A DNA stretch of 55,235 nucleotides from a virus: IMG/VR virus record IMGVR_UViG_3300015203_000003, positions 1 through 55,235 of that record; one strand, written 5' to 3'. The first letter of the stretch is position 1; each line of letters begins with the position of its first letter. The translations under genes were made by a program, and so were the position numbers. This document shows positions 1 to 55,235 of this stretch, in pieces. Under the pieces are notes generated by a model. It ran no database searches. It was not told the DNA's origin and worked only from the letters and a program-made list of their open reading frames with translations.

Positions 1-88
1 CGCGGCAACCAGTGGCACGGCAGCAACGGCTAGCGCCCTCTCCGGAACGAACGGCGCGGTGGCGGCGACGGTAACGGGCTCGAACGTC
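1..88. repeat. Terminal direct repeat, left copy (identical to 55148..55235)
   Basis: The first 88 nt read base for base the same as the last 88 nt. The repeat lies inside an open reading frame. Confidence 0.95.
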
Positions 89-1171
89 AATTTCACGGCA
101 GTCCCCACTGTGGGCGGCACAACGCCACTAGTGACAAACCCCTTTGCGCAGGCAATGGACCAAGGGGTTGCGACGACGCATAGCCCCGCATGGATTGCCG
201 CGCACTTCGCCTCTGGCGCAGTCAGTATTGGGGACACAACCGGAAGTGCCGCTTATATTGACCAGAGTGGGAATTTTTACTTCGGGGACGTACTGGGTGA
301 TAATGGACTACAATTCAACCAAGTTGGGGGTCAGGAGTACCAGTTATCTGGTAGGTATAGGGGTGTGGATAGTTTTTACCTTGATACCCAAGGTTCTTGT
401 AGTTTTATAGGTGCGGGTTATTTTGCAGGTGGCGCAGTCAGCATCGGTAATTACTCCGGCTTAGGCTCAGTTGCTTCTATTGACTTAAGCGGAAACTTGT
501 TGGCCGCTACGATTAGTTCGGATAATGGTGGAGTGACTACGGATGGAGTTGGGGGTATAGTTGCTAATACGCTTGGTATTGGGCCTGTGTTTGGTAGCTA
601 CTATTTCACTGTAGATAATGTAGGTAATGTGAGCGCACCTGCTTACCTCGGAGACGGATCACGACTATCAAATCTCAACGCTTCAGCCCTTACTTCTGGG
701 ACCGTCCCATTTGCCCAGCTTCCCGTTGGAACTTCGGGCACGTCTGTTGCAATCGGAAATCAAGGCGTTAACACACTAACCCTGAACACGTCGAACGTAA
801 TTTATGCCACTCCGGTTATTTTCACTAATACCGGAACAAATGCTTGGGTGGGCACGCAGTCAATGAATTTTCAACCTGCAAAGACGTTCTTCGGAAATGG
901 AACAAGTGGAACCGCCGCGCCAACATTCATGAATGCCGCAACGGCTCGTGCGGCCCTTGGGGTTATTGTGCGCGTTACTGGAACGCTTGCTTCCGGGTCA
1001 GCCACCCTTGGGAATGCGGCCATCAGCGGCAGTAACTGTTGGGTTCAAGACAACGCTTCAAGCCTTACAAACGTGGGGTCACTCACGGTCACTACGTCGG
1101 GCACAACCGCCACCATACAAAGCACGAACGTCCTCGATACCTCTCCATTCTCACTATTCATCGCACCATAA
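2..1171 (+). CDS. Tail fibre protein, C-terminal part (same ORF as 54795..55235 once the terminal overlap is collapsed)
   Basis: Track ORF 59..1171 is open back to nt 2 and is in frame with 54795..55235 through the 88-nt overlap. Gly/Ser/Thr-rich repeats and the motif LNASALTSGTVPFAQLP are typical of fibres. Confidence 0.8.
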   Translation, partial: AATSGTAATASALSGTNGAVAATVTGSNVNFTAVPTVGGTTPLVTNPFAQAMDQGVATTHSPAWIAAHFASGAVSIGDTTGSAAYIDQSGNFYFGDVLGDNGLQFNQVGGQEYQLSGRYRGVDSFYLDTQGSCSFIGAGYFAGGAVSIGNYSGLGSVASIDLSGNLLAATISSDNGGVTTDGVGGIVANTLGIGPVFGSYYFTVDNVGNVSAPAYLGDGSRLSNLNASALTSGTVPFAQLPVGTSGTSVAIGNQGVNTLTLNTSNVIYATPVIFTNTGTNAWVGTQSMNFQPAKTFFGNGTSGTAAPTFMNAATARAALGVIVRVTGTLASGSATLGNAAISGSNCWVQDNASSLTNVGSLTVTTSGTTATIQSTNVLDTSPFSLFIAP

Positions 1172-1179
1172 AACTCACC

Positions 1180-1467
1180 ATGAAAAAAACCATAGCAATC
1201 ATCGGGGCTGTGCTCGTCGCAGTCGTTATCCACGCTCAATCACCTACGCCGTCGCCGTCTGCCGCGCCCATCGTAGTTCCTACGCCCGCTGTGGTGCAGG
1301 TGGAACAGCCCGTGACCATCGCCCTGTCGCCCGCCCAGGTGCAGGGACTCGTCACAACCCTCGCAACGGCTGGTATCACCCTGCCCGCAGGAATCAAAAA
1401 CCTGAACCTCCGGGTTATTACTACCGGTACGAATGCTGGCGGGGCTATTGTAAATCTCCGGTTCTGA
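1180..1467 (+). CDS. Small exported protein, fibre-locus accessory
   Basis: Internal ATG at 1180, just after the fibre stop. The N-terminus MKKTIAIIGAVLVAVVIHA/QS resembles a Sec signal peptide. The mature part is Pro/Val-rich. Confidence 0.55.
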   Translation: MKKTIAIIGAVLVAVVIHAQSPTPSPSAAPIVVPTPAVVQVEQPVTIALSPAQVQGLVTTLATAGITLPAGIKNLNLRVITTGTNAGGAIVNLRF

Positions 1468-1512
1468 CCGCTGTGCCTCCCCTCTCCATAGCGCAGGTAA
1501 GCGAGAATCATT

Positions 1513-1959
1513 ATGCCACCTGAATCCTGGGCACTTTTCGGAGGATGGTTCGCCGCTGGCGTGTGCGTAATCTGGGGCTTCTTCCAGAAGTTCAACAAGC
1601 AGCACGTTCGAAGTGACTTAATTGCCGCCGCCGATGCTGCTGCAATTATTTCAGGAAAGGACGAGTTGATTAAAGTCCAGACGGAACGGGCTGAAACCTG
1701 GAAGGCGCAGTTTGACCGCGAGCACGAAGGGCGTGAAAACGACCGCACTTACCACCACTCGAAACTAGAAGCGAGCAACACCCTCGTGCTGAAATGTACT
1801 TGCGAAGTGGCAGAGCTTCGGGCTAAGACAGACTTGAGCCCGATTCACGATAAGCTTGAAAAACAGGATGCGATCAATGCCCAGATGATTAACACCCTGA
1901 ACACCATCAGCCAAACACTGCAAGTGCTCGTGCAGAAAATCACGGGAGAGCGTGCATGA
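1513..1959 (+). CDS. N-terminally membrane-anchored coiled-coil protein (i-spanin-like or holin-associated lysis candidate)
   Basis: One N-terminal TM segment (WALFGGWFAAGVCVIWGFF) is followed by a long charged helical region. It heads a run of overlapping membrane/lipoprotein genes. Confidence 0.45.
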   Translation: MPPESWALFGGWFAAGVCVIWGFFQKFNKQHVRSDLIAAADAAAIISGKDELIKVQTERAETWKAQFDREHEGRENDRTYHHSKLEASNTLVLKCTCEVAELRAKTDLSPIHDKLEKQDAINAQMINTLNTISQTLQVLVQKITGERA

Positions 1960-2138
1960 CCAATGACGCAGCAAATCAAAGCGGCCCGAAAGCGTTTGCT
2001 CTCTTCTATGAAGAGGCGCAGGGGAACGCCGTGCGCAAAGTGTCCTTTTGTTCCGCGTCTTCATCGGTCGGATATTCTTTGCATTGGGCTCCTCGTTGGC
2101 ATTCTGATAGGACGTTGGAAATGGAGAAAATGATATGA
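1956..2138 (+). CDS. Hypothetical protein
   Basis: ATGA start/stop overlaps with both neighbours suggest translational coupling. No recognisable motif. Confidence 0.4.
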   Translation: MTNDAANQSGPKAFALFYEEAQGNAVRKVSFCSASSSVGYSLHWAPRWHSDRTLEMEKMI

Positions 2139-2428
2139 ACCCGAAACTACAGGCCAAAATATCCGCCATCGTCTCAGGCGTCAGCGGATTCATCGTTTAC
2201 CTAACGACGCTGCCGCCCGAGCAACAGGACGCCGTGACGGGCCCCATCGTCGCGCTCATCCCGGTTCACTGGCGACCTGAAATCAGCTTGATCGGCAAAG
2301 CGATCATGACCGTTTCGACGTTCTGGGCCATCTTCAAGGCGGCTCACAGCGGGCCGCAGACGCCGCCTGTTGACGTTGTTCCGCCAGCCCCAAAGCCACC
2401 CGTAGCCGCAGAAGTCCAAAAACTATGA
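2135..2428 (+). CDS. Membrane protein, holin candidate
   Basis: 97 aa with two to three hydrophobic segments and a Pro-rich tail. ATGA overlaps on both sides. Confidence 0.45.
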   Translation: MNPKLQAKISAIVSGVSGFIVYLTTLPPEQQDAVTGPIVALIPVHWRPEISLIGKAIMTVSTFWAIFKAAHSGPQTPPVDVVPPAPKPPVAAEVQKL

Positions 2429-2619
2429 TCCCATTCGCCATCCTCGCCACCGGAGGGCTCATCGGTCTTCTGGTTCACCTCATCGTTTTCTGCATCATCG
2501 CAGGGTTGATTTGGTATCTGCTCTCATTGCTGCCTATCCAGCAGCCGTGGATTAACATCGTGCGCATCCTCTTTATTCTGATCTGCGTCCTTGTCATCCT
2601 CGAATACGTCCCGCTCTAA
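2425..2619 (+). CDS. Small two-TM membrane protein, holin/antiholin candidate
   Basis: 64 aa, almost entirely hydrophobic (two TM helices). Lies within the lysis cluster. Confidence 0.45.
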   Translation: MIPFAILATGGLIGLLVHLIVFCIIAGLIWYLLSLLPIQQPWINIVRILFILICVLVILEYVPL

Positions 2620-2659
2620 TTTATCCCCGCAGCCTAAACTCCCAAAACTCCATCAAAAA

Positions 2660-3061
2660 ATGAAATATACCGAAAAATTAGGGCTTATAGCCCTGGCCGT
2701 AACCGCGCTGGCCCTCACCGGCTGCGCCTCATTGACTCCCAGCCAGCAGGCCACGATCACCACGACCGAAAACACGCTGGCCACTGCCGCCACGGTCGCC
2801 GCGACGTTCACCGGCAACAAGAAGGCCAGCAGCGACCTGTACGCGCTTGCCGCGGTCGCGACGGCGTATGGCAAAGCGCCGGTGCCGACTAACATCGCAC
2901 AGGCCACAGCTCCGCTGAACCCCGGCGTTGTCGGAGTCGTTCTGCCGCTGATTACCGGGAAGGCCAACAGCCCGAAGACGCAGTCGATCATCGACGGTGC
3001 GGCGAAGATTCTGGCGACGTTGCCACAGGCGATCCCCACTCCGGATGCGAGCGTACCGTAA
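2660..3061 (+). CDS. Lipoprotein
   Basis: Internal ATG at 2660. The signal peptide ends in the lipobox LALTGC. The mature part is Ala/Thr-rich. Confidence 0.6.
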   Translation: MKYTEKLGLIALAVTALALTGCASLTPSQQATITTTENTLATAATVAATFTGNKKASSDLYALAAVATAYGKAPVPTNIAQATAPLNPGVVGVVLPLITGKANSPKTQSIIDGAAKILATLPQAIPTPDASVP

Positions 3062-3067
3062 ATCCCC

Positions 3068-3280
3068 ATGAAGGCGCTCATGCTGCTGTTCCTGCTCCTG
3101 ACCGGATGCACGTTGTTCCAGCGGCAGGACGTGCTGTTCAGGAGCCGGGTCAGTGACGTGAATTTGCAGGCGACGAACAGCTACGCCGATTCGAGGACCG
3201 GGATCTCCGATAGCTCATCCTTGGGCGTCGATTTCAAGCTGCGCGACCCCTCGAAGAACCCGGTGCCGTTTGCGAAATGA
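3068..3280 (+). CDS. Small lipoprotein, o-spanin candidate
   Basis: MKALMLLFLLLTGC lipobox. 70 aa. ATGA overlap with the next gene. Confidence 0.5.
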   Translation: MKALMLLFLLLTGCTLFQRQDVLFRSRVSDVNLQATNSYADSRTGISDSSSLGVDFKLRDPSKNPVPFAK

Positions 3281-3714
3281 ACCGCTTCTTCAACATCGAC
3301 GGCGACACGTCAACCCAGCTTGCGCCTTGGACGCTGCAATCGATGGGCAAGCCGCTGAACGTCGCGCTGTTCAAGCTGCTCATCCCGATTCGGTTCCGGT
3401 CTGACATTGCGGGCGGCGTCATCGTCGTTCCCTCCGGGTACATTTCAGACTTGGCCTCAATCCCTCAGTTCGCCTGGTCGATCTTCATGGCCTCGGATGA
3501 TCCGCGCATCGAGCTTGGAGCATGGGTGCATGACCTGCTCTACGGCGCGCAGGGCAAGGTGACGCTGGAAGATGGCACGGTAACGGCGCTCACCCGTGAC
3601 CAGTGCGACCATATCCTTGCGTTCGAGGCGATGACGGACCTGATGGCCGAAAAGATTCAACAGGACGCGGTTTACGAGGCGCTGAAAAACTTTGGAGATA
3701 GGTGGGAAACATGA
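3277..3714 (+). CDS. DUF1353-like protein
   Basis: The motifs VPSGYISDLASIPQFAW and AWVHDLLY match my memory of the DUF1353 signature. The gene is coupled to the wall-hydrolase candidate. Confidence 0.55.
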   Translation: MNRFFNIDGDTSTQLAPWTLQSMGKPLNVALFKLLIPIRFRSDIAGGVIVVPSGYISDLASIPQFAWSIFMASDDPRIELGAWVHDLLYGAQGKVTLEDGTVTALTRDQCDHILAFEAMTDLMAEKIQQDAVYEALKNFGDRWET

Positions 3715-4214
3715 ATCAAATCCAGCAAATTCAAGGCATCTTGGGCGTGGCGCCCGATGGAAATTTTGGACCGGTATCTATGGCTGCGCTTCAGGCGCTG
3801 ATTCACTCCACGCCGTCAACGATTCACAGCGTCATGGCGTCCTCGTTTGCCGATCCTGCCGACGTTGCGGCGTACCGGGACGCCAAGGCACGAGGGCTGA
3901 GTGACGAACAGGCGTTTAAGGTCGGAGACAACGCCATCGGCTGCTACGGCGACGACACGAGCGAAGGCAGCGGCCCATCATGCGCATTGCCCCCGGAGGA
4001 TATTCAGGAGAAATGGGGCAGCGTAGCCGGTGGCCGAGGGAAGCCGGTCCTCGTCTCGGCCGGCGGCAAGACTGTGACCGCGCTGTTGAAAGATTGCATG
4101 CCGCACCGCGCCCACATCGAGAATGGCGCTGGCATCGATCTGAATCCCGATACGGTTGCCGCCCTGGGGCTTGTGCCGCCGGTCATGGTTACGGCGACCT
4201 GGCAGTGGGCCTGA
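3711..4214 (+). CDS. Endolysin candidate: peptidoglycan-binding domain plus RlpA/DPBB-like domain
   Basis: ATG 3711 overlaps the upstream stop (ATGA). N-terminal GVAPDGNFGPVSMAALQAL looks like PG_binding_1. The C-terminal part (VLVSAGGKTVTALLKDCMP...GAGIDLNPDTVAALGL) resembles a double-psi beta-barrel. Confidence 0.5.
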   Translation: MNQIQQIQGILGVAPDGNFGPVSMAALQALIHSTPSTIHSVMASSFADPADVAAYRDAKARGLSDEQAFKVGDNAIGCYGDDTSEGSGPSCALPPEDIQEKWGSVAGGRGKPVLVSAGGKTVTALLKDCMPHRAHIENGAGIDLNPDTVAALGLVPPVMVTATWQWA

Positions 4215-4395
4215 TCCAGCCGTGGCTGCGGCGGGATGCCGTCACGGAGTTTGCGACGTTGCTCGGGCAGTAGGCTCAGTGGTCGAACATATTTTGCGGC
4301 CGGACGCGGGGCCGAATGTCTGACAAAAGTTTTCGGCGTAGAGGCTTGCGGCGGTTAGGGTTGCGAGGAATCGTAAAAGTGGAGCAAGATTTTTA

Positions 4396-4423
4396 TTGTG
4401 TAGTGGGCATTCCGTGGGCATAG
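4396..4423 (+). promoter_or_regulatory. Promoter-like element TTGTGT-N16-GCATAG, 8 nt upstream of ATG 4432
   Basis: Same geometry as six other elements in this genome. A GTGGGCAT direct repeat overlaps the spacer and the -10. Confidence 0.4.
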
Positions 4424-4431
4424 TCCTACCC

Positions 4432-4614
4432 ATGCCAAGAAAAGCGGCCACAAAACGCGGCGACTTAAAAATGAGGATCAGTGCCGATAATTTGAAGGCC
4501 CTGCGCCCTGCCGCCAAGGAAGCCGTACGAACTGTTACCGGCCAGATCAATTTCATCCTGGACGGCTGGCGCACCGAACTGCGCAAGGGGCCGAAGCTGC
4601 AACCAAGGAGCTGA
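4432..4614 (+). CDS. Ribbon-helix-helix (Arc/CopG-like) DNA-binding protein
   Basis: Internal ATG at 4432. A basic N-terminus is followed by a strand-helix-helix pattern (LKMRISADNLKALRPAAKEAVRTVTGQINFILDGW). Confidence 0.5.
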   Translation: MPRKAATKRGDLKMRISADNLKALRPAAKEAVRTVTGQINFILDGWRTELRKGPKLQPRS

Positions 4615-4711
4615 TTATGGACATCGAGATTATTGCTGGGGAGAAAAAGAACTGACCGACCGGAGCATCCTGCCGAGGCCCGCAAGGGGCGGCTCTTCAC
4701 CTCTCTAACCA

Positions 4712-4903
4712 ATGAGCACACCGACATTCATTTACCCGGAGCCGATCCAAAGGCTTGCGCGGAGGTTGTCTAGCGAGCCCCTGCTTGAATACGAAGACCT
4801 TTGCGAGATTATCAATAACGAGATCGGGGACGAGTTGAAGGGTGAGGAATCCTTTGACGGGTACGAGGCCGACAAATTGCGGGCCAGCATGGAGGATCAA
4901 TAA
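4712..4903 (+). CDS. Hypothetical acidic protein
   Basis: 63-aa ORF immediately upstream of the annealase gene. No motif recognised. Confidence 0.5.
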   Translation: MSTPTFIYPEPIQRLARRLSSEPLLEYEDLCEIINNEIGDELKGEESFDGYEADKLRASMEDQ

Positions 4904-4905
4904 AT

Positions 4906-5652
4906 ATGGGAAAAGAAATAACGGTTAAGGAACTCGAATTGGCACGCATGCCGGAGCCATCTGTTGGCGCTCTTATGCAACAGGTTGTCAGCGCCGGGAT
5001 TACGCCTGACACGGTTTCGGTTATGAAAGACCTCATCGCCATGAAAAACGACTTGGAGGAGCGCGAGGCGAGGAAGGATTTTGCGCGGGCCTTCGTTCAG
5101 ATGCAAAAAGAGATGCCGAGCGTTAAGGCGATCAAAGCCGTCATGGACGGCGACAAGGTGCGCTACTATTTCGCGCCCTTCGAGCACATCAGGGAAGAGG
5201 CACGCCCGATACTTACAGCCAACGGGTTTGCCGTATCCTTCGATACGAAAGTGGAAGACTCCCGGCTAATTTCGTTCTGCACCCTCACTCACGAGGGAGG
5301 CCACTCGCAGACCAATCAGTTTGCCTGCCGGTACACGAAGCCTCCCGGAACGAGCGATGCGCAGGGCGATATGTCCACGAAGTCTTACGCGATGCGTGGG
5401 GCGTTCTGTGACGCCTGCGGCATCGTTATCGACAAGGATACGGATGGTGACGACGTGCGCGGGCTGGGCGGCAAGGTGACGCCACAGCAGGCCGAATCCC
5501 TCCGCAAGCGCGTCCGCGACACGGAATCGGACGAAGCCCGGTTTTTGAAGTACGCTGGGGCCGACGACTTTGAAGACATCGATGAAGCCCGATATTCTCT
5601 TCTCGACTCGCACCTATCCAAAAAGGAGGCCGAGAATGCCAAAGGTTTTTAA
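4906..5652 (+). CDS. ERF-family single-strand annealing protein
   Basis: KVRYYFAPFEHIREEARPILTANGFAVSF and STKSYAMRGAFCDACGIV resemble the ERF core motifs. The gene is followed by an exonuclease gene. Confidence 0.7.
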   Translation: MGKEITVKELELARMPEPSVGALMQQVVSAGITPDTVSVMKDLIAMKNDLEEREARKDFARAFVQMQKEMPSVKAIKAVMDGDKVRYYFAPFEHIREEARPILTANGFAVSFDTKVEDSRLISFCTLTHEGGHSQTNQFACRYTKPPGTSDAQGDMSTKSYAMRGAFCDACGIVIDKDTDGDDVRGLGGKVTPQQAESLRKRVRDTESDEARFLKYAGADDFEDIDEARYSLLDSHLSKKEAENAKGF

Positions 5653-6253
5653 CTTCGAGCAAGGGTCCGTTTCGTGGTTCGAGGCGCGGCTTGGGAAGCC
5701 AACCGCCAGTGAATTTCACCGAATCATGGACACGGGATTTAATTACCGAAAAGGCGAAATGCCCTACACGTTTCTTTGCGAAAAGGTCGCAGAGAAATGG
5801 CGCGGGGAACCGCTGCCAGGCTTCGCCGGATCGTGGGAAACCGATCAAGGCAAGATTCGTGAGGTGGCCGACGCTCGCCCGTGGTATGAGCTTGAATACG
5901 ATTGCGACGTACAACAAGTGGGGTTTATCGAGACAGACGATGGCCGGTGCGGATGCAGCCCAGACGGACTGATAGGAGACGAAGGCGGGATCGAAATCAA
6001 GTGCCCTGAACCCATCGCGCATACGAAGTACCTACTCTCTGGAGAACTGCCCTCCGCCTATATTCAACAGGTTCACGGGAGCCTGTTTGTGACGGGGCGC
6101 AAGTGGTGGAAATTCCTAAGCTATCGACGCGAGTTTCCTCCGCTACTAATTACCATCGAACGAGACGAGCAAATCATGGCAAAAATAGCGGAATCACTCA
6201 CCCGATTCTACGGATTTTTTGACGAGGCAATAAAACAACTGGAGGTACTATGA
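5636..6253 (+). CDS. YqaJ/lambda-Exo-like PD-(D/E)XK recombination exonuclease
   Basis: ATG 5636 follows an AAGGAGG Shine-Dalgarno sequence. The N-terminal FEQGSVSWFEARLGKPTASEFHRI is a YqaJ signature. The motif GIEIKCPE is also present. Confidence 0.75.
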   Translation: MPKVFNFEQGSVSWFEARLGKPTASEFHRIMDTGFNYRKGEMPYTFLCEKVAEKWRGEPLPGFAGSWETDQGKIREVADARPWYELEYDCDVQQVGFIETDDGRCGCSPDGLIGDEGGIEIKCPEPIAHTKYLLSGELPSAYIQQVHGSLFVTGRKWWKFLSYRREFPPLLITIERDEQIMAKIAESLTRFYGFFDEAIKQLEVL

Positions 6254-6435
6254 GCCTCGACGAAGCCCGAGAAACCCTGGAGTCGCGGCGGCGCCTGCAC
6301 CCGACGCCGAACCGGATCGAGTGCGCCTGGTGCCGGGCGGTGATGCGGGGCGGCTGCGAGCCGGTCAGCCACGGTATCTGCGACCGATGCAAGGCCGAGC
6401 AGCTTGGGCAGGTGCAGGCGAAGGGGGACGCATGA
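6250..6435 (+). CDS. Small Cys-rich (zinc-ribbon-like) protein
   Basis: Contains CAWC...CDRC. ATGA overlaps on both sides. Confidence 0.55.
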   Translation: MSLDEARETLESRRRLHPTPNRIECAWCRAVMRGGCEPVSHGICDRCKAEQLGQVQAKGDA

Positions 6436-6761
6436 GACTATTTAGACCAGCTATTACACTCAAGGCAAGCGGCATCAAATGTGACGCCGAGGGATGCGAC
6501 TACCTAAATGATACCGTTAGCTTTCACGACTATGGAAAGTGGTTGAATCGGCCATGCCCTAAATGCGGATCAAACCTTCTTACTCAAGCCGATTTGACCA
6601 CCTTAAATCGGATCATGAAATTTGTTAGGTTTGCGAATTTCATCCTGTTCCCGTGGGCTATATTGTCGTGGATTATTGGCTCTAGCCGCATTGGATTGAG
6701 AATCAAGATGAATGGGACCGGAAAAATCGAAACCGAAGATTTAGGAAAGGCACGGACATGA
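6432..6761 (+). CDS. Zinc-ribbon protein with C-terminal hydrophobic segment
   Basis: ATG 6432 overlaps the upstream stop. Contains CDAEGC...CPKCG and a TM-like FILFPWAILSWIIG segment. Confidence 0.55.
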   Translation: MRLFRPAITLKASGIKCDAEGCDYLNDTVSFHDYGKWLNRPCPKCGSNLLTQADLTTLNRIMKFVRFANFILFPWAILSWIIGSSRIGLRIKMNGTGKIETEDLGKART

Positions 6762-6994
6762 GTGACATACCTGCATTTCCTCAAGGCATAGCGGGGACTA
6801 CGGACGGCGGTACATACACTGGTTTCGAGAAGCACCCAGATTTTGGAGGCATGACTCTTCGGGACTACTTCGCGGCGAAGGCCATGGCTGCAATGCTCTG
6901 CCCGGAAGATGCCAATTCGTCGGATGGGGGTAGAATCTCCGCTACCGCCTACAGGTACGCCGACACAATGATGAAGGAGAGAGAATCAAAATGA
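6758..6994 (+). CDS. Hypothetical phage protein
   Basis: ATGA-coupled. The MTLRDYFAAKAMAAML motif is common in small phage proteins of unknown function. Confidence 0.55.
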   Translation: MSDIPAFPQGIAGTTDGGTYTGFEKHPDFGGMTLRDYFAAKAMAAMLCPEDANSSDGGRISATAYRYADTMMKERESK

Positions 6995-7275
6995 GAACCT
7001 GTGAAGAATGCGGCAAAGAAGAAAGCCGCTGCCACTGTAACCAGCCGCGATGGGACAGTGACCGCGCCGATGAACCCCACCCGATCCGCATCAGTCGCGA
7101 CGGCATGGGCGTCCGCGTCCAGCTACAGGGCGCCAGCACCTACGTCACGGTCGCCACGGCCCAGGAAGCGCACGACCTGTTGACCGACCACTGCCCGGAC
7201 GGTGAGACGGTGCGGGTGCAGTGGGACGTGCGGCCTTGGGATGCCGTGGCGGGAATCAGGAAAGCAATCAAATGA
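6991..7275 (+). CDS. Hypothetical Cys-containing protein
   Basis: ATGA-coupled on both sides. N-terminal CEECG...CHC. Confidence 0.5.
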   Translation: MRTCEECGKEESRCHCNQPRWDSDRADEPHPIRISRDGMGVRVQLQGASTYVTVATAQEAHDLLTDHCPDGETVRVQWDVRPWDAVAGIRKAIK

Positions 7276-8633
7276 GCGAACCCAAGATTGAACCGGGTGA
7301 AGAAAGTCGTTTCCACTCATCGGGAGACACGCGCCAAAAGCTCCCACCCGCACCCGTGACAACCGGAGGGAAGTGCCCGACGTGCGACGGTCGTGGCTTC
7401 GAAATAGGCGACGAAACGCTCTACCGCTATCCCTGCCCCGACTGCCACGGAACCGGCCAGAAAGCTCAACCAGAAAGTGAGGTGAAATCATGCAAGGTAA
7501 GTGCTCCTGCACAAATTATCTCGACGAACAGTGCGCCATCCATGGAACAGCAGCCATGCGCAAGTAACGCCGCGCCTACGTCCAACCCGGAAAGCGCGGC
7601 AATGACTCCCCTGGAGATTTCTGAGTTTTATGTTGGTTCCCATCACCCTAACGAACGAAGCAAGATTCCGCAGATCATACTGAATTACGAGGACTATATG
7701 ACAATCGTAAATGAGTTGCGTAAAGTGTCCCAGCAACAAGTATCCAGTGACGATGCGGCGAACCTTTCCAGCGAAACAATCCGAGGCCACAAGGTTATTG
7801 ACTCGTCGCCCGAGTTTATCGCCGAGGTAGAAGCCACACGCAAGACGCCTGAATACGCAAAGGAAATAGCGAACGTTTCCAGCGAGGACGAGTGCATCTG
7901 CGTGACACTGCCCTTAGGCAATCGACCCCGTTCTATCTTCTGCCCCAAACACGGGCCTGCCAGCGAGGACGCGGGGGAGGCGTGGATTGAGTGGAAGGTC
8001 AAAACTAACAATCCACATTCCATGCACCGGGAAATCTTCCTTGCAGGCCGTGCCTCCCAGCAACAGGCCATCGCAGCCCTGACGGCAGAGGTTGAGCGCT
8101 GGAAAGAAGATTCGATGCGTCAAGCGGCCACCATTAACCGTTTAGCGGCTGCGGCAGAAGACCGAAACGAAGTCGATAAAAACAGGGAAAAGATGCACGC
8201 GGAAGACCTTGCCAACCTGCGGCATGAACTTGACGACGAGCGCAGGATATCAAAAGCCACCGATGAGCTAGCAAGATCATTATCAGAAGGAGGTAAGATG
8301 CTTCGCCAGGAACTCGCCGCGAAAGAGGCGGCGTGTCACGCAATGAGGGCGGCACTGGAGGCCGTAGGCTTTTATTATCAGAACGCGGGTTTCCTTCACT
8401 CTAGGGAATGCCTGGGTGGAAGCCGGTGTGAATGCGGGGCATTCGAAGCTAGATATAAAATGGACGACATTGAACACACTATGTCCACCTCCGTATGGAA
8501 GGGCTGGCGGTCCCCGGAAGAGTGGGAGCGGAGAACGCGTGTGCTAAAGGACGTAATGGCTTCCCTTGAGTTGCAGGGTATTTTTAACGAATCATTAGCA
8601 GCAGCACGAAAAGAACTGGAGGACAACCAATGA
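7272..8633 (+). CDS. Hypothetical protein with DnaJ-type CxxCxGxG zinc fingers and a coiled coil
   Basis: ATG 7272 overlaps the upstream stop. CPTCDGRG and CPDCHGTG motifs are followed by a long heptad-like charged region. Confidence 0.6.
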   Translation: MSEPKIEPGEESRFHSSGDTRQKLPPAPVTTGGKCPTCDGRGFEIGDETLYRYPCPDCHGTGQKAQPESEVKSCKVSAPAQIISTNSAPSMEQQPCASNAAPTSNPESAAMTPLEISEFYVGSHHPNERSKIPQIILNYEDYMTIVNELRKVSQQQVSSDDAANLSSETIRGHKVIDSSPEFIAEVEATRKTPEYAKEIANVSSEDECICVTLPLGNRPRSIFCPKHGPASEDAGEAWIEWKVKTNNPHSMHREIFLAGRASQQQAIAALTAEVERWKEDSMRQAATINRLAAAAEDRNEVDKNREKMHAEDLANLRHELDDERRISKATDELARSLSEGGKMLRQELAAKEAACHAMRAALEAVGFYYQNAGFLHSRECLGGSRCECGAFEARYKMDDIEHTMSTSVWKGWRSPEEWERRTRVLKDVMASLELQGIFNESLAAARKELEDNQ

Positions 8634-8911
8634 GAATATGCCTATCAATTCTAAATGGAGACGGTATTTCCGTGTACATCGAAAACAAGAATGGCGACGA
8701 GCTTCGCGTTTCGGAGCGGTATCGCTGCGGAACGACGCCAAGACAGGTCGTAAGGTCGATAGAGAGTGCGGCCAAGCAACTTAGGGAGGTTGCGCTACGC
8801 CTTGAATTTCTTGCCCAGCAACCTAATCCATTTAATGCGACGACACAGACACAGGTGAACCGGATTCCCGTTTCTAAACTCACCGAGACCCGTTCGGAGG
8901 ACAACCAATGA
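8630..8911 (+). CDS. Hypothetical protein
   Basis: Preceded by the repeated GGAGGACAACCAATG junction. ATGA overlap. Confidence 0.55.
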   Translation: MRICLSILNGDGISVYIENKNGDELRVSERYRCGTTPRQVVRSIESAAKQLREVALRLEFLAQQPNPFNATTQTQVNRIPVSKLTETRSEDNQ

Positions 8912-9177
8912 GCGACAATACCAAAGTAATACATGCGAGGCGCTGCAAATCGTGTAGTAACCTAGTGACGACGGATGCGACGTGTCCGCTCTGTGATCTT
9001 CCAACTACAAAGCATCCTGACCAATCTATACTTATTGCCTATTGTATGGAATGCGCGCGAGGTCCATTCCCTGCCGGAACAATGCACCTTGTTACCTGGA
9101 ACGAAGACCCATGCAATCAGGACGAAGATGGCGATCTGTACATGATTTGCGAGAAGTGCCTTCGGAAAAACAAATAG
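8908..9177 (+). CDS. Cys-rich zinc-finger protein
   Basis: Four CxxC pairs (CKSC, CPLC, CMEC, CEKC). Preceded by the GGAGGACAACCAATG junction. Confidence 0.55.
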   Translation: MSDNTKVIHARRCKSCSNLVTTDATCPLCDLPTTKHPDQSILIAYCMECARGPFPAGTMHLVTWNEDPCNQDEDGDLYMICEKCLRKNK

Positions 9178-9191
9178 ATAAAGGACAACCA

Positions 9192-9434
9192 ATGAAACAG
9201 GAATTAGAATTTGAAGTCCGCGCAACGGAAGATGGGCCACCCTTAGCCGCCTTTCTATACATCGAATGGGCCTTTGTGTGGATGGATCAGTATTGCCGCA
9301 CCGGAGTTGTGGTGCATGAGAACATGAAGATGGCGAAACCAAAAATACAGGTGTCCCACCCTGATCCATCCTTCCCGTTTGACGAGCACGATTTGAATAA
9401 TCAATTAAGGAGGACAACCAATGAGCGAGATTAG
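9192..9434 (+). CDS. Hypothetical protein
   Basis: Internal ATG at 9192 is preceded by AAGGACAACCAATG. Confidence 0.5.
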   Translation: MKQELEFEVRATEDGPPLAAFLYIEWAFVWMDQYCRTGVVVHENMKMAKPKIQVSHPDPSFPFDEHDLNNQLRRTTNERD

Positions 9435-10035
9435 CGAAGCTGCAAAGTCCGCCGCCTCGGATGTGTGCGCAGATGGCCTTAATCTGGAGCAGCAGCGAGC
9501 GGTGCAACGGAGAATCCAATACGCCATTGACACCGAGAAAACCGCCCTTGAGCAAACCAACGCCCAGCTACGGCAGCAGTTGGAGGAGTCCGTTAAGTAT
9601 CATTCGGCTGAGTTTCAAGACCGCATTGGCTTACAGGATGAGGCAAAAATCCTTCGCCGACTTGGCGGCGAAGCCCAGCAGCGCATTGACTGGCTATCTG
9701 GTCAGCGCGAAATCGAAGTCCAGCAAAAGGAGGCCGCACTAAACGAAGCTGGGGAATGGTTGAAGAACAATGAGTTTCTTCGCAAGGAAAACCGGATACT
9801 CGCAAGTCAACGCGAACGAATGAAGGTCGAACGGGATGAAGCCCAGCAGCAGCGGGACGCGGCGGTTGCGGACTTGGACTGGATCGAGGAATCCTTGCGC
9901 AAGGGCACGGATGTTTTTTATGGCCCAAATACAAAGTGCTTTTATGTAGATTCAAGTTCTCCTCGGTCTCCAAATGGAGAAACGCTCCGCGCCGCCATCG
10001 CCGCCGCCCGTACCCAAACCAAGGAGGGGAAGTAA
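9421..10035 (+). CDS. Coiled-coil protein (Ea22-like layout)
   Basis: Preceded by GGAGGACAACCAATG. A long coiled coil is followed by the C-terminal motif DLDWIEE...TLRAAIAAAR. Confidence 0.55.
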   Translation: MSEISEAAKSAASDVCADGLNLEQQRAVQRRIQYAIDTEKTALEQTNAQLRQQLEESVKYHSAEFQDRIGLQDEAKILRRLGGEAQQRIDWLSGQREIEVQQKEAALNEAGEWLKNNEFLRKENRILASQRERMKVERDEAQQQRDAAVADLDWIEESLRKGTDVFYGPNTKCFYVDSSSPRSPNGETLRAAIAAARTQTKEGK

Positions 10036-10157
10036 TGAGCGAAGACGAGGCATACGAAAAACTACAGGAGTTTTTAGGACTGGCAGAAGAACTAGTGGCA
10101 TCGGGACGATACTCAGCCGAGGAGATTAAGGACGAACTAGAAACGAGACTGGACTAA
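10035..10157 (+). CDS. Small acidic hypothetical protein
   Basis: ATG 10035 overlaps the upstream TAA (TAATG). 40 aa. Confidence 0.35.
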   Translation: MSEDEAYEKLQEFLGLAEELVASGRYSAEEIKDELETRLD

Positions 10158-10161
10158 CCAA

Positions 10162-10761
10162 ATGATCAACCAAGAAAAAGAGATCGATGAGTGGGAATAC
10201 TTCGAGGAGACGATGCCGTCCAACGACCTAATGATCGTATTCCACACGGTTCGAAAGAAGGGCGGCGTGAGCCCTGCGGACAATATTGTGCGCTGTCACT
10301 CGGAGTCCGTAGCTCGACTAATTGCGCAGGCTCCTACCCTCCGCGCCGAAGTCGCCCGGGTACGAGAATCCCGGTTGCGCATAATCGACGAGCGCGAACA
10401 AGCGCTCAAAGAAGTCGCCCGGCTCACCGCAGCGCTTGAAGAAGCAACGCGCTGGCCTACAGTGGCCGTTTCCGACGCTGATAAAATCGCCCGACTCACC
10501 GCCGAGAGGGATGAGGCAAGAAAGCCTGGGGGTGGAACGCTGGGCATCAGTGCATTTGACCAAGGGGTCAAGTTCGCCGCCGATCAATATGAGACCCAGC
10601 TTGCCGAGCTTCGCAAGGACGGGGAGCGGTTGGATTGGCTCGCGTCCTGTAGCTACATCAAAATCGACGTTGACCGATACGGCAACGGACTTCGGATCGG
10701 AATTGATCGAGACGATGGTATTCGCGCAGCCCTGGACGCGGCACGGAAGGAGCACGCGTGA
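10162..10761 (+). CDS. Coiled-coil protein (Ea22-like layout), loosely related to 9421..10035
   Basis: The C-terminal LDWLASCSY...GIRAALDAARKE echoes the C-terminal motif of the upstream coiled-coil protein. Confidence 0.55.
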   Translation: MINQEKEIDEWEYFEETMPSNDLMIVFHTVRKKGGVSPADNIVRCHSESVARLIAQAPTLRAEVARVRESRLRIIDEREQALKEVARLTAALEEATRWPTVAVSDADKIARLTAERDEARKPGGGTLGISAFDQGVKFAADQYETQLAELRKDGERLDWLASCSYIKIDVDRYGNGLRIGIDRDDGIRAALDAARKEHA

Positions 10762-10964
10762 ATGAGTCTAACTTTCTACACATTCCCTTGGGTGCTGGAT
10801 GGTGCAAAATATCACTCGGTAATTCGGAGGAAGATTTCAACCTGATGTTGGACACGCTTCGGCTTTGGAAAAAAAGGATTGCGCCTCCCATATGCCTCTC
10901 AAGGAAACCGCGCAAAGGGGCTTCTATGAGATACTTTTCAGTGGCGCGGAAGGAGAAGCCATGA
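10758..10964 (+). CDS. Hypothetical protein
   Basis: GTG start overlaps the upstream stop, and the stop overlaps the next ATG. No motif. Confidence 0.35.
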   Translation: MNESNFLHIPLGAGWCKISLGNSEEDFNLMLDTLRLWKKRIAPPICLSRKPRKGASMRYFSVARKEKP

Positions 10965-11278
10965 CCCGCACCCCGTTACGTCGCAAGACGCCGATGCGGC
11001 GCGGAGGCAAGCTGGCGGCAGCAAGTCCAAAGCGGCGGCGGGACCTGATCGAGTATGCGAAGCTGCGGAAGACGTTTCTGGAGGTGCATACGCATTGCCA
11101 GTTTCCAAACTGTGAGAAGCGGGCAACCCAGGTCCACCATTCCAAGCGCCGGGGAAAACATCTCCTCGACGTTTGCAGCTTCCGAGCAGTTTGTTTCGAG
11201 TGCCATCGCTGGATTGAAACGCACGCGCGGCAGGCGGAAGCCATGGGGCTTCTGGTGCGTGAGAATGAGAAGCACTGA
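10961..11278 (+). CDS. HNH endonuclease
   Basis: ATG 10961 follows a GGAGAAG Shine-Dalgarno sequence. The pattern CQFPNC...ATQVHHSKRRG...CFECHRWIE is an HNH/Cys4 pattern. Confidence 0.6.
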   Translation: MTRTPLRRKTPMRRGGKLAAASPKRRRDLIEYAKLRKTFLEVHTHCQFPNCEKRATQVHHSKRRGKHLLDVCSFRAVCFECHRWIETHARQAEAMGLLVRENEKH

Positions 11279-11284
11279 CAAATT

Positions 11285-11485
11285 ATGAAAATAAAACAAT
11301 GGATTCCGGGGATTCACTTATCGTGGCTCCAAGTTAACTGGTGGAAGTATCTTCTTAAGAAACCATTATCTCTACGTGCTTTCTGGTGCCGAGCCTGCGG
11401 CCACCCAAGCGGCGTGGTGTTTTACAATACGGGTGGAGACGAACCGGACATGACCTGTACGAATTGCGGAGACGATTTAGGATGA
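11285..11485 (+). CDS. Small zinc-ribbon protein
   Basis: Contains CRACG...CTNCG. Confidence 0.5.
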   Translation: MKIKQWIPGIHLSWLQVNWWKYLLKKPLSLRAFWCRACGHPSGVVFYNTGGDEPDMTCTNCGDDLG

Positions 11486-11535
11486 ACACAACAACGCCCG
11501 TGCGGCTCGTGCGCTGGGCTACCTGAAATGACGAT

Positions 11536-12003
11536 ATGAAAACAAAATTCTCCATTCGGGCGCAGCATTATTGCGACCATTGCGGCAAGATGCGCCGGAC
11601 CATTGGGGGGATTATCAAACACGAGAATGGATGCTGTAAAAACCCATCCCGGATTTGTAATTATTGCAAGATGGCTGGCACTGAGCAAATGCCAATGAAT
11701 GATTTAATTGAGGCCCTGAAATACGGCGGGCTGCAACAGCTTCGAAAAGAAGCTACAAATTGCCCGATGTGCATTCTTTCTGCGCTGGTTCAAGCTGGGC
11801 GTGGAGGAACAGAAGGTAAACCGGAGGACTTGGAATTCGACTTCAAAAGAGAACGCGAACAATTTATGAGGGACATAAATGACGCCGACGCCGGAGGAGG
11901 TAGATGCAGGCCATTTCAACCGAACATAATGGCGCATTTTGAATTAGGACGGCGCGTGAAAGCAGAGCGCAAGGAATGGATGAAATCACGAGGGATAAAG
12001 TGA
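11536..12003 (+). CDS. Cys-rich hypothetical protein
   Basis: Contains CDHCG, CCKNPSRICNYC and CPMC motifs. Confidence 0.55.
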   Translation: MKTKFSIRAQHYCDHCGKMRRTIGGIIKHENGCCKNPSRICNYCKMAGTEQMPMNDLIEALKYGGLQQLRKEATNCPMCILSALVQAGRGGTEGKPEDLEFDFKREREQFMRDINDADAGGGRCRPFQPNIMAHFELGRRVKAERKEWMKSRGIK

Positions 12004-12006
12004 CCC

Positions 12007-12306
12007 ATGCCGCTCCCCCTGACACCCGAGCAGGCCGCAGTGGCCGCCGAACCCGAGGCGCTGGGCCGGACCAGGTACCGCGAGCTGGAGCCGGTCCTGG
12101 TGGGCCAGGTGCGCTGTGTGGCCGGTGTGTGGCAGATCGAACTGATCGTCATCCGCCAGAGCGTGGGCCGCAAGATCCTGAAGATCATCGAGGACGAGCG
12201 GCTGCAACTGGAGGCTCAGAACGAACAGCGGCGGCTGGCCGATCCGGAACTGGCGCCAGTGGTGGCGGCCGCGGCGAAACCTGAGTGGGATGGAGAACTG
12301 TTTTAG
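12007..12306 (+). CDS. Hypothetical protein
   Basis: 99-aa ORF, the last gene before a 283-nt non-coding gap. Confidence 0.5.
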   Translation: MPLPLTPEQAAVAAEPEALGRTRYRELEPVLVGQVRCVAGVWQIELIVIRQSVGRKILKIIEDERLQLEAQNEQRRLADPELAPVVAAAAKPEWDGELF

Positions 12307-12589
12307 GGCCCATAGGTTAAGTCATTTGAAATGAAGACTTTGAGATTGAAATCGGCAAAAAACAGGGCACTTGGGGACCGGCCGCCAAATACCGCAACAA
12401 AAAGCTTGCCCGGCCAGCCACGGCAGGGCTACATAGGCACCGTTCGCGTGTTGTGAGAATCGCGCGAATCGTCTACAACGACATGAAACCGACCTTCCTT
12501 CAACCCGCATCCTCCGGGATACCTAGCGTTATCGTTGGCGCAAAAGTTCTCGCTCCTGGGGTGGTGCGGGTTGAAAGAGGGGCCGGGGC

Positions 12590-13354
12590 ATGAAGCGGGG
12601 AACGCCACGGCATCCGAAGGTCGAGGAGCTTGGATTGACGCTCAAAATACCACGCTTTTCAGCCGTGGGGCTGCTGGAATTACTTTGGCATTTTACCGCC
12701 GAATTTTGCCGGCCGGGAGACATTGGCCGCTTCTCCGACGACTCAATTTCAAAGGCTTTGTCGTGGAATAAGGCGAGCGGAGAGCTTGTTTCGGCGCTCG
12801 TTTCGTGCGGGTGGCTGGATCAATGCGTCTGCCATCGACTCCGCGTCCATAATTGGCCTCATCATGCGGACCAGACGGTGGTGCGTGTGTTAACCAATCA
12901 GAATCAACGGTTTATATCATGCTATGATGATCCTAGCACCATAATAGCTGGCGGTTATGATGAAACTAACCTCCCCAAGGCCCAAGGCCCAAGGCCAATA
13001 CCCAAGGCCTCATCCCAAGGCCCAAGGCCGTCCGCTGGCGCGGATAGCGAGTCTTTGGCGAGGGCAAAAAAACTTTTTGGGAAAAGAGAATCGACCGCGC
13101 TCGACTCCGCCGAAGGCCGGGCATGGAAGACCGCCGCGCCAATCGTGGAGGCTACGAATAAGGAGGGCTGGGAATTGCTGGAATGGGCCTACTCGCAGAC
13201 CGATGGGGACGCCTCCCGGTTCCGCCGCCAAGGCTTCGCCACGCTTTTGAACAACTGGAACGGCGAGATCGAAAAGGCGCGCAACTGGCGGAACGGAAAC
13301 GGCACGAACGGCAAAGCGCAGCACGCCGCGCCTGGATCGGTGGACCAATGGTAG
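12590..13354 (+). CDS. Replication initiator / replisome-organiser-like protein
   Basis: AAGAGGGG Shine-Dalgarno sequence. The N-terminal part looks like a winged helix. The gene lies directly upstream of, and overlapping, a DnaC-like loader gene, and contains an internal DNA repeat array. Confidence 0.5.
   Translation: MKRGTPRHPKVEELGLTLKIPRFSAVGLLELLWHFTAEFCRPGDIGRFSDDSISKALSWNKASGELVSALVSCGWLDQCVCHRLRVHNWPHHADQTVVRVLTNQNQRFISCYDDPSTIIAGGYDETNLPKAQGPRPIPKASSQGPRPSAGADSESLARAKKLFGKRESTALDSAEGRAWKTAAPIVEATNKEGWELLEWAYSQTDGDASRFRRQGFATLLNNWNGEIEKARNWRNGNGTNGKAQHAAPGSVDQW
12974..13027. repeat. Six exact CCCAAGG heptamers (3 tandem + 1 + 2 tandem): iteron-like array, candidate origin
   Basis: Copies start at 12974, 12981, 12988, 13001, 13014 and 13021. 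A locally AT-richer stretch (about 12905-12972) lies just upstream. The array is inside the initiator-like gene. Confidence 0.45.
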
Positions 13355-14160
13355 ACGAACCCGCCATTATGCCTCCCGCGCCGTCTCTGGAAAAACTGGA
13401 GGCCGAGGTTGCCGAACACCTGCGCCGCGTCGAGGAGAAGAAGCAGAACGCCGTTGCCCAGCAAAAGGCCGAGGAAGCCGTGCAAATTCAGGAGGAAGTA
13501 CCTTGCTCCCACTGCGGGGAGCAGTTCCCAGCCCTCGGAGTTCAATGCCTGGGCCGGAAAATCCTGATGAAAGTTTGCCCGGCCTGCGTGGCGCTGGCCG
13601 AAAGCGAAGTGGTGCAGGAAAAAACCGTCCAAGCCAAAAGCGATGAGGACGAGGAATGGAACGCGCTGTGCCCCCCGCTATACCGCCTCACCGACCTTTC
13701 CCGCCTCTCCATGCCTCCCGAGGCCGTGCGCGAGGTGCTGGCCTGGTCTGGGCCGCAGGGCTTGGCGTTGGCTGGGGCGACCGGACGCGGCAAAACGCGG
13801 CTGATGTTCCTGCTTTTGAAGCGGCTCCATGACGAGGGCCGGAAAGTGTTCGCCATTTCATCCAAGGCGTTCGAGCGGCATTGCGGGCGCATGTTTGAGA
13901 AGGACGGTGAAAGCCGGGAGCAAATCGAGCGATGCGCCCGAGCCGAGGTGCTGTTTCTGGACGACCTTGGAAAAGAGAGGATGACAGATCGCGTTGAAAG
14001 CGAGCTTTACGCGCTGATCGAAGAGCGTGGAGCCCACCTGAAACCGATTCTCTGGACGACAAACGCGGACGCAAAATCCCTTTCCTCGATGATGAGCCCC
14101 GACCGATCGGAGCCGATTATTCGCCGGCTGAAAGAGTTTTCGAAAATTATCAGCGTATGA
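13348..14160 (+). CDS. DnaC/IstB-like AAA+ helicase loader
   Basis: ATG 13348 overlaps the upstream gene end. Walker A GATGRGKT, Walker B VLFLDDLG, and a Cys cluster CSHCG...CPAC near the N-terminus. Confidence 0.75.
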   Translation: MVDEPAIMPPAPSLEKLEAEVAEHLRRVEEKKQNAVAQQKAEEAVQIQEEVPCSHCGEQFPALGVQCLGRKILMKVCPACVALAESEVVQEKTVQAKSDEDEEWNALCPPLYRLTDLSRLSMPPEAVREVLAWSGPQGLALAGATGRGKTRLMFLLLKRLHDEGRKVFAISSKAFERHCGRMFEKDGESREQIERCARAEVLFLDDLGKERMTDRVESELYALIEERGAHLKPILWTTNADAKSLSSMMSPDRSEPIIRRLKEFSKIISV

Positions 14161-14414
14161 AAATCCCCGGCGTCCATCCGAACGTAGCGCGCATGCTCAC
14201 CCGGCGCGGATTCACAATTATTGAAATTGGACGGCGGCTATTTGTCCGCAACAAGGAATGGGTTTGTCCCATAGCTGATGGGATAGCATACTGCCGGGCG
14301 CTCAATAACCGCGAGAAGCAGGCGCGATATGTCAAGCGCCACCGGGAGCAGGTCAACGCCTACATGCGCGAGTACCAAAACAAGCGTCGGGCACAAACGG
14401 AGGTGGCAGCGTGA
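14157..14414 (+). CDS. Hypothetical basic protein
   Basis: ATGA overlap with the loader gene. 85 aa. Confidence 0.5.
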   Translation: MKIPGVHPNVARMLTRRGFTIIEIGRRLFVRNKEWVCPIADGIAYCRALNNREKQARYVKRHREQVNAYMREYQNKRRAQTEVAA

Positions 14415-15253
14415 GGGAGTTGCAACTTTTTGATAAAACCCAAAAGCTCCCGAAGAGATCACTCTCAGGACCATTGAGTGAGGGGCAAATTACCGCCCTT
14501 CTTGCACTCAAATATCCAGCACCAGAGTACGCTTTCCTTCCGCAGTGCCGAAACGGGACAGGATTTACTCGTGTCACGAGAACCGCTGATGCACTGGCAA
14601 TGAGCCTTTATCCATCAAGGGGGCTCACCCTCACCGGCTTTGAAATCAAAAGCAGCCGGGCCGACTGGAGGAACGAAAAGAAGAATCCTGAGAAAGCCGA
14701 AGAGATAGCGCGATTCTGCGACTTCTGGATTGTCGTCGCCGGCCACGAAGAGGTGATTCCGGTGGAAGAGGTTCCGAATGCATGGGGATTGCTCGTCCCC
14801 GGTAAGGAAGGGAAAACCCTCGTGCTTAAAAAGGCTCCCGAGAAGTTGGAGGCCCAGCAAATTACCCGCAACTTCTTGGCCGGATTGCTACGCAAGGCCG
14901 CAGAGCGCGTCGTTCCAAAAGACGAGGTGCAAGCCAAGATAAACGCCGAGGTAGAGCGCCGCATAGCCTCAAACTATAACACGGCTGGAGACGAGTTGAT
15001 CCGATACAAGTTGGCTCACGAGAAGCTTATTGAAAATGTGCGGTCCTTCGAAGCGCGCAGCGGGCTTACGGTAAGGGTTGAGGACTGGAGCATGCGCGGC
15101 GACCTCCGCCCTCATATCGCCTTTTCAATGTCGGGCGGCATTGGTCGATTCCAAAAAGAACTCCATGACCTCGCCAAAACAGCTGACCGTATTGCATCCA
15201 CGATTCGGAAAGAAGTGGAAAGCGAAAGTTTAGACCCTGATTTTTCGATATGA
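14411..15253 (+). CDS. PD-(D/E)XK nuclease-like protein (MmcB-like N-terminal domain)
   Basis: GTG start overlaps the upstream stop. The motif RTADALAMSLY...GFEIKSSRADW fits a D...E-x-K nuclease core as I remember it from MmcB-like phage proteins. Confidence 0.45.
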   Translation: MRELQLFDKTQKLPKRSLSGPLSEGQITALLALKYPAPEYAFLPQCRNGTGFTRVTRTADALAMSLYPSRGLTLTGFEIKSSRADWRNEKKNPEKAEEIARFCDFWIVVAGHEEVIPVEEVPNAWGLLVPGKEGKTLVLKKAPEKLEAQQITRNFLAGLLRKAAERVVPKDEVQAKINAEVERRIASNYNTAGDELIRYKLAHEKLIENVRSFEARSGLTVRVEDWSMRGDLRPHIAFSMSGGIGRFQKELHDLAKTADRIASTIRKEVESESLDPDFSI

Positions 15254-15573
15254 ACAAAGGCTTCCACCGCAAGCATCCCCTCGGGCTGGCCGACATGGTG
15301 AGGCTAAACATGGCAACGTCCAGCGCCGAGCCCACCGCGCCCGTGGCACCGCCTATAGCCCCTGTGACCGTGCCGGTACAGCGGGAGCAGCCACAGAACG
15401 CCGTGGCGGGGCTCAGAGGAGGCCGCGACATCATCGAGTACGCCTGGGACCTGTTCCGCTGCGACAAGGTGCGGGTGACGGACCGGGCTGGCACCGTGCT
15501 GTTCGAGGGACAGCGGGGGCAACCGGAGGAGCTGTGGTTCGACGCGGTGAAGAGGGATCCGGTGCTGCTATGA
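15250..15573 (+). CDS. Hypothetical protein
   Basis: ATGA-coupled on both sides. Confidence 0.5.
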   Translation: MNKGFHRKHPLGLADMVRLNMATSSAEPTAPVAPPIAPVTVPVQREQPQNAVAGLRGGRDIIEYAWDLFRCDKVRVTDRAGTVLFEGQRGQPEELWFDAVKRDPVLL

Positions 15574-15782
15574 GCCATCCGATATTCAACAACGTGAAGT
15601 GGGATTTACTACCTCCGCAAGAGGAGTCCGGTGACGGTATTCCCTACGCGACACACGAGGGTATTTTGGAAATCGTCGGGAAAAAACTCAGGTGCTACCG
15701 GCTATCCAATGGGCAAGCCGTAATCCACGCTGACGACATGCGCGAATTATTCGGCGATCTGCTACCAGAGAATCCAGCATGA
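15570..15782 (+). CDS. Hypothetical protein
   Basis: Internal ATG at 15570 overlaps the upstream stop. Confidence 0.5.
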   Translation: MSHPIFNNVKWDLLPPQEESGDGIPYATHEGILEIVGKKLRCYRLSNGQAVIHADDMRELFGDLLPENPA

Positions 15783-16021
15783 GCACCCCCCGCACCCTGA
15801 CCCAGCCGCCGTCTGCGACCAAATGGATTCCGGTCGCCGAAATGCTACCCGAGCCTGGCGTAGAAGTCTGGACGAAGATTCACGACAAGGACGGATGCCG
15901 AAACAAACGAAGCCTGAAACTCAAGGGCAACCTCTGGTGGCTACCGGACATGATTACGTATGTCTACTACCGGCCCACGCATTGGGCAGTGAAGGAGGCA
16001 AATGAGCAAACGAACCATTGA
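15779..16021 (+). CDS. DUF551-like protein
   Basis: KWIPVAEMLPEPGVEVW...THW resembles the DUF551 pattern. A second copy of this type lies at 27927..28223. Confidence 0.45.
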   Translation: MSTPRTLTQPPSATKWIPVAEMLPEPGVEVWTKIHDKDGCRNKRSLKLKGNLWWLPDMITYVYYRPTHWAVKEANEQTNH

Positions 16022-16430
16022 CAAGCCGCCGTCCGGTGACGTAGCCGCGCTCAACCCGCACCTGTACGGGACCGGGGCGGCGGTGGCTGCTGGGGCCAAG
16101 CCGATGAAGATGCGGCTGGACAAATCGGACCTGTACAAAATGACCGGGCCGGAGCGGGTGTTCAACGCGGTTCTGGAGGCTGACAAGCGATGCGGCAGGA
16201 TTCGGGACTTCAAACCCTGGGGGCTGAAACTCCGCTGGGGTGGTAACATGACCTACAGCCCAGATTTTGTTATCGAGGGCGAAGGCAAGCTGCGAGTCGT
16301 GGAGATAAAAGGAAAACGATTCTTCCCGAAGGACGTTATCCGATTCAAAGGATGCCGTGAGGAGTGGAAGCACCTTTTCGACTTTGAACTTTTTCAGGTG
16401 GTGGACGGCGAACCGAAGAGGATTTTATGA
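16002..16430 (+). CDS. PD-(D/E)XK nuclease (DUF1064/VRR-NUC-like)
   Basis: YSPDFVIEGEGKLRVVEIKGKRF is a D...E-x-K core. The gene is coupled to the SNF2 helicase gene. Confidence 0.55.
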   Translation: MSKRTIDKPPSGDVAALNPHLYGTGAAVAAGAKPMKMRLDKSDLYKMTGPERVFNAVLEADKRCGRIRDFKPWGLKLRWGGNMTYSPDFVIEGEGKLRVVEIKGKRFFPKDVIRFKGCREEWKHLFDFELFQVVDGEPKRIL

Positions 16431-17821
16431 GCTATCACGATTTCATTAACGCAAAATCTCAGATCGGAGGCATGGCTGGATTTGAGCCGCTATGGATGCC
16501 GAAGGAGGCGTTCGACTTTCAACGACACCTTGCGACTTGGAACCTAATGAAAGGAAAATCTGCCGACTTCGCGGATTGCGGCATGGGGAAAACCTTCATC
16601 GAGTTAATCTTCGCGCAAAACGTGGTGATGAAAACAAACGGACGGGTGCTGATTTTGACGCCGCTCGCTGTTAGCTACCAGACGGAGCGCGAGGCGGAAA
16701 AGTTTGGCATCGAGGCCAAGGTATGCCGGGACGGAAAACTGGCATCAAAAATCGTGATTACCAATTACGAGCGGTTGCACTATTTCAACGCGGAGGATTT
16801 TGAAGGGGTGGTGTGCGACGAGTCCTCGGCCATTAAAAATTTCGATGGGCAAACCACGGCGGCGATCACGGAGTTTATGCGCCGGATTAAATACCGCCTT
16901 CTCGGGACGGCCACCGCCGCGCCGAACGACTACATTGAACTCGGAACGTCCAGCGAGGCGCTAGGGGAAATGGGATACATGGATATGCTGGGGATGTTCT
17001 TCAAGAACGCGCAGAACTCCCTCCATCCCTCCATGCGAGGGGCTGGCGCACGAGTGAAAAGTTTGGAGGCAACGGCCAAATTCCGATTCCGTGGGCACGC
17101 CGAGCAACAGTTCTGGCGCTGGGTATGCTCGTGGGCGAGGGCGTGCCGGAAGCCATCAGACCTGGGTTTCGACGATGGGAAATTCAAACTGCCAGACCTT
17201 AAAACGCGCCAGCATATCGTCAGTTCCAGAAGCAACCCGGATGGATTTCTATTCCCACTTCCGGCTCATGGATTGAAGGAGCAGGGCGACGAATTACGGC
17301 GCACAGTCAACGAGAGGTGTGAAATGGTGGCGGAACTCGTCCAGTCGCATCAGGGGCCGTCAATCGCGTGGTGCAACCGGAACGAGGAGGGCGACCTGCT
17401 CCAAAAACTGATACCTGGGGCCGCGCAGGTTGCCGGGAAGGATTCAGACGAAAAGAAAGAGGAACTGCTCACAGCCTTCGCTCAAGGGAAAATCGGGACG
17501 CTAATCAGCAAGCCGGTTATTGCGGGCCTTGGCTTAAATTTTCAAGTGTGCGCCCACCAAACGTATTTCCCATCTCACAGCTACGAGCAGTGGCATCAGT
17601 GCGTGCGCCGGTCGTGGAGGTTTGGCCAGAAGCGCGAGGTGACGATTGATGTTGTGACGACAGAGGGGCAGGCCGATGTCCTTTCGAACCTAATGCGAAA
17701 GCAGCGCCAGGCCGAAGAAATGTTCACCAAACTCGTGTCACTTATGGGAAATGAACTGCGGATAACTCAGGAAAACCGATTCACAAAAACTCAGCAACTA
17801 CCCTCTTTTTTATGCCAATAA
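16427..17821 (+). CDS. SNF2-family helicase
   Basis: Motif I DCGMGKT, motif II VVCDESS, motif III LGTATAAPN, and C-terminal helicase motifs (GLGLNFQ, RSWRFGQ). Confidence 0.8.
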   Translation: MSYHDFINAKSQIGGMAGFEPLWMPKEAFDFQRHLATWNLMKGKSADFADCGMGKTFIELIFAQNVVMKTNGRVLILTPLAVSYQTEREAEKFGIEAKVCRDGKLASKIVITNYERLHYFNAEDFEGVVCDESSAIKNFDGQTTAAITEFMRRIKYRLLGTATAAPNDYIELGTSSEALGEMGYMDMLGMFFKNAQNSLHPSMRGAGARVKSLEATAKFRFRGHAEQQFWRWVCSWARACRKPSDLGFDDGKFKLPDLKTRQHIVSSRSNPDGFLFPLPAHGLKEQGDELRRTVNERCEMVAELVQSHQGPSIAWCNRNEEGDLLQKLIPGAAQVAGKDSDEKKEELLTAFAQGKIGTLISKPVIAGLGLNFQVCAHQTYFPSHSYEQWHQCVRRSWRFGQKREVTIDVVTTEGQADVLSNLMRKQRQAEEMFTKLVSLMGNELRITQENRFTKTQQLPSFLCQ

Positions 17822-18810
17822 TCAGCCAAGAAATTCAGCCTCAATACGCCCTATACAACGGGGATTGCATTGAAGTCATGGGCGACCTGCCATCCGCTTC
17901 GGTTGACCTTTCAATTTACAGTCCTCCGTTTTGTGGGCTCTATAATTATTCGTCCAGCGAACGCGACCTTTCCAACTGCGGGAGCTACCCTCAATTTTTC
18001 AAGCATTACAAATTCGTGGTGGACGAGATTAACCGCATAACGAAGCCCGGTAGGATTACGGCGGTGCATTGTATGGATGTTCCCGGGACCGGCAATGGTG
18101 ACACGGCAAAGATGGGATGCGGAGCGAATGCCGGAACCGGACTAATCGACTTCCCTGGTGACATCATCCGGTTGCACGAGCAATGCGGATTTCAGTTCAT
18201 GGCACGCCGCGCCATCTGGAAGGAGCCGCTCGGCGTCCGGCTCCGCACCATGGCGAAAGGATTGGCCCACGCTCAAATCGTGGAGGACTCGACGCTCTGC
18301 GACGTTGCGGGGGCGGATTACCTTCTCACGTTCCGAAAAAAGGGTGTGAACGCGGTCCCGGTATCTCATGAGGTTGGGCTCTTGAATTATGCCGGAGAGC
18401 GCGTCATGCCTCACGAGTTGCAGCAATGGAAGGGGCACAAGGGGAAGCAGACAGAGAACCGTTACAGCCATTGGATTTGGAGGCAATATGCTTCCTCATT
18501 TTGGGATGATATTCGAATCGACAACGTGCTCGAATATGAGGAGGCGCGGGATCCTGATGACGAGAAGCACTGCCACCCGCTGCAACTCGACGTGATCGAG
18601 CGCGCGGTAGTGCTCTGGTCGAATCCTGGAGAAATCGTATGGACCCCATTTCTAGGCGTTGGAAGCGAGGCATACGGAGCGGTTGTCAACGGAAGAAAGG
18701 CCATCGGCGCAGAGTTAAAAACCTCGTACTACAGTCAATCCGTGAAAAACATGCGTAAGGCGGTGGAGAATTACAAACCGGAGCAATCCGAACTCACTGG
18801 CGTGTTATGA
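17812..18810 (+). CDS. DNA methyltransferase, beta-class N4-C/N6-A type
   Basis: Catalytic motif DLSIYSPPF lies near the N-terminus and AdoMet motif FLGVGSE near the C-terminus. Also contains HCHPLQLDVIER. Confidence 0.8.
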   Translation: MPIISQEIQPQYALYNGDCIEVMGDLPSASVDLSIYSPPFCGLYNYSSSERDLSNCGSYPQFFKHYKFVVDEINRITKPGRITAVHCMDVPGTGNGDTAKMGCGANAGTGLIDFPGDIIRLHEQCGFQFMARRAIWKEPLGVRLRTMAKGLAHAQIVEDSTLCDVAGADYLLTFRKKGVNAVPVSHEVGLLNYAGERVMPHELQQWKGHKGKQTENRYSHWIWRQYASSFWDDIRIDNVLEYEEARDPDDEKHCHPLQLDVIERAVVLWSNPGEIVWTPFLGVGSEAYGAVVNGRKAIGAELKTSYYSQSVKNMRKAVENYKPEQSELTGVL

Positions 18811-18917
18811 AAACCCCGAGCCCCAGCACCACGCACTGCGCCCGCAACGAGCACCAGACGCTCTGCGGCCACGAGGTAGCGACTGGAACCCGGATCGTGG
18901 GTGGTGGGCTACTTTGA
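18807..18917 (+). pseudogene. 5' fragment of a small Zn-ribbon phage gene, truncated by transposon insertion
   Basis: ATG 18807 overlaps the methyltransferase stop (ATGA). The frame runs into the transposon inverted repeat and stops at 18915-18917. The remainder of the gene is at 22087..22149. Confidence 0.7.
18892..18899. repeat. Target-site duplication GGATCGTG, left copy
   Basis: Identical 8-mer at 22079..22086, directly outside the inverted repeats. Confidence 0.8.
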
Positions 18918-18919
18918 AA
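18900..18919. repeat. Terminal inverted repeat GGTGGTGGGCTACTTTGAAA
   Basis: Matches the reverse complement of 22059..22078 (GGTAGTGGGCTACTTTGAAA) at 19 of 20 positions. The GGT(G/A)nTG start is IS1-like. The transposase stop codon lies within it. Confidence 0.8.
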
Positions 18920-19751
18920 TTGTACCGGCACAGAGAATCCCGACCATCTCTTCAAGGCTCCAAACGTGCTGTGCGACACCGGCTTCCATCGCGGGGGTGA
19001 CGCGGAGGGTCTGATGGATGCGGCAAAAATTGTAATGCATGAAGTAAATCGCCAGCGCGTGCTCGTGGTTTTCCAGCTTCTTTGAAAAGGCGTTCGTCAA
19101 CCTCGTGAACCGGCGCATTCCCATCCTCATGCTGAGGTTCTGGCGTTCGGCAAAGCTCGTGGAGATGTGCTTGCGATCCGGCTTGCCGGTCATAGTGGTT
19201 TTCCTAGCCCCCATGCAGATAGCGGGGCTGTAACGCGTTTGTGGGCCGGTTGGCAGATTGCCGTAGAGTTTCACGAGCCGCCCGTAATCAATGTCATTCC
19301 CGAACACATCATCCACGGCGGAGATGTAGGCGTGGTGTCCGTCCGTTGTCAGTTGGACGCGATGGGCAAGACGCCCGGCTAGATCGTGCATGAAGTGGTA
19401 CGCGGAATCGGCATTGCGCGGGCCAACAAACCAGCAAGGGACAAGCTTCGTGTCCGCGTCGATTGCCGTCCAGGTCCAGGCATCACCCCATCCCATTCCT
19501 TTTTGCTCTGTGGTGGCGTTCTTCTCCTTCGCTCCCACAAACGCCCAAATTTCATCGGCTTGCAGGCGCTTGCATTTGAGGTCGCGAAAAACGCGATCCT
19601 GATAGGCGGAACAAGCCGCGCCCATCTCTACCAGGAGACGGGAAACAGTTTTCTTGGCAAACCCGGTCATGCGGCAGGTAGCGCGGAGGCTGTTTCCCTC
19701 GACCATGCACGCAACGATCTTGGCGCGTTCTTCGGTGCTCAACTTGTTCAT
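18909..19751 (-). CDS. IS1-family DDE transposase (single-ORF type)
   Basis: N-terminal HTH (EERAKIVACMVEGNSLRATCRMTGFAKKTVSRLL). WTWTAIDADTKL, QLTTDGHHAY and STSFAERQNLSMRMGMRRFTRLTNAFSKKLENH...RIHQTLRVTPAM match IS1-type transposases from memory. Confidence 0.75.
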   Translation of the reverse strand: MNKLSTEERAKIVACMVEGNSLRATCRMTGFAKKTVSRLLVEMGAACSAYQDRVFRDLKCKRLQADEIWAFVGAKEKNATTEQKGMGWGDAWTWTAIDADTKLVPCWFVGPRNADSAYHFMHDLAGRLAHRVQLTTDGHHAYISAVDDVFGNDIDYGRLVKLYGNLPTGPQTRYSPAICMGARKTTMTGKPDRKHISTSFAERQNLSMRMGMRRFTRLTNAFSKKLENHEHALAIYFMHYNFCRIHQTLRVTPAMEAGVAQHVWSLEEMVGILCAGTISK

Positions 19752-19760
19752 GGGTCTAAT

Positions 19761-19780
19761 ATGCTTAGGCGTCTAAGCAT
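19761..19780. promoter_or_regulatory. Near-perfect 20-bp palindrome ATGCTTAGGCGTCTAAGCAT between the transposase and Panacea genes
   Basis: 8-bp arms ATGCTTAG/CTAAGCAT around GCGT, within the 103-nt divergent intergenic region. Confidence 0.4.
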
Positions 19781-19854
19781 TGTCAACGGGATTTTAAAAT
19801 ATTTGCGTACTGGTACGGTTCTTGGTAAGCTCTACTGGAGAGACAACTGTTCAA

Positions 19855-20400
19855 ATGAACATTAAATTAACCGGATTTACCGATAAACTGGAGGAACTTG
19901 TCCTGTACATCATCGCGATGTCGGAACGAGACCCACGGTTTATGTGCACCAAATTGAACAAGCTGGTTTGGGCTGCCGATTTCGCGTGTTTCTGCGAAAC
20001 CGGCAGCACGATCACTGGCGCAAATTATCAGCGCCAGAAATTCGGACCCGTTCCCAAGGCTATGCCAATCATTCTGGGGCGACTTGAGCGGGAGGGGCGA
20101 ATTGAGATGCAGGAGGTGCAGATTGGAACGAAAGTTGGCATTCGGCCAGTCGCCAAGGCCGCGCCCGACATTTCAGCGTTCTCTCAGCGCCAATTGATGC
20201 TCGCCAGCAAGATGGTTGCAGACAACTTCGGCAAGACAGGAACAGAGTTGAGCGAGGAGAGTCATAAAAAATTGGCGTGGAAGGTTCTGGATAATGGCGA
20301 CGAAATTCCGTTTGCTTCGTGGTTCGTTACCGCTCGGAACCCCACCCCTGCCGAAAGAGCTATAGGGTTGGAACTGGAAGCCGCTCTGGAGCAGAACTAA
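19855..20400 (+). CDS. Panacea-domain (DUF4065, SocA/GepA-like) antitoxin-type protein
   Basis: ATG 19855 (the track start at 19822 is TTG). TKLNKLVWAADFACFCETGSTITGANYQRQKFGPVP fits the DUF4065 core as I remember it. Confidence 0.6.
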   Translation: MNIKLTGFTDKLEELVLYIIAMSERDPRFMCTKLNKLVWAADFACFCETGSTITGANYQRQKFGPVPKAMPIILGRLEREGRIEMQEVQIGTKVGIRPVAKAAPDISAFSQRQLMLASKMVADNFGKTGTELSEESHKKLAWKVLDNGDEIPFASWFVTARNPTPAERAIGLELEAALEQN

Positions 20401-21284
20401 ATATCCTCCATCGTAATCTCGCGGGACGCTTCAGGGACCGCAGGGAACTCAGTATGGGGTGCTTGATCGGTATCCTTGAACGCCGCCTTCGCGGCCTTGA
20501 CGGCTTTCTGGGCCCGCTCAAATTGTCGCTTTGAGAACTGCACGAAGTCAACCAAGGCATCAAAATCGTCTGGCGTAAGTTCTTGTCCGGTAAAGACAAG
20601 TGTCGCCTGATTTGCGCCGAGCGGGATGGTGTATTGAGCGAGCATCTTTTGGCCTTGCGGGGCTACGTGAGCGTGTGGCGTGTAATCTGACAATGGATCG
20701 ACGAGGATAAATGGCGGATTCTGCGTCGATTTTGGTTCATTGGCTGGAGGCGGTTGCTCCTGTTGCTGTTTTGGCGTTTCATCCCTGCCTTCATTTTGTA
20801 CCACAGGCGTGCTGCTGGAATCAAGTTTAGCGAAGGTTTTATTTGCCGTATAGGCTTTGGCAACCCGCTTTGCCCTGTCGAGATTGAACCCATTTTGCAC
20901 TAAGTGACTTACGAGAACGTCCTCAGAGCAGTCATTATAGCCATTATACAGGTCCTCAAAGACTTTTGGAGCCAGAGCAGCTTCTCGAATCGCAGTGAGT
21001 GATTGATCGGTACTGGTTGGGTGCAGTATCCGCAAGGAAAGCGAAGTGACCGTGAGCATGCCCTTGGCCCGGTCAATCAGTCCATATTGCGAGAACCCGG
21101 CCAGCAGCGTGAGCGAGCTGCCCGTCAGCCCTGAATACCCCATTGCCCTGCAAGCCACCTCCGGCTTCACAGGTGAGCGCCCTATTTGAGCGTGGAGCTT
21201 TTTGACCCTAGAAATCGCCTCCTCAAGTTCCACCACTGGAGCCCTGGGGCTTCTGTCTTGATTGGCTATATCGTCGTCATTCAT
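20397..21284 (-). CDS. Hypothetical 295-aa protein: winged-helix-like N-terminus, low-complexity linker, unknown C-terminal domain
   Basis: First ATG is at 21284 (the track start at 21401 is GTG). The stop codon overlaps the stop of the convergent Panacea gene. No family recognised. Confidence 0.55.
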   Translation of the reverse strand: MNDDDIANQDRSPRAPVVELEEAISRVKKLHAQIGRSPVKPEVACRAMGYSGLTGSSLTLLAGFSQYGLIDRAKGMLTVTSLSLRILHPTSTDQSLTAIREAALAPKVFEDLYNGYNDCSEDVLVSHLVQNGFNLDRAKRVAKAYTANKTFAKLDSSSTPVVQNEGRDETPKQQQEQPPPANEPKSTQNPPFILVDPLSDYTPHAHVAPQGQKMLAQYTIPLGANQATLVFTGQELTPDDFDALVDFVQFSKRQFERAQKAVKAAKAAFKDTDQAPHTEFPAVPEASREITMEDI

Positions 21285-21445
21285 AAAGCCAACCGTATAA
21301 CGGATTACACGATACCGCAAGCGGCGAATAGAATAAACCGTATCGTGTCCTGAAAATAATGCTTGTGCTCGCCGGAGCTTAGGGTGTATGCCATGTGGCA
21401 CGCTGAGAAATTGGCTCCAAAAAGTTCCGCTATAAACCAGAAATC

Positions 21446-21727
21446 ATGCCCGCCGCACCAAAACGCCCTATGATGAGGGATGTCCGCTCCGAGCTATCGG
21501 TGGACGCCGATCTTGAGCGTATTTATGGGAGTGCGCAGCTTGCGGACGAATGCATGAGGGGCCTAATGACGCTCCTGTCCAAAGATCCAGAATGCGGGAA
21601 GGAAAGTAGCAAAAAGGTCCGGCTGATAGATTCTCAGGGGTCTGGAATCTGGAAGGTCCTCACTTTTTGGTACACTTTCGATGACGAGTATGTGACGATC
21701 CTGAAGGTGGTGGCGAGCGATGGTTAG
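21446..21727 (+). CDS. ParE/RelE-superfamily-like small protein (toxin-like)
   Basis: 93 aa. The C-terminal WKVLTFWYTFDDEYVTILKVVASDG resembles the ParE/RelE C-terminal beta-strands. A TATAAA hexamer ends 9 nt upstream of the ATG. Confidence 0.35.
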   Translation: MPAAPKRPMMRDVRSELSVDADLERIYGSAQLADECMRGLMTLLSKDPECGKESSKKVRLIDSQGSGIWKVLTFWYTFDDEYVTILKVVASDG

Positions 21728-21739
21728 GATTAGGTGACT

Positions 21740-22003
21740 TCAGGATTTCCGCCACCGTTTAGCCGCTCCCTGCTGCGCGATTTCCTTCCGTCTCTCCGGA
21801 GTGAGGTTAGCTGCCCGCATTTTCCCGCCCTTGCTGCCGCCAAGCTTGCCTAGGATGCTGGCGGCCTGACTTCGGAGCCGCTGCTCTTCATCCGTGATCC
21901 TGGGCGTCTCAGGGAGTTTCGCGGGGGGCGAGCCGGTGATCTGCTGGCCGATCCGAAAGGCGGCTTGAACCTCATCCTCTCTCTTGCTTGGGCGTGTAGG
22001 CAT
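21740..22003 (-). CDS. Small basic protein with a KGGKxRAAxLTPERRxEIAxxxAxxRW tail
   Basis: 87-aa ORF with an ATG start, convergent with 21446..21727. The C-terminal motif recurs in uncharacterised prophage proteins as far as I recall. Confidence 0.45.
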   Translation of the reverse strand: MPTRPSKREDEVQAAFRIGQQITGSPPAKLPETPRITDEEQRLRSQAASILGKLGGSKGGKMRAANLTPERRKEIAQQGAAKRWRKS

Positions 22004-22058
22004 GCCTCACAATGCACCCCGCTGGACACCTCGGCAATCCGATTCTAAACTGTACCGG

Positions 22059-22078
22059 TTTCAAAGTAGCCCACTACC
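22059..22078. repeat. Terminal inverted repeat, right copy
   Basis: TTTCAAAGTAGCCCACTACC is the reverse complement of GGTAGTGGGCTACTTTGAAA. Confidence 0.8.
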
Positions 22079-22086
22079 GGATCGTG
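22079..22086. repeat. Target-site duplication GGATCGTG, right copy
   Basis: Identical to 18892..18899. Confidence 0.8.
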
Positions 22087-22149
22087 CAACAGGAGCCAAC
22101 GTGCCGCCACTGCGCGGAACTTCTGCGTAAGCGGCGCAAACCATTATGA
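22087..22149 (+). pseudogene. 3' fragment of the interrupted Zn-ribbon gene
   Basis: Reads QQEPTCRHCAELLRKRRKPL-stop, in frame with 18807..18899. Its TGA overlaps ATG 22146 of the next phage gene. Confidence 0.7.
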
Positions 22150-22382
22150 GCTACGAATCACGACGAGACGAACAGCGGCAATACGAGTCAGACGTTTTTT
22201 ACGAAGTCTGGTGGCATGGCGGCAATCCAGACCGCATCAATGACGACCGAGTGAGTGACCGATATTATAACGGGGATACGCCTGAAGATGCCGCAATGGG
22301 TGAACTCCGGCGCCAGCACCAGCACGGGCGGCAGGAAGAACAAGAGCAGGAGCAGATGGAAAACGACGGGATTGAACCATGA
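22146..22382 (+). CDS. Hypothetical acidic protein
   Basis: 78 aa with a Glu/Gln-rich tail. ATGA overlap downstream. Confidence 0.55.
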   Translation: MSYESRRDEQRQYESDVFYEVWWHGGNPDRINDDRVSDRYYNGDTPEDAAMGELRRQHQHGRQEEQEQEQMENDGIEP

Positions 22383-23134
22383 CCACACCAAACGAACACG
22401 CCAGAAAAGCTGCGATGTGCATTCTTCGCTGGAAACACGACCATTCCGAATTGCGGATCAGTCGAATTATACAGCAAGCCCTCACCGCCCAGAAGGCCGA
22501 AACACTGGACGCGATCCTGGTTGAGTTGGCAGGACGCGGAGTGCCGACGCCGGAGAAGACCTACAAGAGCGATGGTGGATTGCCCCAAGCGTTGTCAGAC
22601 ATTCGAAGGGCTATTACCGACCGTAACCCTCTACTCAGAGAAGGTGCTGACATGCTGGATTTTACAGCTAACACCATGGAAGAAGCGCAAGCGCGGATCA
22701 AGGAACTGGAGGCCGAATCTCAATACAACTTCGACGCGGCAAACGCCCTAGCAGCAGTGCTGGCGGATCACAAGGAGCAATACGCACAGCTTCAACAGGA
22801 AAACTCCCGCCAAAAGACCGAGTACGCCACCCTCTACGAGCGGTTCCAAGAAAACGAAAGGCTTCGCCGCCAGATGCAACGGCAGGGCGAAGAATTGAGT
22901 GACCAATGCGACAAGCACGTCGCCACCATCATCAAGGGGATGCGGGAGGCGCTGGAGGAAGTAGAGCAGTGCCACCAAGAGGCGGACGAAAACGGATGCA
23001 CCTGTTACTCTGATCCGGATGGGCCTTGCCGTCATTGCAATCCCAAGATGGCCGCTAGCGAAATTACGCGAAAGGCCCTCTCCTTGTGGCAACCGCTCCC
23101 GACTCCCCCGAAGCCATGCGAAGAGAGATCGTGA
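22379..23134 (+). CDS. Coiled-coil hypothetical protein
   Basis: 251 aa with a long charged helical region and a C-terminal Cys pair (CTC...CRHC). Confidence 0.55.
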   Translation: MTTPNEHARKAAMCILRWKHDHSELRISRIIQQALTAQKAETLDAILVELAGRGVPTPEKTYKSDGGLPQALSDIRRAITDRNPLLREGADMLDFTANTMEEAQARIKELEAESQYNFDAANALAAVLADHKEQYAQLQQENSRQKTEYATLYERFQENERLRRQMQRQGEELSDQCDKHVATIIKGMREALEEVEQCHQEADENGCTCYSDPDGPCRHCNPKMAASEITRKALSLWQPLPTPPKPCEERS

Positions 23135-23340
23135 TGATAGGCAGAGGATTTTTCGTCGTGCCAAGCCGGAGCCGAGGCGGCGTTGCCCATGTTGTCGATC
23201 TTGAAAAGAACGAATACGGCGCCGGTCCAAGCTGTTCCTGTGAGGCCAACCGGCTACGATTGGAAAAGTGCTTTCACATCCGCCAAATTGAGAAACTGAT
23301 TTTGAGTGACGCCCTGCGCGCCGCGCTCTCGGAGCCATGA
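23134..23340 (+). CDS. SWIM-type zinc-finger protein
   Basis: ATG 23134 overlaps the upstream TGA. CSCEANRLRLEKCFH fits the CxC...CxH SWIM pattern. Confidence 0.5.
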   Translation: MIGRGFFVVPSRSRGGVAHVVDLEKNEYGAGPSCSCEANRLRLEKCFHIRQIEKLILSDALRAALSEP

Positions 23341-23645
23341 CCGACCTCCGCGAAGACACAGCCCGGCGTCCCCGTCACATCGTCCACCAGACGCGGGAGA
23401 CGCCGCAACCGGACGCGCTCTGGTCGCCACTCTACAGCCCCGAGCTAGTCGCAATCCCCTACCCTGGCCACCCGCCAAAGCTTCAGGAATGGTACGAGTG
23501 CCAACGGTGCGGACAGACACTCCAAGTGACGTACCCGGTGGCAGCGGCAACGCTGATCGCCAACCTTGCGGAGTTCTGCGGCCGGCATGATCGATGCCAG
23601 GGACGGTCCAGCGCTGCGGAAGGCAATCCAGCCATGCCAACATAG
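23337..23645 (+). CDS. Hypothetical protein
   Basis: ATGA overlap. Last gene of this rightward block, convergent with the leftward operon. Confidence 0.5.
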   Translation: MTDLREDTARRPRHIVHQTRETPQPDALWSPLYSPELVAIPYPGHPPKLQEWYECQRCGQTLQVTYPVAAATLIANLAEFCGRHDRCQGRSSAAEGNPAMPT

Positions 23646-23793
23646 CGGGCGATCTCGTAGAGGCACCTTCACGGGCATTCTCGAAGGCCAGAAACGAAAA
23701 GGGCCTGACCCTTTCGAGCCAGACCCCATTTTCTTCGCCCCCCACGGAACTGAGAGCCGCTACCGTAAGCAGCCCAGGAGCCTCGTGGCAACG

Positions 23794-24294
23794 CTAAAAG
23801 CGCTGGAAATGCTTCTGGAAAATCAGAAGTTTGTTCCACTTCGTAACTCCGCATAAGGTCCAACCCGCCATTTTGAAACAGTATCCCGGATTGCGAGACT
23901 GAACCGCTCGCGCCTTGACGTAAGTGTAGAGTCGCTCACCCGGCCAGCGTGCCCAAGCGATTTGCTCGGCCTCCAAAATCAGTGTGCTCGAAAGAATCCG
24001 GCCCTCATTGCGGAACACCGCGCAGTTGACGCCCTCCTGCTTGTCACCGCTGATGAACTTGCGCCAGACGAATAGCGCGTCTGCATTCTCTGTAATCAGG
24101 ACCAGTTTTGCGCCCGGACCGACGAAAAGTTTTGGCTCTCTGCCGTCTGCATAAGGTCGAAAGCTGTAGTGCCGATGAAAGATGGCTCTCGCGGACTCAT
24201 CGCCATCCAAACACTGGAGCCAATGCGTGGACAACGGACGCCTGCCAACCCCAAGAGAAAATAAGTTTCCAGTGCTCAAAAGAAACGGAGCCAT
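23794..24294 (-). CDS. GNAT-fold-like protein (Mom-like layout?), last gene of the leftward operon
   Basis: The motif series FHRHYS, LFVGPG, ALFVW, GVNCAVFRNEG, SSTLILEAE, LYTYV and NPGYCFKMAGWTLCGVTK recalls GNAT-type phage acyltransferase-like proteins. Low certainty. Confidence 0.35.
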   Translation of the reverse strand: MAPFLLSTGNLFSLGVGRRPLSTHWLQCLDGDESARAIFHRHYSFRPYADGREPKLFVGPGAKLVLITENADALFVWRKFISGDKQEGVNCAVFRNEGRILSSTLILEAEQIAWARWPGERLYTYVKARAVQSRNPGYCFKMAGWTLCGVTKWNKLLIFQKHFQRF

Positions 24295-24500
24295 ACCAGC
24301 CCCAGAAGCAGCAGGCCCAGCAACAGGACTGTGACGAACCGGACACCAAGCAGATCCTCAGACCGGCGCAGGAAGTGAGGACGGACCCCACGAATCGGAC
24401 GAAACGGAGGGCAGGTGCACGGATACTCCGCATCACGATTCAGCGCGCACCCGTCGTTGCCGGTGCTGTGCCAGGGCGGGACGTCGACGAGCGGATTCAT
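24276..24500 (-). CDS. Small protein with a C-terminal TM anchor
   Basis: ATG 24500 overlaps the upstream stop (4 nt). Cys-rich N-terminus and hydrophobic tail VTVLLLGLLLLGLVWL. Confidence 0.45.
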   Translation of the reverse strand: MNPLVDVPPWHSTGNDGCALNRDAEYPCTCPPFRPIRGVRPHFLRRSEDLLGVRFVTVLLLGLLLLGLVWLRFF

Positions 24501-24862
24501 TCCACAACCTCCACCATTGCTTCATTTGGAGGCTGAGAATCTTTGATGAAGCGATTGGCCCCCGCAACAATTCCGCAAGCCTCGGCAAAACAATATCGAC
24601 CAGCCTTCTTTTTCGACTGCGTATATCCCGCCTCGTTCGGCATCCACCAAGCGTTGTGCTCGTTCGACCAGATCAGAAACATCGTTCCGGAATGCTGATC
24701 CTCAAGAACGTAATGGGCCTCATACTTGACACCCGCCCGCTGCTTCCGGTCGTAACGAAGTTCGTGAAAACACGAACGGTATTGCCACAATTCACGATCC
24801 GGCCCGGACCTCGCCGGGATCGAAGCGGAGGGACCGCCATCAGTGTTGATTTTAGTGCTCAT
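24497..24862 (-). CDS. Hypothetical phage protein
   Basis: 4-nt overlaps on both sides. The AWWMPNEAGYTQSKKKAGRYCFAEA motif is common in uncharacterised phage proteins. Confidence 0.55.
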   Translation of the reverse strand: MSTKINTDGGPSASIPARSGPDRELWQYRSCFHELRYDRKQRAGVKYEAHYVLEDQHSGTMFLIWSNEHNAWWMPNEAGYTQSKKKAGRYCFAEACGIVAGANRFIKDSQPPNEAMVEVVE

Positions 24863-25242
24863 AAGGATTCCTCGTCTTTAGGTTCGGCGTCCAGGTTCGC
24901 TAAAATACAAGCCATCGCCTCACATAAATCCCATCGTGCGGCCAAGAGTGCGTCAGCTTTAGATTGATAGAATCGCCCGACGCCTTGTGTGCTCGTTTTT
25001 TGCGTGTTGTCTGGTGAATGGCTTATTCCGTTAGAGCATCCTTGCGTCACACGATATGAGCCCCAAGACCCAAGGGAAGCGTGATAATACCAACCGATAA
25101 AAAGCGCACCAAACGGCTTGCATTCAATTTCGGCACTGATGTTAACAGGGTTAGGCTTAGGGACTGATGGGAACTGGAATGCCGAGCGCCTCGCAAGTTG
25201 CGCGCGCAAATCTTCAATCAACGTTTTCTCTTTTTTGGTCAT
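24859..25242 (-). CDS. Hypothetical protein
   Basis: 127 aa with an ATG start. 4-nt overlap downstream. Confidence 0.55.
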   Translation of the reverse strand: MTKKEKTLIEDLRAQLARRSAFQFPSVPKPNPVNISAEIECKPFGALFIGWYYHASLGSWGSYRVTQGCSNGISHSPDNTQKTSTQGVGRFYQSKADALLAARWDLCEAMACILANLDAEPKDEESL

Positions 25243-25248
25243 AACAAT

Positions 25249-25401
25249 TTAGGCTTTCTTGGCCCGAGGCTTATTCTTCCGCCCCTTGGTCCTCGGCCGC
25301 TTCGAGTTGGCCCGAGCGGCAGCAGTCTTGGCCGGCGACGTGCAGGAGCCGAGCAGGTGGCCGACGTTCAGCGGCGTGTGGCAGGCGGGGCAGCGGATCA
25401 T
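25249..25401 (-). CDS. 50-aa Cys/His protein with a strongly basic tail (hand-called)
   Basis: MIRCPACHTPLNVGHLLGSC followed by a Lys/Arg-rich tail. Its ATG overlaps the stop of 25398..25586 (ATGA) and it ends 7 nt before the next start. Confidence 0.35.
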   Translation of the reverse strand: MIRCPACHTPLNVGHLLGSCTSPAKTAAARANSKRPRTKGRKNKPRAKKA

Positions 25402-25586
25402 GGCAGGCGACTCGAGTAAAGGGGGCAAAACGGACCGGGAGAGTTGCGCCGGCGGCGAAATGAATCCGTGTATTGCAAGAGGGCTAGCCGGACATCAGCA
25501 GCCTCGAAATGGTAGCAGTCGTGCCGAAACGGGGTGAGCAGAGCGGCGAGGGACCGCATCCGAAGAAGTGAAGGGTGCGCGCTCAT
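25398..25586 (-). CDS. Hypothetical 62-aa protein
   Basis: A strong Shine-Dalgarno sequence (GAGGAGGTGGAGAA) lies immediately upstream of the ATG on the minus strand. Confidence 0.4.
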   Translation of the reverse strand: MSAHPSLLRMRSLAALLTPFRHDCYHFEAADVRLALLQYTDSFRRRRNSPGPFCPLYSSRLP

Positions 25587-25635
25587 TTCTCCACCTCCTC
25601 AATTTTCCCATCAATATCCACCCAAAGATTGCGTC

Positions 25636-25917
25636 TCACTTGTCACCGCCTTCCGCCAGCGCAATGGCTGCGCGTGCGTCCGAAATGCAGGCGTTAAATT
25701 GTGCCTCGCTGGCATCACTGTCGGCCAGATGGATGATGAGTTTGCACGCCTCCAAAAGATCAGGCGCGGCGGCGATGAGGTGGGCGTCTGACAGTCCTCG
25801 ATTTCGAGAAGCGGAAATCCGGCAAATGGTTTTTCCCAGACTGGTCTTTATGACCCACCCCTTGCCTGAGTGCCAATTTTGCGACACAACCTTCCATCCC
25901 GGCGTATGCGCGCTCAA
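25636..25917 (-). CDS. Hypothetical phage protein (start uncertain)
   Basis: The track start at 25947 is TTG. An alternative TTG at 25917 overlaps the upstream TGA. Contains the common phage motif AHLIAAAPDLLEAC. Confidence 0.5.
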   Translation of the reverse strand: MSAHTPGWKVVSQNWHSGKGWVIKTSLGKTICRISASRNRGLSDAHLIAAAPDLLEACKLIIHLADSDASEAQFNACISDARAAIALAEGGDK

Positions 25918-26210
25918 GGTTGCACCTCCTTCGCAAGAGGAGCCCAATTTTCGGAAGGAGAAATTTCCTCGTCACCCTCCATCCACTCCAACGCTTCACG
26001 CGCGGAATCGAAGGCGTATTGCGTCCACTCATCATCATCAAGTTTCTCGTCCATATCATCAAGATCGAGAGCCCCGCCGAGGACTTGAATTTGCGCTTCG
26101 ATGGCCGCGTGATTGTCTTCACCAAAGGCCGTTTCCTTCCGGACACGCGGTTTCATTTCCCGCAAGGCTTTCATTTCGCTGCTGATTTGGTTGGCTGTAG
26201 GTTTGCTCAT
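25914..26210 (-). CDS. Strongly acidic 98-aa protein, first gene of the leftward operon
   Basis: By my count, about 24 Asp/Glu against 10 Lys/Arg, with the cluster DLDDMDEKLDDDEW. Confidence 0.55.
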   Translation of the reverse strand: MSKPTANQISSEMKALREMKPRVRKETAFGEDNHAAIEAQIQVLGGALDLDDMDEKLDDDEWTQYAFDSAREALEWMEGDEEISPSENWAPLAKEVQP

Positions 26211-26303
26211 GCGATCAATTTAGCAATCCGTTGGCTATTGTCACGAGAAATCGGTCGAAAAGCCGAAAATAGTTGCAAGTTCCTCAGAATCAGGGCCGTC
26301 ACG

Positions 26304-26317
26304 CGAACCATGGTTCG
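26304..26317. promoter_or_regulatory. Perfect 14-bp palindrome CGAACCATGGTTCG (operator candidate)
   Basis: Lies in the 168-nt divergent control region. It shares the GCGAACC/GGTTCG half-site with the repeat that brackets the rightward promoter. Confidence 0.5.
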
Positions 26318-26341
26318 TTTTGTGCGGGCGGGAGGGAGTTA

Positions 26342-26369
26342 TTGACAGCGAACCGAACCCGAGTAATAT
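26342..26369 (+). promoter_or_regulatory. Rightward sigma70-type promoter TTGACA-N16-TAATAT
   Basis: Near-consensus hexamers. The -10 ends 9 nt before ATG 26379, which implies a leaderless mRNA. Confidence 0.6.
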
Positions 26370-26376
26370 GGTTCGC
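26348..26376. promoter_or_regulatory. Inverted repeat GCGAACC-N15-GGTTCGC spanning the spacer and -10 of the rightward promoter
   Basis: Same half-site as the 26304..26317 palindrome. The position would occlude RNA polymerase. Confidence 0.45.
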
Positions 26377-26378
26377 AA

Positions 26379-26903
26379 ATGGGATTGTCAAATGAACAAA
26401 TTCAGGCCAGCGCATTACACGCCCAGCGAGTCCAGCGGATCGTATGGTACAGGGACGAGTTTCGAAAACGAACGATGGCGCTCGTCCAGCTTCTGCGAGA
26501 ACTGCGGGACGACAAGCTCAAGCCGTGGATTGACGAGTGCGGGACATTCGAAGAGTTTTGTGAAAAGGAATTCGGCATGACACCCAGGCGCGTACAACAA
26601 ATCCTAAGCGCCGATTCAGCACGAAAAGCACTGTGCGACGAAGCGCCGGAACTCACTGGAACGGTCGCAACGATGGGCGAGCGACCGATGCGCGAACTGG
26701 CCGCAACGCCCAAAGCCCAGCGAATCCAAGTGCTGAGACAGGCGCTAAAGACGGCAGCGAAACCAACGGCCAAGGGCATCAAAGCCGCGAGGGCCATCGT
26801 CATCGATGTGAAACCAGCACCACCTGCCGCACCTGCACCCTCGCACGAAACCAGCACCGAACCCGAACCCCGCTGCCCGGCCTGCGGCCAGGCGCTGCCA
26901 TGA
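26379..26903 (+). CDS. DNA-binding (HTH) protein, first gene of the rightward operon
   Basis: WIDECGTFEEFCEKEFGMTPRRVQQILSA resembles ParB/KorB-type HTH segments. C-terminal CPACG. Confidence 0.5.
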   Translation: MGLSNEQIQASALHAQRVQRIVWYRDEFRKRTMALVQLLRELRDDKLKPWIDECGTFEEFCEKEFGMTPRRVQQILSADSARKALCDEAPELTGTVATMGERPMRELAATPKAQRIQVLRQALKTAAKPTAKGIKAARAIVIDVKPAPPAAPAPSHETSTEPEPRCPACGQALP

Positions 26904-26976
26904 GCCAACTCGACGAGCACGGAAAACGGGACCTCTCGCAAAACGGATCCGCCCATCTCCATAGACTTTTCTAAGC

Positions 26977-27129
26977 ATGAAGACTTTACTCGAATGGCTA
27001 AAATCTATTGCGTTGGTCTTGCTGGTTTTGGCCGTTGTTATTTTCTGCAAGTGGGGGCAGTTCCGCATCTGGCGCATCGCTCATCCTCAAGCGCCTGCAT
27101 GGACTTACTTCTTGACAAATGAACACTAG
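26977..27129 (+). CDS. 50-aa single-TM peptide (hand-called)
   Basis: MKTLLEWLKSIALVLLVLAVVIFCKWG... It overlaps the next start by 11 nt. Confidence 0.3.
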   Translation: MKTLLEWLKSIALVLLVLAVVIFCKWGQFRIWRIAHPQAPAWTYFLTNEH

Positions 27130-27445
27130 CATTGACCCAGCCTCTTCCGTAACGGTAAACCTTCTCCGCTTCCAGCAACTTGCTCGGGAGGGCGCACCGC
27201 TCCAACAGCGGATCGCAGAAATCAGCTTGGAGCAGGTGCAACTCTCCCACCGAGAGGCAATCGAAATCGTGAAGGCCGCATTCCCGAACGCGAAGATTTT
27301 GGAAGTCGTTCCACTGGCCGAAATCAAGCCCTCAGACTTCGCCAAAGCAGCTCAAACAACAGTCGAAAAGATCTATGAAACCGGAGCCACCCCGGGACTG
27401 ATCCTCATCGACAACCGCAGATTTTTAATCACCCTTGCCCAATGA
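27119..27445 (+). CDS. Hypothetical protein
   Basis: 108-aa ORF. ATGA overlap downstream. Confidence 0.55.
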   Translation: MNTSIDPASSVTVNLLRFQQLAREGAPLQQRIAEISLEQVQLSHREAIEIVKAAFPNAKILEVVPLAEIKPSDFAKAAQTTVEKIYETGATPGLILIDNRRFLITLAQ

Positions 27446-27921
27446 GAAAGCGGCGTCGCAGAAAACCCGGTCCGAAGCCCAAGCCCCCAAAACCAAAGGT
27501 TTCCCAGAAGCGGTACAAAACCCCCAAGGCGCTGGAGGTCCAAGAGGCGGCTGTTGTCCGCGACTGCATCGTGGCCATGATTGTCGGCATGGGCATCGGC
27601 GGCCTCACATGGATGGCCAACAAACTCGGCATGAGCGTTTCGACCCTTCGCCGGCGACTCCTTAAGGACCACGGGTGCTTCGACCTCGTGACGATGCGGG
27701 CCATGCTCCTCATCATGGAAAACCGGGAAGAGAAGCTCAATTATTTGCAGCAGTTTGGCAAAACGGAAAACGTCGGCCCCTACACCATCCGCGTCCGATA
27801 TTCGACGATGTACGGAGAGCACGTCCCAACATGGGAGGTGACACCAGGGGCAGAAACCGAGCCGGGAACAGCCGAACCCAAAGCCGCCGCCACAGTCTTC
27901 GGCAACTTCGAGAACACGTAA
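27442..27921 (+). CDS. Basic N-terminal tail plus HTH protein (regulator candidate)
   Basis: MRKRRRRKPGPKPKPPKPK tail, followed by TWMANKLGMSVSTLRRRL. Confidence 0.45.
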   Translation: MRKRRRRKPGPKPKPPKPKVSQKRYKTPKALEVQEAAVVRDCIVAMIVGMGIGGLTWMANKLGMSVSTLRRRLLKDHGCFDLVTMRAMLLIMENREEKLNYLQQFGKTENVGPYTIRVRYSTMYGEHVPTWEVTPGAETEPGTAEPKAAATVFGNFENT

Positions 27922-27926
27922 CCAAA

Positions 27927-28223
27927 ATGAGCAAATGGATCGAAATCATGCGCGGAGGAGCAATGCCGGAAAGATGGATGCCCGTGCTGGCTTTCGCCCC
28001 AGAGTGGGGATGTAAGGCAAATGAAGAAATCGGAGGATATCTGCCACCTCGGCAATTCGTAGCGCATCGCGGGGCCGGGGATGGACTTTTTGACAACTGG
28101 TACACATGCGATAATCACATCAAGCGCGTTACCCACTGGCAACCGCTGCCCGGAAACCCCGTAGCTCCGGCACCTCGGCATTTGCCCCGCGTGACAAGAA
28201 TCTTGCCAAAGATAAATAGTTGA
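27927..28223 (+). CDS. DUF551-like protein
   Basis: Internal ATG at 27927. The layout W...MPVLAF...THWQPLP resembles 15779..16021. Confidence 0.4.
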   Translation: MSKWIEIMRGGAMPERWMPVLAFAPEWGCKANEEIGGYLPPRQFVAHRGAGDGLFDNWYTCDNHIKRVTHWQPLPGNPVAPAPRHLPRVTRILPKINS

Positions 28224-28240
28224 GCCACTATTTTACCCTG

Positions 28241-28744
28241 ATGTCAGCCAAAACCGCACTTCGGCCACGAAAGGACCCAGGTCGCAAAATGAAGTGTGTG
28301 GACTGGCGTCCGGCGTACATCAAAGGGCTCTCAGAAACAGGAAAGCACACGACCGCGGCAGAGTTTGCAGGCATCGACCGGCTGGCCGCGTTTCATCAGC
28401 GCCGAAGCGACCCGGAATTCGCCGCTGCTTGCGAGCAGGCCATTCAGGCTGCCTCCGAATCCTTGGAGGCCGAGGCGATCCGAAGAGCCAAAGAGGGGGT
28501 GCAGCGGCTCAAGTTCAATTCGAAGACGGGCGAGGCTTACAGGGACCCCAGGACTGGCGAATACTATGTCGAGCACGAGTACAGCGACACCCTCATGACG
28601 TTGCTCCTTCGCGGGCTGCGCCCCGACCGATACCGGGACCGATCCAGCGTCGAAATGGAGCACAGCGGCGGGGTGCAGGTGGAAGAAGCTATCTACGTGA
28701 ACCTGCCGCCGATCATTATGGCACCCCCGGCCTTGCTCGCGTGA
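28241..28744 (+). CDS. terS: Terminase small subunit
   Basis: ATG 28241 (the track start at 28220 is TTG). ESLEAEAIRRAKEG...EYSDTLMTLLLRGLRPDRYRDR is a recurrent small-terminase motif. Lies upstream of terL. Confidence 0.6.
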   Translation: MSAKTALRPRKDPGRKMKCVDWRPAYIKGLSETGKHTTAAEFAGIDRLAAFHQRRSDPEFAAACEQAIQAASESLEAEAIRRAKEGVQRLKFNSKTGEAYRDPRTGEYYVEHEYSDTLMTLLLRGLRPDRYRDRSSVEMEHSGGVQVEEAIYVNLPPIIMAPPALLA

Positions 28745-28770
28745 AGAAACAACCCAAGGCTCCTCGCCCC

Positions 28771-28920
28771 ATGACCCAGGACGAGGAGCGGAAGGCGATT
28801 AATGCGGCCTTGAACCGGAGGAAGCAGAAGGATGGCGAGAGGATTTTGACTGGCAACCAGATTATGCGGATTTACAACAGCCAAGCGTTTCGGCGCACAG
28901 CTTCCAGATACCATGAATAA
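28771..28920 (+). CDS. Small basic hypothetical protein
   Basis: First ATG of the continuation of an alternate-frame ORF after terS. 49 aa. Confidence 0.3.
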   Translation: MTQDEERKAINAALNRRKQKDGERILTGNQIMRIYNSQAFRRTASRYHE

Positions 28921-29067
28921 CTCCAAAAAAATGAAAAAAAGAGGGGCGTCACTGCGCATCGTTCGTGCCATCCGGAGGCCACGGTTATCATCTATTTTTC
29001 GGAACGTCCCTGACATTTTCTTCGACAAACATTTTTCATTCTGGAGAGAAAAGGCTTCATCTACCCC

Positions 29068-29394
29068 ATGAACCTCGACCTCGTAAAATTCCGCATCATC
29101 AGCAAACGCTACTCCCAGGTCCGCGCTATCATGGCCGAGCTTGGCGAGAGCGACACGTTACTCTTGCGCTCGCTTCGCGACGGCTTCGGCATCCGGTTCG
29201 ACAGCGTGAAGGAGGACCCGGAGCTTTTCTTCGTGCAGGACTCGGAGCAAATGGGGCTGCTGCGCGAAAGCGGCATCGGCTCGCCGACATGGCTGCAAAT
29301 CCTCGGGACCTCCCGAATGGTCGCGCTGTCTCAACTGGATGCAGATCGCAAATTCCGGGAACTGATCGGGGACATTGAACCGGGGACGAACTAA
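29068..29394 (+). CDS. Hypothetical protein
   Basis: 108 aa with a GGAGAGAAAAGG Shine-Dalgarno sequence. TAATG overlap with terL. Confidence 0.55.
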   Translation: MNLDLVKFRIISKRYSQVRAIMAELGESDTLLLRSLRDGFGIRFDSVKEDPELFFVQDSEQMGLLRESGIGSPTWLQILGTSRMVALSQLDADRKFRELIGDIEPGTN

Positions 29395-31007
29395 TGCCGC
29401 TAGTGGCCGCTGTACCGGAGGCGGCTGCCGTCGAATCCGAACCTGAATGCTTCTACCGGCCGGGGCCGAGCATCCAGAAGTTTCATGATTCCAGAGCATT
29501 TGTTAGAATTATCATAGGAGGCCGTGGGAGCGGGAAAACGGCAGCCTGCTCAATCGAATCCATCCGCCACGGCTGGCACTGCGCGGGTGCCAAGATACTT
29601 TTTGTCCGCAAGACCGAGGCCAGCCAAGTAGATTCGACGATAGATACGCTGCGCCAGTGTTTCGATAACTTGGACCCCGAACTCTACCGGGAAACCGAGG
29701 ACAGCCTATTCCGGGTGTGGAACGATGGCCGGACCATTCGTATCCCCAGCGCCGAGGCGGTGCGCCGGTATCACGTTGTAAAGCCGCTGCTCAAGAAAAA
29801 ATCCCAGCGCCAGGCATGGCTCGACACTGAGGGCACCCGGTGGTGCAGCTTCATCGAGATGCGCGGACTGCCGAATACCGGGGTGAGCCAGTCGAAACTC
29901 CGCGGCTTCGAATGCTCCATGATGGTCTTGATCGAGGCCGACCAGATTGCCCACGAAGATTTCATGCTCTGCCTTGCCTGCTTACGATGGAAGGGCGCGG
30001 ATCCAAAAACCTGCGATGCCAACGGCTTTATCCGGGCGGCCAACGTGGTATTAGACACGAACCCGCCGTCACCGTCTCACTGGATCGCCCAACTGGAGGA
30101 GAACGAGAAAAAGAAGCCGGAGAATGAGCGCCAGATGGCCTTTTGGCACATCAGCACGTACGAGAACGAGCAGAACCTGCCACCGAACTACATCGAGCGC
30201 CAAATCTTGCTGCCGTACGCGAAAAACCCAGCGATGATCGAACGGATGCTCTGGGGCAGGTACGCCGATGCGTTTTCGGGACAGCCGGTCTATTACGCAT
30301 TCGAGCGCGGCATCCACGTTGCGAAGAACCTGCGCTGGCCCATCGGGGCCTTCCTGGTTCGAGGCTACGACTTCGGGACGTGTAACGCTGTGACCTGGAG
30401 CGCCTACTGGATGGATAAGGGCTGTGAATACTGGCACATCCTGTTCGAGAATGTTTTGGAAGGGAGTGACACCGAGCGGCAGGCGCAAGCGACCCTCGAC
30501 CTCACATCGAAAAACTTCCCATTCTGGAATGACCGCTCCATTTGCGCCGGCGTGCTCGACTTCTGCGACCCGAGTGGCGGAAACAGCAACTTTAGCACGA
30601 AGGAAACCGGGAGCAGCGTCAAGATATTGAACACCTACGGCATCCACCCCGGGACGAACCTCTGGCAGCGCTCCATTGCCATCGGCGTTGCGATTATTAA
30701 CCGGCTATTGACCAAGCGCGATCCGCTCGGAAATCCCTGCTTTCGCATCGATGAGGATAATTGCCCACTACTCGTTCGGGCATTCTCAGGCGGCTATAAG
30801 TACCCATCCAAGGGCGATGACGGATACGGAAAGGATGAGCCCATGAAAGGGATTTCCAAAGGCCAAGATTACGACTATAGCCACGTTTCGGACAGTTGCC
30901 GGTATCCAATTTTGAACGCCATGCGCCTCCTGCGCCAAGAGTACGAGGCGCCGAAGAAGGCACTGTTACCACGGGTGCAGAACCCGAACCCGGCCAAGCG
31001 GTTTTAA
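29394..31007 (+). CDS. terL: Terminase large subunit
   Basis: Walker A GGRGSGKT, Walker B-like MVLIEADQ. The 537-aa size and the position before the head genes fit. Confidence 0.85.
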   Translation: MPLVAAVPEAAAVESEPECFYRPGPSIQKFHDSRAFVRIIIGGRGSGKTAACSIESIRHGWHCAGAKILFVRKTEASQVDSTIDTLRQCFDNLDPELYRETEDSLFRVWNDGRTIRIPSAEAVRRYHVVKPLLKKKSQRQAWLDTEGTRWCSFIEMRGLPNTGVSQSKLRGFECSMMVLIEADQIAHEDFMLCLACLRWKGADPKTCDANGFIRAANVVLDTNPPSPSHWIAQLEENEKKKPENERQMAFWHISTYENEQNLPPNYIERQILLPYAKNPAMIERMLWGRYADAFSGQPVYYAFERGIHVAKNLRWPIGAFLVRGYDFGTCNAVTWSAYWMDKGCEYWHILFENVLEGSDTERQAQATLDLTSKNFPFWNDRSICAGVLDFCDPSGGNSNFSTKETGSSVKILNTYGIHPGTNLWQRSIAIGVAIINRLLTKRDPLGNPCFRIDEDNCPLLVRAFSGGYKYPSKGDDGYGKDEPMKGISKGQDYDYSHVSDSCRYPILNAMRLLRQEYEAPKKALLPRVQNPNPAKRF

Positions 31008-31009
31008 AT

Positions 31010-31360
31010 ATGAACGACAAACCAATGACCCTAGCGAAATTCAAAACCATTCTTGGGCAAGTATTTAAAACGCCGCCCCAAATCCCATTCCTTGCTCGAA
31101 TCTACAATGACGGAGCGAGAACGAGCGTGACGCTTTACGGACCTGACGGGGAGCAAATCGGGGACGTGGGCGCCAAAGACTTCCGAGACATGATGCAGGT
31201 CATTTGCGACAGAGAGGACTCAGCTTCTGAAAAACCAAATAGCTTTCAATACGGCAAGTGCCACGGATGCGGCTTCATTAACGATCTTAAATTCGTCATG
31301 AATCACGCAGGCCGGTGTCAGAGCTGCGGATCGCCGAGCTTATTCAATGCGGAGGAATGA
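31010..31360 (+). CDS. Hypothetical protein with a C-terminal zinc ribbon
   Basis: Internal ATG at 31010. Contains CHGCG...CQSCG. Confidence 0.5.
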   Translation: MNDKPMTLAKFKTILGQVFKTPPQIPFLARIYNDGARTSVTLYGPDGEQIGDVGAKDFRDMMQVICDREDSASEKPNSFQYGKCHGCGFINDLKFVMNHAGRCQSCGSPSLFNAEE

Positions 31361-31394
31361 AAATTATGTTTGCATTTCTGAAAGGTGAGACGTA

Positions 31395-31943
31395 ATGGCC
31401 AAAAACATGATCGACCCCACTTCCAAATTCCCCGTCAATGCCCGCGTGAAACTGCCCGATGGCCAGAAGGCGACCGTGCGAGACTTCGCGTTCTACGAGA
31501 ACCAGGGGTTTCTCTACGCCGTCAGTTCCGACCTCGCGCCCTCCCATACCCGGCTAGACGTGCCGGAGTCGCATCTGACCGCCATTGACGAAGGCGCGGC
31601 CTCCTCGCCCCAAGACCAGGTTTCCACCGCTACGGTGACGAACGGGCACCAAGTCGGGGTGAATCTATACCTCTCCGGCCATGAACTGCCGGAAGACGCG
31701 AGCGAGGCGACGAAAGAGGGTTACGTGGAAGCCAAGCGGCTTGCGGAGGAGCAGGCCGAGAAGAGCGGGGCCATCCCGCCCGTGCCGTACGAGGCCGGAA
31801 CTCAGGAAGCCAAGGATTACGAAGCGGGTGTCCAAGCGTTCCACGAAGGAGCAGTCGAGCCCGAGGCGAGCAACCCGAGCGAACCGTACAAGCACGGGTA
31901 CGCGGATGCCAAGTCCGGTAGCAAGGTGCCTGCCGCCGTCTAA
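31395..31943 (+). CDS. Hypothetical acidic protein
   Basis: AAGGTGAG Shine-Dalgarno sequence. 182 aa. Confidence 0.55.
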   Translation: MAKNMIDPTSKFPVNARVKLPDGQKATVRDFAFYENQGFLYAVSSDLAPSHTRLDVPESHLTAIDEGAASSPQDQVSTATVTNGHQVGVNLYLSGHELPEDASEATKEGYVEAKRLAEEQAEKSGAIPPVPYEAGTQEAKDYEAGVQAFHEGAVEPEASNPSEPYKHGYADAKSGSKVPAAV

Positions 31944-32146
31944 CCGACCTTCGCTCCCTTGAAGCGGTCCCGGATATTCGCGGCGAAGTAGCCGCCGACA
32001 CTCTCTGCCTCCATCAGCTTCTGTGCGATGGAAGGCGGCACGTTTTGGTAGTGGTAAACGGCACCCGTCTTGAACTCGACACTCAAGACATTCTTTTCGT
32101 GGCCGATGGCTTTGATGCTCGATGAATCGACGGGTGTGCGTTGCAT
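31940..32146 (-). CDS. KTSC-domain protein
   Basis: ATG 32146 (the track start at 32182 is TTG). SSSIKAIGHEKNVLSVEFKTGAVYHYQNVPPSIAQKLMEAESVGGYF fits the KTSC pattern. It is the only minus-strand gene in the late region. Confidence 0.65.
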   Translation of the reverse strand: MQRTPVDSSSIKAIGHEKNVLSVEFKTGAVYHYQNVPPSIAQKLMEAESVGGYFAANIRDRFKGAKVG

Positions 32147-32176
32147 AAAAACGATGGTGACAGTTTCGAAATAGGC

Positions 32177-32205
32177 TTGCAATTCAATATCAGCCCATCC
32201 AATAG
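32177..32205 (+). promoter_or_regulatory. Late promoter-like element TTGCAA-N17-CAATAG(CGCGAC)
   Basis: Member of the CAATAGCGCGA family. The -10 ends 9 nt before ATG 32215. Confidence 0.55.
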
Positions 32206-32214
32206 CGCGACTTT

Positions 32215-32583
32215 ATGGCCCTTAAATCTCTCGCCGTCTCCGACATCCCCTCTCCAACCGTGGACGCTCCCAGCACTTCTGAGGAGCCGGAAAACTCGGT
32301 GATGGATTTGAGCAGCGATCAGGTATCCGAAGCGGGCATGGGCGGCGCGAAAGTGGGCGACATCTTTACAGCCACGGTCAAGATGAAGGTGAGCCGGGTG
32401 CCTGACCCGAGCGATTTGAACAGCGGCGGTATCGGAGTGGAGCTGGTGAATATCAGCGATGCCAAGCCGGCCAAGGAAGAGGACGAGCCGGACAACCCAG
32501 CAGAGGCCCGCATCTTTTCACCCAAGCCCAGCAACAAGCCGGTGAGTCCAAAGGATGCGGGATTCGGCGACGAGGAGGAATAA
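32215..32583 (+). CDS. Hypothetical acidic protein (probably highly expressed)
   Basis: Starts right after a CAATAGCGCGAC element with no Shine-Dalgarno sequence. Confidence 0.55.
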   Translation: MALKSLAVSDIPSPTVDAPSTSEEPENSVMDLSSDQVSEAGMGGAKVGDIFTATVKMKVSRVPDPSDLNSGGIGVELVNISDAKPAKEEDEPDNPAEARIFSPKPSNKPVSPKDAGFGDEEE

Positions 32584-32584
32584 A

Positions 32585-32923
32585 ATGGACGTAAGCCCTC
32601 AAATGCCACTCGCCCAGACGGCCAGTCTCCCGCTCAACATGAGCGACATCCTCGCCCAGATGCCAATCAAGAAGCCGATGGCCCAGGAGGCACCCGTGCC
32701 AGGCCCAGCGGCAGGCGTGCAGCAGATGGCACCGCCACCGGACGCGGCAGACCCCGGCGCCGCACCGCAGCCGCCGTACACCGTGCGGTTGCAACCCGAT
32801 GGCTCGAGCGTGTACGAGATAACCACAGGACTGCCGCCGGGCGCGCCGCCGATCATCATCGGAGTGAATAAACCGCCAAATCTTCCGCCCGCACTCCAAC
32901 AGCCGAAGGTGCCCACACAATAA
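32585..32923 (+). CDS. Pro-rich hypothetical protein
   Basis: Internal ATG at 32585, 2 nt after the upstream stop. Confidence 0.5.
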   Translation: MDVSPQMPLAQTASLPLNMSDILAQMPIKKPMAQEAPVPGPAAGVQQMAPPPDAADPGAAPQPPYTVRLQPDGSSVYEITTGLPPGAPPIIIGVNKPPNLPPALQQPKVPTQ

Positions 32924-32936
32924 GGAGCAGTCGCGA

Positions 32937-33464
32937 ATGCCCGACGCTCCAGCCATAGTGCCACATGGGCGTGCCGTCGCATCACAAACCGTCGCCGCAT
33001 CGCCAACTCCATTAACGGTTACTTCTGCGCCGGTGGCACCGCAGTACGAAACCACTCTTTCGCCTGAAGAAGAGCAGCAATTTTCGCAATGGAAGATGCG
33101 CTATGCGCCTCATGACACCGGCGAAGATTACGATCTACGCGGGGCCTTTAGGGCAGGATTGAAACCCGACGCTGTACGCGGCCATTTCCCCGACACATAC
33201 AAAAAGCCAAATCATCCCACGTTTTCCGTGGAATCAATGTATTCCACCCCAGATCAGCCAGGCGGCGCTTGGGGCCGAATCGATGGGAGAGACACCTTTG
33301 AGCCATCATCCTTCATGATGAAGGATTCGGAGCGCATTAAAAACCTCCAGAACTATTTCAAAAAACGAGAGCCAGCGGCAAAGTTAATACTTCCCGCGAC
33401 CGCCGCATTCACTCCCAATCCTCCCATGGGCGCGGTCACTCCAATCCAAGCCGGAATCCAATAG
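32937..33464 (+). CDS. Hypothetical conserved phage protein
   Basis: AAGGAG Shine-Dalgarno sequence. The DYDLRGAFRAGLKPD...KKPNHPTFSVES motif recurs in phage proteins of unknown function as far as I recall. Confidence 0.55.
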   Translation: MPDAPAIVPHGRAVASQTVAASPTPLTVTSAPVAPQYETTLSPEEEQQFSQWKMRYAPHDTGEDYDLRGAFRAGLKPDAVRGHFPDTYKKPNHPTFSVESMYSTPDQPGGAWGRIDGRDTFEPSSFMMKDSERIKNLQNYFKKREPAAKLILPATAAFTPNPPMGAVTPIQAGIQ

Positions 33465-33477
33465 CCACTCTTTAGTC

Positions 33478-35610
33478 ATGGACAAACTCCTCGCCCAAAG
33501 ACTGGACGCCAAATCCGTCCGGTACGACGACGCTTTCTTTTCGAAGATGGCGAAACTCGCCTGCGACTACGTGACGGCAGGCAACCAGGTCCTTCAATAC
33601 TACGTTTGCGACCTCGACGCGGCCCATGACGCCGCACAGTGCTACGCCCAGGTCCCGGATTCCGTTTGCCAAAACGCCGGCGCCAAGTTCGACCGGATGA
33701 AGCCCGACAACTTCATCCACCCGATGACCGCGACCGAGATGACAACCATCTCTACTTTCGCTTCCCAGATCATTTTCGGCGGCGCAAGCACGCGAAAGGT
33801 CGAACCCCGGAAGGACGAGGACGAGAAGAAGGCGGATGCGGTCAACGAACTCCTGCAATGGAACGACGACCAGCAGGACACCTACCAGCAGGGGCTGCTC
33901 TTTTGCTGGGATGCCGTGACGTTCAATCGCGGCATCATGTATGACCACTGGAAACCGATCATGCAGATCGACGTGGAGAAAGTGGAGGAGGAGATTCCGG
34001 CAGCCGAGGCGAAGAACGAGAAGGGGAAACTGCGCAAGGCCAAACCCGAGACGCAAACCCGATGGCGCAAGGTCCGGAAACAGATTGGCGGGTTCAACAA
34101 GATCGAACTCATCAGCCCCTACGATTTTATCTGCGATCCGATGCTCCCTTTGCGCCGGATGCAGGAGGGACGATTCGCCGGGCACCGGGTCATGATTCCA
34201 TGGCTGGAATTGAAGCGCCGATCCGAACTCGATGCCGAGGACTACGATTACGTGCTGCCCTCGACCGTGGCGAAGTTGAAGGATAAGCCGATGGCCGCCG
34301 GGGCCTCGCGGTTAATGACCAGCGTTTCTTCGCCATCAGCCGGTGCCATGAGGAGCCGCACCTACTACGAGCGGATGAGGCGGGGAGCGCCCACGGGCTA
34401 CACCGGGACAACCGAATCGGTGAACAAGGAAGACGGCGGAATGATTGAGTGCTTTTGCATCAATATCCGTGTCTCCCCAAAAGCCTACGACATTTACGCC
34501 GACACCGAGCCGGAGATCGTCCAGATCCTCACCTCGGGAGACAAAGGGCTGTTGAGCGTCAACATCCTGCCGAACAAGCACGACGAATATCCGTATGGGG
34601 TAGGCGAGGCGCGGCCGCATGCCCATTACCAATTTTCACCGTCATGGGCGCTAATCATAAAGCCGATCCAAGACTACGTTGATTACTTCAAGAAACGCCG
34701 CCAGGAATCACTCGCCAGGACGAGCGGCAATATCTTCATCGGCGACCCGACAAAGGTTGATTTTGCAGCGTTCACCGATCCAAACAAGGACGGCCTTTTC
34801 ATCCCTATCACCGCCGAGGCCGCGGGCACCCCGATTGACCAGATTATCAAGCAGGTGCAGGTGCATGACACGACCGCCGAGTTTCATCAAGAAATGCTGG
34901 CATGGATGGAGCAGGCCGAGGTGGCGACCGGAGCCCACGCACCGCTACAGGGGCAGACGGATGACCCGAGCCAGTCTGCGACTCAGTTCGCTGGCGTGCA
35001 ACAGATGGGCGTAGGCCGTATGACATCGATGGCGCGCGTACTTTCCAACCAGGTCTTGCAGCCGCAGACCCGGCGATTCGTCTGCAACTTCCAGCAGTTC
35101 ATGCCAGACCAGATGATTATCCGGGTGACGGGTGACACGAGCAACTACGACCCGGATCAGCCGCCGCAGAAGTACATGGAGATTCGACGGGCCGATATTC
35201 AAGCGGAATTCGACGTGATCCCCCACGATGGCACCATGCCGGGGACGGACGCGAAACAGGTCGCGGCCATTTCGAGGATCATCGAGGCGTCAGCGAACCC
35301 AATCTTCGCCCGATGCTTTGACGACACGATTCCCGGTTCGCTCGACCCGAAGAAACTCCTGTACGAAGGGGCGAGCAAGAGTGGTATGCGGCTCTCGAAC
35401 TTCATTGTCTCACGCGAGGTTGCCCAGAAAAATCTAATGATGAGAATGCAGGCGGCCGGCGGCGGAATTCCTTTACCAGGCGCACCCGGAGCACCCGCCG
35501 GACCTCAACCGGCTCCAGGTGGACCACCCGGATTGCCCATGCCCAGCGCGGGGGCAATTCCACCGACCCCAACGGCAACCCCGCCCGGTCCTAACCCAGC
35601 CACGATATGA
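33478..35610 (+). CDS. Portal protein
   Basis: 710 aa. First large gene after the terminase region and before scaffold and capsid. Pro/Gly-rich C-terminal tail. Confidence 0.7.
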   Translation: MDKLLAQRLDAKSVRYDDAFFSKMAKLACDYVTAGNQVLQYYVCDLDAAHDAAQCYAQVPDSVCQNAGAKFDRMKPDNFIHPMTATEMTTISTFASQIIFGGASTRKVEPRKDEDEKKADAVNELLQWNDDQQDTYQQGLLFCWDAVTFNRGIMYDHWKPIMQIDVEKVEEEIPAAEAKNEKGKLRKAKPETQTRWRKVRKQIGGFNKIELISPYDFICDPMLPLRRMQEGRFAGHRVMIPWLELKRRSELDAEDYDYVLPSTVAKLKDKPMAAGASRLMTSVSSPSAGAMRSRTYYERMRRGAPTGYTGTTESVNKEDGGMIECFCINIRVSPKAYDIYADTEPEIVQILTSGDKGLLSVNILPNKHDEYPYGVGEARPHAHYQFSPSWALIIKPIQDYVDYFKKRRQESLARTSGNIFIGDPTKVDFAAFTDPNKDGLFIPITAEAAGTPIDQIIKQVQVHDTTAEFHQEMLAWMEQAEVATGAHAPLQGQTDDPSQSATQFAGVQQMGVGRMTSMARVLSNQVLQPQTRRFVCNFQQFMPDQMIIRVTGDTSNYDPDQPPQKYMEIRRADIQAEFDVIPHDGTMPGTDAKQVAAISRIIEASANPIFARCFDDTIPGSLDPKKLLYEGASKSGMRLSNFIVSREVAQKNLMMRMQAAGGGIPLPGAPGAPAGPQPAPGGPPGLPMPSAGAIPPTPTATPPGPNPATI

Positions 35611-35858
35611 GCGCCGAAGAAGACGCCGCCATCTGCAAAGCGGCCATGATCGCTCCCGAGCAACTGTTTTCCGCCCGGCAAGAGTGGGCGCGGAGACCGA
35701 TCATGCGCAAGGTGCTGGAAGCCAAGCTCGAAATAGAGATCGCTGCCCGCCGCAACACCCTCGAAACCGCCGATGCCGAAAAGATTCAAAAAGAGCAGGG
35801 GGCAATCATTGGCCTCCGAACAGCCCTCGGTATTATTTCCCACCAAGCCAAACCCTAA
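35607..35858 (+). CDS. Hypothetical head-module protein
   Basis: ATGA overlap with the portal gene. Helical, 83 aa. Confidence 0.5.
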   Translation: MSAEEDAAICKAAMIAPEQLFSARQEWARRPIMRKVLEAKLEIEIAARRNTLETADAEKIQKEQGAIIGLRTALGIISHQAKP

Positions 35859-35861
35859 AAT

Positions 35862-36995
35862 ATGAAACGCTACCACCGATTCTCAAACCTATTCATGGCT
35901 GCCGATATTGACCCCGGAGCGGCACCCGCACCGGAAGTGCCTGCCACCGCCGCACCCGAACCTACTGGCACCATGCCGCAGCAGAAAGGCGAAACCCTAT
36001 CGCCAATGAAGGCTCTGGGCCTGCCGGAATCCCCGTCAAAAGACTTGGAGGCGATTCGCAAGGGGCTTGTCGGGCGCAACAAAGATTTGACCGTGCCGAT
36101 CCCGAAGCGCACGGCATCACCGGCCACGAAACCCGAAACCACTCCGGCCCCAACGGCACCGGGTGCTAAAAAGCCCGCTGCACCCGCACCTGCGGCCCCA
36201 GCGCCGCCCGCTCCGGCTCCCGTCGCCAAAATCAAAGTGGGCGACAAGGAATATACCCCCGAGGAACTGGCGGCGAAGATCGCCAAAGCCGATGCGCCGC
36301 CAACCGCTCCGATACCACCCGCCGCACCTGCCACCCCAGCAGCTCCAGCGGCACCGGATACCACGGCGGAAGCCGCTGCAAAGCAGAAGCACCTCGACTA
36401 TCTCACCGAGTTGACCAACGGCATCAAACTGGAAGACGACGGAATTATCCTGAATGAAGAGGAGTGGGATAAAATCCTGTCGGGCGGGCCGGATGGCGTG
36501 ACGGCAGTGAAAGCGCTGCTCTCTCGCCAATCCGCCGCCACGGAACTCCGGACCCGGAAATGGCTGGAGGAGAATTTGAATCCGATCTTGGACAACCTCC
36601 ATAAATCTCTCTCGCCCATCCAGCAGGCTCAGCAGCAGATGCAGAGCGATCAGTGGAAGAACGGATTCGAGGCGGCAAACCCCGACTTGAAGGGACGTGA
36701 CCAGCTTCGCGAAGCCACCCGCGAGGCATTGGTGAAACATTACCCGCAGGACGTGGCGAAGATGACGCAGGAGCAATTCGATACCGAGGTCGCGGCGCAT
36801 ATGCGGGCGACCATTCAGGTCATTGGAGGAGCGCCTACCCCGCCCCCGACGGCTCCCGTAGTTGCCGCGCCGGACCCGGCAGCACCCGCCGCGCCGGAGT
36901 CACCAAAACCGCCGACTGGCCAACTTGGCGGCACCGCCGCGCCTCGCAACTCAAACGCGCAGGCCGAAATGGCAAAGCAGATCGCGGGAATGTAG
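35862..36995 (+). CDS. Scaffolding protein candidate
   Basis: Ala/Pro-rich N-terminal half and helical, charged C-terminal half. Lies between portal and capsid. Confidence 0.55.
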   Translation: MKRYHRFSNLFMAADIDPGAAPAPEVPATAAPEPTGTMPQQKGETLSPMKALGLPESPSKDLEAIRKGLVGRNKDLTVPIPKRTASPATKPETTPAPTAPGAKKPAAPAPAAPAPPAPAPVAKIKVGDKEYTPEELAAKIAKADAPPTAPIPPAAPATPAAPAAPDTTAEAAAKQKHLDYLTELTNGIKLEDDGIILNEEEWDKILSGGPDGVTAVKALLSRQSAATELRTRKWLEENLNPILDNLHKSLSPIQQAQQQMQSDQWKNGFEAANPDLKGRDQLREATREALVKHYPQDVAKMTQEQFDTEVAAHMRATIQVIGGAPTPPPTAPVVAAPDPAAPAAPESPKPPTGQLGGTAAPRNSNAQAEMAKQIAGM

Positions 36996-36996
36996 C

Positions 36997-37179
36997 ATGC
37001 CGAAGAAGAAGGCATGGGGGGGAAAACGCGACGGCGCGGGCCGGAAGCCAAAGTTTGGCGTCGTACTGAAAGCTTGCGTCATGGAGAGCACGAAAAGGGC
37101 GATTGACGGCCTGGCGTTCAAGAGAAACAGGTCCCGCGGTGAAATCCTGGACGAACTCGCCGCTGCGATAAAAGCATAA
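36997..37179 (+). CDS. Ribbon-helix-helix-like small DNA-binding protein
   Basis: Internal ATG at 36997. MPKKKAWGGKRDGAGRKPK tail, then a strand-helix-helix pattern (VVLKACVMESTKRAIDGLAFKRNRSRGEILDELAAAIK). Confidence 0.45.
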   Translation: MPKKKAWGGKRDGAGRKPKFGVVLKACVMESTKRAIDGLAFKRNRSRGEILDELAAAIKA

Positions 37180-37240
37180 GCATCAGTAGTGCCAAGGTTG
37201 GGAATATTTGATTTCTCAAATCCTAAATTCAAGATCGGGC

Positions 37241-37269
37241 TTGGCAGATTGTCTCCGAGGACACAATAG
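37241..37269 (+). promoter_or_regulatory. Late promoter-like element TTGGCA-N17-CAATAG(CGCGAG)
   Basis: The -10 ends 8 nt before ATG 37278 of the capsid gene. Confidence 0.55.
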
Positions 37270-37277
37270 CGCGAGCA

Positions 37278-38633
37278 ATGAAGCCCAAGTACCTCTTGCA
37301 CTCGATTTTCCTTTTGCTTTCGCTGGCGCTGTTCTGCGCTGGTAAACAAGGGGAAGCCACCCTCCTCTTTGTTTCGGCGCTCCTCCTGGACGCCACACTC
37401 GCCAAGCGAACCAGCTTTACGTTTTCGAACGTGGCAGGTTTCTTGAGCACGGCGACCGCCCAGACGAACGATCTCGTCGGCGAATGGCAGGAGACGGTCC
37501 TCGTCCGAAACGCCAAGGGTTTCAATACCGGTTCTACCCTGTTCGGCCTGATGTCTCGCTTGAAGAGCGAGCCTGCCGATAACATGACTTTCAACTGGTG
37601 GGAGCGCGACCCGACCCGGCTGAACTTTTACTCCGATGCCGGCTACTCTTCGGGTGCCACGACCCTGCAATGGCAGGACCAGCTCGGCGCTTACGGCGTG
37701 TGGCCGTTGCTCGACCAGAACGCGATCCTGCTCAACTCCCGCACCTTGGAGCGTGTCCGTGTGGCCGCCGCACCGACAACTGATGCCGTGACCGTGGCGC
37801 GTGGCGTGCAGGGCACGACCGCCGCCGCCGTGCTCATCACGGACCTTTGGACGCTGATTACGCTGGCCAAAGACGAAGGCGCGAACCCCGCCCGATCCAG
37901 CTACGAGCAGCCCACCGCCTACCAGAACGTCATCCAGACGTTCAACGAATCGGTGCTGCTCACCAACGCCTACAAGGCTGGCGTGCTTCGTACCGATTTG
38001 GACGGCCCGCTCATGGAGCGCCGGGTGCATGCGCTGGAGAAGATCGCGAACAAGATCGAACTCGCCTACTTCCTGGGCGTCAAAGAACTGGCCACCGGCA
38101 ACAACGGAACCATCTTCTACACGGGCGGCATTCAGAGCGCGGTGGACGCGGCGGGCTTGACCGCCAACGCGCTCAACGGCCTCGGCTCGACCGGCGTGAC
38201 GCTCGACACGTTCAAGACCTGGCTGCAAAGCTTCATGGTCTTCGGTTCCGATACCAAGCTGGCCTTCTGCGGCCCGCAGGCATACGCCGCGATCTCGAAC
38301 TACGCGAACACCGCAGCCGGCGGATTCCGGATCATGAATCAGGAGACGGTGTTCGGTATGAACATCACGAACATCGTGACGCCGTACGGAGAACTCTCCC
38401 TCGCCTTCCACCCGCTCTTCCAGAACGCAGCGGCCTACAACGGATACATGGCGGTCATCGACCTTCAGTTGCTCGTGCAGAAAGTGGTGGAACCGCTATT
38501 CCTGGAGCCGAACATCCAGCTTCCCGGGCAGGACTCCTACCAGGAGCAGTTCCGCGCCAAGCTGGGCTTAAAACTCAAGTTCCCCGCCGCCTTCGGGTAC
38601 GCGATGAACCTGCAAAAGATCACTGCGGTCTAA
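37278..38633 (+). CDS. Major capsid protein (HK97-fold, SU10/DUF5309-like by motif memory)
   Basis: 451 aa, positioned after the scaffold gene. NMTFNWWERD and the C-terminal YGELSLAFHPLF...MAVIDL resemble this capsid family. An unusual hydrophobic stretch of about 45 aa sits at the N-terminus. Confidence 0.7.
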   Translation: MKPKYLLHSIFLLLSLALFCAGKQGEATLLFVSALLLDATLAKRTSFTFSNVAGFLSTATAQTNDLVGEWQETVLVRNAKGFNTGSTLFGLMSRLKSEPADNMTFNWWERDPTRLNFYSDAGYSSGATTLQWQDQLGAYGVWPLLDQNAILLNSRTLERVRVAAAPTTDAVTVARGVQGTTAAAVLITDLWTLITLAKDEGANPARSSYEQPTAYQNVIQTFNESVLLTNAYKAGVLRTDLDGPLMERRVHALEKIANKIELAYFLGVKELATGNNGTIFYTGGIQSAVDAAGLTANALNGLGSTGVTLDTFKTWLQSFMVFGSDTKLAFCGPQAYAAISNYANTAAGGFRIMNQETVFGMNITNIVTPYGELSLAFHPLFQNAAAYNGYMAVIDLQLLVQKVVEPLFLEPNIQLPGQDSYQEQFRAKLGLKLKFPAAFGYAMNLQKITAV

Positions 38634-38635
38634 TC

Positions 38636-38664
38636 TTGACGGCACGGCAAAAACCATCCAATAG
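38636..38664 (+). promoter_or_regulatory. Late promoter-like element TTGACG-N17-CAATAG(CGCGAC)
   Basis: The -10 ends 8 nt before ATG 38673. A 17-nt block is identical to the one at 32195..32211. Confidence 0.55.
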
Positions 38665-38672
38665 CGCGACCT

Positions 38673-38969
38673 ATGGCCATTGAAGTCTCAAGCCCCTCGG
38701 CTGCCGCTGGGGCGAACATCGAATCCGGTATGGCAGCATCCAAACCGGAAAGCCGTGGACTGGAGATGACGAGCCAGCCGGACGCGGCGAAGGCCAACCC
38801 CGAAAAGGGGCAGGTCTTCATCAAGAATCGGCTGAACGAGATCATCAAGCTGCCGGGTGGCAAGACATACCAGTTCAAGCACACCCGCGAAGTCATCACC
38901 GATCCGGAACTCATCAAAAAACTCAAACAGGTCGCCGACAAATATCAGATCATCATCCACGAGGAATAA
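38673..38969 (+). CDS. Hypothetical head-associated protein (decoration candidate)
   Basis: Has its own CAATAGCGCGAC element directly after the capsid gene. 98 aa. Confidence 0.5.
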   Translation: MAIEVSSPSAAAGANIESGMAASKPESRGLEMTSQPDAAKANPEKGQVFIKNRLNEIIKLPGGKTYQFKHTREVITDPELIKKLKQVADKYQIIIHEE

Positions 38970-38982
38970 CCCACACCCACTC

Positions 38983-39159
38983 ATGAACGAAAAAATCAAG
39001 AAAATGGCCGAGAGCGACGTGCTTTCCCCGGCTCGCACGAACGAGCAGAACATCAAGAACATCACCGGCACCTGCCCACCCACGAAGACGGTCGAGCAGA
39101 TCGACAAAATTAACAGTCCTTGCGGACGCGCGAAGCCCCCAGGCTCAGTCCGGGTTTGA
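38983..39159 (+). CDS. Small hypothetical protein
   Basis: Internal ATG at 38983. 58 aa. Last ORF before a strong terminator. Confidence 0.4.
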   Translation: MNEKIKKMAESDVLSPARTNEQNIKNITGTCPPTKTVEQIDKINSPCGRAKPPGSVRV

Positions 39160-39198
39160 TCGCAACGCCGCGCCGCTAACCACTGCGAAACCTTTTCA

Positions 39199-39239
39199 GG
39201 GCGCGGATTGGGGTAATCCCTGATCCGCGCCTTTTGTTT
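39199..39239 (+). terminator. Rho-independent terminator
   Basis: GGCGCGGAT (39200-39208) pairs with ATCCGCGCC (39223-39231). The stem extends inward to GGG/CCC around a TAAT loop and is followed by TTTTGTTT. Confidence 0.75.
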
Positions 39240-39244
39240 ACACC

Positions 39245-39928
39245 ATGAATTTGCAAGATTTAATCTTCGAGGTGGGCGAACTGAGTGCCGTCAGCCCGCG
39301 CATTCAGTCCGACATCAAGGGCTACATCAACCGCGCCCAGAAGGCGATTTGCGCGCGTAGAAACTGGACTTTTATGCAAGGAGTGCGCTCCTACACAATC
39401 CTCGCCGGCGCGACCAGCGTGAACCTGGACAGCACGTTCAAGTCCCTCACCGCCGAGACAAGCCCGGTGACGTGGAGTGACCCCATCAGCACGGCCCAGA
39501 TCCCGGTGAAGGTTCTCAGCCGAGAAGAGGCGCAGCGGTATAACTGGGCGCTCTATGCGCCGTATCAGCCGCCGGTGGCACCCGTGGCGACCCCGCCGAC
39601 GCCGTGGGTCTTCATCGACCGCGTGGGCGCGCAGTGGACGCTCAATAACTCCGTCATCAATACCACGAGCACGCAGAGCATGACCTACAATATCTCCGCG
39701 CTGTTTTACCCCGCCGACCTGGTGCTGGGCACGGACAGCAATGCGCTGACCAATGACGGGGAACTGGCGGAAGCGCTGGTTAATCTGGCCAAGGCCATTG
39801 CCTATTTCGCTGAGAAACCGGGCCACCCGGACGGGATGGCGGCGATGGCGCTCTACGAATCTCATTACCGGCAGGCGTGCTATTCGGATGCGCGGGCGAA
39901 AATCGGAGGAATGGCCGCACATTGGTAA
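39245..39928 (+). CDS. Head-tail adaptor/neck protein candidate
   Basis: First gene after the head-module terminator. 227 aa. Confidence 0.4.
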   Translation: MNLQDLIFEVGELSAVSPRIQSDIKGYINRAQKAICARRNWTFMQGVRSYTILAGATSVNLDSTFKSLTAETSPVTWSDPISTAQIPVKVLSREEAQRYNWALYAPYQPPVAPVATPPTPWVFIDRVGAQWTLNNSVINTTSTQSMTYNISALFYPADLVLGTDSNALTNDGELAEALVNLAKAIAYFAEKPGHPDGMAAMALYESHYRQACYSDARAKIGGMAAHW

Positions 39929-39931
39929 TCC

Positions 39932-40675
39932 ATGAACATCGGTAATATCAAAAATCTGGTGGCGGGACTGCTTCATCAGGTCCCATCGGCCTTTGTGCTC
40001 AACGGCGTCGATACCTTGCTCGTGGCGATCAATAACGCCAAGAAGACCGGAGAACGGGTACGGGATTTTTACTACTCCCAGATGCCGGCCTACCTGTCAG
40101 TGGCGAGCACCGGCAGCGCCATCACCGGCGCCACCACCGCGGCGGGCAGCGGTTCTGCCGTCATCATCAAGCGAATCCAATCCGTGCAACTGGCCGTCTC
40201 AGGCGGGTACATCCCGATTGAATTCATGCGGGAAGACGAATACATTTCGCGGTTGCGCAAGCAGATTGGACGGACGCCATACGTGGCGGGGAACACCCTC
40301 GCCAGCTACGGCATCTCCAGCGAAAATCCCATTGCCTACCAGCAGGGTCAAAACCTGTTTCTGGTGGGGACTGGCATCACATTTCCGATCATCGTCAAGA
40401 TGGACGTCGTTCAATGGCTGCCGGATTACGCCAACGACGCGGACACCGATTTTTTCACGCAATTCGGGGCCACATATTTGCAATGGCAGGCGATCCTCGA
40501 AGGCAACAGATATTGGCAGCAATTCGTGACCCGGCAGGAGGGAGCTGTCGTGGAAGATAGCGTTACCACTTCGGCCAACCAAGCGCTGGCGGCATTTCTG
40601 GAATGGGACGACTCCATTTCAAAGGGAACGAGCAGTACAAAGCTGCCTGCTCCGGAATCTACGCCACCAAAGTAA
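39932..40675 (+). CDS. Virion structural protein (neck/tail)
   Basis: Position and tight packing in the late operon. Confidence 0.4.
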   Translation: MNIGNIKNLVAGLLHQVPSAFVLNGVDTLLVAINNAKKTGERVRDFYYSQMPAYLSVASTGSAITGATTAAGSGSAVIIKRIQSVQLAVSGGYIPIEFMREDEYISRLRKQIGRTPYVAGNTLASYGISSENPIAYQQGQNLFLVGTGITFPIIVKMDVVQWLPDYANDADTDFFTQFGATYLQWQAILEGNRYWQQFVTRQEGAVVEDSVTTSANQALAAFLEWDDSISKGTSSTKLPAPESTPPK

Positions 40676-40678
40676 GCC

Positions 40679-41881
40679 ATGGCCTCGCGTAATCCAGGGC
40701 CATCACTCACCAGCAGGTTTTCCGGCCTCGTGGACGTGGTGCCGAAGAACTGGCTGGCCAAACTCGGGCTAACCAAGATCGAGCAAAAAGAGCCGAACGA
40801 GATCGATGTCGATGCGATTTCCCCGACGCTCGTGGAGTCCGATGTCGAATCGACCTACACGGGCGAGCGGAAAAAGACGAACAAGAGCATCGGCGACCCC
40901 ACGGGCGTAACCCTCCAGGGGCAGGAATACGACCCGCGCTACAATTACGTCCGCCGGTACGCTCAGACCATGCCGCTCACCGGCGCAGTGCTGGGCAACG
41001 CCGGAACCGAAGTGACCCCGCTTGGAATCGAGTACGACCTTGCGACCACCATTGACCTCACGGCGATTCAAGCAGCGCTCGCCGGCGTGTTCCGATCGTT
41101 CCCGGGCCGGTCATCCATCGAAGTTCCGCCTATTCTTTTAGGCATAACGCCAACACCCGCCTTGGGACAAGGGGCTGGAATTGGAATAGGCGCGGGATCG
41201 GGATCTGGCAGCGGCTCAGGCTGGATGTGGTCAATTCATCAAAACAATAGCAGCGAGGCGAACGCCAGCGCCATTTACGAATTTGTCCCGCTCTTTAAAT
41301 ACCCCTGGGCAAAGAATATCCGGGTGCAGGATTATTTCCTGTTCATCGTCGGCCCAAACACCACGGATGCGGCTGTGATTGCAGCGCTCCTGCTCCATTT
41401 TTCCATTACGGTCAACCTGTGGCCGCTGTGGGATCCAGAACCAGTTCAATTCCTGGCCAAGGGACAGAATATCAGAATCCGGGCAAGCGCAGAAGGGACG
41501 GCTGACGCATCTGCTTTTGCGAACGATAGCGGAGCCGGAAGCTCAAGCAGCTCATCAAATACGTCAGAAGAAAGTTTTTCTGTAGAAAACATCTTACGGG
41601 TTTACGAGTATCAGCCTAGTATCCATGCGCATATTACCAGCCTTATCGGCCTCGCTTCAACCATCGGCGCAAATGCCACTGCCGCCGTTGGGGTGGGGGG
41701 CGGATCGTCGGTTAGTTTATCTCAAACGGCCACGGCACAAGTAAGTATCGACATCCCGGCAACGAACGTAACAACTTGGCCGACCTCCGGTCTCTACCTC
41801 TACGATGTGCAATCCGAGAGCAGCGATTACGGGATGATTATGATTCGTGCCCGGGTGCTGGATTTTGCCAACTTCAGATAA
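40679..41881 (+). CDS. Virion structural protein (tail)
   Basis: 400 aa with a Gly/Ser-rich internal stretch. Lies in the late operon. Confidence 0.4.
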   Translation: MASRNPGPSLTSRFSGLVDVVPKNWLAKLGLTKIEQKEPNEIDVDAISPTLVESDVESTYTGERKKTNKSIGDPTGVTLQGQEYDPRYNYVRRYAQTMPLTGAVLGNAGTEVTPLGIEYDLATTIDLTAIQAALAGVFRSFPGRSSIEVPPILLGITPTPALGQGAGIGIGAGSGSGSGSGWMWSIHQNNSSEANASAIYEFVPLFKYPWAKNIRVQDYFLFIVGPNTTDAAVIAALLLHFSITVNLWPLWDPEPVQFLAKGQNIRIRASAEGTADASAFANDSGAGSSSSSSNTSEESFSVENILRVYEYQPSIHAHITSLIGLASTIGANATAAVGVGGGSSVSLSQTATAQVSIDIPATNVTTWPTSGLYLYDVQSESSDYGMIMIRARVLDFANFR

Positions 41882-42730
41882 ATGACGCCCGGAGAACAAG
41901 CCTTTCAAGATTCCGCAGCCGCAAGGCTTATGGCGTTCAAACAGCGCCTCGACGCGAAAGAGACGCCATTCGTCGCCTCGTCGCAGTACCAGCCTTCGGT
42001 TGTGCGAGAGACGCGGATTATCTCGCCGCTGAGTGTTCGAAGAACGACACAGACTGATCCATCACCAAGGGTTCCGTGGCCAATTATTTCAGGAAACAAT
42101 CGTCCATGCTGCCTATACCCTGGAGCTTTTGATCCAAGTCTACCAGGACGCTCACCCACAGATTTTCCGGCTACAGTAAAAGTTGTCGGCATCGCTGGTG
42201 GACCCGACTCTTCCTTCCCGACATATGGACATAATCTAAACACCGTTCTTACTGCTTACACTGGAAGCTCAAAGTTTTTCGTGGGGCCGGAATACGTGAA
42301 TTACGTCTATTCAGATACTGGAGACGACTCGGGCACAGTCTTCGTCACTCCAACCGGTGCCGGATGGGGATTATACCTCGATGGGGCAACAAACGATTAC
42401 GGCCCAGGAACAGTTAGCCTTGATCTTTTTAGCGTAGGGCTTTGCTTGGTTGCAAGCTATTCTACGGCAGTGGTGACTGACCAATTCGACGATACCTACA
42501 CGGTAAACGGAACGGACACGATCACCAGGGCGGCTGGAGTTGTCGTTGATGTGATGACGATCCCTAGCTGCATGTGGACCGGCCCAAAGTCCGGAGGCGG
42601 CATGTGGAAGCTGGATTACGGAAAATCCACGCCCTTCAAATGGCACCTGCACTCTGCGTCCTCAGACGATGACAAGACCTCTCCCCAAAACAAGCCCGAT
42701 GGCCCTTACGGGACAAACACCATCTCATAA
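41882..42730 (+). CDS. Virion structural protein (tail)
   Basis: 282 aa. The start abuts the upstream stop. Confidence 0.4.
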   Translation: MTPGEQAFQDSAAARLMAFKQRLDAKETPFVASSQYQPSVVRETRIISPLSVRRTTQTDPSPRVPWPIISGNNRPCCLYPGAFDPSLPGRSPTDFPATVKVVGIAGGPDSSFPTYGHNLNTVLTAYTGSSKFFVGPEYVNYVYSDTGDDSGTVFVTPTGAGWGLYLDGATNDYGPGTVSLDLFSVGLCLVASYSTAVVTDQFDDTYTVNGTDTITRAAGVVVDVMTIPSCMWTGPKSGGGMWKLDYGKSTPFKWHLHSASSDDDKTSPQNKPDGPYGTNTIS

Positions 42731-42751
42731 AAAAAGTGGTTTTTTATGGGC

Positions 42752-42780
42752 TTGCAAAGGCCCGGAAAGCCCTCCAATAG
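42752..42780 (+). promoter_or_regulatory. Late promoter-like element TTGCAA-N17-CAATAG(CGGC)
   Basis: Same bipartite geometry as the other late elements, but here ATG 42808 lies 27 nt downstream of the -10. Confidence 0.45.
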
Positions 42781-42807
42781 CGGCTTTAATCCCATCTGCT
42801 CAACTCT

Positions 42808-43008
42808 ATGAACTTCATCGTCACCAATCTGCGGCAGGAAAACACTCGAACCCTCATTGACGCCCCAAGCGCGCAGGAGGCCATAAAAGCCGCCCAAGCA
42901 GGCAAGGGTGTGACAGTCCCCGGAAACGGCAACAGTGACAACTGGACGGCCCAAGCCGCGCAGCCTGCGGAACTGGCGGCGTTCAATCCTCCGGCCTCTG
43001 TGGCCTAA
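42808..43008 (+). CDS. Small hypothetical virion-module protein
   Basis: 66-aa ORF after a promoter-like element. Confidence 0.45.
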   Translation: MNFIVTNLRQENTRTLIDAPSAQEAIKAAQAGKGVTVPGNGNSDNWTAQAAQPAELAAFNPPASVA

Positions 43009-43013
43009 GCGCC

Positions 43014-43664
43014 ATGGCAAGCCCCGGGGATCGCGCCCAGCAGCGGAAGGCTGAAATCGACAGCCGCAGAATCTACGCAGAGCCCACGGTGGCTCCGCAA
43101 GATGCATCGAGAAATGTGGCTTCCGGGCTGACGGGAGAGGCGAACTGGCGTGCAACATTCGGGCCGAAAGAGCAGCCCGGCCTTGGGCAATGGGGAAAGG
43201 GAATCGTCACCTCCTCGCCGACCGGAGCGGAAGACACCGGGGCCGCAGAAGGCCAGCGCATTGCAGGTGAATTCACCACCCCTGGAGCAGCCCCGGCGAG
43301 AGTCAGCGCCTACAGCAATCCTGTGGTGAACACCGCGTTCAATCCCGCTCCATTCTCGACGCCAAATTTCGGTCTTGGATTCGGGCAGCACAGCCCCTTT
43401 CTTGCGGAACAGAAGACCAGCCAGATTGCAAACTCTGCCCCGGCAAGCAACCTGGGCGCCGCGCCGCCTCCACGACTCAGCGCTTATGGTAAAGTGGGAA
43501 CCGAACCCGAAGCCAAACCAGACTCAACGCAGCCCGGCATTTTAGATTACGCGGCACGCGCAGGATCATACCTAAATAGCGGCATGCGTGCCTTTCCAAA
43601 CGCTCTCGTTCAATCCCAAATGCCAGCACTCCGATTCCTAAAGGGGCTATTCACAGGCGGGTAG
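43014..43664 (+). CDS. Internal virion/ejection protein candidate
   Basis: Low-complexity Gly/Pro/Ala-rich 216-aa protein upstream of the giant protein. Confidence 0.4.
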   Translation: MASPGDRAQQRKAEIDSRRIYAEPTVAPQDASRNVASGLTGEANWRATFGPKEQPGLGQWGKGIVTSSPTGAEDTGAAEGQRIAGEFTTPGAAPARVSAYSNPVVNTAFNPAPFSTPNFGLGFGQHSPFLAEQKTSQIANSAPASNLGAAPPPRLSAYGKVGTEPEAKPDSTQPGILDYAARAGSYLNSGMRAFPNALVQSQMPALRFLKGLFTGG

Positions 43665-43674
43665 GAACTTCCCC

Positions 43675-44838
43675 ATGGCCGATCTGCTGCCAGCATACGA
43701 CCCGAACAGCACCCTCACGCTTGAAGAGCAGCGCGCCAAGCGCCAAGCGGCCATGCAAGGGGATGTGTTGATGAATCTCTCGCGGAACAACGCGGAGGCA
43801 TCGATTGCGCGTGATACCGCGACCGAGGCTGCGCGTAAGGTTGCAGCCGGCACGATGGCGGGCGACGCGGCGGCATGGACGACAGCCGCCCCATATCAGA
43901 CTAGCTACGCCAAGACCCCGCAATACGTAAAGCAGCACTTCATCGACAGCTACGGACCTGCCGCGGCGGAAGCTCCGGAAGCATGGAATCAGAGCGTGCG
44001 GGAAAACACGGGCAACCCACTCGCGGCGACTGGCGTGCAATCTCTGCCGGGCGATGCGCAATACCAAGTGAACGACAAAGGCGGCGTATCTGTTGAGGGG
44101 AACCCCGCTGCGCTGATTCGACCAGACGAAGGGCTGCTGGCCGCAGCCCGCTCCGAGCAAATATCAACCACGGATGATGGCGGTCGGGAACTGACCCGCC
44201 CACAGCTTGAGCAGAGAGTGATCGAGGCGCAAAAGCAGGCTGGAGAAATACCACTCGCGAAGCAGGGCGTGCTGAACCGCCAGCTTTCCAAATACACGGC
44301 CAGCCGCGAATACACAAACGGCTTCACCGCCGCGACCTCGCTCGGGAATTTCTTCTCTGCCGCCCAGCAGGCCGAGACGAACCCGAATGCGGCCAACAAC
44401 CTGGCGGCCATTGATAACTTTGTCCGGATTCAGAACCCCGGCGCTACCGTTCGACAAGGGACGCTCGCTATGATTAAGAGCGGGCAGGCCATCCTCCAAA
44501 AACTCACCCCGGAATATCTTGCCGGACACTTGGAAGAGGGCCAGTTCCTAACCGATCAATACCTCAAGGACGCGAAGAAAGTTGCGATGGATGAGGCGCA
44601 GAACCAAAACGAGGCATTCGAGAAAAGCATCCTCGCGGCCTACACCGGTTCGCTCAAGAAATCCGGCATCCCGACCGATGATTTCCAGAGCCCGTACAAG
44701 CCGATCTTGGACAAGCTTGGAAGCCAGGAGCAGACCGACCCCTACGCAGATGCAAGGGCATGGCTGAAGTCGAACCCGAACGATCCGCGCGCCGCCCAGG
44801 TCCGAGACGCCATCGCCCGAAAAGAATCGACCCCGTGA
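43675..44838 (+). CDS. Internal virion/ejection protein candidate
   Basis: 387 aa, helical. Immediately precedes the giant protein gene. Confidence 0.4.
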   Translation: MADLLPAYDPNSTLTLEEQRAKRQAAMQGDVLMNLSRNNAEASIARDTATEAARKVAAGTMAGDAAAWTTAAPYQTSYAKTPQYVKQHFIDSYGPAAAEAPEAWNQSVRENTGNPLAATGVQSLPGDAQYQVNDKGGVSVEGNPAALIRPDEGLLAAARSEQISTTDDGGRELTRPQLEQRVIEAQKQAGEIPLAKQGVLNRQLSKYTASREYTNGFTAATSLGNFFSAAQQAETNPNAANNLAAIDNFVRIQNPGATVRQGTLAMIKSGQAILQKLTPEYLAGHLEEGQFLTDQYLKDAKKVAMDEAQNQNEAFEKSILAAYTGSLKKSGIPTDDFQSPYKPILDKLGSQEQTDPYADARAWLKSNPNDPRAAQVRDAIARKESTP

Positions 44839-44839
44839 C

Positions 44840-47800
44840 ATGGCATTTGATCCAGATGCATTCTTGGGCGCGCAAAAGCAGGCAGAAGCGCCAGCGGCGG
44901 GATTCGATCCCGATTCGTTTCTGAAGAGCGACCGGCAGCCATTGGTTCAAGCTCCCTCTTTTGACCCCGTTTCCTACTACGGAGAATCCCCGAGCAAAGA
45001 GCGGATGGCAACCGCCGTGGCCGTCTCCAAGGAGCGGGCGAACAACGCGACTTTCATGGGAGATGCGGCCAGTTTCGGGAAGGGGCTGGTTGAAGGCATC
45101 CCATCGGCAGTAGCTGGGCTGGCAAAGGGCGTGGGCGGGCTCGCCAAAGGCGCGTACGATCAAATTGCAGGAACGCCCGAAGAAGCGGCACGCGACAGAG
45201 CCGAGGCGGTAGCAGCGGCACAAGCCGGAGCCGTGCAAGGATTCCACGGCCTCAAGAACGCCCTAACGCTCCCGGCGAGACTGATGCACCCCGACCGCGA
45301 CTTGAGCGATCAGGAATGGGAAGATCGCATTAATGACCAAGCGGCCTACAACTCGACCCTGAACGAGATCAAAAACGGGGGACTCAAAGGCTGGGCACAG
45401 AATCTGGCGCAAAGCCCCGAAGAACTGGCGAAAGCAGGTGTGCCGGTGCGTCCCGAAAACGTGGATCAAATGTCTTTCATTGGCGATCCGCGCACCTATC
45501 TCCTCGGCCCTGCGGCGGATGTAGCCGGGCCACTTATCGGACGAGCCATTACCGCGCCCATCCTGAAAACGGCAGCGAAAGCCGTGGGCGGCGTTGCCGA
45601 GGCGGCAGAACCAGCTACAGGCACCCTCGGGACACTGGCGGGCCTCGGGTATGCTCTTCACTCTGCATCACCGTTGACCGCTGGCCTCGTGTTTGCTGGG
45701 CGCATGGCAGGCAAAGCCGCCCCCGGCCTTGCGAAGATGCTGGGCGAAGCCGGTGAAGAAGCGGCTGGTATCGCTCCTCCTGAAATCCAATCCTTGGGAG
45801 CCAAAGCATTCAAGGCCGGTGCCACGGGAGCCGTTACAGGTGGCGTATTGGGACTTCCCTACGCAGCGGGAGCGGATACACCGGAGGAAGCGGGTGCGGC
45901 CATTGGCGGCGGTATCGGGCTCGGCGGAGCCATCGGTGCCGCAGGCGGAATCAAAAACGCGCGCGCCATCGACATTGCTGGCAAAGCCGGGGCCCTCGAA
46001 AGGGAGGGCGCAGCCAAGACCTACGGCAATGCGTGGGATGCCGTTTCGCAGCAATACATGGCCCAGCTTCCCGCCGAGGCGCAGCGGGCGATCAATGTCT
46101 TCAAGGGGCGCTACAACGGGATGCAGACGGCAAACGGCGACCCGGTTGAGATTCATGTGGCGGGCGGCGCGGACTATCAGCGGGCGATGGCGGAAAACCT
46201 GCCTGGAAAACAAGGGGCAGACTCGCGCGGCTTCATTTCCAAGGACGGGAACAAGATTTTCCTGAATGCGGACTACGGAAAGGCTCCGGGTGGGGCCTAC
46301 GAAACGATGTCCCATGAGGCAGGCGGTCACCTCACTGAATTTCTGGCCGACATCAGCCAAAAGCAGGACATTTCAACCCTTCGGGATGCGCTCAAGTCGT
46401 CTCTGTACGATTCGACATCGGCAGCGCCAAAGACGGGCTTTCAACGGTTCATCGACACCCAAAAGGCAGCCTTGAAAAAAGGCGGCGCATCGCCCCAGCT
46501 TCTCAGCAGCCTCGACAACGGCTACTTCGAGCGGGAATTCCTGGCGCAAACGGCTGTCAAGATTTTGCAGGGCCAGAACATCGCGGAATTCAGCCTCCCG
46601 CCGTCCATAAAGGCGAGGATCATGACCGGCGCCCGCCGCTGGATGCGCAGCCAAGGCGTTATGCCCGAGCGCGGGGCCGACATCGGCTTCGGCGGCAAAG
46701 AAATCAGCGAGATTACGGACCAGATGCGGAACATCCTGTATAAACAGGGTGCGCAGAGCGAAGCCTTGCGGACAGATCGAGCCAAGAACGGCGAGCCCCC
46801 GGCGAAGATCGGAGCGCGCATGCGGCAACTGGAGCGCATTCTGGCCCAGCCGCCGACCGCCAGCAGCACGACCGAAGAAGCCAAGACGTTCCAGGACGCG
46901 CAGAAGGAATACGAGAAGCTGAAGGCCCTCACGGCCCCCTCGACATTCCCAGCCGCCGGTCCCGCACCGGTTTCGCCCGGCGCTCCGCATGCGCCCGCAC
47001 CTGCCGTGCCAGCCGCCGGACCCGCGCCAGACACGCAAACCCTGATGGCACGCTCCGATGCGCTCGACGCTCTCCGCAGCAAGGCGCTTCAGGGCGTGGT
47101 GCCGAAGGAGCAGCACGAGGCGCGAGTGGACGCAGCGATTACCGCCGCGCAACAGGCTGGAATTCCCATCACAGCGGACAATCTTTTGACCCACGCCACT
47201 ACCGGGCGGTTTCAGGACGCGAAACCAACGATTTCGCCTCCCGCTGGCGAGAAAGCGAAGTTCACCGACGAAAGCGGCACGCCAAGAATCGTGACCGGAG
47301 TATCCGATCAGGCACCGCGCGTGGGCGACATCGTGGCGACAAGGGATGGCGAGATTCGCCGGGTCACATCCGCCCTGGGCGGGACTATCGACACGGCCCG
47401 CCCCATCGACCCGTTGAACGCCCGTGGCACGAAAACCCACAAGGCAGGGGATTACATCGTCCTCAATCACGACTACGACCAGACCACCCCCGCGGCACCA
47501 GCGGCCAAGCCATCCTTCACCATCGAGCAAAAGAACGGCGTATGGAACGTGGTGAACGAAAAGGGAGAAGTGATAAAGGGCGGGCTCGCCGATGAGGCGG
47601 CCGCCCGGCGCTCCATGGGACAACTTCTGCGCGTCAAAAAGAGTATCCCGGGTATTCCAGAGCACCCAGCAGGCGCACACGACTCTATCGCGGCCATCAA
47701 CGACTTGGGCGGGATACTTTCTAAAGGACGAGCGCCAGCCAACGTCAGCGGCAGCTACGACGACCAGCCGCAGATCATGAAGTCCGGGATTTACAACCGG

Positions 47801-50800
47801 CTCATGAGCGACAACGCGGATCATACACCGGATGAAGTGGCGCGACTGCTCGACGCCGAGGGGATTGGCGACGGCACGGTATCGGGGCTGTGGCAAACCA
47901 TCGAACGCGACATCAAGTCCCGACAAAGCCTTCGGGCACAGATGGACGCCGAACAGCGCCGCCAAAGAATCAATCCAAATGAACCGATCCCGACAGTTCC
48001 GGCGCAGCCAGCTACGCCAGTTGAAAGCGGTGGAGTGGCTGTGGCTGCACCGGCTGCCGAAAACATTCCAGCCCAAACTAATCCGAACCCAGGGCTATCC
48101 GAGGCCCTAAACACTGCCGCCGATGAAGCGGAGCGGACCATGCGCGCTTCGCCCGAGTTCGCGCGTCTCAAGGGTGGCACGAAAAACACGAAGGAACAGC
48201 GCCAGGCCCAAGAGATTGCCCGTGCACGACTGGATGCGATGGCCAAGGCACACGCTGGCACGGTTCCGGCTAACTCAAGCCTCGTGACGCTCAAAACCGA
48301 CCGCTTTAATCGCACAGGCATCTACGGGCAGACGATCAATACGAGCGATCCTTTCCACCAGGAGCTTTTGAACCGGGCTGGCTACGGTCCCGCCGATATT
48401 CAGCGGCTGGCCGAGATCCAGAAGAATCTCGGGCGCCCCATCGGGATCGAGTACCTCTCCGCACCGGAAACCCCGGGCGCAAAGGCTGAATTCGAAGGGC
48501 TGGACGCTCGCCAGCAGATCGCGGAACTGCGGCGGCGTGCCCAGGCTCAATCGACCGCCCAGGACCGGGCGGCAGGTGACAGCGCCGTACGGCGGGTAGC
48601 CAAATCCATCGTGCCCGAGGAGATTGTGTTCAACCCGGAGAGCAACAGCTTTTCCGTGCGCGGATTCTCCCCCGACAAATTCTTTTCCAACGTCAAAAAG
48701 GCGCTCCCCTGGCTCAAGGCGCATGGGATCGACTCTTACTCCGGAGTGAACGATCCACAGTTGATTACCGACCTGAACGGCATCGCCGAGAATCACGCCT
48801 ACGGCTGGCGCGGCAAAGGCGATGCGCCCGTGACCGGCACCCCATACTACCCGACGAAGCCGACTGAGGGCTACAAACCCTACACGGGAGGAGATAACCC
48901 GGAGACGTGGAAAGACCGCTTCGACGTGCTGAACGCGATGATAGGCGACACCACGGCCTACGATTTGAATGACAAGGGTGATCCAAAAAAGGGGAACCCG
49001 AAAGACGCGGAGGCGCGCAAGGCCAAGCAGGTGCTAGCCCGGCTTAACAGCCCATTCTTCGACCCCGATACCGGCGAGGTGAACCGCGTACGCGAGATGA
49101 TTCGCAAATCCGGCGACTTCAAATTCTCCGAGGCATCGGGATTCGAGCATGACGGGCCGAACGTGCTGGAAACGGCGCGGGAGACGCTGAAGCCCGACTT
49201 GATCGAGCGGGTGGGACCGCCCGACATCAAGAACGAGCACACCCTGCGACCATCTGGATTGCAGGACGGCGTGGTGGCGAAGATTGAGGACGTGCCGCGT
49301 TCAGATTTTACCGCCGCCGGATTCATGCCAGTAGAACACGAGGCCCAGGACTCCGAAGTGGATTCGCTCGGCTTCTATTCAAAGCTCCGCAACGTCATCG
49401 CATCGAAGGTTCCAAACCGCGCCCAACCCGCGCAGATTATGGCGACCCTTCGCAGCGCGGGCGTGAAGCAGGAGGAGATGGATTCGACGGGCTTACCCGA
49501 ATGGCTGAAGTCACAGGGTGGCCCCGTGACCAAGCAGGAGATTCAGGACTTTGTGAAGGGCGGCGGGGTACAGTTGCATGAGGTGCAAAAGGGTGGAGTA
49601 AAGCCAAAGGCAAGCGCTCCGTTGAGTGCGTGGATGCAGCAATACAACTCCGATCCACAGACAACGGGTGACTGGATGAAGCAATCGGCGCGGCTCGAAA
49701 AAGTTGGCCAGCAATGGCAGGCGGGAGGAAATACCGCCAAGGCAAATCAGTTTTTTGACCTTGCCGAAGAGTCCAATCGACTCGCCGAAGACCTTGAGAC
49801 GCCATCTGGCGGAAGCGGCGTAACCAAGTTCTCCCAATACGTCCTTCCCGGTGGCTCCAATTACAAGGAAGTGCTGTTGACGCTGCCGGAGAAGTCGAAC
49901 CAGCCGCAAGCGGAGCGATTGAAATTCGCGGCAGAAATGACGAAGAAATACGGCACCGATGGGTTTTATCCCAAGCTGACTGACGCCGAAAAAGCCCGGT
50001 TCAATGCGATCTCGGATACGGCGCAATCCGTCAACTTCAAATCCTCCCATTGGGACGAGCCCAACGTACTCGCCCACATCCGCCAAGCCGACCACACCGA
50101 CACCGAAGGCAACAAGGTTCGATTGATTGAGGAGATTCAATCCGACTGGCACCAGAAGGGGCGGAAGGAAGGGTATAGACCAGAAAAGGAAAAACAGCTT
50201 TCGGATATGGTATCCGAACGGGATGAATTGTCCCAGCGGATGGCCTCTTTGGAAAAAAACAGCCAAGAGTACATTAATCTTTGGGAGAAAAGATCAGATA
50301 TTCAATCCAAGATAAACGATCTCGGAAACGGCTCCGTGGGCGTACCCGACGCACCATTCAAAAAGACATGGGCCGAACTCGCCTTTAAGCGCGCCCTCCG
50401 CATGGCTGTTGACGATGGGGTAAACAAGATCGCGTGGACTCCCGGGCAAATCCAATCCGAGCGCTACTCACTGGAGAAGCACGTCAGCGACATCTACGCG
50501 AAACCGACCGACGGAAAATTCGACCTCACGGTCAACGCCAAAGACGGAACCACGATTTACGACACCGCGCGCACTGGACCCGTGGAAGCAAGCAAGCTCT
50601 CTGACCTTGTAGGTAAAGAGATGGCTCAAAAGATCGTCGAGCAAAAGGGCGAGCACACATACTCCGGCCTCGAATTGAAAGTGGGAGGCTCCGGCATGAA
50701 GGGCTTCTACGACCAGATTCTCCCCAGCTTCGTCTCTAAGTACGTGAAGCCGATGGGAGGCAAGGTGGAGACGACGCAACTTCAGACGGGCGCTCCGTCA

Positions 50801-51250
50801 CCCAGCCAACCCGGGATTGACGAAGATGGAAATTCGACGCTCCACACCACCGTCCACTCCGTCACCATCACCCCACAGATGCGCGAGGCGATACAGAAGG
50901 GCCAAGCGCAATTCATGCCGAACGAGGGACCGCCGACCGGGCTAGATTCCTCCTTGCCGCACCCGCTCCGACTCGCCGCCAAAGCCATCGGGCTCATTGA
51001 CGGACGCTCATGGGGAGACGCCCGCCAGTTCACCGCGCCCGAGAACGAGAAGCATAAGGCGTTCACCTTTTACCTAATGAACGGCGAGGGGCCGTCGAAG
51101 CTGCGCGAACGGTACGAGGAGAAGGCGGACCAGTTTGCAAAAGACGGCCAACCATTGCCCGCCGCTCCCAAAGCTCCACAAGCCCCATCCGCACCGACCG
51201 CGCCACCCGTGGCCGACACTCGCCGCTTTAGTGCCCTTCAATTCGCATGA
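44840..51250 (+). CDS. Giant (2136 aa) virion-associated, polyvalent-type protein
   Basis: Single uninterrupted ORF. N-terminal FDPDxFL repeats, Gly/Ala-rich hydrophobic zippers, and a C-terminal block (SSHWDEPNVLAHIR...IEEIQSDWHQKG, FKKTWAELAFKRAL...IAWTPGQIQ) that recalls modules of large polyvalent phage/plasmid proteins. Confidence 0.6.
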   Translation: MAFDPDAFLGAQKQAEAPAAGFDPDSFLKSDRQPLVQAPSFDPVSYYGESPSKERMATAVAVSKERANNATFMGDAASFGKGLVEGIPSAVAGLAKGVGGLAKGAYDQIAGTPEEAARDRAEAVAAAQAGAVQGFHGLKNALTLPARLMHPDRDLSDQEWEDRINDQAAYNSTLNEIKNGGLKGWAQNLAQSPEELAKAGVPVRPENVDQMSFIGDPRTYLLGPAADVAGPLIGRAITAPILKTAAKAVGGVAEAAEPATGTLGTLAGLGYALHSASPLTAGLVFAGRMAGKAAPGLAKMLGEAGEEAAGIAPPEIQSLGAKAFKAGATGAVTGGVLGLPYAAGADTPEEAGAAIGGGIGLGGAIGAAGGIKNARAIDIAGKAGALEREGAAKTYGNAWDAVSQQYMAQLPAEAQRAINVFKGRYNGMQTANGDPVEIHVAGGADYQRAMAENLPGKQGADSRGFISKDGNKIFLNADYGKAPGGAYETMSHEAGGHLTEFLADISQKQDISTLRDALKSSLYDSTSAAPKTGFQRFIDTQKAALKKGGASPQLLSSLDNGYFEREFLAQTAVKILQGQNIAEFSLPPSIKARIMTGARRWMRSQGVMPERGADIGFGGKEISEITDQMRNILYKQGAQSEALRTDRAKNGEPPAKIGARMRQLERILAQPPTASSTTEEAKTFQDAQKEYEKLKALTAPSTFPAAGPAPVSPGAPHAPAPAVPAAGPAPDTQTLMARSDALDALRSKALQGVVPKEQHEARVDAAITAAQQAGIPITADNLLTHATTGRFQDAKPTISPPAGEKAKFTDESGTPRIVTGVSDQAPRVGDIVATRDGEIRRVTSALGGTIDTARPIDPLNARGTKTHKAGDYIVLNHDYDQTTPAAPAAKPSFTIEQKNGVWNVVNEKGEVIKGGLADEAAARRSMGQLLRVKKSIPGIPEHPAGAHDSIAAINDLGGILSKGRAPANVSGSYDDQPQIMKSGIYNRLMSDNADHTPDEVARLLDAEGIGDGTVSGLWQTIERDIKSRQSLRAQMDAEQRRQRINPNEPIPTVPAQPATPVESGGVAVAAPAAENIPAQTNPNPGLSEALNTAADEAERTMRASPEFARLKGGTKNTKEQRQAQEIARARLDAMAKAHAGTVPANSSLVTLKTDRFNRTGIYGQTINTSDPFHQELLNRAGYGPADIQRLAEIQKNLGRPIGIEYLSAPETPGAKAEFEGLDARQQIAELRRRAQAQSTAQDRAAGDSAVRRVAKSIVPEEIVFNPESNSFSVRGFSPDKFFSNVKKALPWLKAHGIDSYSGVNDPQLITDLNGIAENHAYGWRGKGDAPVTGTPYYPTKPTEGYKPYTGGDNPETWKDRFDVLNAMIGDTTAYDLNDKGDPKKGNPKDAEARKAKQVLARLNSPFFDPDTGEVNRVREMIRKSGDFKFSEASGFEHDGPNVLETARETLKPDLIERVGPPDIKNEHTLRPSGLQDGVVAKIEDVPRSDFTAAGFMPVEHEAQDSEVDSLGFYSKLRNVIASKVPNRAQPAQIMATLRSAGVKQEEMDSTGLPEWLKSQGGPVTKQEIQDFVKGGGVQLHEVQKGGVKPKASAPLSAWMQQYNSDPQTTGDWMKQSARLEKVGQQWQAGGNTAKANQFFDLAEESNRLAEDLETPSGGSGVTKFSQYVLPGGSNYKEVLLTLPEKSNQPQAERLKFAAEMTKKYGTDGFYPKLTDAEKARFNAISDTAQSVNFKSSHWDEPNVLAHIRQADHTDTEGNKVRLIEEIQSDWHQKGRKEGYRPEKEKQLSDMVSERDELSQRMASLEKNSQEYINLWEKRSDIQSKINDLGNGSVGVPDAPFKKTWAELAFKRALRMAVDDGVNKIAWTPGQIQSERYSLEKHVSDIYAKPTDGKFDLTVNAKDGTTIYDTARTGPVEASKLSDLVGKEMAQKIVEQKGEHTYSGLELKVGGSGMKGFYDQILPSFVSKYVKPMGGKVETTQLQTGAPSPSQPGIDEDGNSTLHTTVHSVTITPQMREAIQKGQAQFMPNEGPPTGLDSSLPHPLRLAAKAIGLIDGRSWGDARQFTAPENEKHKAFTFYLMNGEGPSKLRERYEEKADQFAKDGQPLPAAPKAPQAPSAPTAPPVADTRRFSALQFA

Positions 51251-52596
51251 ACCTGAAATCAAAGACGGTACTGGTGTACGACCAGGGGGCCTATATTCAC
51301 ATTTGCTCGGCACTCGTGGGTCACTTCGATCGGGTACTCCTCTACGTCCCGTACCAAGAGCAATGGCCCGGCAGCTACCGAATGCTCATCGGGACCGGCA
51401 TCCCCGGAGTCGAAAGAATCTGCCCGCTGCTGCCCGGCAAAAATAAGGGGCTGGACTTCTGGGACGTGGTGAAGGACGTGGACCTGTTCATCTTCCCCGG
51501 TGCTGGCAGTGGGGATATTCAGGAGGAACTTCGCCGGCAAGGGAAACGAGTCTGGGGTTCGGGCCACGGTGACGACCTTGAGCTTTTCCGGTTCGAGACG
51601 AAGGAACTGCTGAAAAGCTTGGGCATCGAGCAGGCCGGTTACGAGAAAGTGATCGGCACCGAGGCGCTGAAAGCCCGGCTCAAGAACGAGAGCGGCACGA
51701 AACACATCAAACTCTCTGGCGGCCGAGGCGACCAGGAAACCTTTCACCACGAAGGCGATTACCGGGTAACGGAGGGCGTGATCCAAAACCTTGAAGGCCG
51801 TTTTGGGGTGAACCTGCTCAGGAAATACGAGTTCACCGTCGAAGACGACATTCCGGACGCCATCGAGATCGGTTCCGATCAATATTGCATCGATGGACAA
51901 TGGCCCCCGGAAATCACGGTCGGGAACGAGATTAAAGACTGTGGCTTCTGGTTGACCGTCATGGCGCTGAAGGATGCGCCGCCGCAAGTCACGCGACTCA
52001 TGCACGCGCTGGCGCCCCATCTGAAAAAGTACGGCTACAGGAACTTCTTCTCCACCGAAACGCGGGTGCCGAAGAAGGACCCTTCGAAATCGTACCCGAT
52101 TGATCTTACGGCCAGGATCGCCAGCCCTCCAGGTGAAACGATGATGCAAATGGCGTCGAACTGGCCGGAGATTTTCTGGTACGGCGCGGAAGGCATCATG
52201 GTCCCGATGAAGTTCGTGGCCAAGTTCGGCATCCAAGCCATGATTTCCTCCGAATGGGCGGGCGACGATTTGCAGGCCATCTACTTTCCGAAGGAACTGG
52301 AGCCGTGGGTTAAACTGCGCAATTCCTGCATGGCCGATGGCATCCACTACGTCATTCCCCAGCCGAACAAGATGCACGACATCGGGTACGTCGTGGCGGT
52401 GGACGACGATCCTCTCAAAATGGTCAAAGACCTGAAGGAGCGCGCCAGCCAGATCAAAGGCCAGAGCATCAAAATCAATATCGACAAAATCCCCGAGGCG
52501 CTTGCCACGGCGCACGAGGGGGAGAAAATGGGCATCAAATTCGGGAGCGCAAAACTTCCCGAGGTTGCCGAAGTGGCGAAAATCGTGAGAGGATAG
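51247..52596 (+). CDS. PurD-like ATP-grasp ligase
   Basis: ATGA overlap with the giant gene. The motif order matches PurD: KTVLVYDQG, VDLFIFPG...RVWGSG, HIKLSGGRGDQET, EFTVEDDIPDAIEIGSDQYCIDG, YPIDLTARIASPPGE. Confidence 0.6.
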   Translation: MNLKSKTVLVYDQGAYIHICSALVGHFDRVLLYVPYQEQWPGSYRMLIGTGIPGVERICPLLPGKNKGLDFWDVVKDVDLFIFPGAGSGDIQEELRRQGKRVWGSGHGDDLELFRFETKELLKSLGIEQAGYEKVIGTEALKARLKNESGTKHIKLSGGRGDQETFHHEGDYRVTEGVIQNLEGRFGVNLLRKYEFTVEDDIPDAIEIGSDQYCIDGQWPPEITVGNEIKDCGFWLTVMALKDAPPQVTRLMHALAPHLKKYGYRNFFSTETRVPKKDPSKSYPIDLTARIASPPGETMMQMASNWPEIFWYGAEGIMVPMKFVAKFGIQAMISSEWAGDDLQAIYFPKELEPWVKLRNSCMADGIHYVIPQPNKMHDIGYVVAVDDDPLKMVKDLKERASQIKGQSIKINIDKIPEALATAHEGEKMGIKFGSAKLPEVAEVAKIVRG

Positions 52597-52603
52597 GAAA
52601 ATT

Positions 52604-52873
52604 ATGAGCGATCAAACCGAACAGAAGAAACTCACCCCCGAGGAATTGAAGGACATCTGCCTGCAACTGAAAATCCCCGAAACCGGCCACATCGAGACGG
52701 ATAACCTTATCCGCCGCGCCCGATTTTTGGATCTGATGCAAGCCTCGCTTGGTCCACTCATACCGAAACTCAAGACTGTGGAAGGCTCCCCTCAAGGGCT
52801 TGACCCCGACCTGTGCCACAATCTCACGGCCCTGGCCGAGGAATACGCCCACGACCTTTTGCCGAGGAAATAA
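52604..52873 (+). CDS. Hypothetical protein
   Basis: 89 aa. TAATG overlap downstream. Confidence 0.5.
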   Translation: MSDQTEQKKLTPEELKDICLQLKIPETGHIETDNLIRRARFLDLMQASLGPLIPKLKTVEGSPQGLDPDLCHNLTALAEEYAHDLLPRK

Positions 52874-53394
52874 TGAGCGCAGACCGCGATGATCTTGCGG
52901 GGCAGAACCCGGCGGCATGGGCGGCTATGAAAAGGCAGGAGGCCAAGGCTTTTCGCCGAATCATCATCGAGGTAATCCCTCACACGGAACAGCGCCTTGG
53001 ACAGCCCGGGGATTGGTACACAGCGGCAGACGGGACGCGAGTGGTTCGAGTGAGCGACCTTGGAGACTGGCGTTTCAACTACCTTCTCGCCCGGCACGAG
53101 ATGGATGAGATGATGCTTTGTCAGCATGCCGGTATTTCCGTGGAGGCTGTGGACGGCTACGATTCCCGACCGGAGGCCAAGGATGACGATCCGGACAGCT
53201 TCTCCGGATACCCGGGCGCACCGTATCAGGAGCAGCACAATGACGCGATGGCTGCGGAATGGGTAATGTCCCGGCTCCTGAATGTGGCCTGGCAGAAATA
53301 CGGGGAGGCGTTCGAGAAACTGTGGCAGCGCAGGCCCGTGAAGCTGACGGAAGCGCCTCCTCGCAAAATGGTGGCCGATCAGGACAAAGGATAG
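52873..53394 (+). CDS. N4 gp49 / Sf6 gp66-like family protein (unknown function)
   Basis: HTEQRLGQPGDWYT, ARHEMDEMMLCQHAGISVEAVDGYD and GAPYQEQHNDAMAAE match my memory of that phage family. Confidence 0.5.
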   Translation: MSADRDDLAGQNPAAWAAMKRQEAKAFRRIIIEVIPHTEQRLGQPGDWYTAADGTRVVRVSDLGDWRFNYLLARHEMDEMMLCQHAGISVEAVDGYDSRPEAKDDDPDSFSGYPGAPYQEQHNDAMAAEWVMSRLLNVAWQKYGEAFEKLWQRRPVKLTEAPPRKMVADQDKG

Positions 53395-53416
53395 CCCGAA
53401 ATCTTTCCTGTTTTTT
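53380..53416 (+). terminator. Probable intrinsic terminator (imperfect stem + T6)
   Basis: CAGGACAAAGGAT / ATCTTTCCTG arms with two bulges, followed by TTTTTT. It overlaps the 3' end of the gene. Confidence 0.4.
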
Positions 53417-53420
53417 AAGC

Positions 53421-53449
53421 TTGTCACGGCGGACACAAAGTCCTAATCG
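53421..53449 (+). promoter_or_regulatory. Promoter-like element TTGTCA-N17-TAATCG
   Basis: The -10 ends 8 nt before ATG 53458. Lies directly after the probable terminator. Confidence 0.5.
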
Positions 53450-53457
53450 CCGCCCCC

Positions 53458-53721
53458 ATGACCGGCAATACTGGAAATCCCTTTATCTACGAGTGGGCTG
53501 GCAACCCGACCAACGCCAACATTAAGGCGCTGAATCCTCCCCAGGGAGCCCTCGTAATCGACACCACAACCGGCAACTGGTATCGAAAAACCAGCGCCGG
53601 GAACAACAGCGGCTACGCTCTGGTGAGCGATTCAAGCACCGCCATCATCGACCCCACCACGGGCTACGGCTACCAAATCACCATCAGCGGCGGCCAAATC
53701 GCAGCCACCCGCGTTTCCTAA
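53458..53721 (+). CDS. Fibre-anchor-like small protein, paralogue A
   Basis: The first ~50 aa (MTGNTGNPFIYEWAGNPTNANIKALNPPQGALVIDTTTGNWYRKTS) are closely similar to those of 54505..54804. Confidence 0.55.
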   Translation: MTGNTGNPFIYEWAGNPTNANIKALNPPQGALVIDTTTGNWYRKTSAGNNSGYALVSDSSTAIIDPTTGYGYQITISGGQIAATRVS

Positions 53722-53725
53722 TTCC

Positions 53726-54169
53726 ATGAAAACACTCCTCATTCTTCTCGCAGCCTGCCTCTTTGCGGCTCCTGTATTTGCTCAACAGATCGGCGGCAAG
53801 ATTCCAACGGAATTCATCGTCTCCGGCACCACCTCCCTTACCGGCACAGCGGGAACGATCGTTCCGATCTACACGCTACCGGCCAACGCTGGAAGCTACG
53901 TCCTCACCCGCTGCGACGTGGCGACAACCGCCGCTTCTGGAGGGACCGCAGGTGCCACCGTGGCCATCGTGTGCACCTCGGGTACTCTGAGCACCACCGG
54001 CACGACCTCGTTCAGTTCCAATACTTACGCTACAGTCCCGGTGCTCAATCCTGGAACCATCGTCGTCACGGGCACGACCGGCCAGACGCTTACGATGAAA
54101 ATCCTCACCTCGGGCACGGCTTCGATCCTCAACGGAGAAGTCACACTCAAGGGGTATTACCTGCCCTAA
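53726..54169 (+). CDS. Exported Thr/Gly-rich protein
   Basis: MKTLLILLAACLFAAPVFA/QQ resembles a signal peptide. The mature part is Thr/Gly/Ser-rich and beta-type. Confidence 0.5.
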   Translation: MKTLLILLAACLFAAPVFAQQIGGKIPTEFIVSGTTSLTGTAGTIVPIYTLPANAGSYVLTRCDVATTAASGGTAGATVAIVCTSGTLSTTGTTSFSSNTYATVPVLNPGTIVVTGTTGQTLTMKILTSGTASILNGEVTLKGYYLP

Positions 54170-54499
54170 ATGGGATTCCCGGACTCCATTCACCTCGGTT
54201 CCGTCTCGATTATCGGGAAGGCACCGGACGGTTCTGCGGTTCCACTGGCGCTCAACGCGGACGGCGGGATCAATTCATCCACCGTAACGCAGAACGCCGT
54301 GGGCGTGGGGGCGAGTGCGAGCGGCACGATACCGGCTGGCGCCAAGGGATGGTCATTCAAACTCTTGACCGGCACGGGGACCTTTGGCGGGATTGCCATA
54401 TCCGGCTCCTTTGCCGACTCTGATCCTGGAGTGCTGGCTGCTGCTATCGCGTACACGACTGCCGCGGGCTCCAGTGCCTACGTTCGCTACGGAACCTAA
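54170..54499 (+). CDS. Gly/Ala/Ser-rich hypothetical fibre-locus protein
   Basis: The start abuts the upstream stop. 109 aa. Confidence 0.45.
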   Translation: MGFPDSIHLGSVSIIGKAPDGSAVPLALNADGGINSSTVTQNAVGVGASASGTIPAGAKGWSFKLLTGTGTFGGIAISGSFADSDPGVLAAAIAYTTAAGSSAYVRYGT

Positions 54500-54504
54500 A
54501 ATCC

Positions 54505-54804
54505 ATGAAGGGGAACACTGGCAACGTCTACATTTACGAATGGGACGGGAATCCCACGAATGTCCAGATCGAGGCGTTGAATCCTCCGATTGGCGCCAAG
54601 GTAATTGATAGCATGACCGGGAATTGGTATCGGAAAACCTCACCTCTGAATGACAATTCTGGGTACGAGTTGATCGCAAACGGATCGTCCATAGGAATTT
54701 TTTACATCGGTCGGCATTCCCGATTTGTGCCAACCGGCACGGGCGTACGCCTTGAAACCTCGCCTGATGGCGTGACCTTTACCCCGCAGCAATCATGGCC
54801 TTAA
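54505..54804 (+). CDS. Fibre-anchor-like small protein, paralogue B
   Basis: MKGNTGNVYIYEWDGNPTNVQIEALNPPIGAKVIDSMTGNWYRKTS. It overlaps the fibre gene start by 10 nt. Confidence 0.55.
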   Translation: MKGNTGNVYIYEWDGNPTNVQIEALNPPIGAKVIDSMTGNWYRKTSPLNDNSGYELIANGSSIGIFYIGRHSRFVPTGTGVRLETSPDGVTFTPQQSWP

Positions 54805-55235
54805 AACGACTTCTTTTATTTCTCGTGCTCCTGATTGCCTGCGCATCGGCCTGGGGCAACACCACGATCTTGAGCGGCTCCGGTTCGGTTGTGCTCTCGG
54901 CGTCGGGTAGCGCGTTACAGGCGAATGGCCTGCCGGTCCAGACCGGGAGCAACACCTTCGATCCGCGCCTGACCGGCACCGGCGTGGCCGCGACTGGGGC
55001 CGGCGGCACGATCTTTTACACGAACGGAGTGCTGCCTGGGGCCCAGGTATCAGGCACCGTCCCAGCAGCCACGGCGAGCGGCAGTGCGACCGTCTCCGGC
55101 TCGGCAGCGCAGAGCGGCACGGCTGGGTACGCGGTGACGAGCGGCAGCGCGGCAACCAGTGGCACGGCAGCAACGGCTAGCGCCCTCTCCGGAACGAACG
55201 GCGCGGTGGCGGCGACGGTAACGGGCTCGAACGTC
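54795..55235 (+). CDS. Tail fibre protein, N-terminal part (open at the window end; continues at 89..1171 on the circle)
   Basis: ATG 54795 with no stop to the window end. Hydrophobic N-terminus MALKRLLLFLVLLIACASAWG, then Ser/Gly/Thr/Ala repeats. Confidence 0.75.
   Translation, partial: MALKRLLLFLVLLIACASAWGNTTILSGSGSVVLSASGSALQANGLPVQTGSNTFDPRLTGTGVAATGAGGTIFYTNGVLPGAQVSGTVPAATASGSATVSGSAAQSGTAGYAVTSGSAATSGTAATASALSGTNGAVAATVTGSNV
55148..55235. repeat. Terminal direct repeat, right copy (identical to 1..88)
   Basis: Base-for-base identity with nt 1-88. Confidence 0.95.

What the first reader, a model, noticed from the sequence alone, without database searches (positions are those of the whole stretch)
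51247..53394. PurD-like ATP-grasp enzyme translationally coupled to the giant virion protein, followed by two small conserved genes
The 449-aa product follows the PurD motif order: an N-terminal Rossmann-like KTVLVYDQG, then VDLFIFPG...RVWGSG, HIKLSGGRGDQET, EFTVEDDIPDAIEIGSDQYCIDG and YPIDLTARIASPPGE.

Its ATG overlaps the stop of the 2136-aa gene (ATGA at 51247-51250). It is followed by an 89-aa ORF and an N4 gp49/Sf6 gp66-like protein. The unit is closed by a probable terminator.

No purine-pathway context exists in this genome. An ATP-dependent carboxylate-amine ligase embedded among ejection and fibre genes suggests something else. It could ligate or modify a virion protein (the giant protein is the obvious substrate), a cell-envelope component or a small molecule at infection. 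I know of no described function for such a cluster.
Basis: partly seen in the sequence, partly recalled or inferred. Interest (0 to 1): 0.75.

Follow-up and report, generated by a model that had tools for sequence, protein, structure and literature searches.

The report
Phage PurD-like ligase with decarboxylase partners
The gene after the giant virion protein encodes a PurD-shaped ATP-dependent ligase from a large, undescribed phage family that sits in virion-gene modules, usually beside a small amino-acid decarboxylase, so it probably builds an amine-containing amide rather than purines.

Summary
The ORFs, the ATGA overlap with the 2136-aa gene and the quoted motifs are all real.

The 449-aa protein matches no Pfam, PHROG or NCBIfam model. 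A family profile hits only GAR synthetases (PurD) in the PDB. An AlphaFold model (pLDDT 95.9) matches PurD structures first. It lacks PurD's GGREHA and GPNTGGMG motifs and has no purine context, so it is not PurD.

The family is large: about 1,000 clusters at 50% identity and 248 IMG/VR contigs. It is absent from cultured phages and carries inteins at five or more conserved motifs.

Across 88 loci the recurrent neighbours are not giant proteins:
- an AdoMetDC-fold pyruvoyl proenzyme (41 loci), or a pyruvoyl arginine decarboxylase in a few;
- a ~125-aa HExxE protein (27 loci), which is the window's third gene and is not N4 gp49-like.

Some members are fused to HAD phosphatase or acylphosphatase domains. 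The position is always a virion module, either TerL–portal or next to polyvalent giant proteins. Giant-gene coupling is conserved in the window's own clade (4 of 4).

My best reading is an ATP-dependent ligase joining a decarboxylase-derived amine (agmatine type) to a carboxylate. The acceptor could be a small molecule or a virion protein and is unresolved. No terminator was confirmed.

The parts
44840..51250 (+). Giant 2136-aa protein (putative packaged/ejected virion protein) whose stop overlaps the ATP-grasp start
   Evidence: ORF. No Pfam hit at E<=0.01. Residues 1732-1879 match phrog_7348, annotated 'endolysin', at E=2e-12. Positional counterparts in the same clade (1706, 1936 and 2071 aa) carry Kinase-PolyVal (weak), LPD37 and T4_Y16D domains; only the 1706-aa protein of L001 was shown to be homologous to the window's giant (513 bits). 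The virion role is inferred from position after the portal and capsid genes.
51247..51250 (+). ATGA start/stop overlap between the giant gene and the ATP-grasp gene
   Evidence: Sequence GCATGAAC. The same 4-nt overlap occurs in three related genomes. Translational coupling is inferred, not shown.
51247..52596 (+). 449-aa PurD-like ATP-grasp enzyme, the core of the system
   Evidence: Profile versus PDB hits only PurD-type ligases. AF2 pLDDT 95.9. Foldseek top hits are GAR synthetases. hhalign to E. coli PurD is collinear over 315 columns. Invariant K155, R160, D211, E228, K230, D286, R290 and N305. Homologues number 248 IMG/VR contigs and about 1000 clusters at 50% identity.
52604..52873 (+). 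89-aa ORF, clade-specific small protein of unknown role
   Evidence: No family hit. jackhmmer over all fetched loci finds only the 87-aa gene at the same position in L001. Genes of 82-83 aa occupy the same slot in two further clade members, but homology was not checked there.
52873..53394 (+). 173-aa protein (alternative start M19 at 52927) of the 'c15' family: a ~125-aa core with invariant D47, H75, E79 and H122 (HExxE...H), a recurrent partner of the ATP-grasp
   Evidence: Homologues abut the ATP-grasp in 27 of 88 loci, including 7 of 8 ATP-grasp loci from the bacterial-genome scan, and also sit beside a second, divergent GARS_A-like ATP-grasp. Alignments. AF2 pLDDT 86. No significant PDB fold match, only weak zincin-like hits.
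53395..53420 (+).
   Evidence: Not found by the consensus scan. Fold z-score is -0.14.

Best explanation
The 449-aa protein is a catalytically intact ATP-grasp ligase derived from the PurD (glycinamide ribonucleotide synthetase) lineage that has left purine synthesis.

Proposed mechanism, in order:
1. It uses ATP to activate a carboxylate as an acyl phosphate.
2. It joins that carboxylate to a primary amine to form an amide.
3. Across the family the amine is supplied by a neighbouring self-processing pyruvoyl decarboxylase, most simply arginine to agmatine (or ornithine to putrescine).
4. In this window no decarboxylase is encoded, so the amine would come from the host.
5. The product is most likely a small cationic amide, a polyamine-type conjugate. 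In some relatives a fused HAD phosphatase or acylphosphatase would trim a phosphorylated intermediate.
6. The gene is transcribed and translated with the late virion genes, here coupled to the giant ejection-type protein, so the activity is present during head filling or travels with the packaged proteins.
7. The 173-aa HExxE protein is a dedicated partner, possibly a small metal-dependent hydrolase.

Shown: the fold, the conserved residues, the gene linkages and the fusions.
Inferred: the chemistry, the identity of the amine, the small-molecule acceptor, the timing and the biological purpose.
For: Fold and ancestry:
- The family profile hits only PurDs in the PDB.
- The AF2 model has pLDDT 95.9 and its top Foldseek hits are GAR synthetases, followed by biotin carboxylases and PurK, all small-molecule enzymes.
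- hhalign to E. coli PurD is collinear, with IDPCCRxGSPPxE aligned to IEFNCRFGDPE.
- A divergent paralogue beside a c15 gene scores on Pfam GARS_A.

Catalytic integrity:
- K155, R160, E228, K230, D286 and R290 are invariant.
- Inteins are inserted at five or more of exactly these motifs.

Amine supply:
- An AdoMetDC-fold proenzyme abuts the gene in 41 of 88 loci. Its cleavage Ser and catalytic Cys are invariant, it reaches up to 62.7 bits on Pfam AdoMet_dc, and its profile hits only AdoMetDC in the PDB.
- The unrelated pyruvoyl arginine decarboxylase PvlArgDC (E=4e-45) takes the same place in L014/L083.
- Phage AdoMetDC homologues are experimentally arginine or ornithine decarboxylases (PMC9992855).

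Small-molecule hint:
- N-terminal fusions occur to HAD phosphatase (PF00702, 33.6 bits) and to acylphosphatase (PF00708, 57 bits).

Precedent for ATP-grasp amidoligase plus HAD phosphatase:
- C. jejuni Cj1438C and Cj1435 (PMC11800379).

Late-module placement.
Against: - No biochemical data exist for any member.
- The window itself has no decarboxylase (hmmsearch of all ORFs), and 27 of 88 loci have neither partner.
- The canonical Mg-binding E-x-N is D-x-C/T here, so the chemistry could deviate.
- The small-molecule model gives no compelling reason for the strict virion-module position or for the recurrent adjacency to giant proteins.
- Three kinds of peptidase-like neighbours hint at a protein or peptide substrate: the zincin-like c15, a papain-family C1 peptidase, and a weak M48 match.
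- The main AdoMetDC-like clade is very divergent (23-27 bits on Pfam, no tblastn match in the phage collection), so its substrate is unknown.
Confidence: 0.4

Rival explanations
1. The chemistry is the same, but the carboxylate lies on a protein. The ligase would attach agmatine, putrescine or an amino acid to a C-terminus or a Glu/Asp side chain of a packaged virion protein (the giant or polyvalent protein, portal, scaffold or internal proteins). A peptidase-like partner might first expose the site.
For: - The location is always a virion module.
- An ORF of 1000 aa or more abuts the unit in 12 of the 16 loci that have one, and the giants come from unrelated families: ART-PolyVal, InPase, helicase/LPD38, LPD37.
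- The start/stop overlap with the giant gene is conserved in 4 of 4 clade members.
- Peptidase-type neighbours recur: c15 with an HExxE...H motif and weak zincin-like fold hits, Peptidase_C1 and a weak M48 match.
- From my own knowledge, tubulin-tyrosine ligase working with a carboxypeptidase is a precedent for an ATP-grasp/peptidase cycle.
Against: - The nearest structural relatives (PurD, biotin carboxylase, PurK) all act on small molecules. From my own knowledge, the known protein-modifying ATP-grasps belong to other clades (RimK, TTL, R2K).
- Most loci (36 of 48 with full flanks) have no giant neighbour.
- The HAD and acylphosphatase fusions fit small phosphorylated intermediates better.
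- The zincin assignment of c15 is not significant (best Foldseek E=0.046).
Confidence: 0.25
2. The enzyme performs carboxyphosphate or kinase-type chemistry, like PurK or biotin carboxylase. It would activate bicarbonate to carboxylate or carbamoylate the decarboxylase-derived amine, or it would simply phosphorylate a substrate, rather than ligate an organic acid.
For: - Biotin carboxylases and PurK follow PurD closely in the fold search.
- The Thermocrinis virus homologue was annotated as phosphoribosylaminoimidazole carboxylase.
- The fusion to an acylphosphatase domain and to HAD phosphatases fits labile phospho-anhydride or phospho-ester products.
Against: - Sequence profiles hit only PurD, never PurK or biotin carboxylase.
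- PurD's C-domain architecture is retained.
- The acylphosphatase fusion is a single cluster representative.
Confidence: 0.1
3. The enzyme is a packaged or very early effector delivered with the polyvalent protein to counter host defence, either by making or destroying a signalling or defence metabolite, or by depleting arginine or SAM together with the decarboxylase.
For: - It is encoded beside polyvalent proteins, which are predicted to be packaged and injected (PMC5512222; contexts).
- The CBASS inhibitor Acb3 lies two genes upstream in L071.
- Pyruvoyl enzymes need no external cofactor (established knowledge), which would suit packaging.
Against: - There is no similarity to any known anti-defence protein.
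- The gene is far more conserved and widespread than typical anti-defence genes: it was the only window gene with homologues in nearly all 83 loci.
- Inteins usually mark core enzymes rather than accessory effectors (general knowledge).
Confidence: 0.1
4. The enzyme takes part in nucleotide or DNA hypermodification. It would amidate a carboxylated or aminated base or nucleotide, with the HAD domain acting as a nucleotidase.
For: - PurD's natural amine substrate is a phosphoribosyl compound (established knowledge).
- HAD fusions include weak PNKP-phosphatase-like matches.
- The Aquificae virus loci that carry the homologue also encode nucleotide-metabolism genes: thymidylate kinase in L006, and thymidylate synthase and ribonucleotide reductase in L007.
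Against: - The PurD phosphoribosyl-binding N-terminal motif GGREHA is absent.
- The complete window genome shows no base-modification genes among its ten largest replication/early and packaging proteins, only an N6/N4 methylase.
- The gene sits in virion modules, not replication modules.
Confidence: 0.07
5. It is a genuine GAR synthetase, an auxiliary metabolic gene that boosts host purine synthesis.
For: - PurD is the best sequence-profile and structural match.
- One JGI homologue carries that name.
Against: - No Pfam GARS_N, GARS_A or GARS_C hit for the window protein.
- The GGREHA and GPNTGGMG motifs are missing, and RFGDPE is changed to RxxSPPxE.
- Identity to PurDs in structural alignments is 12-15%.
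- There are no other purine genes.
- The conserved partners are decarboxylases, not pur genes.
Confidence: 0.03

Closest known systems
PurD, glycinamide ribonucleotide synthetase (EC 6.3.4.13; Pfam GARS_N/GARS_A/GARS_C)
   Same: - The same multi-domain ATP-grasp architecture, collinear over about 315 columns.
- Conserved ATP-site Lys (K155) and the catalytic Arg of the E-F-N-x-R motif (R290).
   Different: - 12-15% identity in structural alignments.
- No Pfam GARS hit.
- The N-terminal GGREHA and the GPNTGGMG loop are absent.
- E-x-N is replaced by D-x-C/T, and GDPE by SPPxE.
- No purine context; the family is confined to phages and prophages, with decarboxylase or HExxE partners.
Phage AdoMetDC-derived pyruvoyl arginine/ornithine decarboxylases (Li et al. 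2023, PMC9992855)
   Same: - The partner gene in 41 of 88 loci is a ~125-aa class-1b AdoMetDC-fold proenzyme with the E-S cleavage site and the catalytic Cys.
- In L014/L083 the unrelated PvlArgDC takes the same position.
   Different: - That paper describes stand-alone polyamine genes and does not mention an ATP-grasp (0 occurrences).
- The clade here is very divergent, with no tblastn match in the phage collection.
- The window itself lacks the decarboxylase.
Campylobacter jejuni Cj1438C (TupA-like ATP-grasp amidoligase) with HAD phosphatase Cj1435 (PMC11800379)
   Same: The logic matches: an ATP-grasp forms an amide between a carboxylate and a small amine, and a HAD phosphatase then removes a phosphate. 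Here the HAD domain is fused to the ligase in several cluster representatives.
   Different: - A different ATP-grasp clade (TupA-like rather than PurD-like).
- The acceptor there is a capsular glucuronate.
- No homology was tested or implied.
Glutathionylspermidine synthetase/amidase and other polyamine-conjugating ligases (own knowledge; viral GspS clusters are mentioned in PMC9992855)
   Same: - ATP-dependent amide bond between a carboxylate and a polyamine-type amine.
- The synthetase is paired with a hydrolase, which is a possible analogy to c15.
   Different: - Unrelated at sequence level.
- Not tested here. This is an analogy only.
Other viral ATP-grasp proteins (TTL-like, RimK-type, Ddl, TupA-like) in BFVD
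   Same: A shared ATP-grasp core (E down to 1e-8).
   Different: - The best TM-score is only 0.37-0.44.
- None has the PurD-type architecture.
- The family is therefore not represented among catalogued viral proteins.

Membership tests
ATP-grasp superfamily | Characteristic multi-domain alpha/beta fold that clasps ATP | tested here: met
   AF2 pLDDT 95.9 and pTM 0.94. 605 PDB matches at E<=0.001; all 50 listed are ATP-grasp enzymes.
ATP-grasp superfamily | Conserved Lys before the flexible Gly-rich loop that binds the ATP phosphates | tested here: met
   K155 is invariant in 57 sequences. It aligns to the K of PurD's IVIKADGLAAGKG.
ATP-grasp superfamily | Mg-binding E/D-x-N motif followed by a catalytic Arg | tested here: inconclusive
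   D286 and R290 are invariant, but the Asn position is Cys (family consensus) or Thr (window): IDLTAR versus PurD IEFNCR.
PurD / GAR synthetase | Passes the Pfam GARS_N, GARS_A and GARS_C gathering thresholds | tested here: not met
   No Pfam hit at E<=1 for the window protein. Only a divergent paralogue reaches 24.4 bits on GARS_A, against a threshold of 27.
PurD / GAR synthetase | N-terminal G-G-R-E-H-A motif and the GPNTGGMG loop (substrate and active-site loops; my own knowledge of PurD, read against the E. coli PurD sequence) | tested here: not met
   The window has VLVYDQGAYIHICSAL where E. coli PurD has VLVIGNGGREHALAWKA (from my own recall of its N-terminus; the alignment starts at PurD residue 50). 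The family consensus GIExKDxGYxG replaces GDKDTGPNTGGMG.
PurD / GAR synthetase | Occurs with other purine-biosynthesis genes or complements purD | tested here: not met
   The complete 55.1-kb genome has no pur genes among its large ORFs. Complementation cannot be tested with these tools.
N4 gp49 / Sf6 gp66 family (claimed for the 173-aa protein) | Sequence or profile similarity to N4 gp49 | tested here: not met
   hhalign probability 0.2%. N4 gp49 itself is Tad2-like, PF11195. None of 16 c15 members hits that or a related Pfam family.
Zincin-like metallopeptidase (considered for the 173-aa c15 protein) | HExxH (or a variant) on an active-site helix after a small beta-sheet, with a third ligand on a later helix, and a significant fold match | tested here: inconclusive
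   The motif is H75-E76-x-x-E79 plus H122, all invariant or nearly so. The model has three strands followed by helices. The best PDB hits are not significant: E>=0.046, with CapP at probability 0.75, plus PprI and SPRTN.
Class 1b AdoMetDC-fold pyruvoyl enzymes (partner gene in related loci, absent from the window) | E-S self-cleavage site, catalytic Cys, and a Pfam AdoMet_dc match | tested here: met
   S69 and C89 are invariant and E68 is conserved in at least 90%. PF02675 scores 62.7 bits for L036 and 27.3 bits for L003 against a threshold of 25. The profile hits only AdoMetDC in the PDB, E=1.4e-6. Self-cleavage and substrate cannot be tested here.
Polyvalent (packaged, injected) giant proteins of Iyer et al. 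2017 (for the 2136-aa neighbour) | Contains recognised PolyVal/LPD domains and is encoded in the head module | tested here: inconclusive
   The window protein has no Pfam hit. Positional counterparts in the clade carry LPD37, T4_Y16D and a weak Kinase-PolyVal match. The position after the portal and capsid genes fits.

The most novel reading that the evidence does not exclude
This would be a previously unrecognised virion-linked 'polyamination' system. A PurD-derived ATP-grasp, fed by a phage pyruvoyl decarboxylase, would covalently attach agmatine or putrescine-type amines to packaged proteins (giant or polyvalent ejection proteins, portal or internal proteins). Alternatively it would make a dedicated polycationic amide that is co-packaged with the DNA. 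Either way, thousands of uncultivated soil and freshwater podophages would have their own charge-neutralising or ejection-priming chemistry.
Probability: 0.2. Interest if true: 0.85.

Novelty: new variant of a known kind. Interest (0 to 1): 0.66.

Why it matters
- This is one of the better-conserved enzyme genes in a broad set of uncultivated tailed phages. It spans about 1,000 clusters at 50% identity, 248 IMG/VR contigs, and prophages in Proteobacteria and Binataceae MAGs.
- It has no Pfam, PHROG or NCBIfam model, no cultured representative and no literature that I could find.
- Its tight linkage to two unrelated kinds of pyruvoyl decarboxylase extends the recently described phage polyamine enzymes (Li et al. 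2023) by a downstream ATP-dependent step. That points to a phage-specific amine conjugate or protein modification made at the time of virion assembly.
- The question is directly testable with recombinant enzymes.
- It would change how stand-alone 'speD-like' genes in phage genomes are interpreted.
- The intein-rich gene could also serve as a marker for this phage group.

Tried and rejected
- Single-sequence searches of all three proteins against Pfam, PHROGs, NCBIfam and the PDB gave nothing. Only profiles and structure prediction worked.
- The N4 gp49/Sf6 gp66 idea was tested and rejected.
- The terminator was tested and not supported.
- The giant protein as universal partner was rejected by the survey.
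- I looked for an AdoMetDC-like gene anywhere in the window and found none.
- The 89-aa ORF as a widespread partner or carrier protein was rejected. Its only sequence-confirmed homologue is in L001.
- True fusion of c15 to the ligase is doubtful. P0197 looks like a frameshifted read-through by eye.
- Searches for cultured-phage carriers of the ligase, of c15, of the main AdoMetDC-like clade and of the divergent ligase found only metagenomic records.
- The PDB profile and fold searches for c15 gave no significant match.
- The 281-367-aa protein upstream in the MAG loci looked glycosyltransferase-like by eye but has no Pfam hit.
- The first genome-collection scan with the 57-sequence alignment failed for lack of a conserved stretch. 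It was repeated with 15 sequences.
It was redone with database homologues.
- The long antisense ORF 51259-52515 (418 aa) is a shadow of the high-GC coding strand. It is 'conserved' only because it lies inside the gene.

Full report
**1. Checking the observation**

The window is a complete, circularly assembled genome. Bases 1-88 repeat exactly at 55148-55235, giving about 55.1 kb at 57% G+C.

The region contains, all on the + strand:
- a 2136-aa ORF (44840-51250);
- a 449-aa ORF (51247-52596);
- an 89-aa ORF (52604-52873);
- a 173-aa ORF (ATG 52873 to 53394; the mechanical ORF starts at GTG 52813).

The giant gene's TGA and the next ATG share ATGA at 51247-51250. The 89-aa stop and the next ATG overlap as TAATG.

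No + strand terminator is found after 53394 by the consensus scan. The region folds no better than shuffled sequence (z = -0.14).

**2. What the 449-aa protein is**

It matches nothing in Pfam, PHROGs, NCBIfam or the PDB as a single sequence.

A database search gave 101 homologues. The closest is 47% identical and almost all are unnamed. A 57-sequence alignment has invariant K155, R160, D211, E228, K230, D286, R290 and N305.

Three lines of evidence agree on a PurD-like fold:
- The profile hits only phosphoribosylamine-glycine ligases (PurD) at meaningful E-values in the PDB. 2yw2 scores 2e-8, five more PurDs score up to 0.03, and the matches are in two collinear stretches.
- The AlphaFold model is very confident (pLDDT 95.9, pTM 0.94).
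- The model's 13 best Foldseek matches in the PDB are all GAR synthetases (E 6e-19 to 7e-17, TM 0.61-0.73). Biotin carboxylases and PurK follow.

hhalign against E. coli PurD aligns 315 columns collinearly (E=2.4e-4). It places family IDPCCRxGSPPxE (window IDLTARIASPPGE) on PurD IEFNCRFGDPE, and K155 on the Lys of IVIKADG.

The fold claim is therefore correct, but membership of PurD proper fails:
- there is no GARS Pfam hit;
- the GGREHA and GPNTGGMG motifs are missing;
- the Mg-ligand Asn is Cys or Thr;
- the genome has no purine genes.

The genome's larger ORFs include ERF, a DnaC-like loader, an MmcB-like nuclease, a DEAD helicase, an N6/N4 methylase, TerL, an SU10/P22-type portal and a major head protein.

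**3. How big the family is and where it lives**

- A full HMMER scan of 1.84 billion cluster representatives finds 1,781 proteins at E<=1e-3 and 1,014 at E<=1e-30.
- IMG/VR holds 248 contigs with a relative.
- Among 50,697 GenBank phage records, only two metagenome-derived Aquificae viruses match, at 26-28% identity.
- BFVD contains no structural relative better than TM 0.44.
- In the genome collection the gene occurs in prophage-like stretches of soil and peat MAGs: Proteobacteria, Binataceae, Xanthobacteraceae and Caballeronia. A frameshifted copy lies between TerL and a putative portal gene (assigned by eye) in the Bradyrhizobium oligotrophicum S58 E20 chromosome.
- About a dozen representatives of 758-793 aa carry inteins inserted at five or more different sites. 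Each site lies inside an invariant motif: after R-G-D162, at D211-C213, after K230-D231, after I-D286-x-x, and after R290. This is typical of strongly constrained enzymes.

**4. What travels with it**

I BLASTed every window ORF against the 83 fetched loci. Only the ligase (83 of 83) and the 173-aa ORF (14 loci) recur. The giant protein has a homologue in a single locus.

Clustering of neighbours and HMM searches show two partner families that abut or overlap the ligase gene.

Partner 'c1' (41 of 88 loci):
- It is a ~125-aa protein with the motif QPITES-FLALDTWPD...CSC.
- Members reach Pfam AdoMet_dc (62.7, 27.3 and 23.6 bits).
- The family profile hits only AdoMetDC proenzymes in the PDB (E=1.4e-6).
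- The self-cleavage Ser and the catalytic Cys are invariant.

Partner 'c15' (27 of 88 loci, 7 of them with both partners):
- It is a ~125-aa protein with invariant D47, H75, E79 and H122.
- The window's 173-aa protein belongs to this family.

Further observations on partners:
- In L014/L083 the adjacent gene is instead a pyruvoyl-dependent arginine decarboxylase (PF01862, E=4e-45). This is non-homologous displacement by an enzyme of the same cofactor class.
- c15 also accompanies a second, divergent ligase that scores on Pfam GARS_A (L100).
- c15 follows the ligase in 7 of the 8 ATP-grasp loci from the bacterial-genome scan.
- Several cluster representatives carry an N-terminal HAD phosphatase domain (PF00702, 33.6 bits; DxDGT motifs). 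One carries an acylphosphatase (PF00708, 57 bits).
- The window, although a complete genome, has no c1 gene.

**5. Position in the genome**

- The commonest arrangement is TerL, small genes, c1, ligase, P22-like portal, scaffold, major capsid protein.
- Other arrangements are portal-ligase-c15-scaffold (L099 and the MAG loci) and portal, two small genes, ligase in the Aquificae viruses.
- A second recurrent setting is among giant 'polyvalent' proteins. Examples: an InPase protein, c1, ligase, then a 2,718-aa or 3,060+-aa helicase/LPD38 giant; ART-PolyVal giants; a PI3/PI4-kinase giant.
- Of 48 loci with at least 4 kb on both sides, 16 contain an ORF of 1000 aa or more, and in 12 it lies within 700 nt of the ligase unit.
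- In the window's own clade (42-47% identity) the order giant gene, 4-nt overlap, ligase, 82-89-aa gene holds in 4 of 4 genomes. Their giant proteins carry LPD37, T4_Y16D or a weak Kinase-PolyVal domain.

So the linkage to virion genes is general. The linkage to giant proteins is real but partial, and it involves unrelated giants.

**6. The two small genes**

The 89-aa ORF has a sequence-confirmed homologue only in L001, and no family match.

The 173-aa protein is not N4 gp49-like:
- N4 gp49 is a Tad2-like protein.
- hhalign gives 0.2% probability.
- None of 16 members hits such a Pfam model. Only a weak resemblance to the DtxR metal-binding helix appears.

Its AlphaFold model (pLDDT 86) shows three strands, then a helix carrying H75-E76-x-x-E79, and a later helix carrying H122. 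Foldseek finds no significant PDB match. The least bad hits are zincin-type proteases (CapP, PprI, SPRTN). A small metal-dependent hydrolase is a hypothesis, no more.

**7. Mechanism**

Shown:
- a PurD-type ATP-grasp fold with conserved ATP-site and catalytic residues;
- obligatory-looking linkage to pyruvoyl decarboxylases of two folds and/or to c15;
- fusions to phosphatases;
- placement in late or virion operons.

From established ATP-grasp chemistry, the enzyme should form an acyl phosphate from a carboxylate and pass the acyl group to an amine.

Pyruvoyl decarboxylases need a free alpha-amino group. They therefore act on free amino acids or SAM, and they yield primary amines. Phage AdoMetDC homologues have been shown experimentally to be arginine or ornithine decarboxylases (PMC9992855). 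PvlArgDC makes agmatine.

The most economical reading is that the ligase couples an agmatine or putrescine-type amine to a carboxylate. Where the phage lacks the decarboxylase, as here, the host would supply the amine.

The PurD/biotin carboxylase/PurK kinship and the HAD and acylphosphatase fusions favour a small-molecule acceptor. A precedent is the Cj1438C amidoligase with the Cj1435 HAD phosphatase (PMC11800379).

The virion-module position, the giant-protein adjacency and the peptidase-type neighbours keep a protein acceptor alive as the main rival. Those neighbours are c15, Peptidase_C1 in L090 and L094, and a weak M48 match in L005. Polyvalent proteins are thought to be packaged and injected (PMC5512222), so an injected-effector role is also possible.

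I found no paper linking an ATP-grasp to these decarboxylases or to polyvalent proteins.

**8. Verdict**

The interpretation needs redirecting, from 'giant-protein modifier next to an N4 gp49-like gene' to 'core enzyme of a widespread, undescribed phage ligase/decarboxylase/HExxE module housed in virion operons'.

It is a new family and a new gene association within a known enzyme superfamily. Its product and purpose are still unknown.

Noticed in passing
window 1-88 and 55148-55235: An exact 88-bp terminal overlap shows the contig is a circular assembly, so this is a complete ~55.1-kb genome. The ORF running off the end (54795-55235) may continue across the junction into the start of the window; I did not check the reading frame. 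If it does, the ligase cluster is followed by tail-fibre-like genes that wrap around.
   Followed up: partly
window 53458-53721 and 54505-54804 (also L001 11658-12344): Two small ORFs share a near-identical N-terminal module (TGNTGNPFIYEWAGNPTN...TGNWYRKTS versus KGNTGNVYIYEWDGNPTN...TGNWYRKTS). A related N-terminus heads a 228-aa protein in the closest relative. This looks like duplicated tail-fibre adaptor or anchor cassettes.
   Followed up: no
homologues P0103, P0116, P0119, P0149, P0153, P0176, P0185, P0187, P0220, P0230, P0095, P0069: Inteins (with LAGLIDADG or intein-splicing Pfam domains where annotated) are inserted at five or more different invariant motifs of the ligase family.
   Followed up: yes
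homologues P0113, P0151, P0154, P0164, P0202 and P0150: N-terminal fusions of the ligase to small HAD-type phosphatase domains (two sequence types) and, once, to an acylphosphatase domain.
   Followed up: partly
L071 9018-9761: A CBASS inhibitor Acb3 homologue (PF25187, E=1e-48) lies two genes upstream of the ligase in one viral contig.
   Followed up: no
L090-L094 and L097 (MAG contigs of 130-180 kb): Short islands contain a P22-like portal, an unknown 281-367-aa protein, sometimes a papain-family C1 peptidase, the ligase, c15 and a scaffold-like protein. They are flanked by ordinary bacterial metabolic genes (assigned by eye). L091, and L097 by similarity to it, also carry what looks by eye like an integrase gene. 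They appear to be prophage remnants or satellite-like elements that have kept the ligase pair.
   Followed up: partly
L095 (Bradyrhizobium oligotrophicum S58 strain E20, CP192619, about 5.73 Mb): This is the only cultured-strain copy found. The ligase gene is frameshifted in its 5' part and runs in frame into a C-terminal extension that looks RyR-domain-like by eye. TerL lies upstream and a putative portal gene (assigned by eye) downstream.
   Followed up: partly
window 44840-51250, residues 1732-1879: The only library match of the giant protein is a segment similar to phrog_7348, annotated 'endolysin' (E=2e-12). This suggests a cell-wall-degrading domain typical of ejection proteins.
   Followed up: no
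window 51259-52515 (- strand): A 418-aa antisense ORF spans almost the whole ligase gene and appears 'conserved' in 32 loci. It is a shadow ORF of the G+C-rich coding strand, not a gene.
   Followed up: yes
L100 8699-10036 and MW202796.1 42206-43423: A second, more PurD-like ATP-grasp subfamily (GARS_A 24 bits; EPTMRFG motif) also sits next to a c15 gene, after the capsid gene. Its only GenBank phage match is an unannotated spring-water metagenomic phage.
   Followed up: partly
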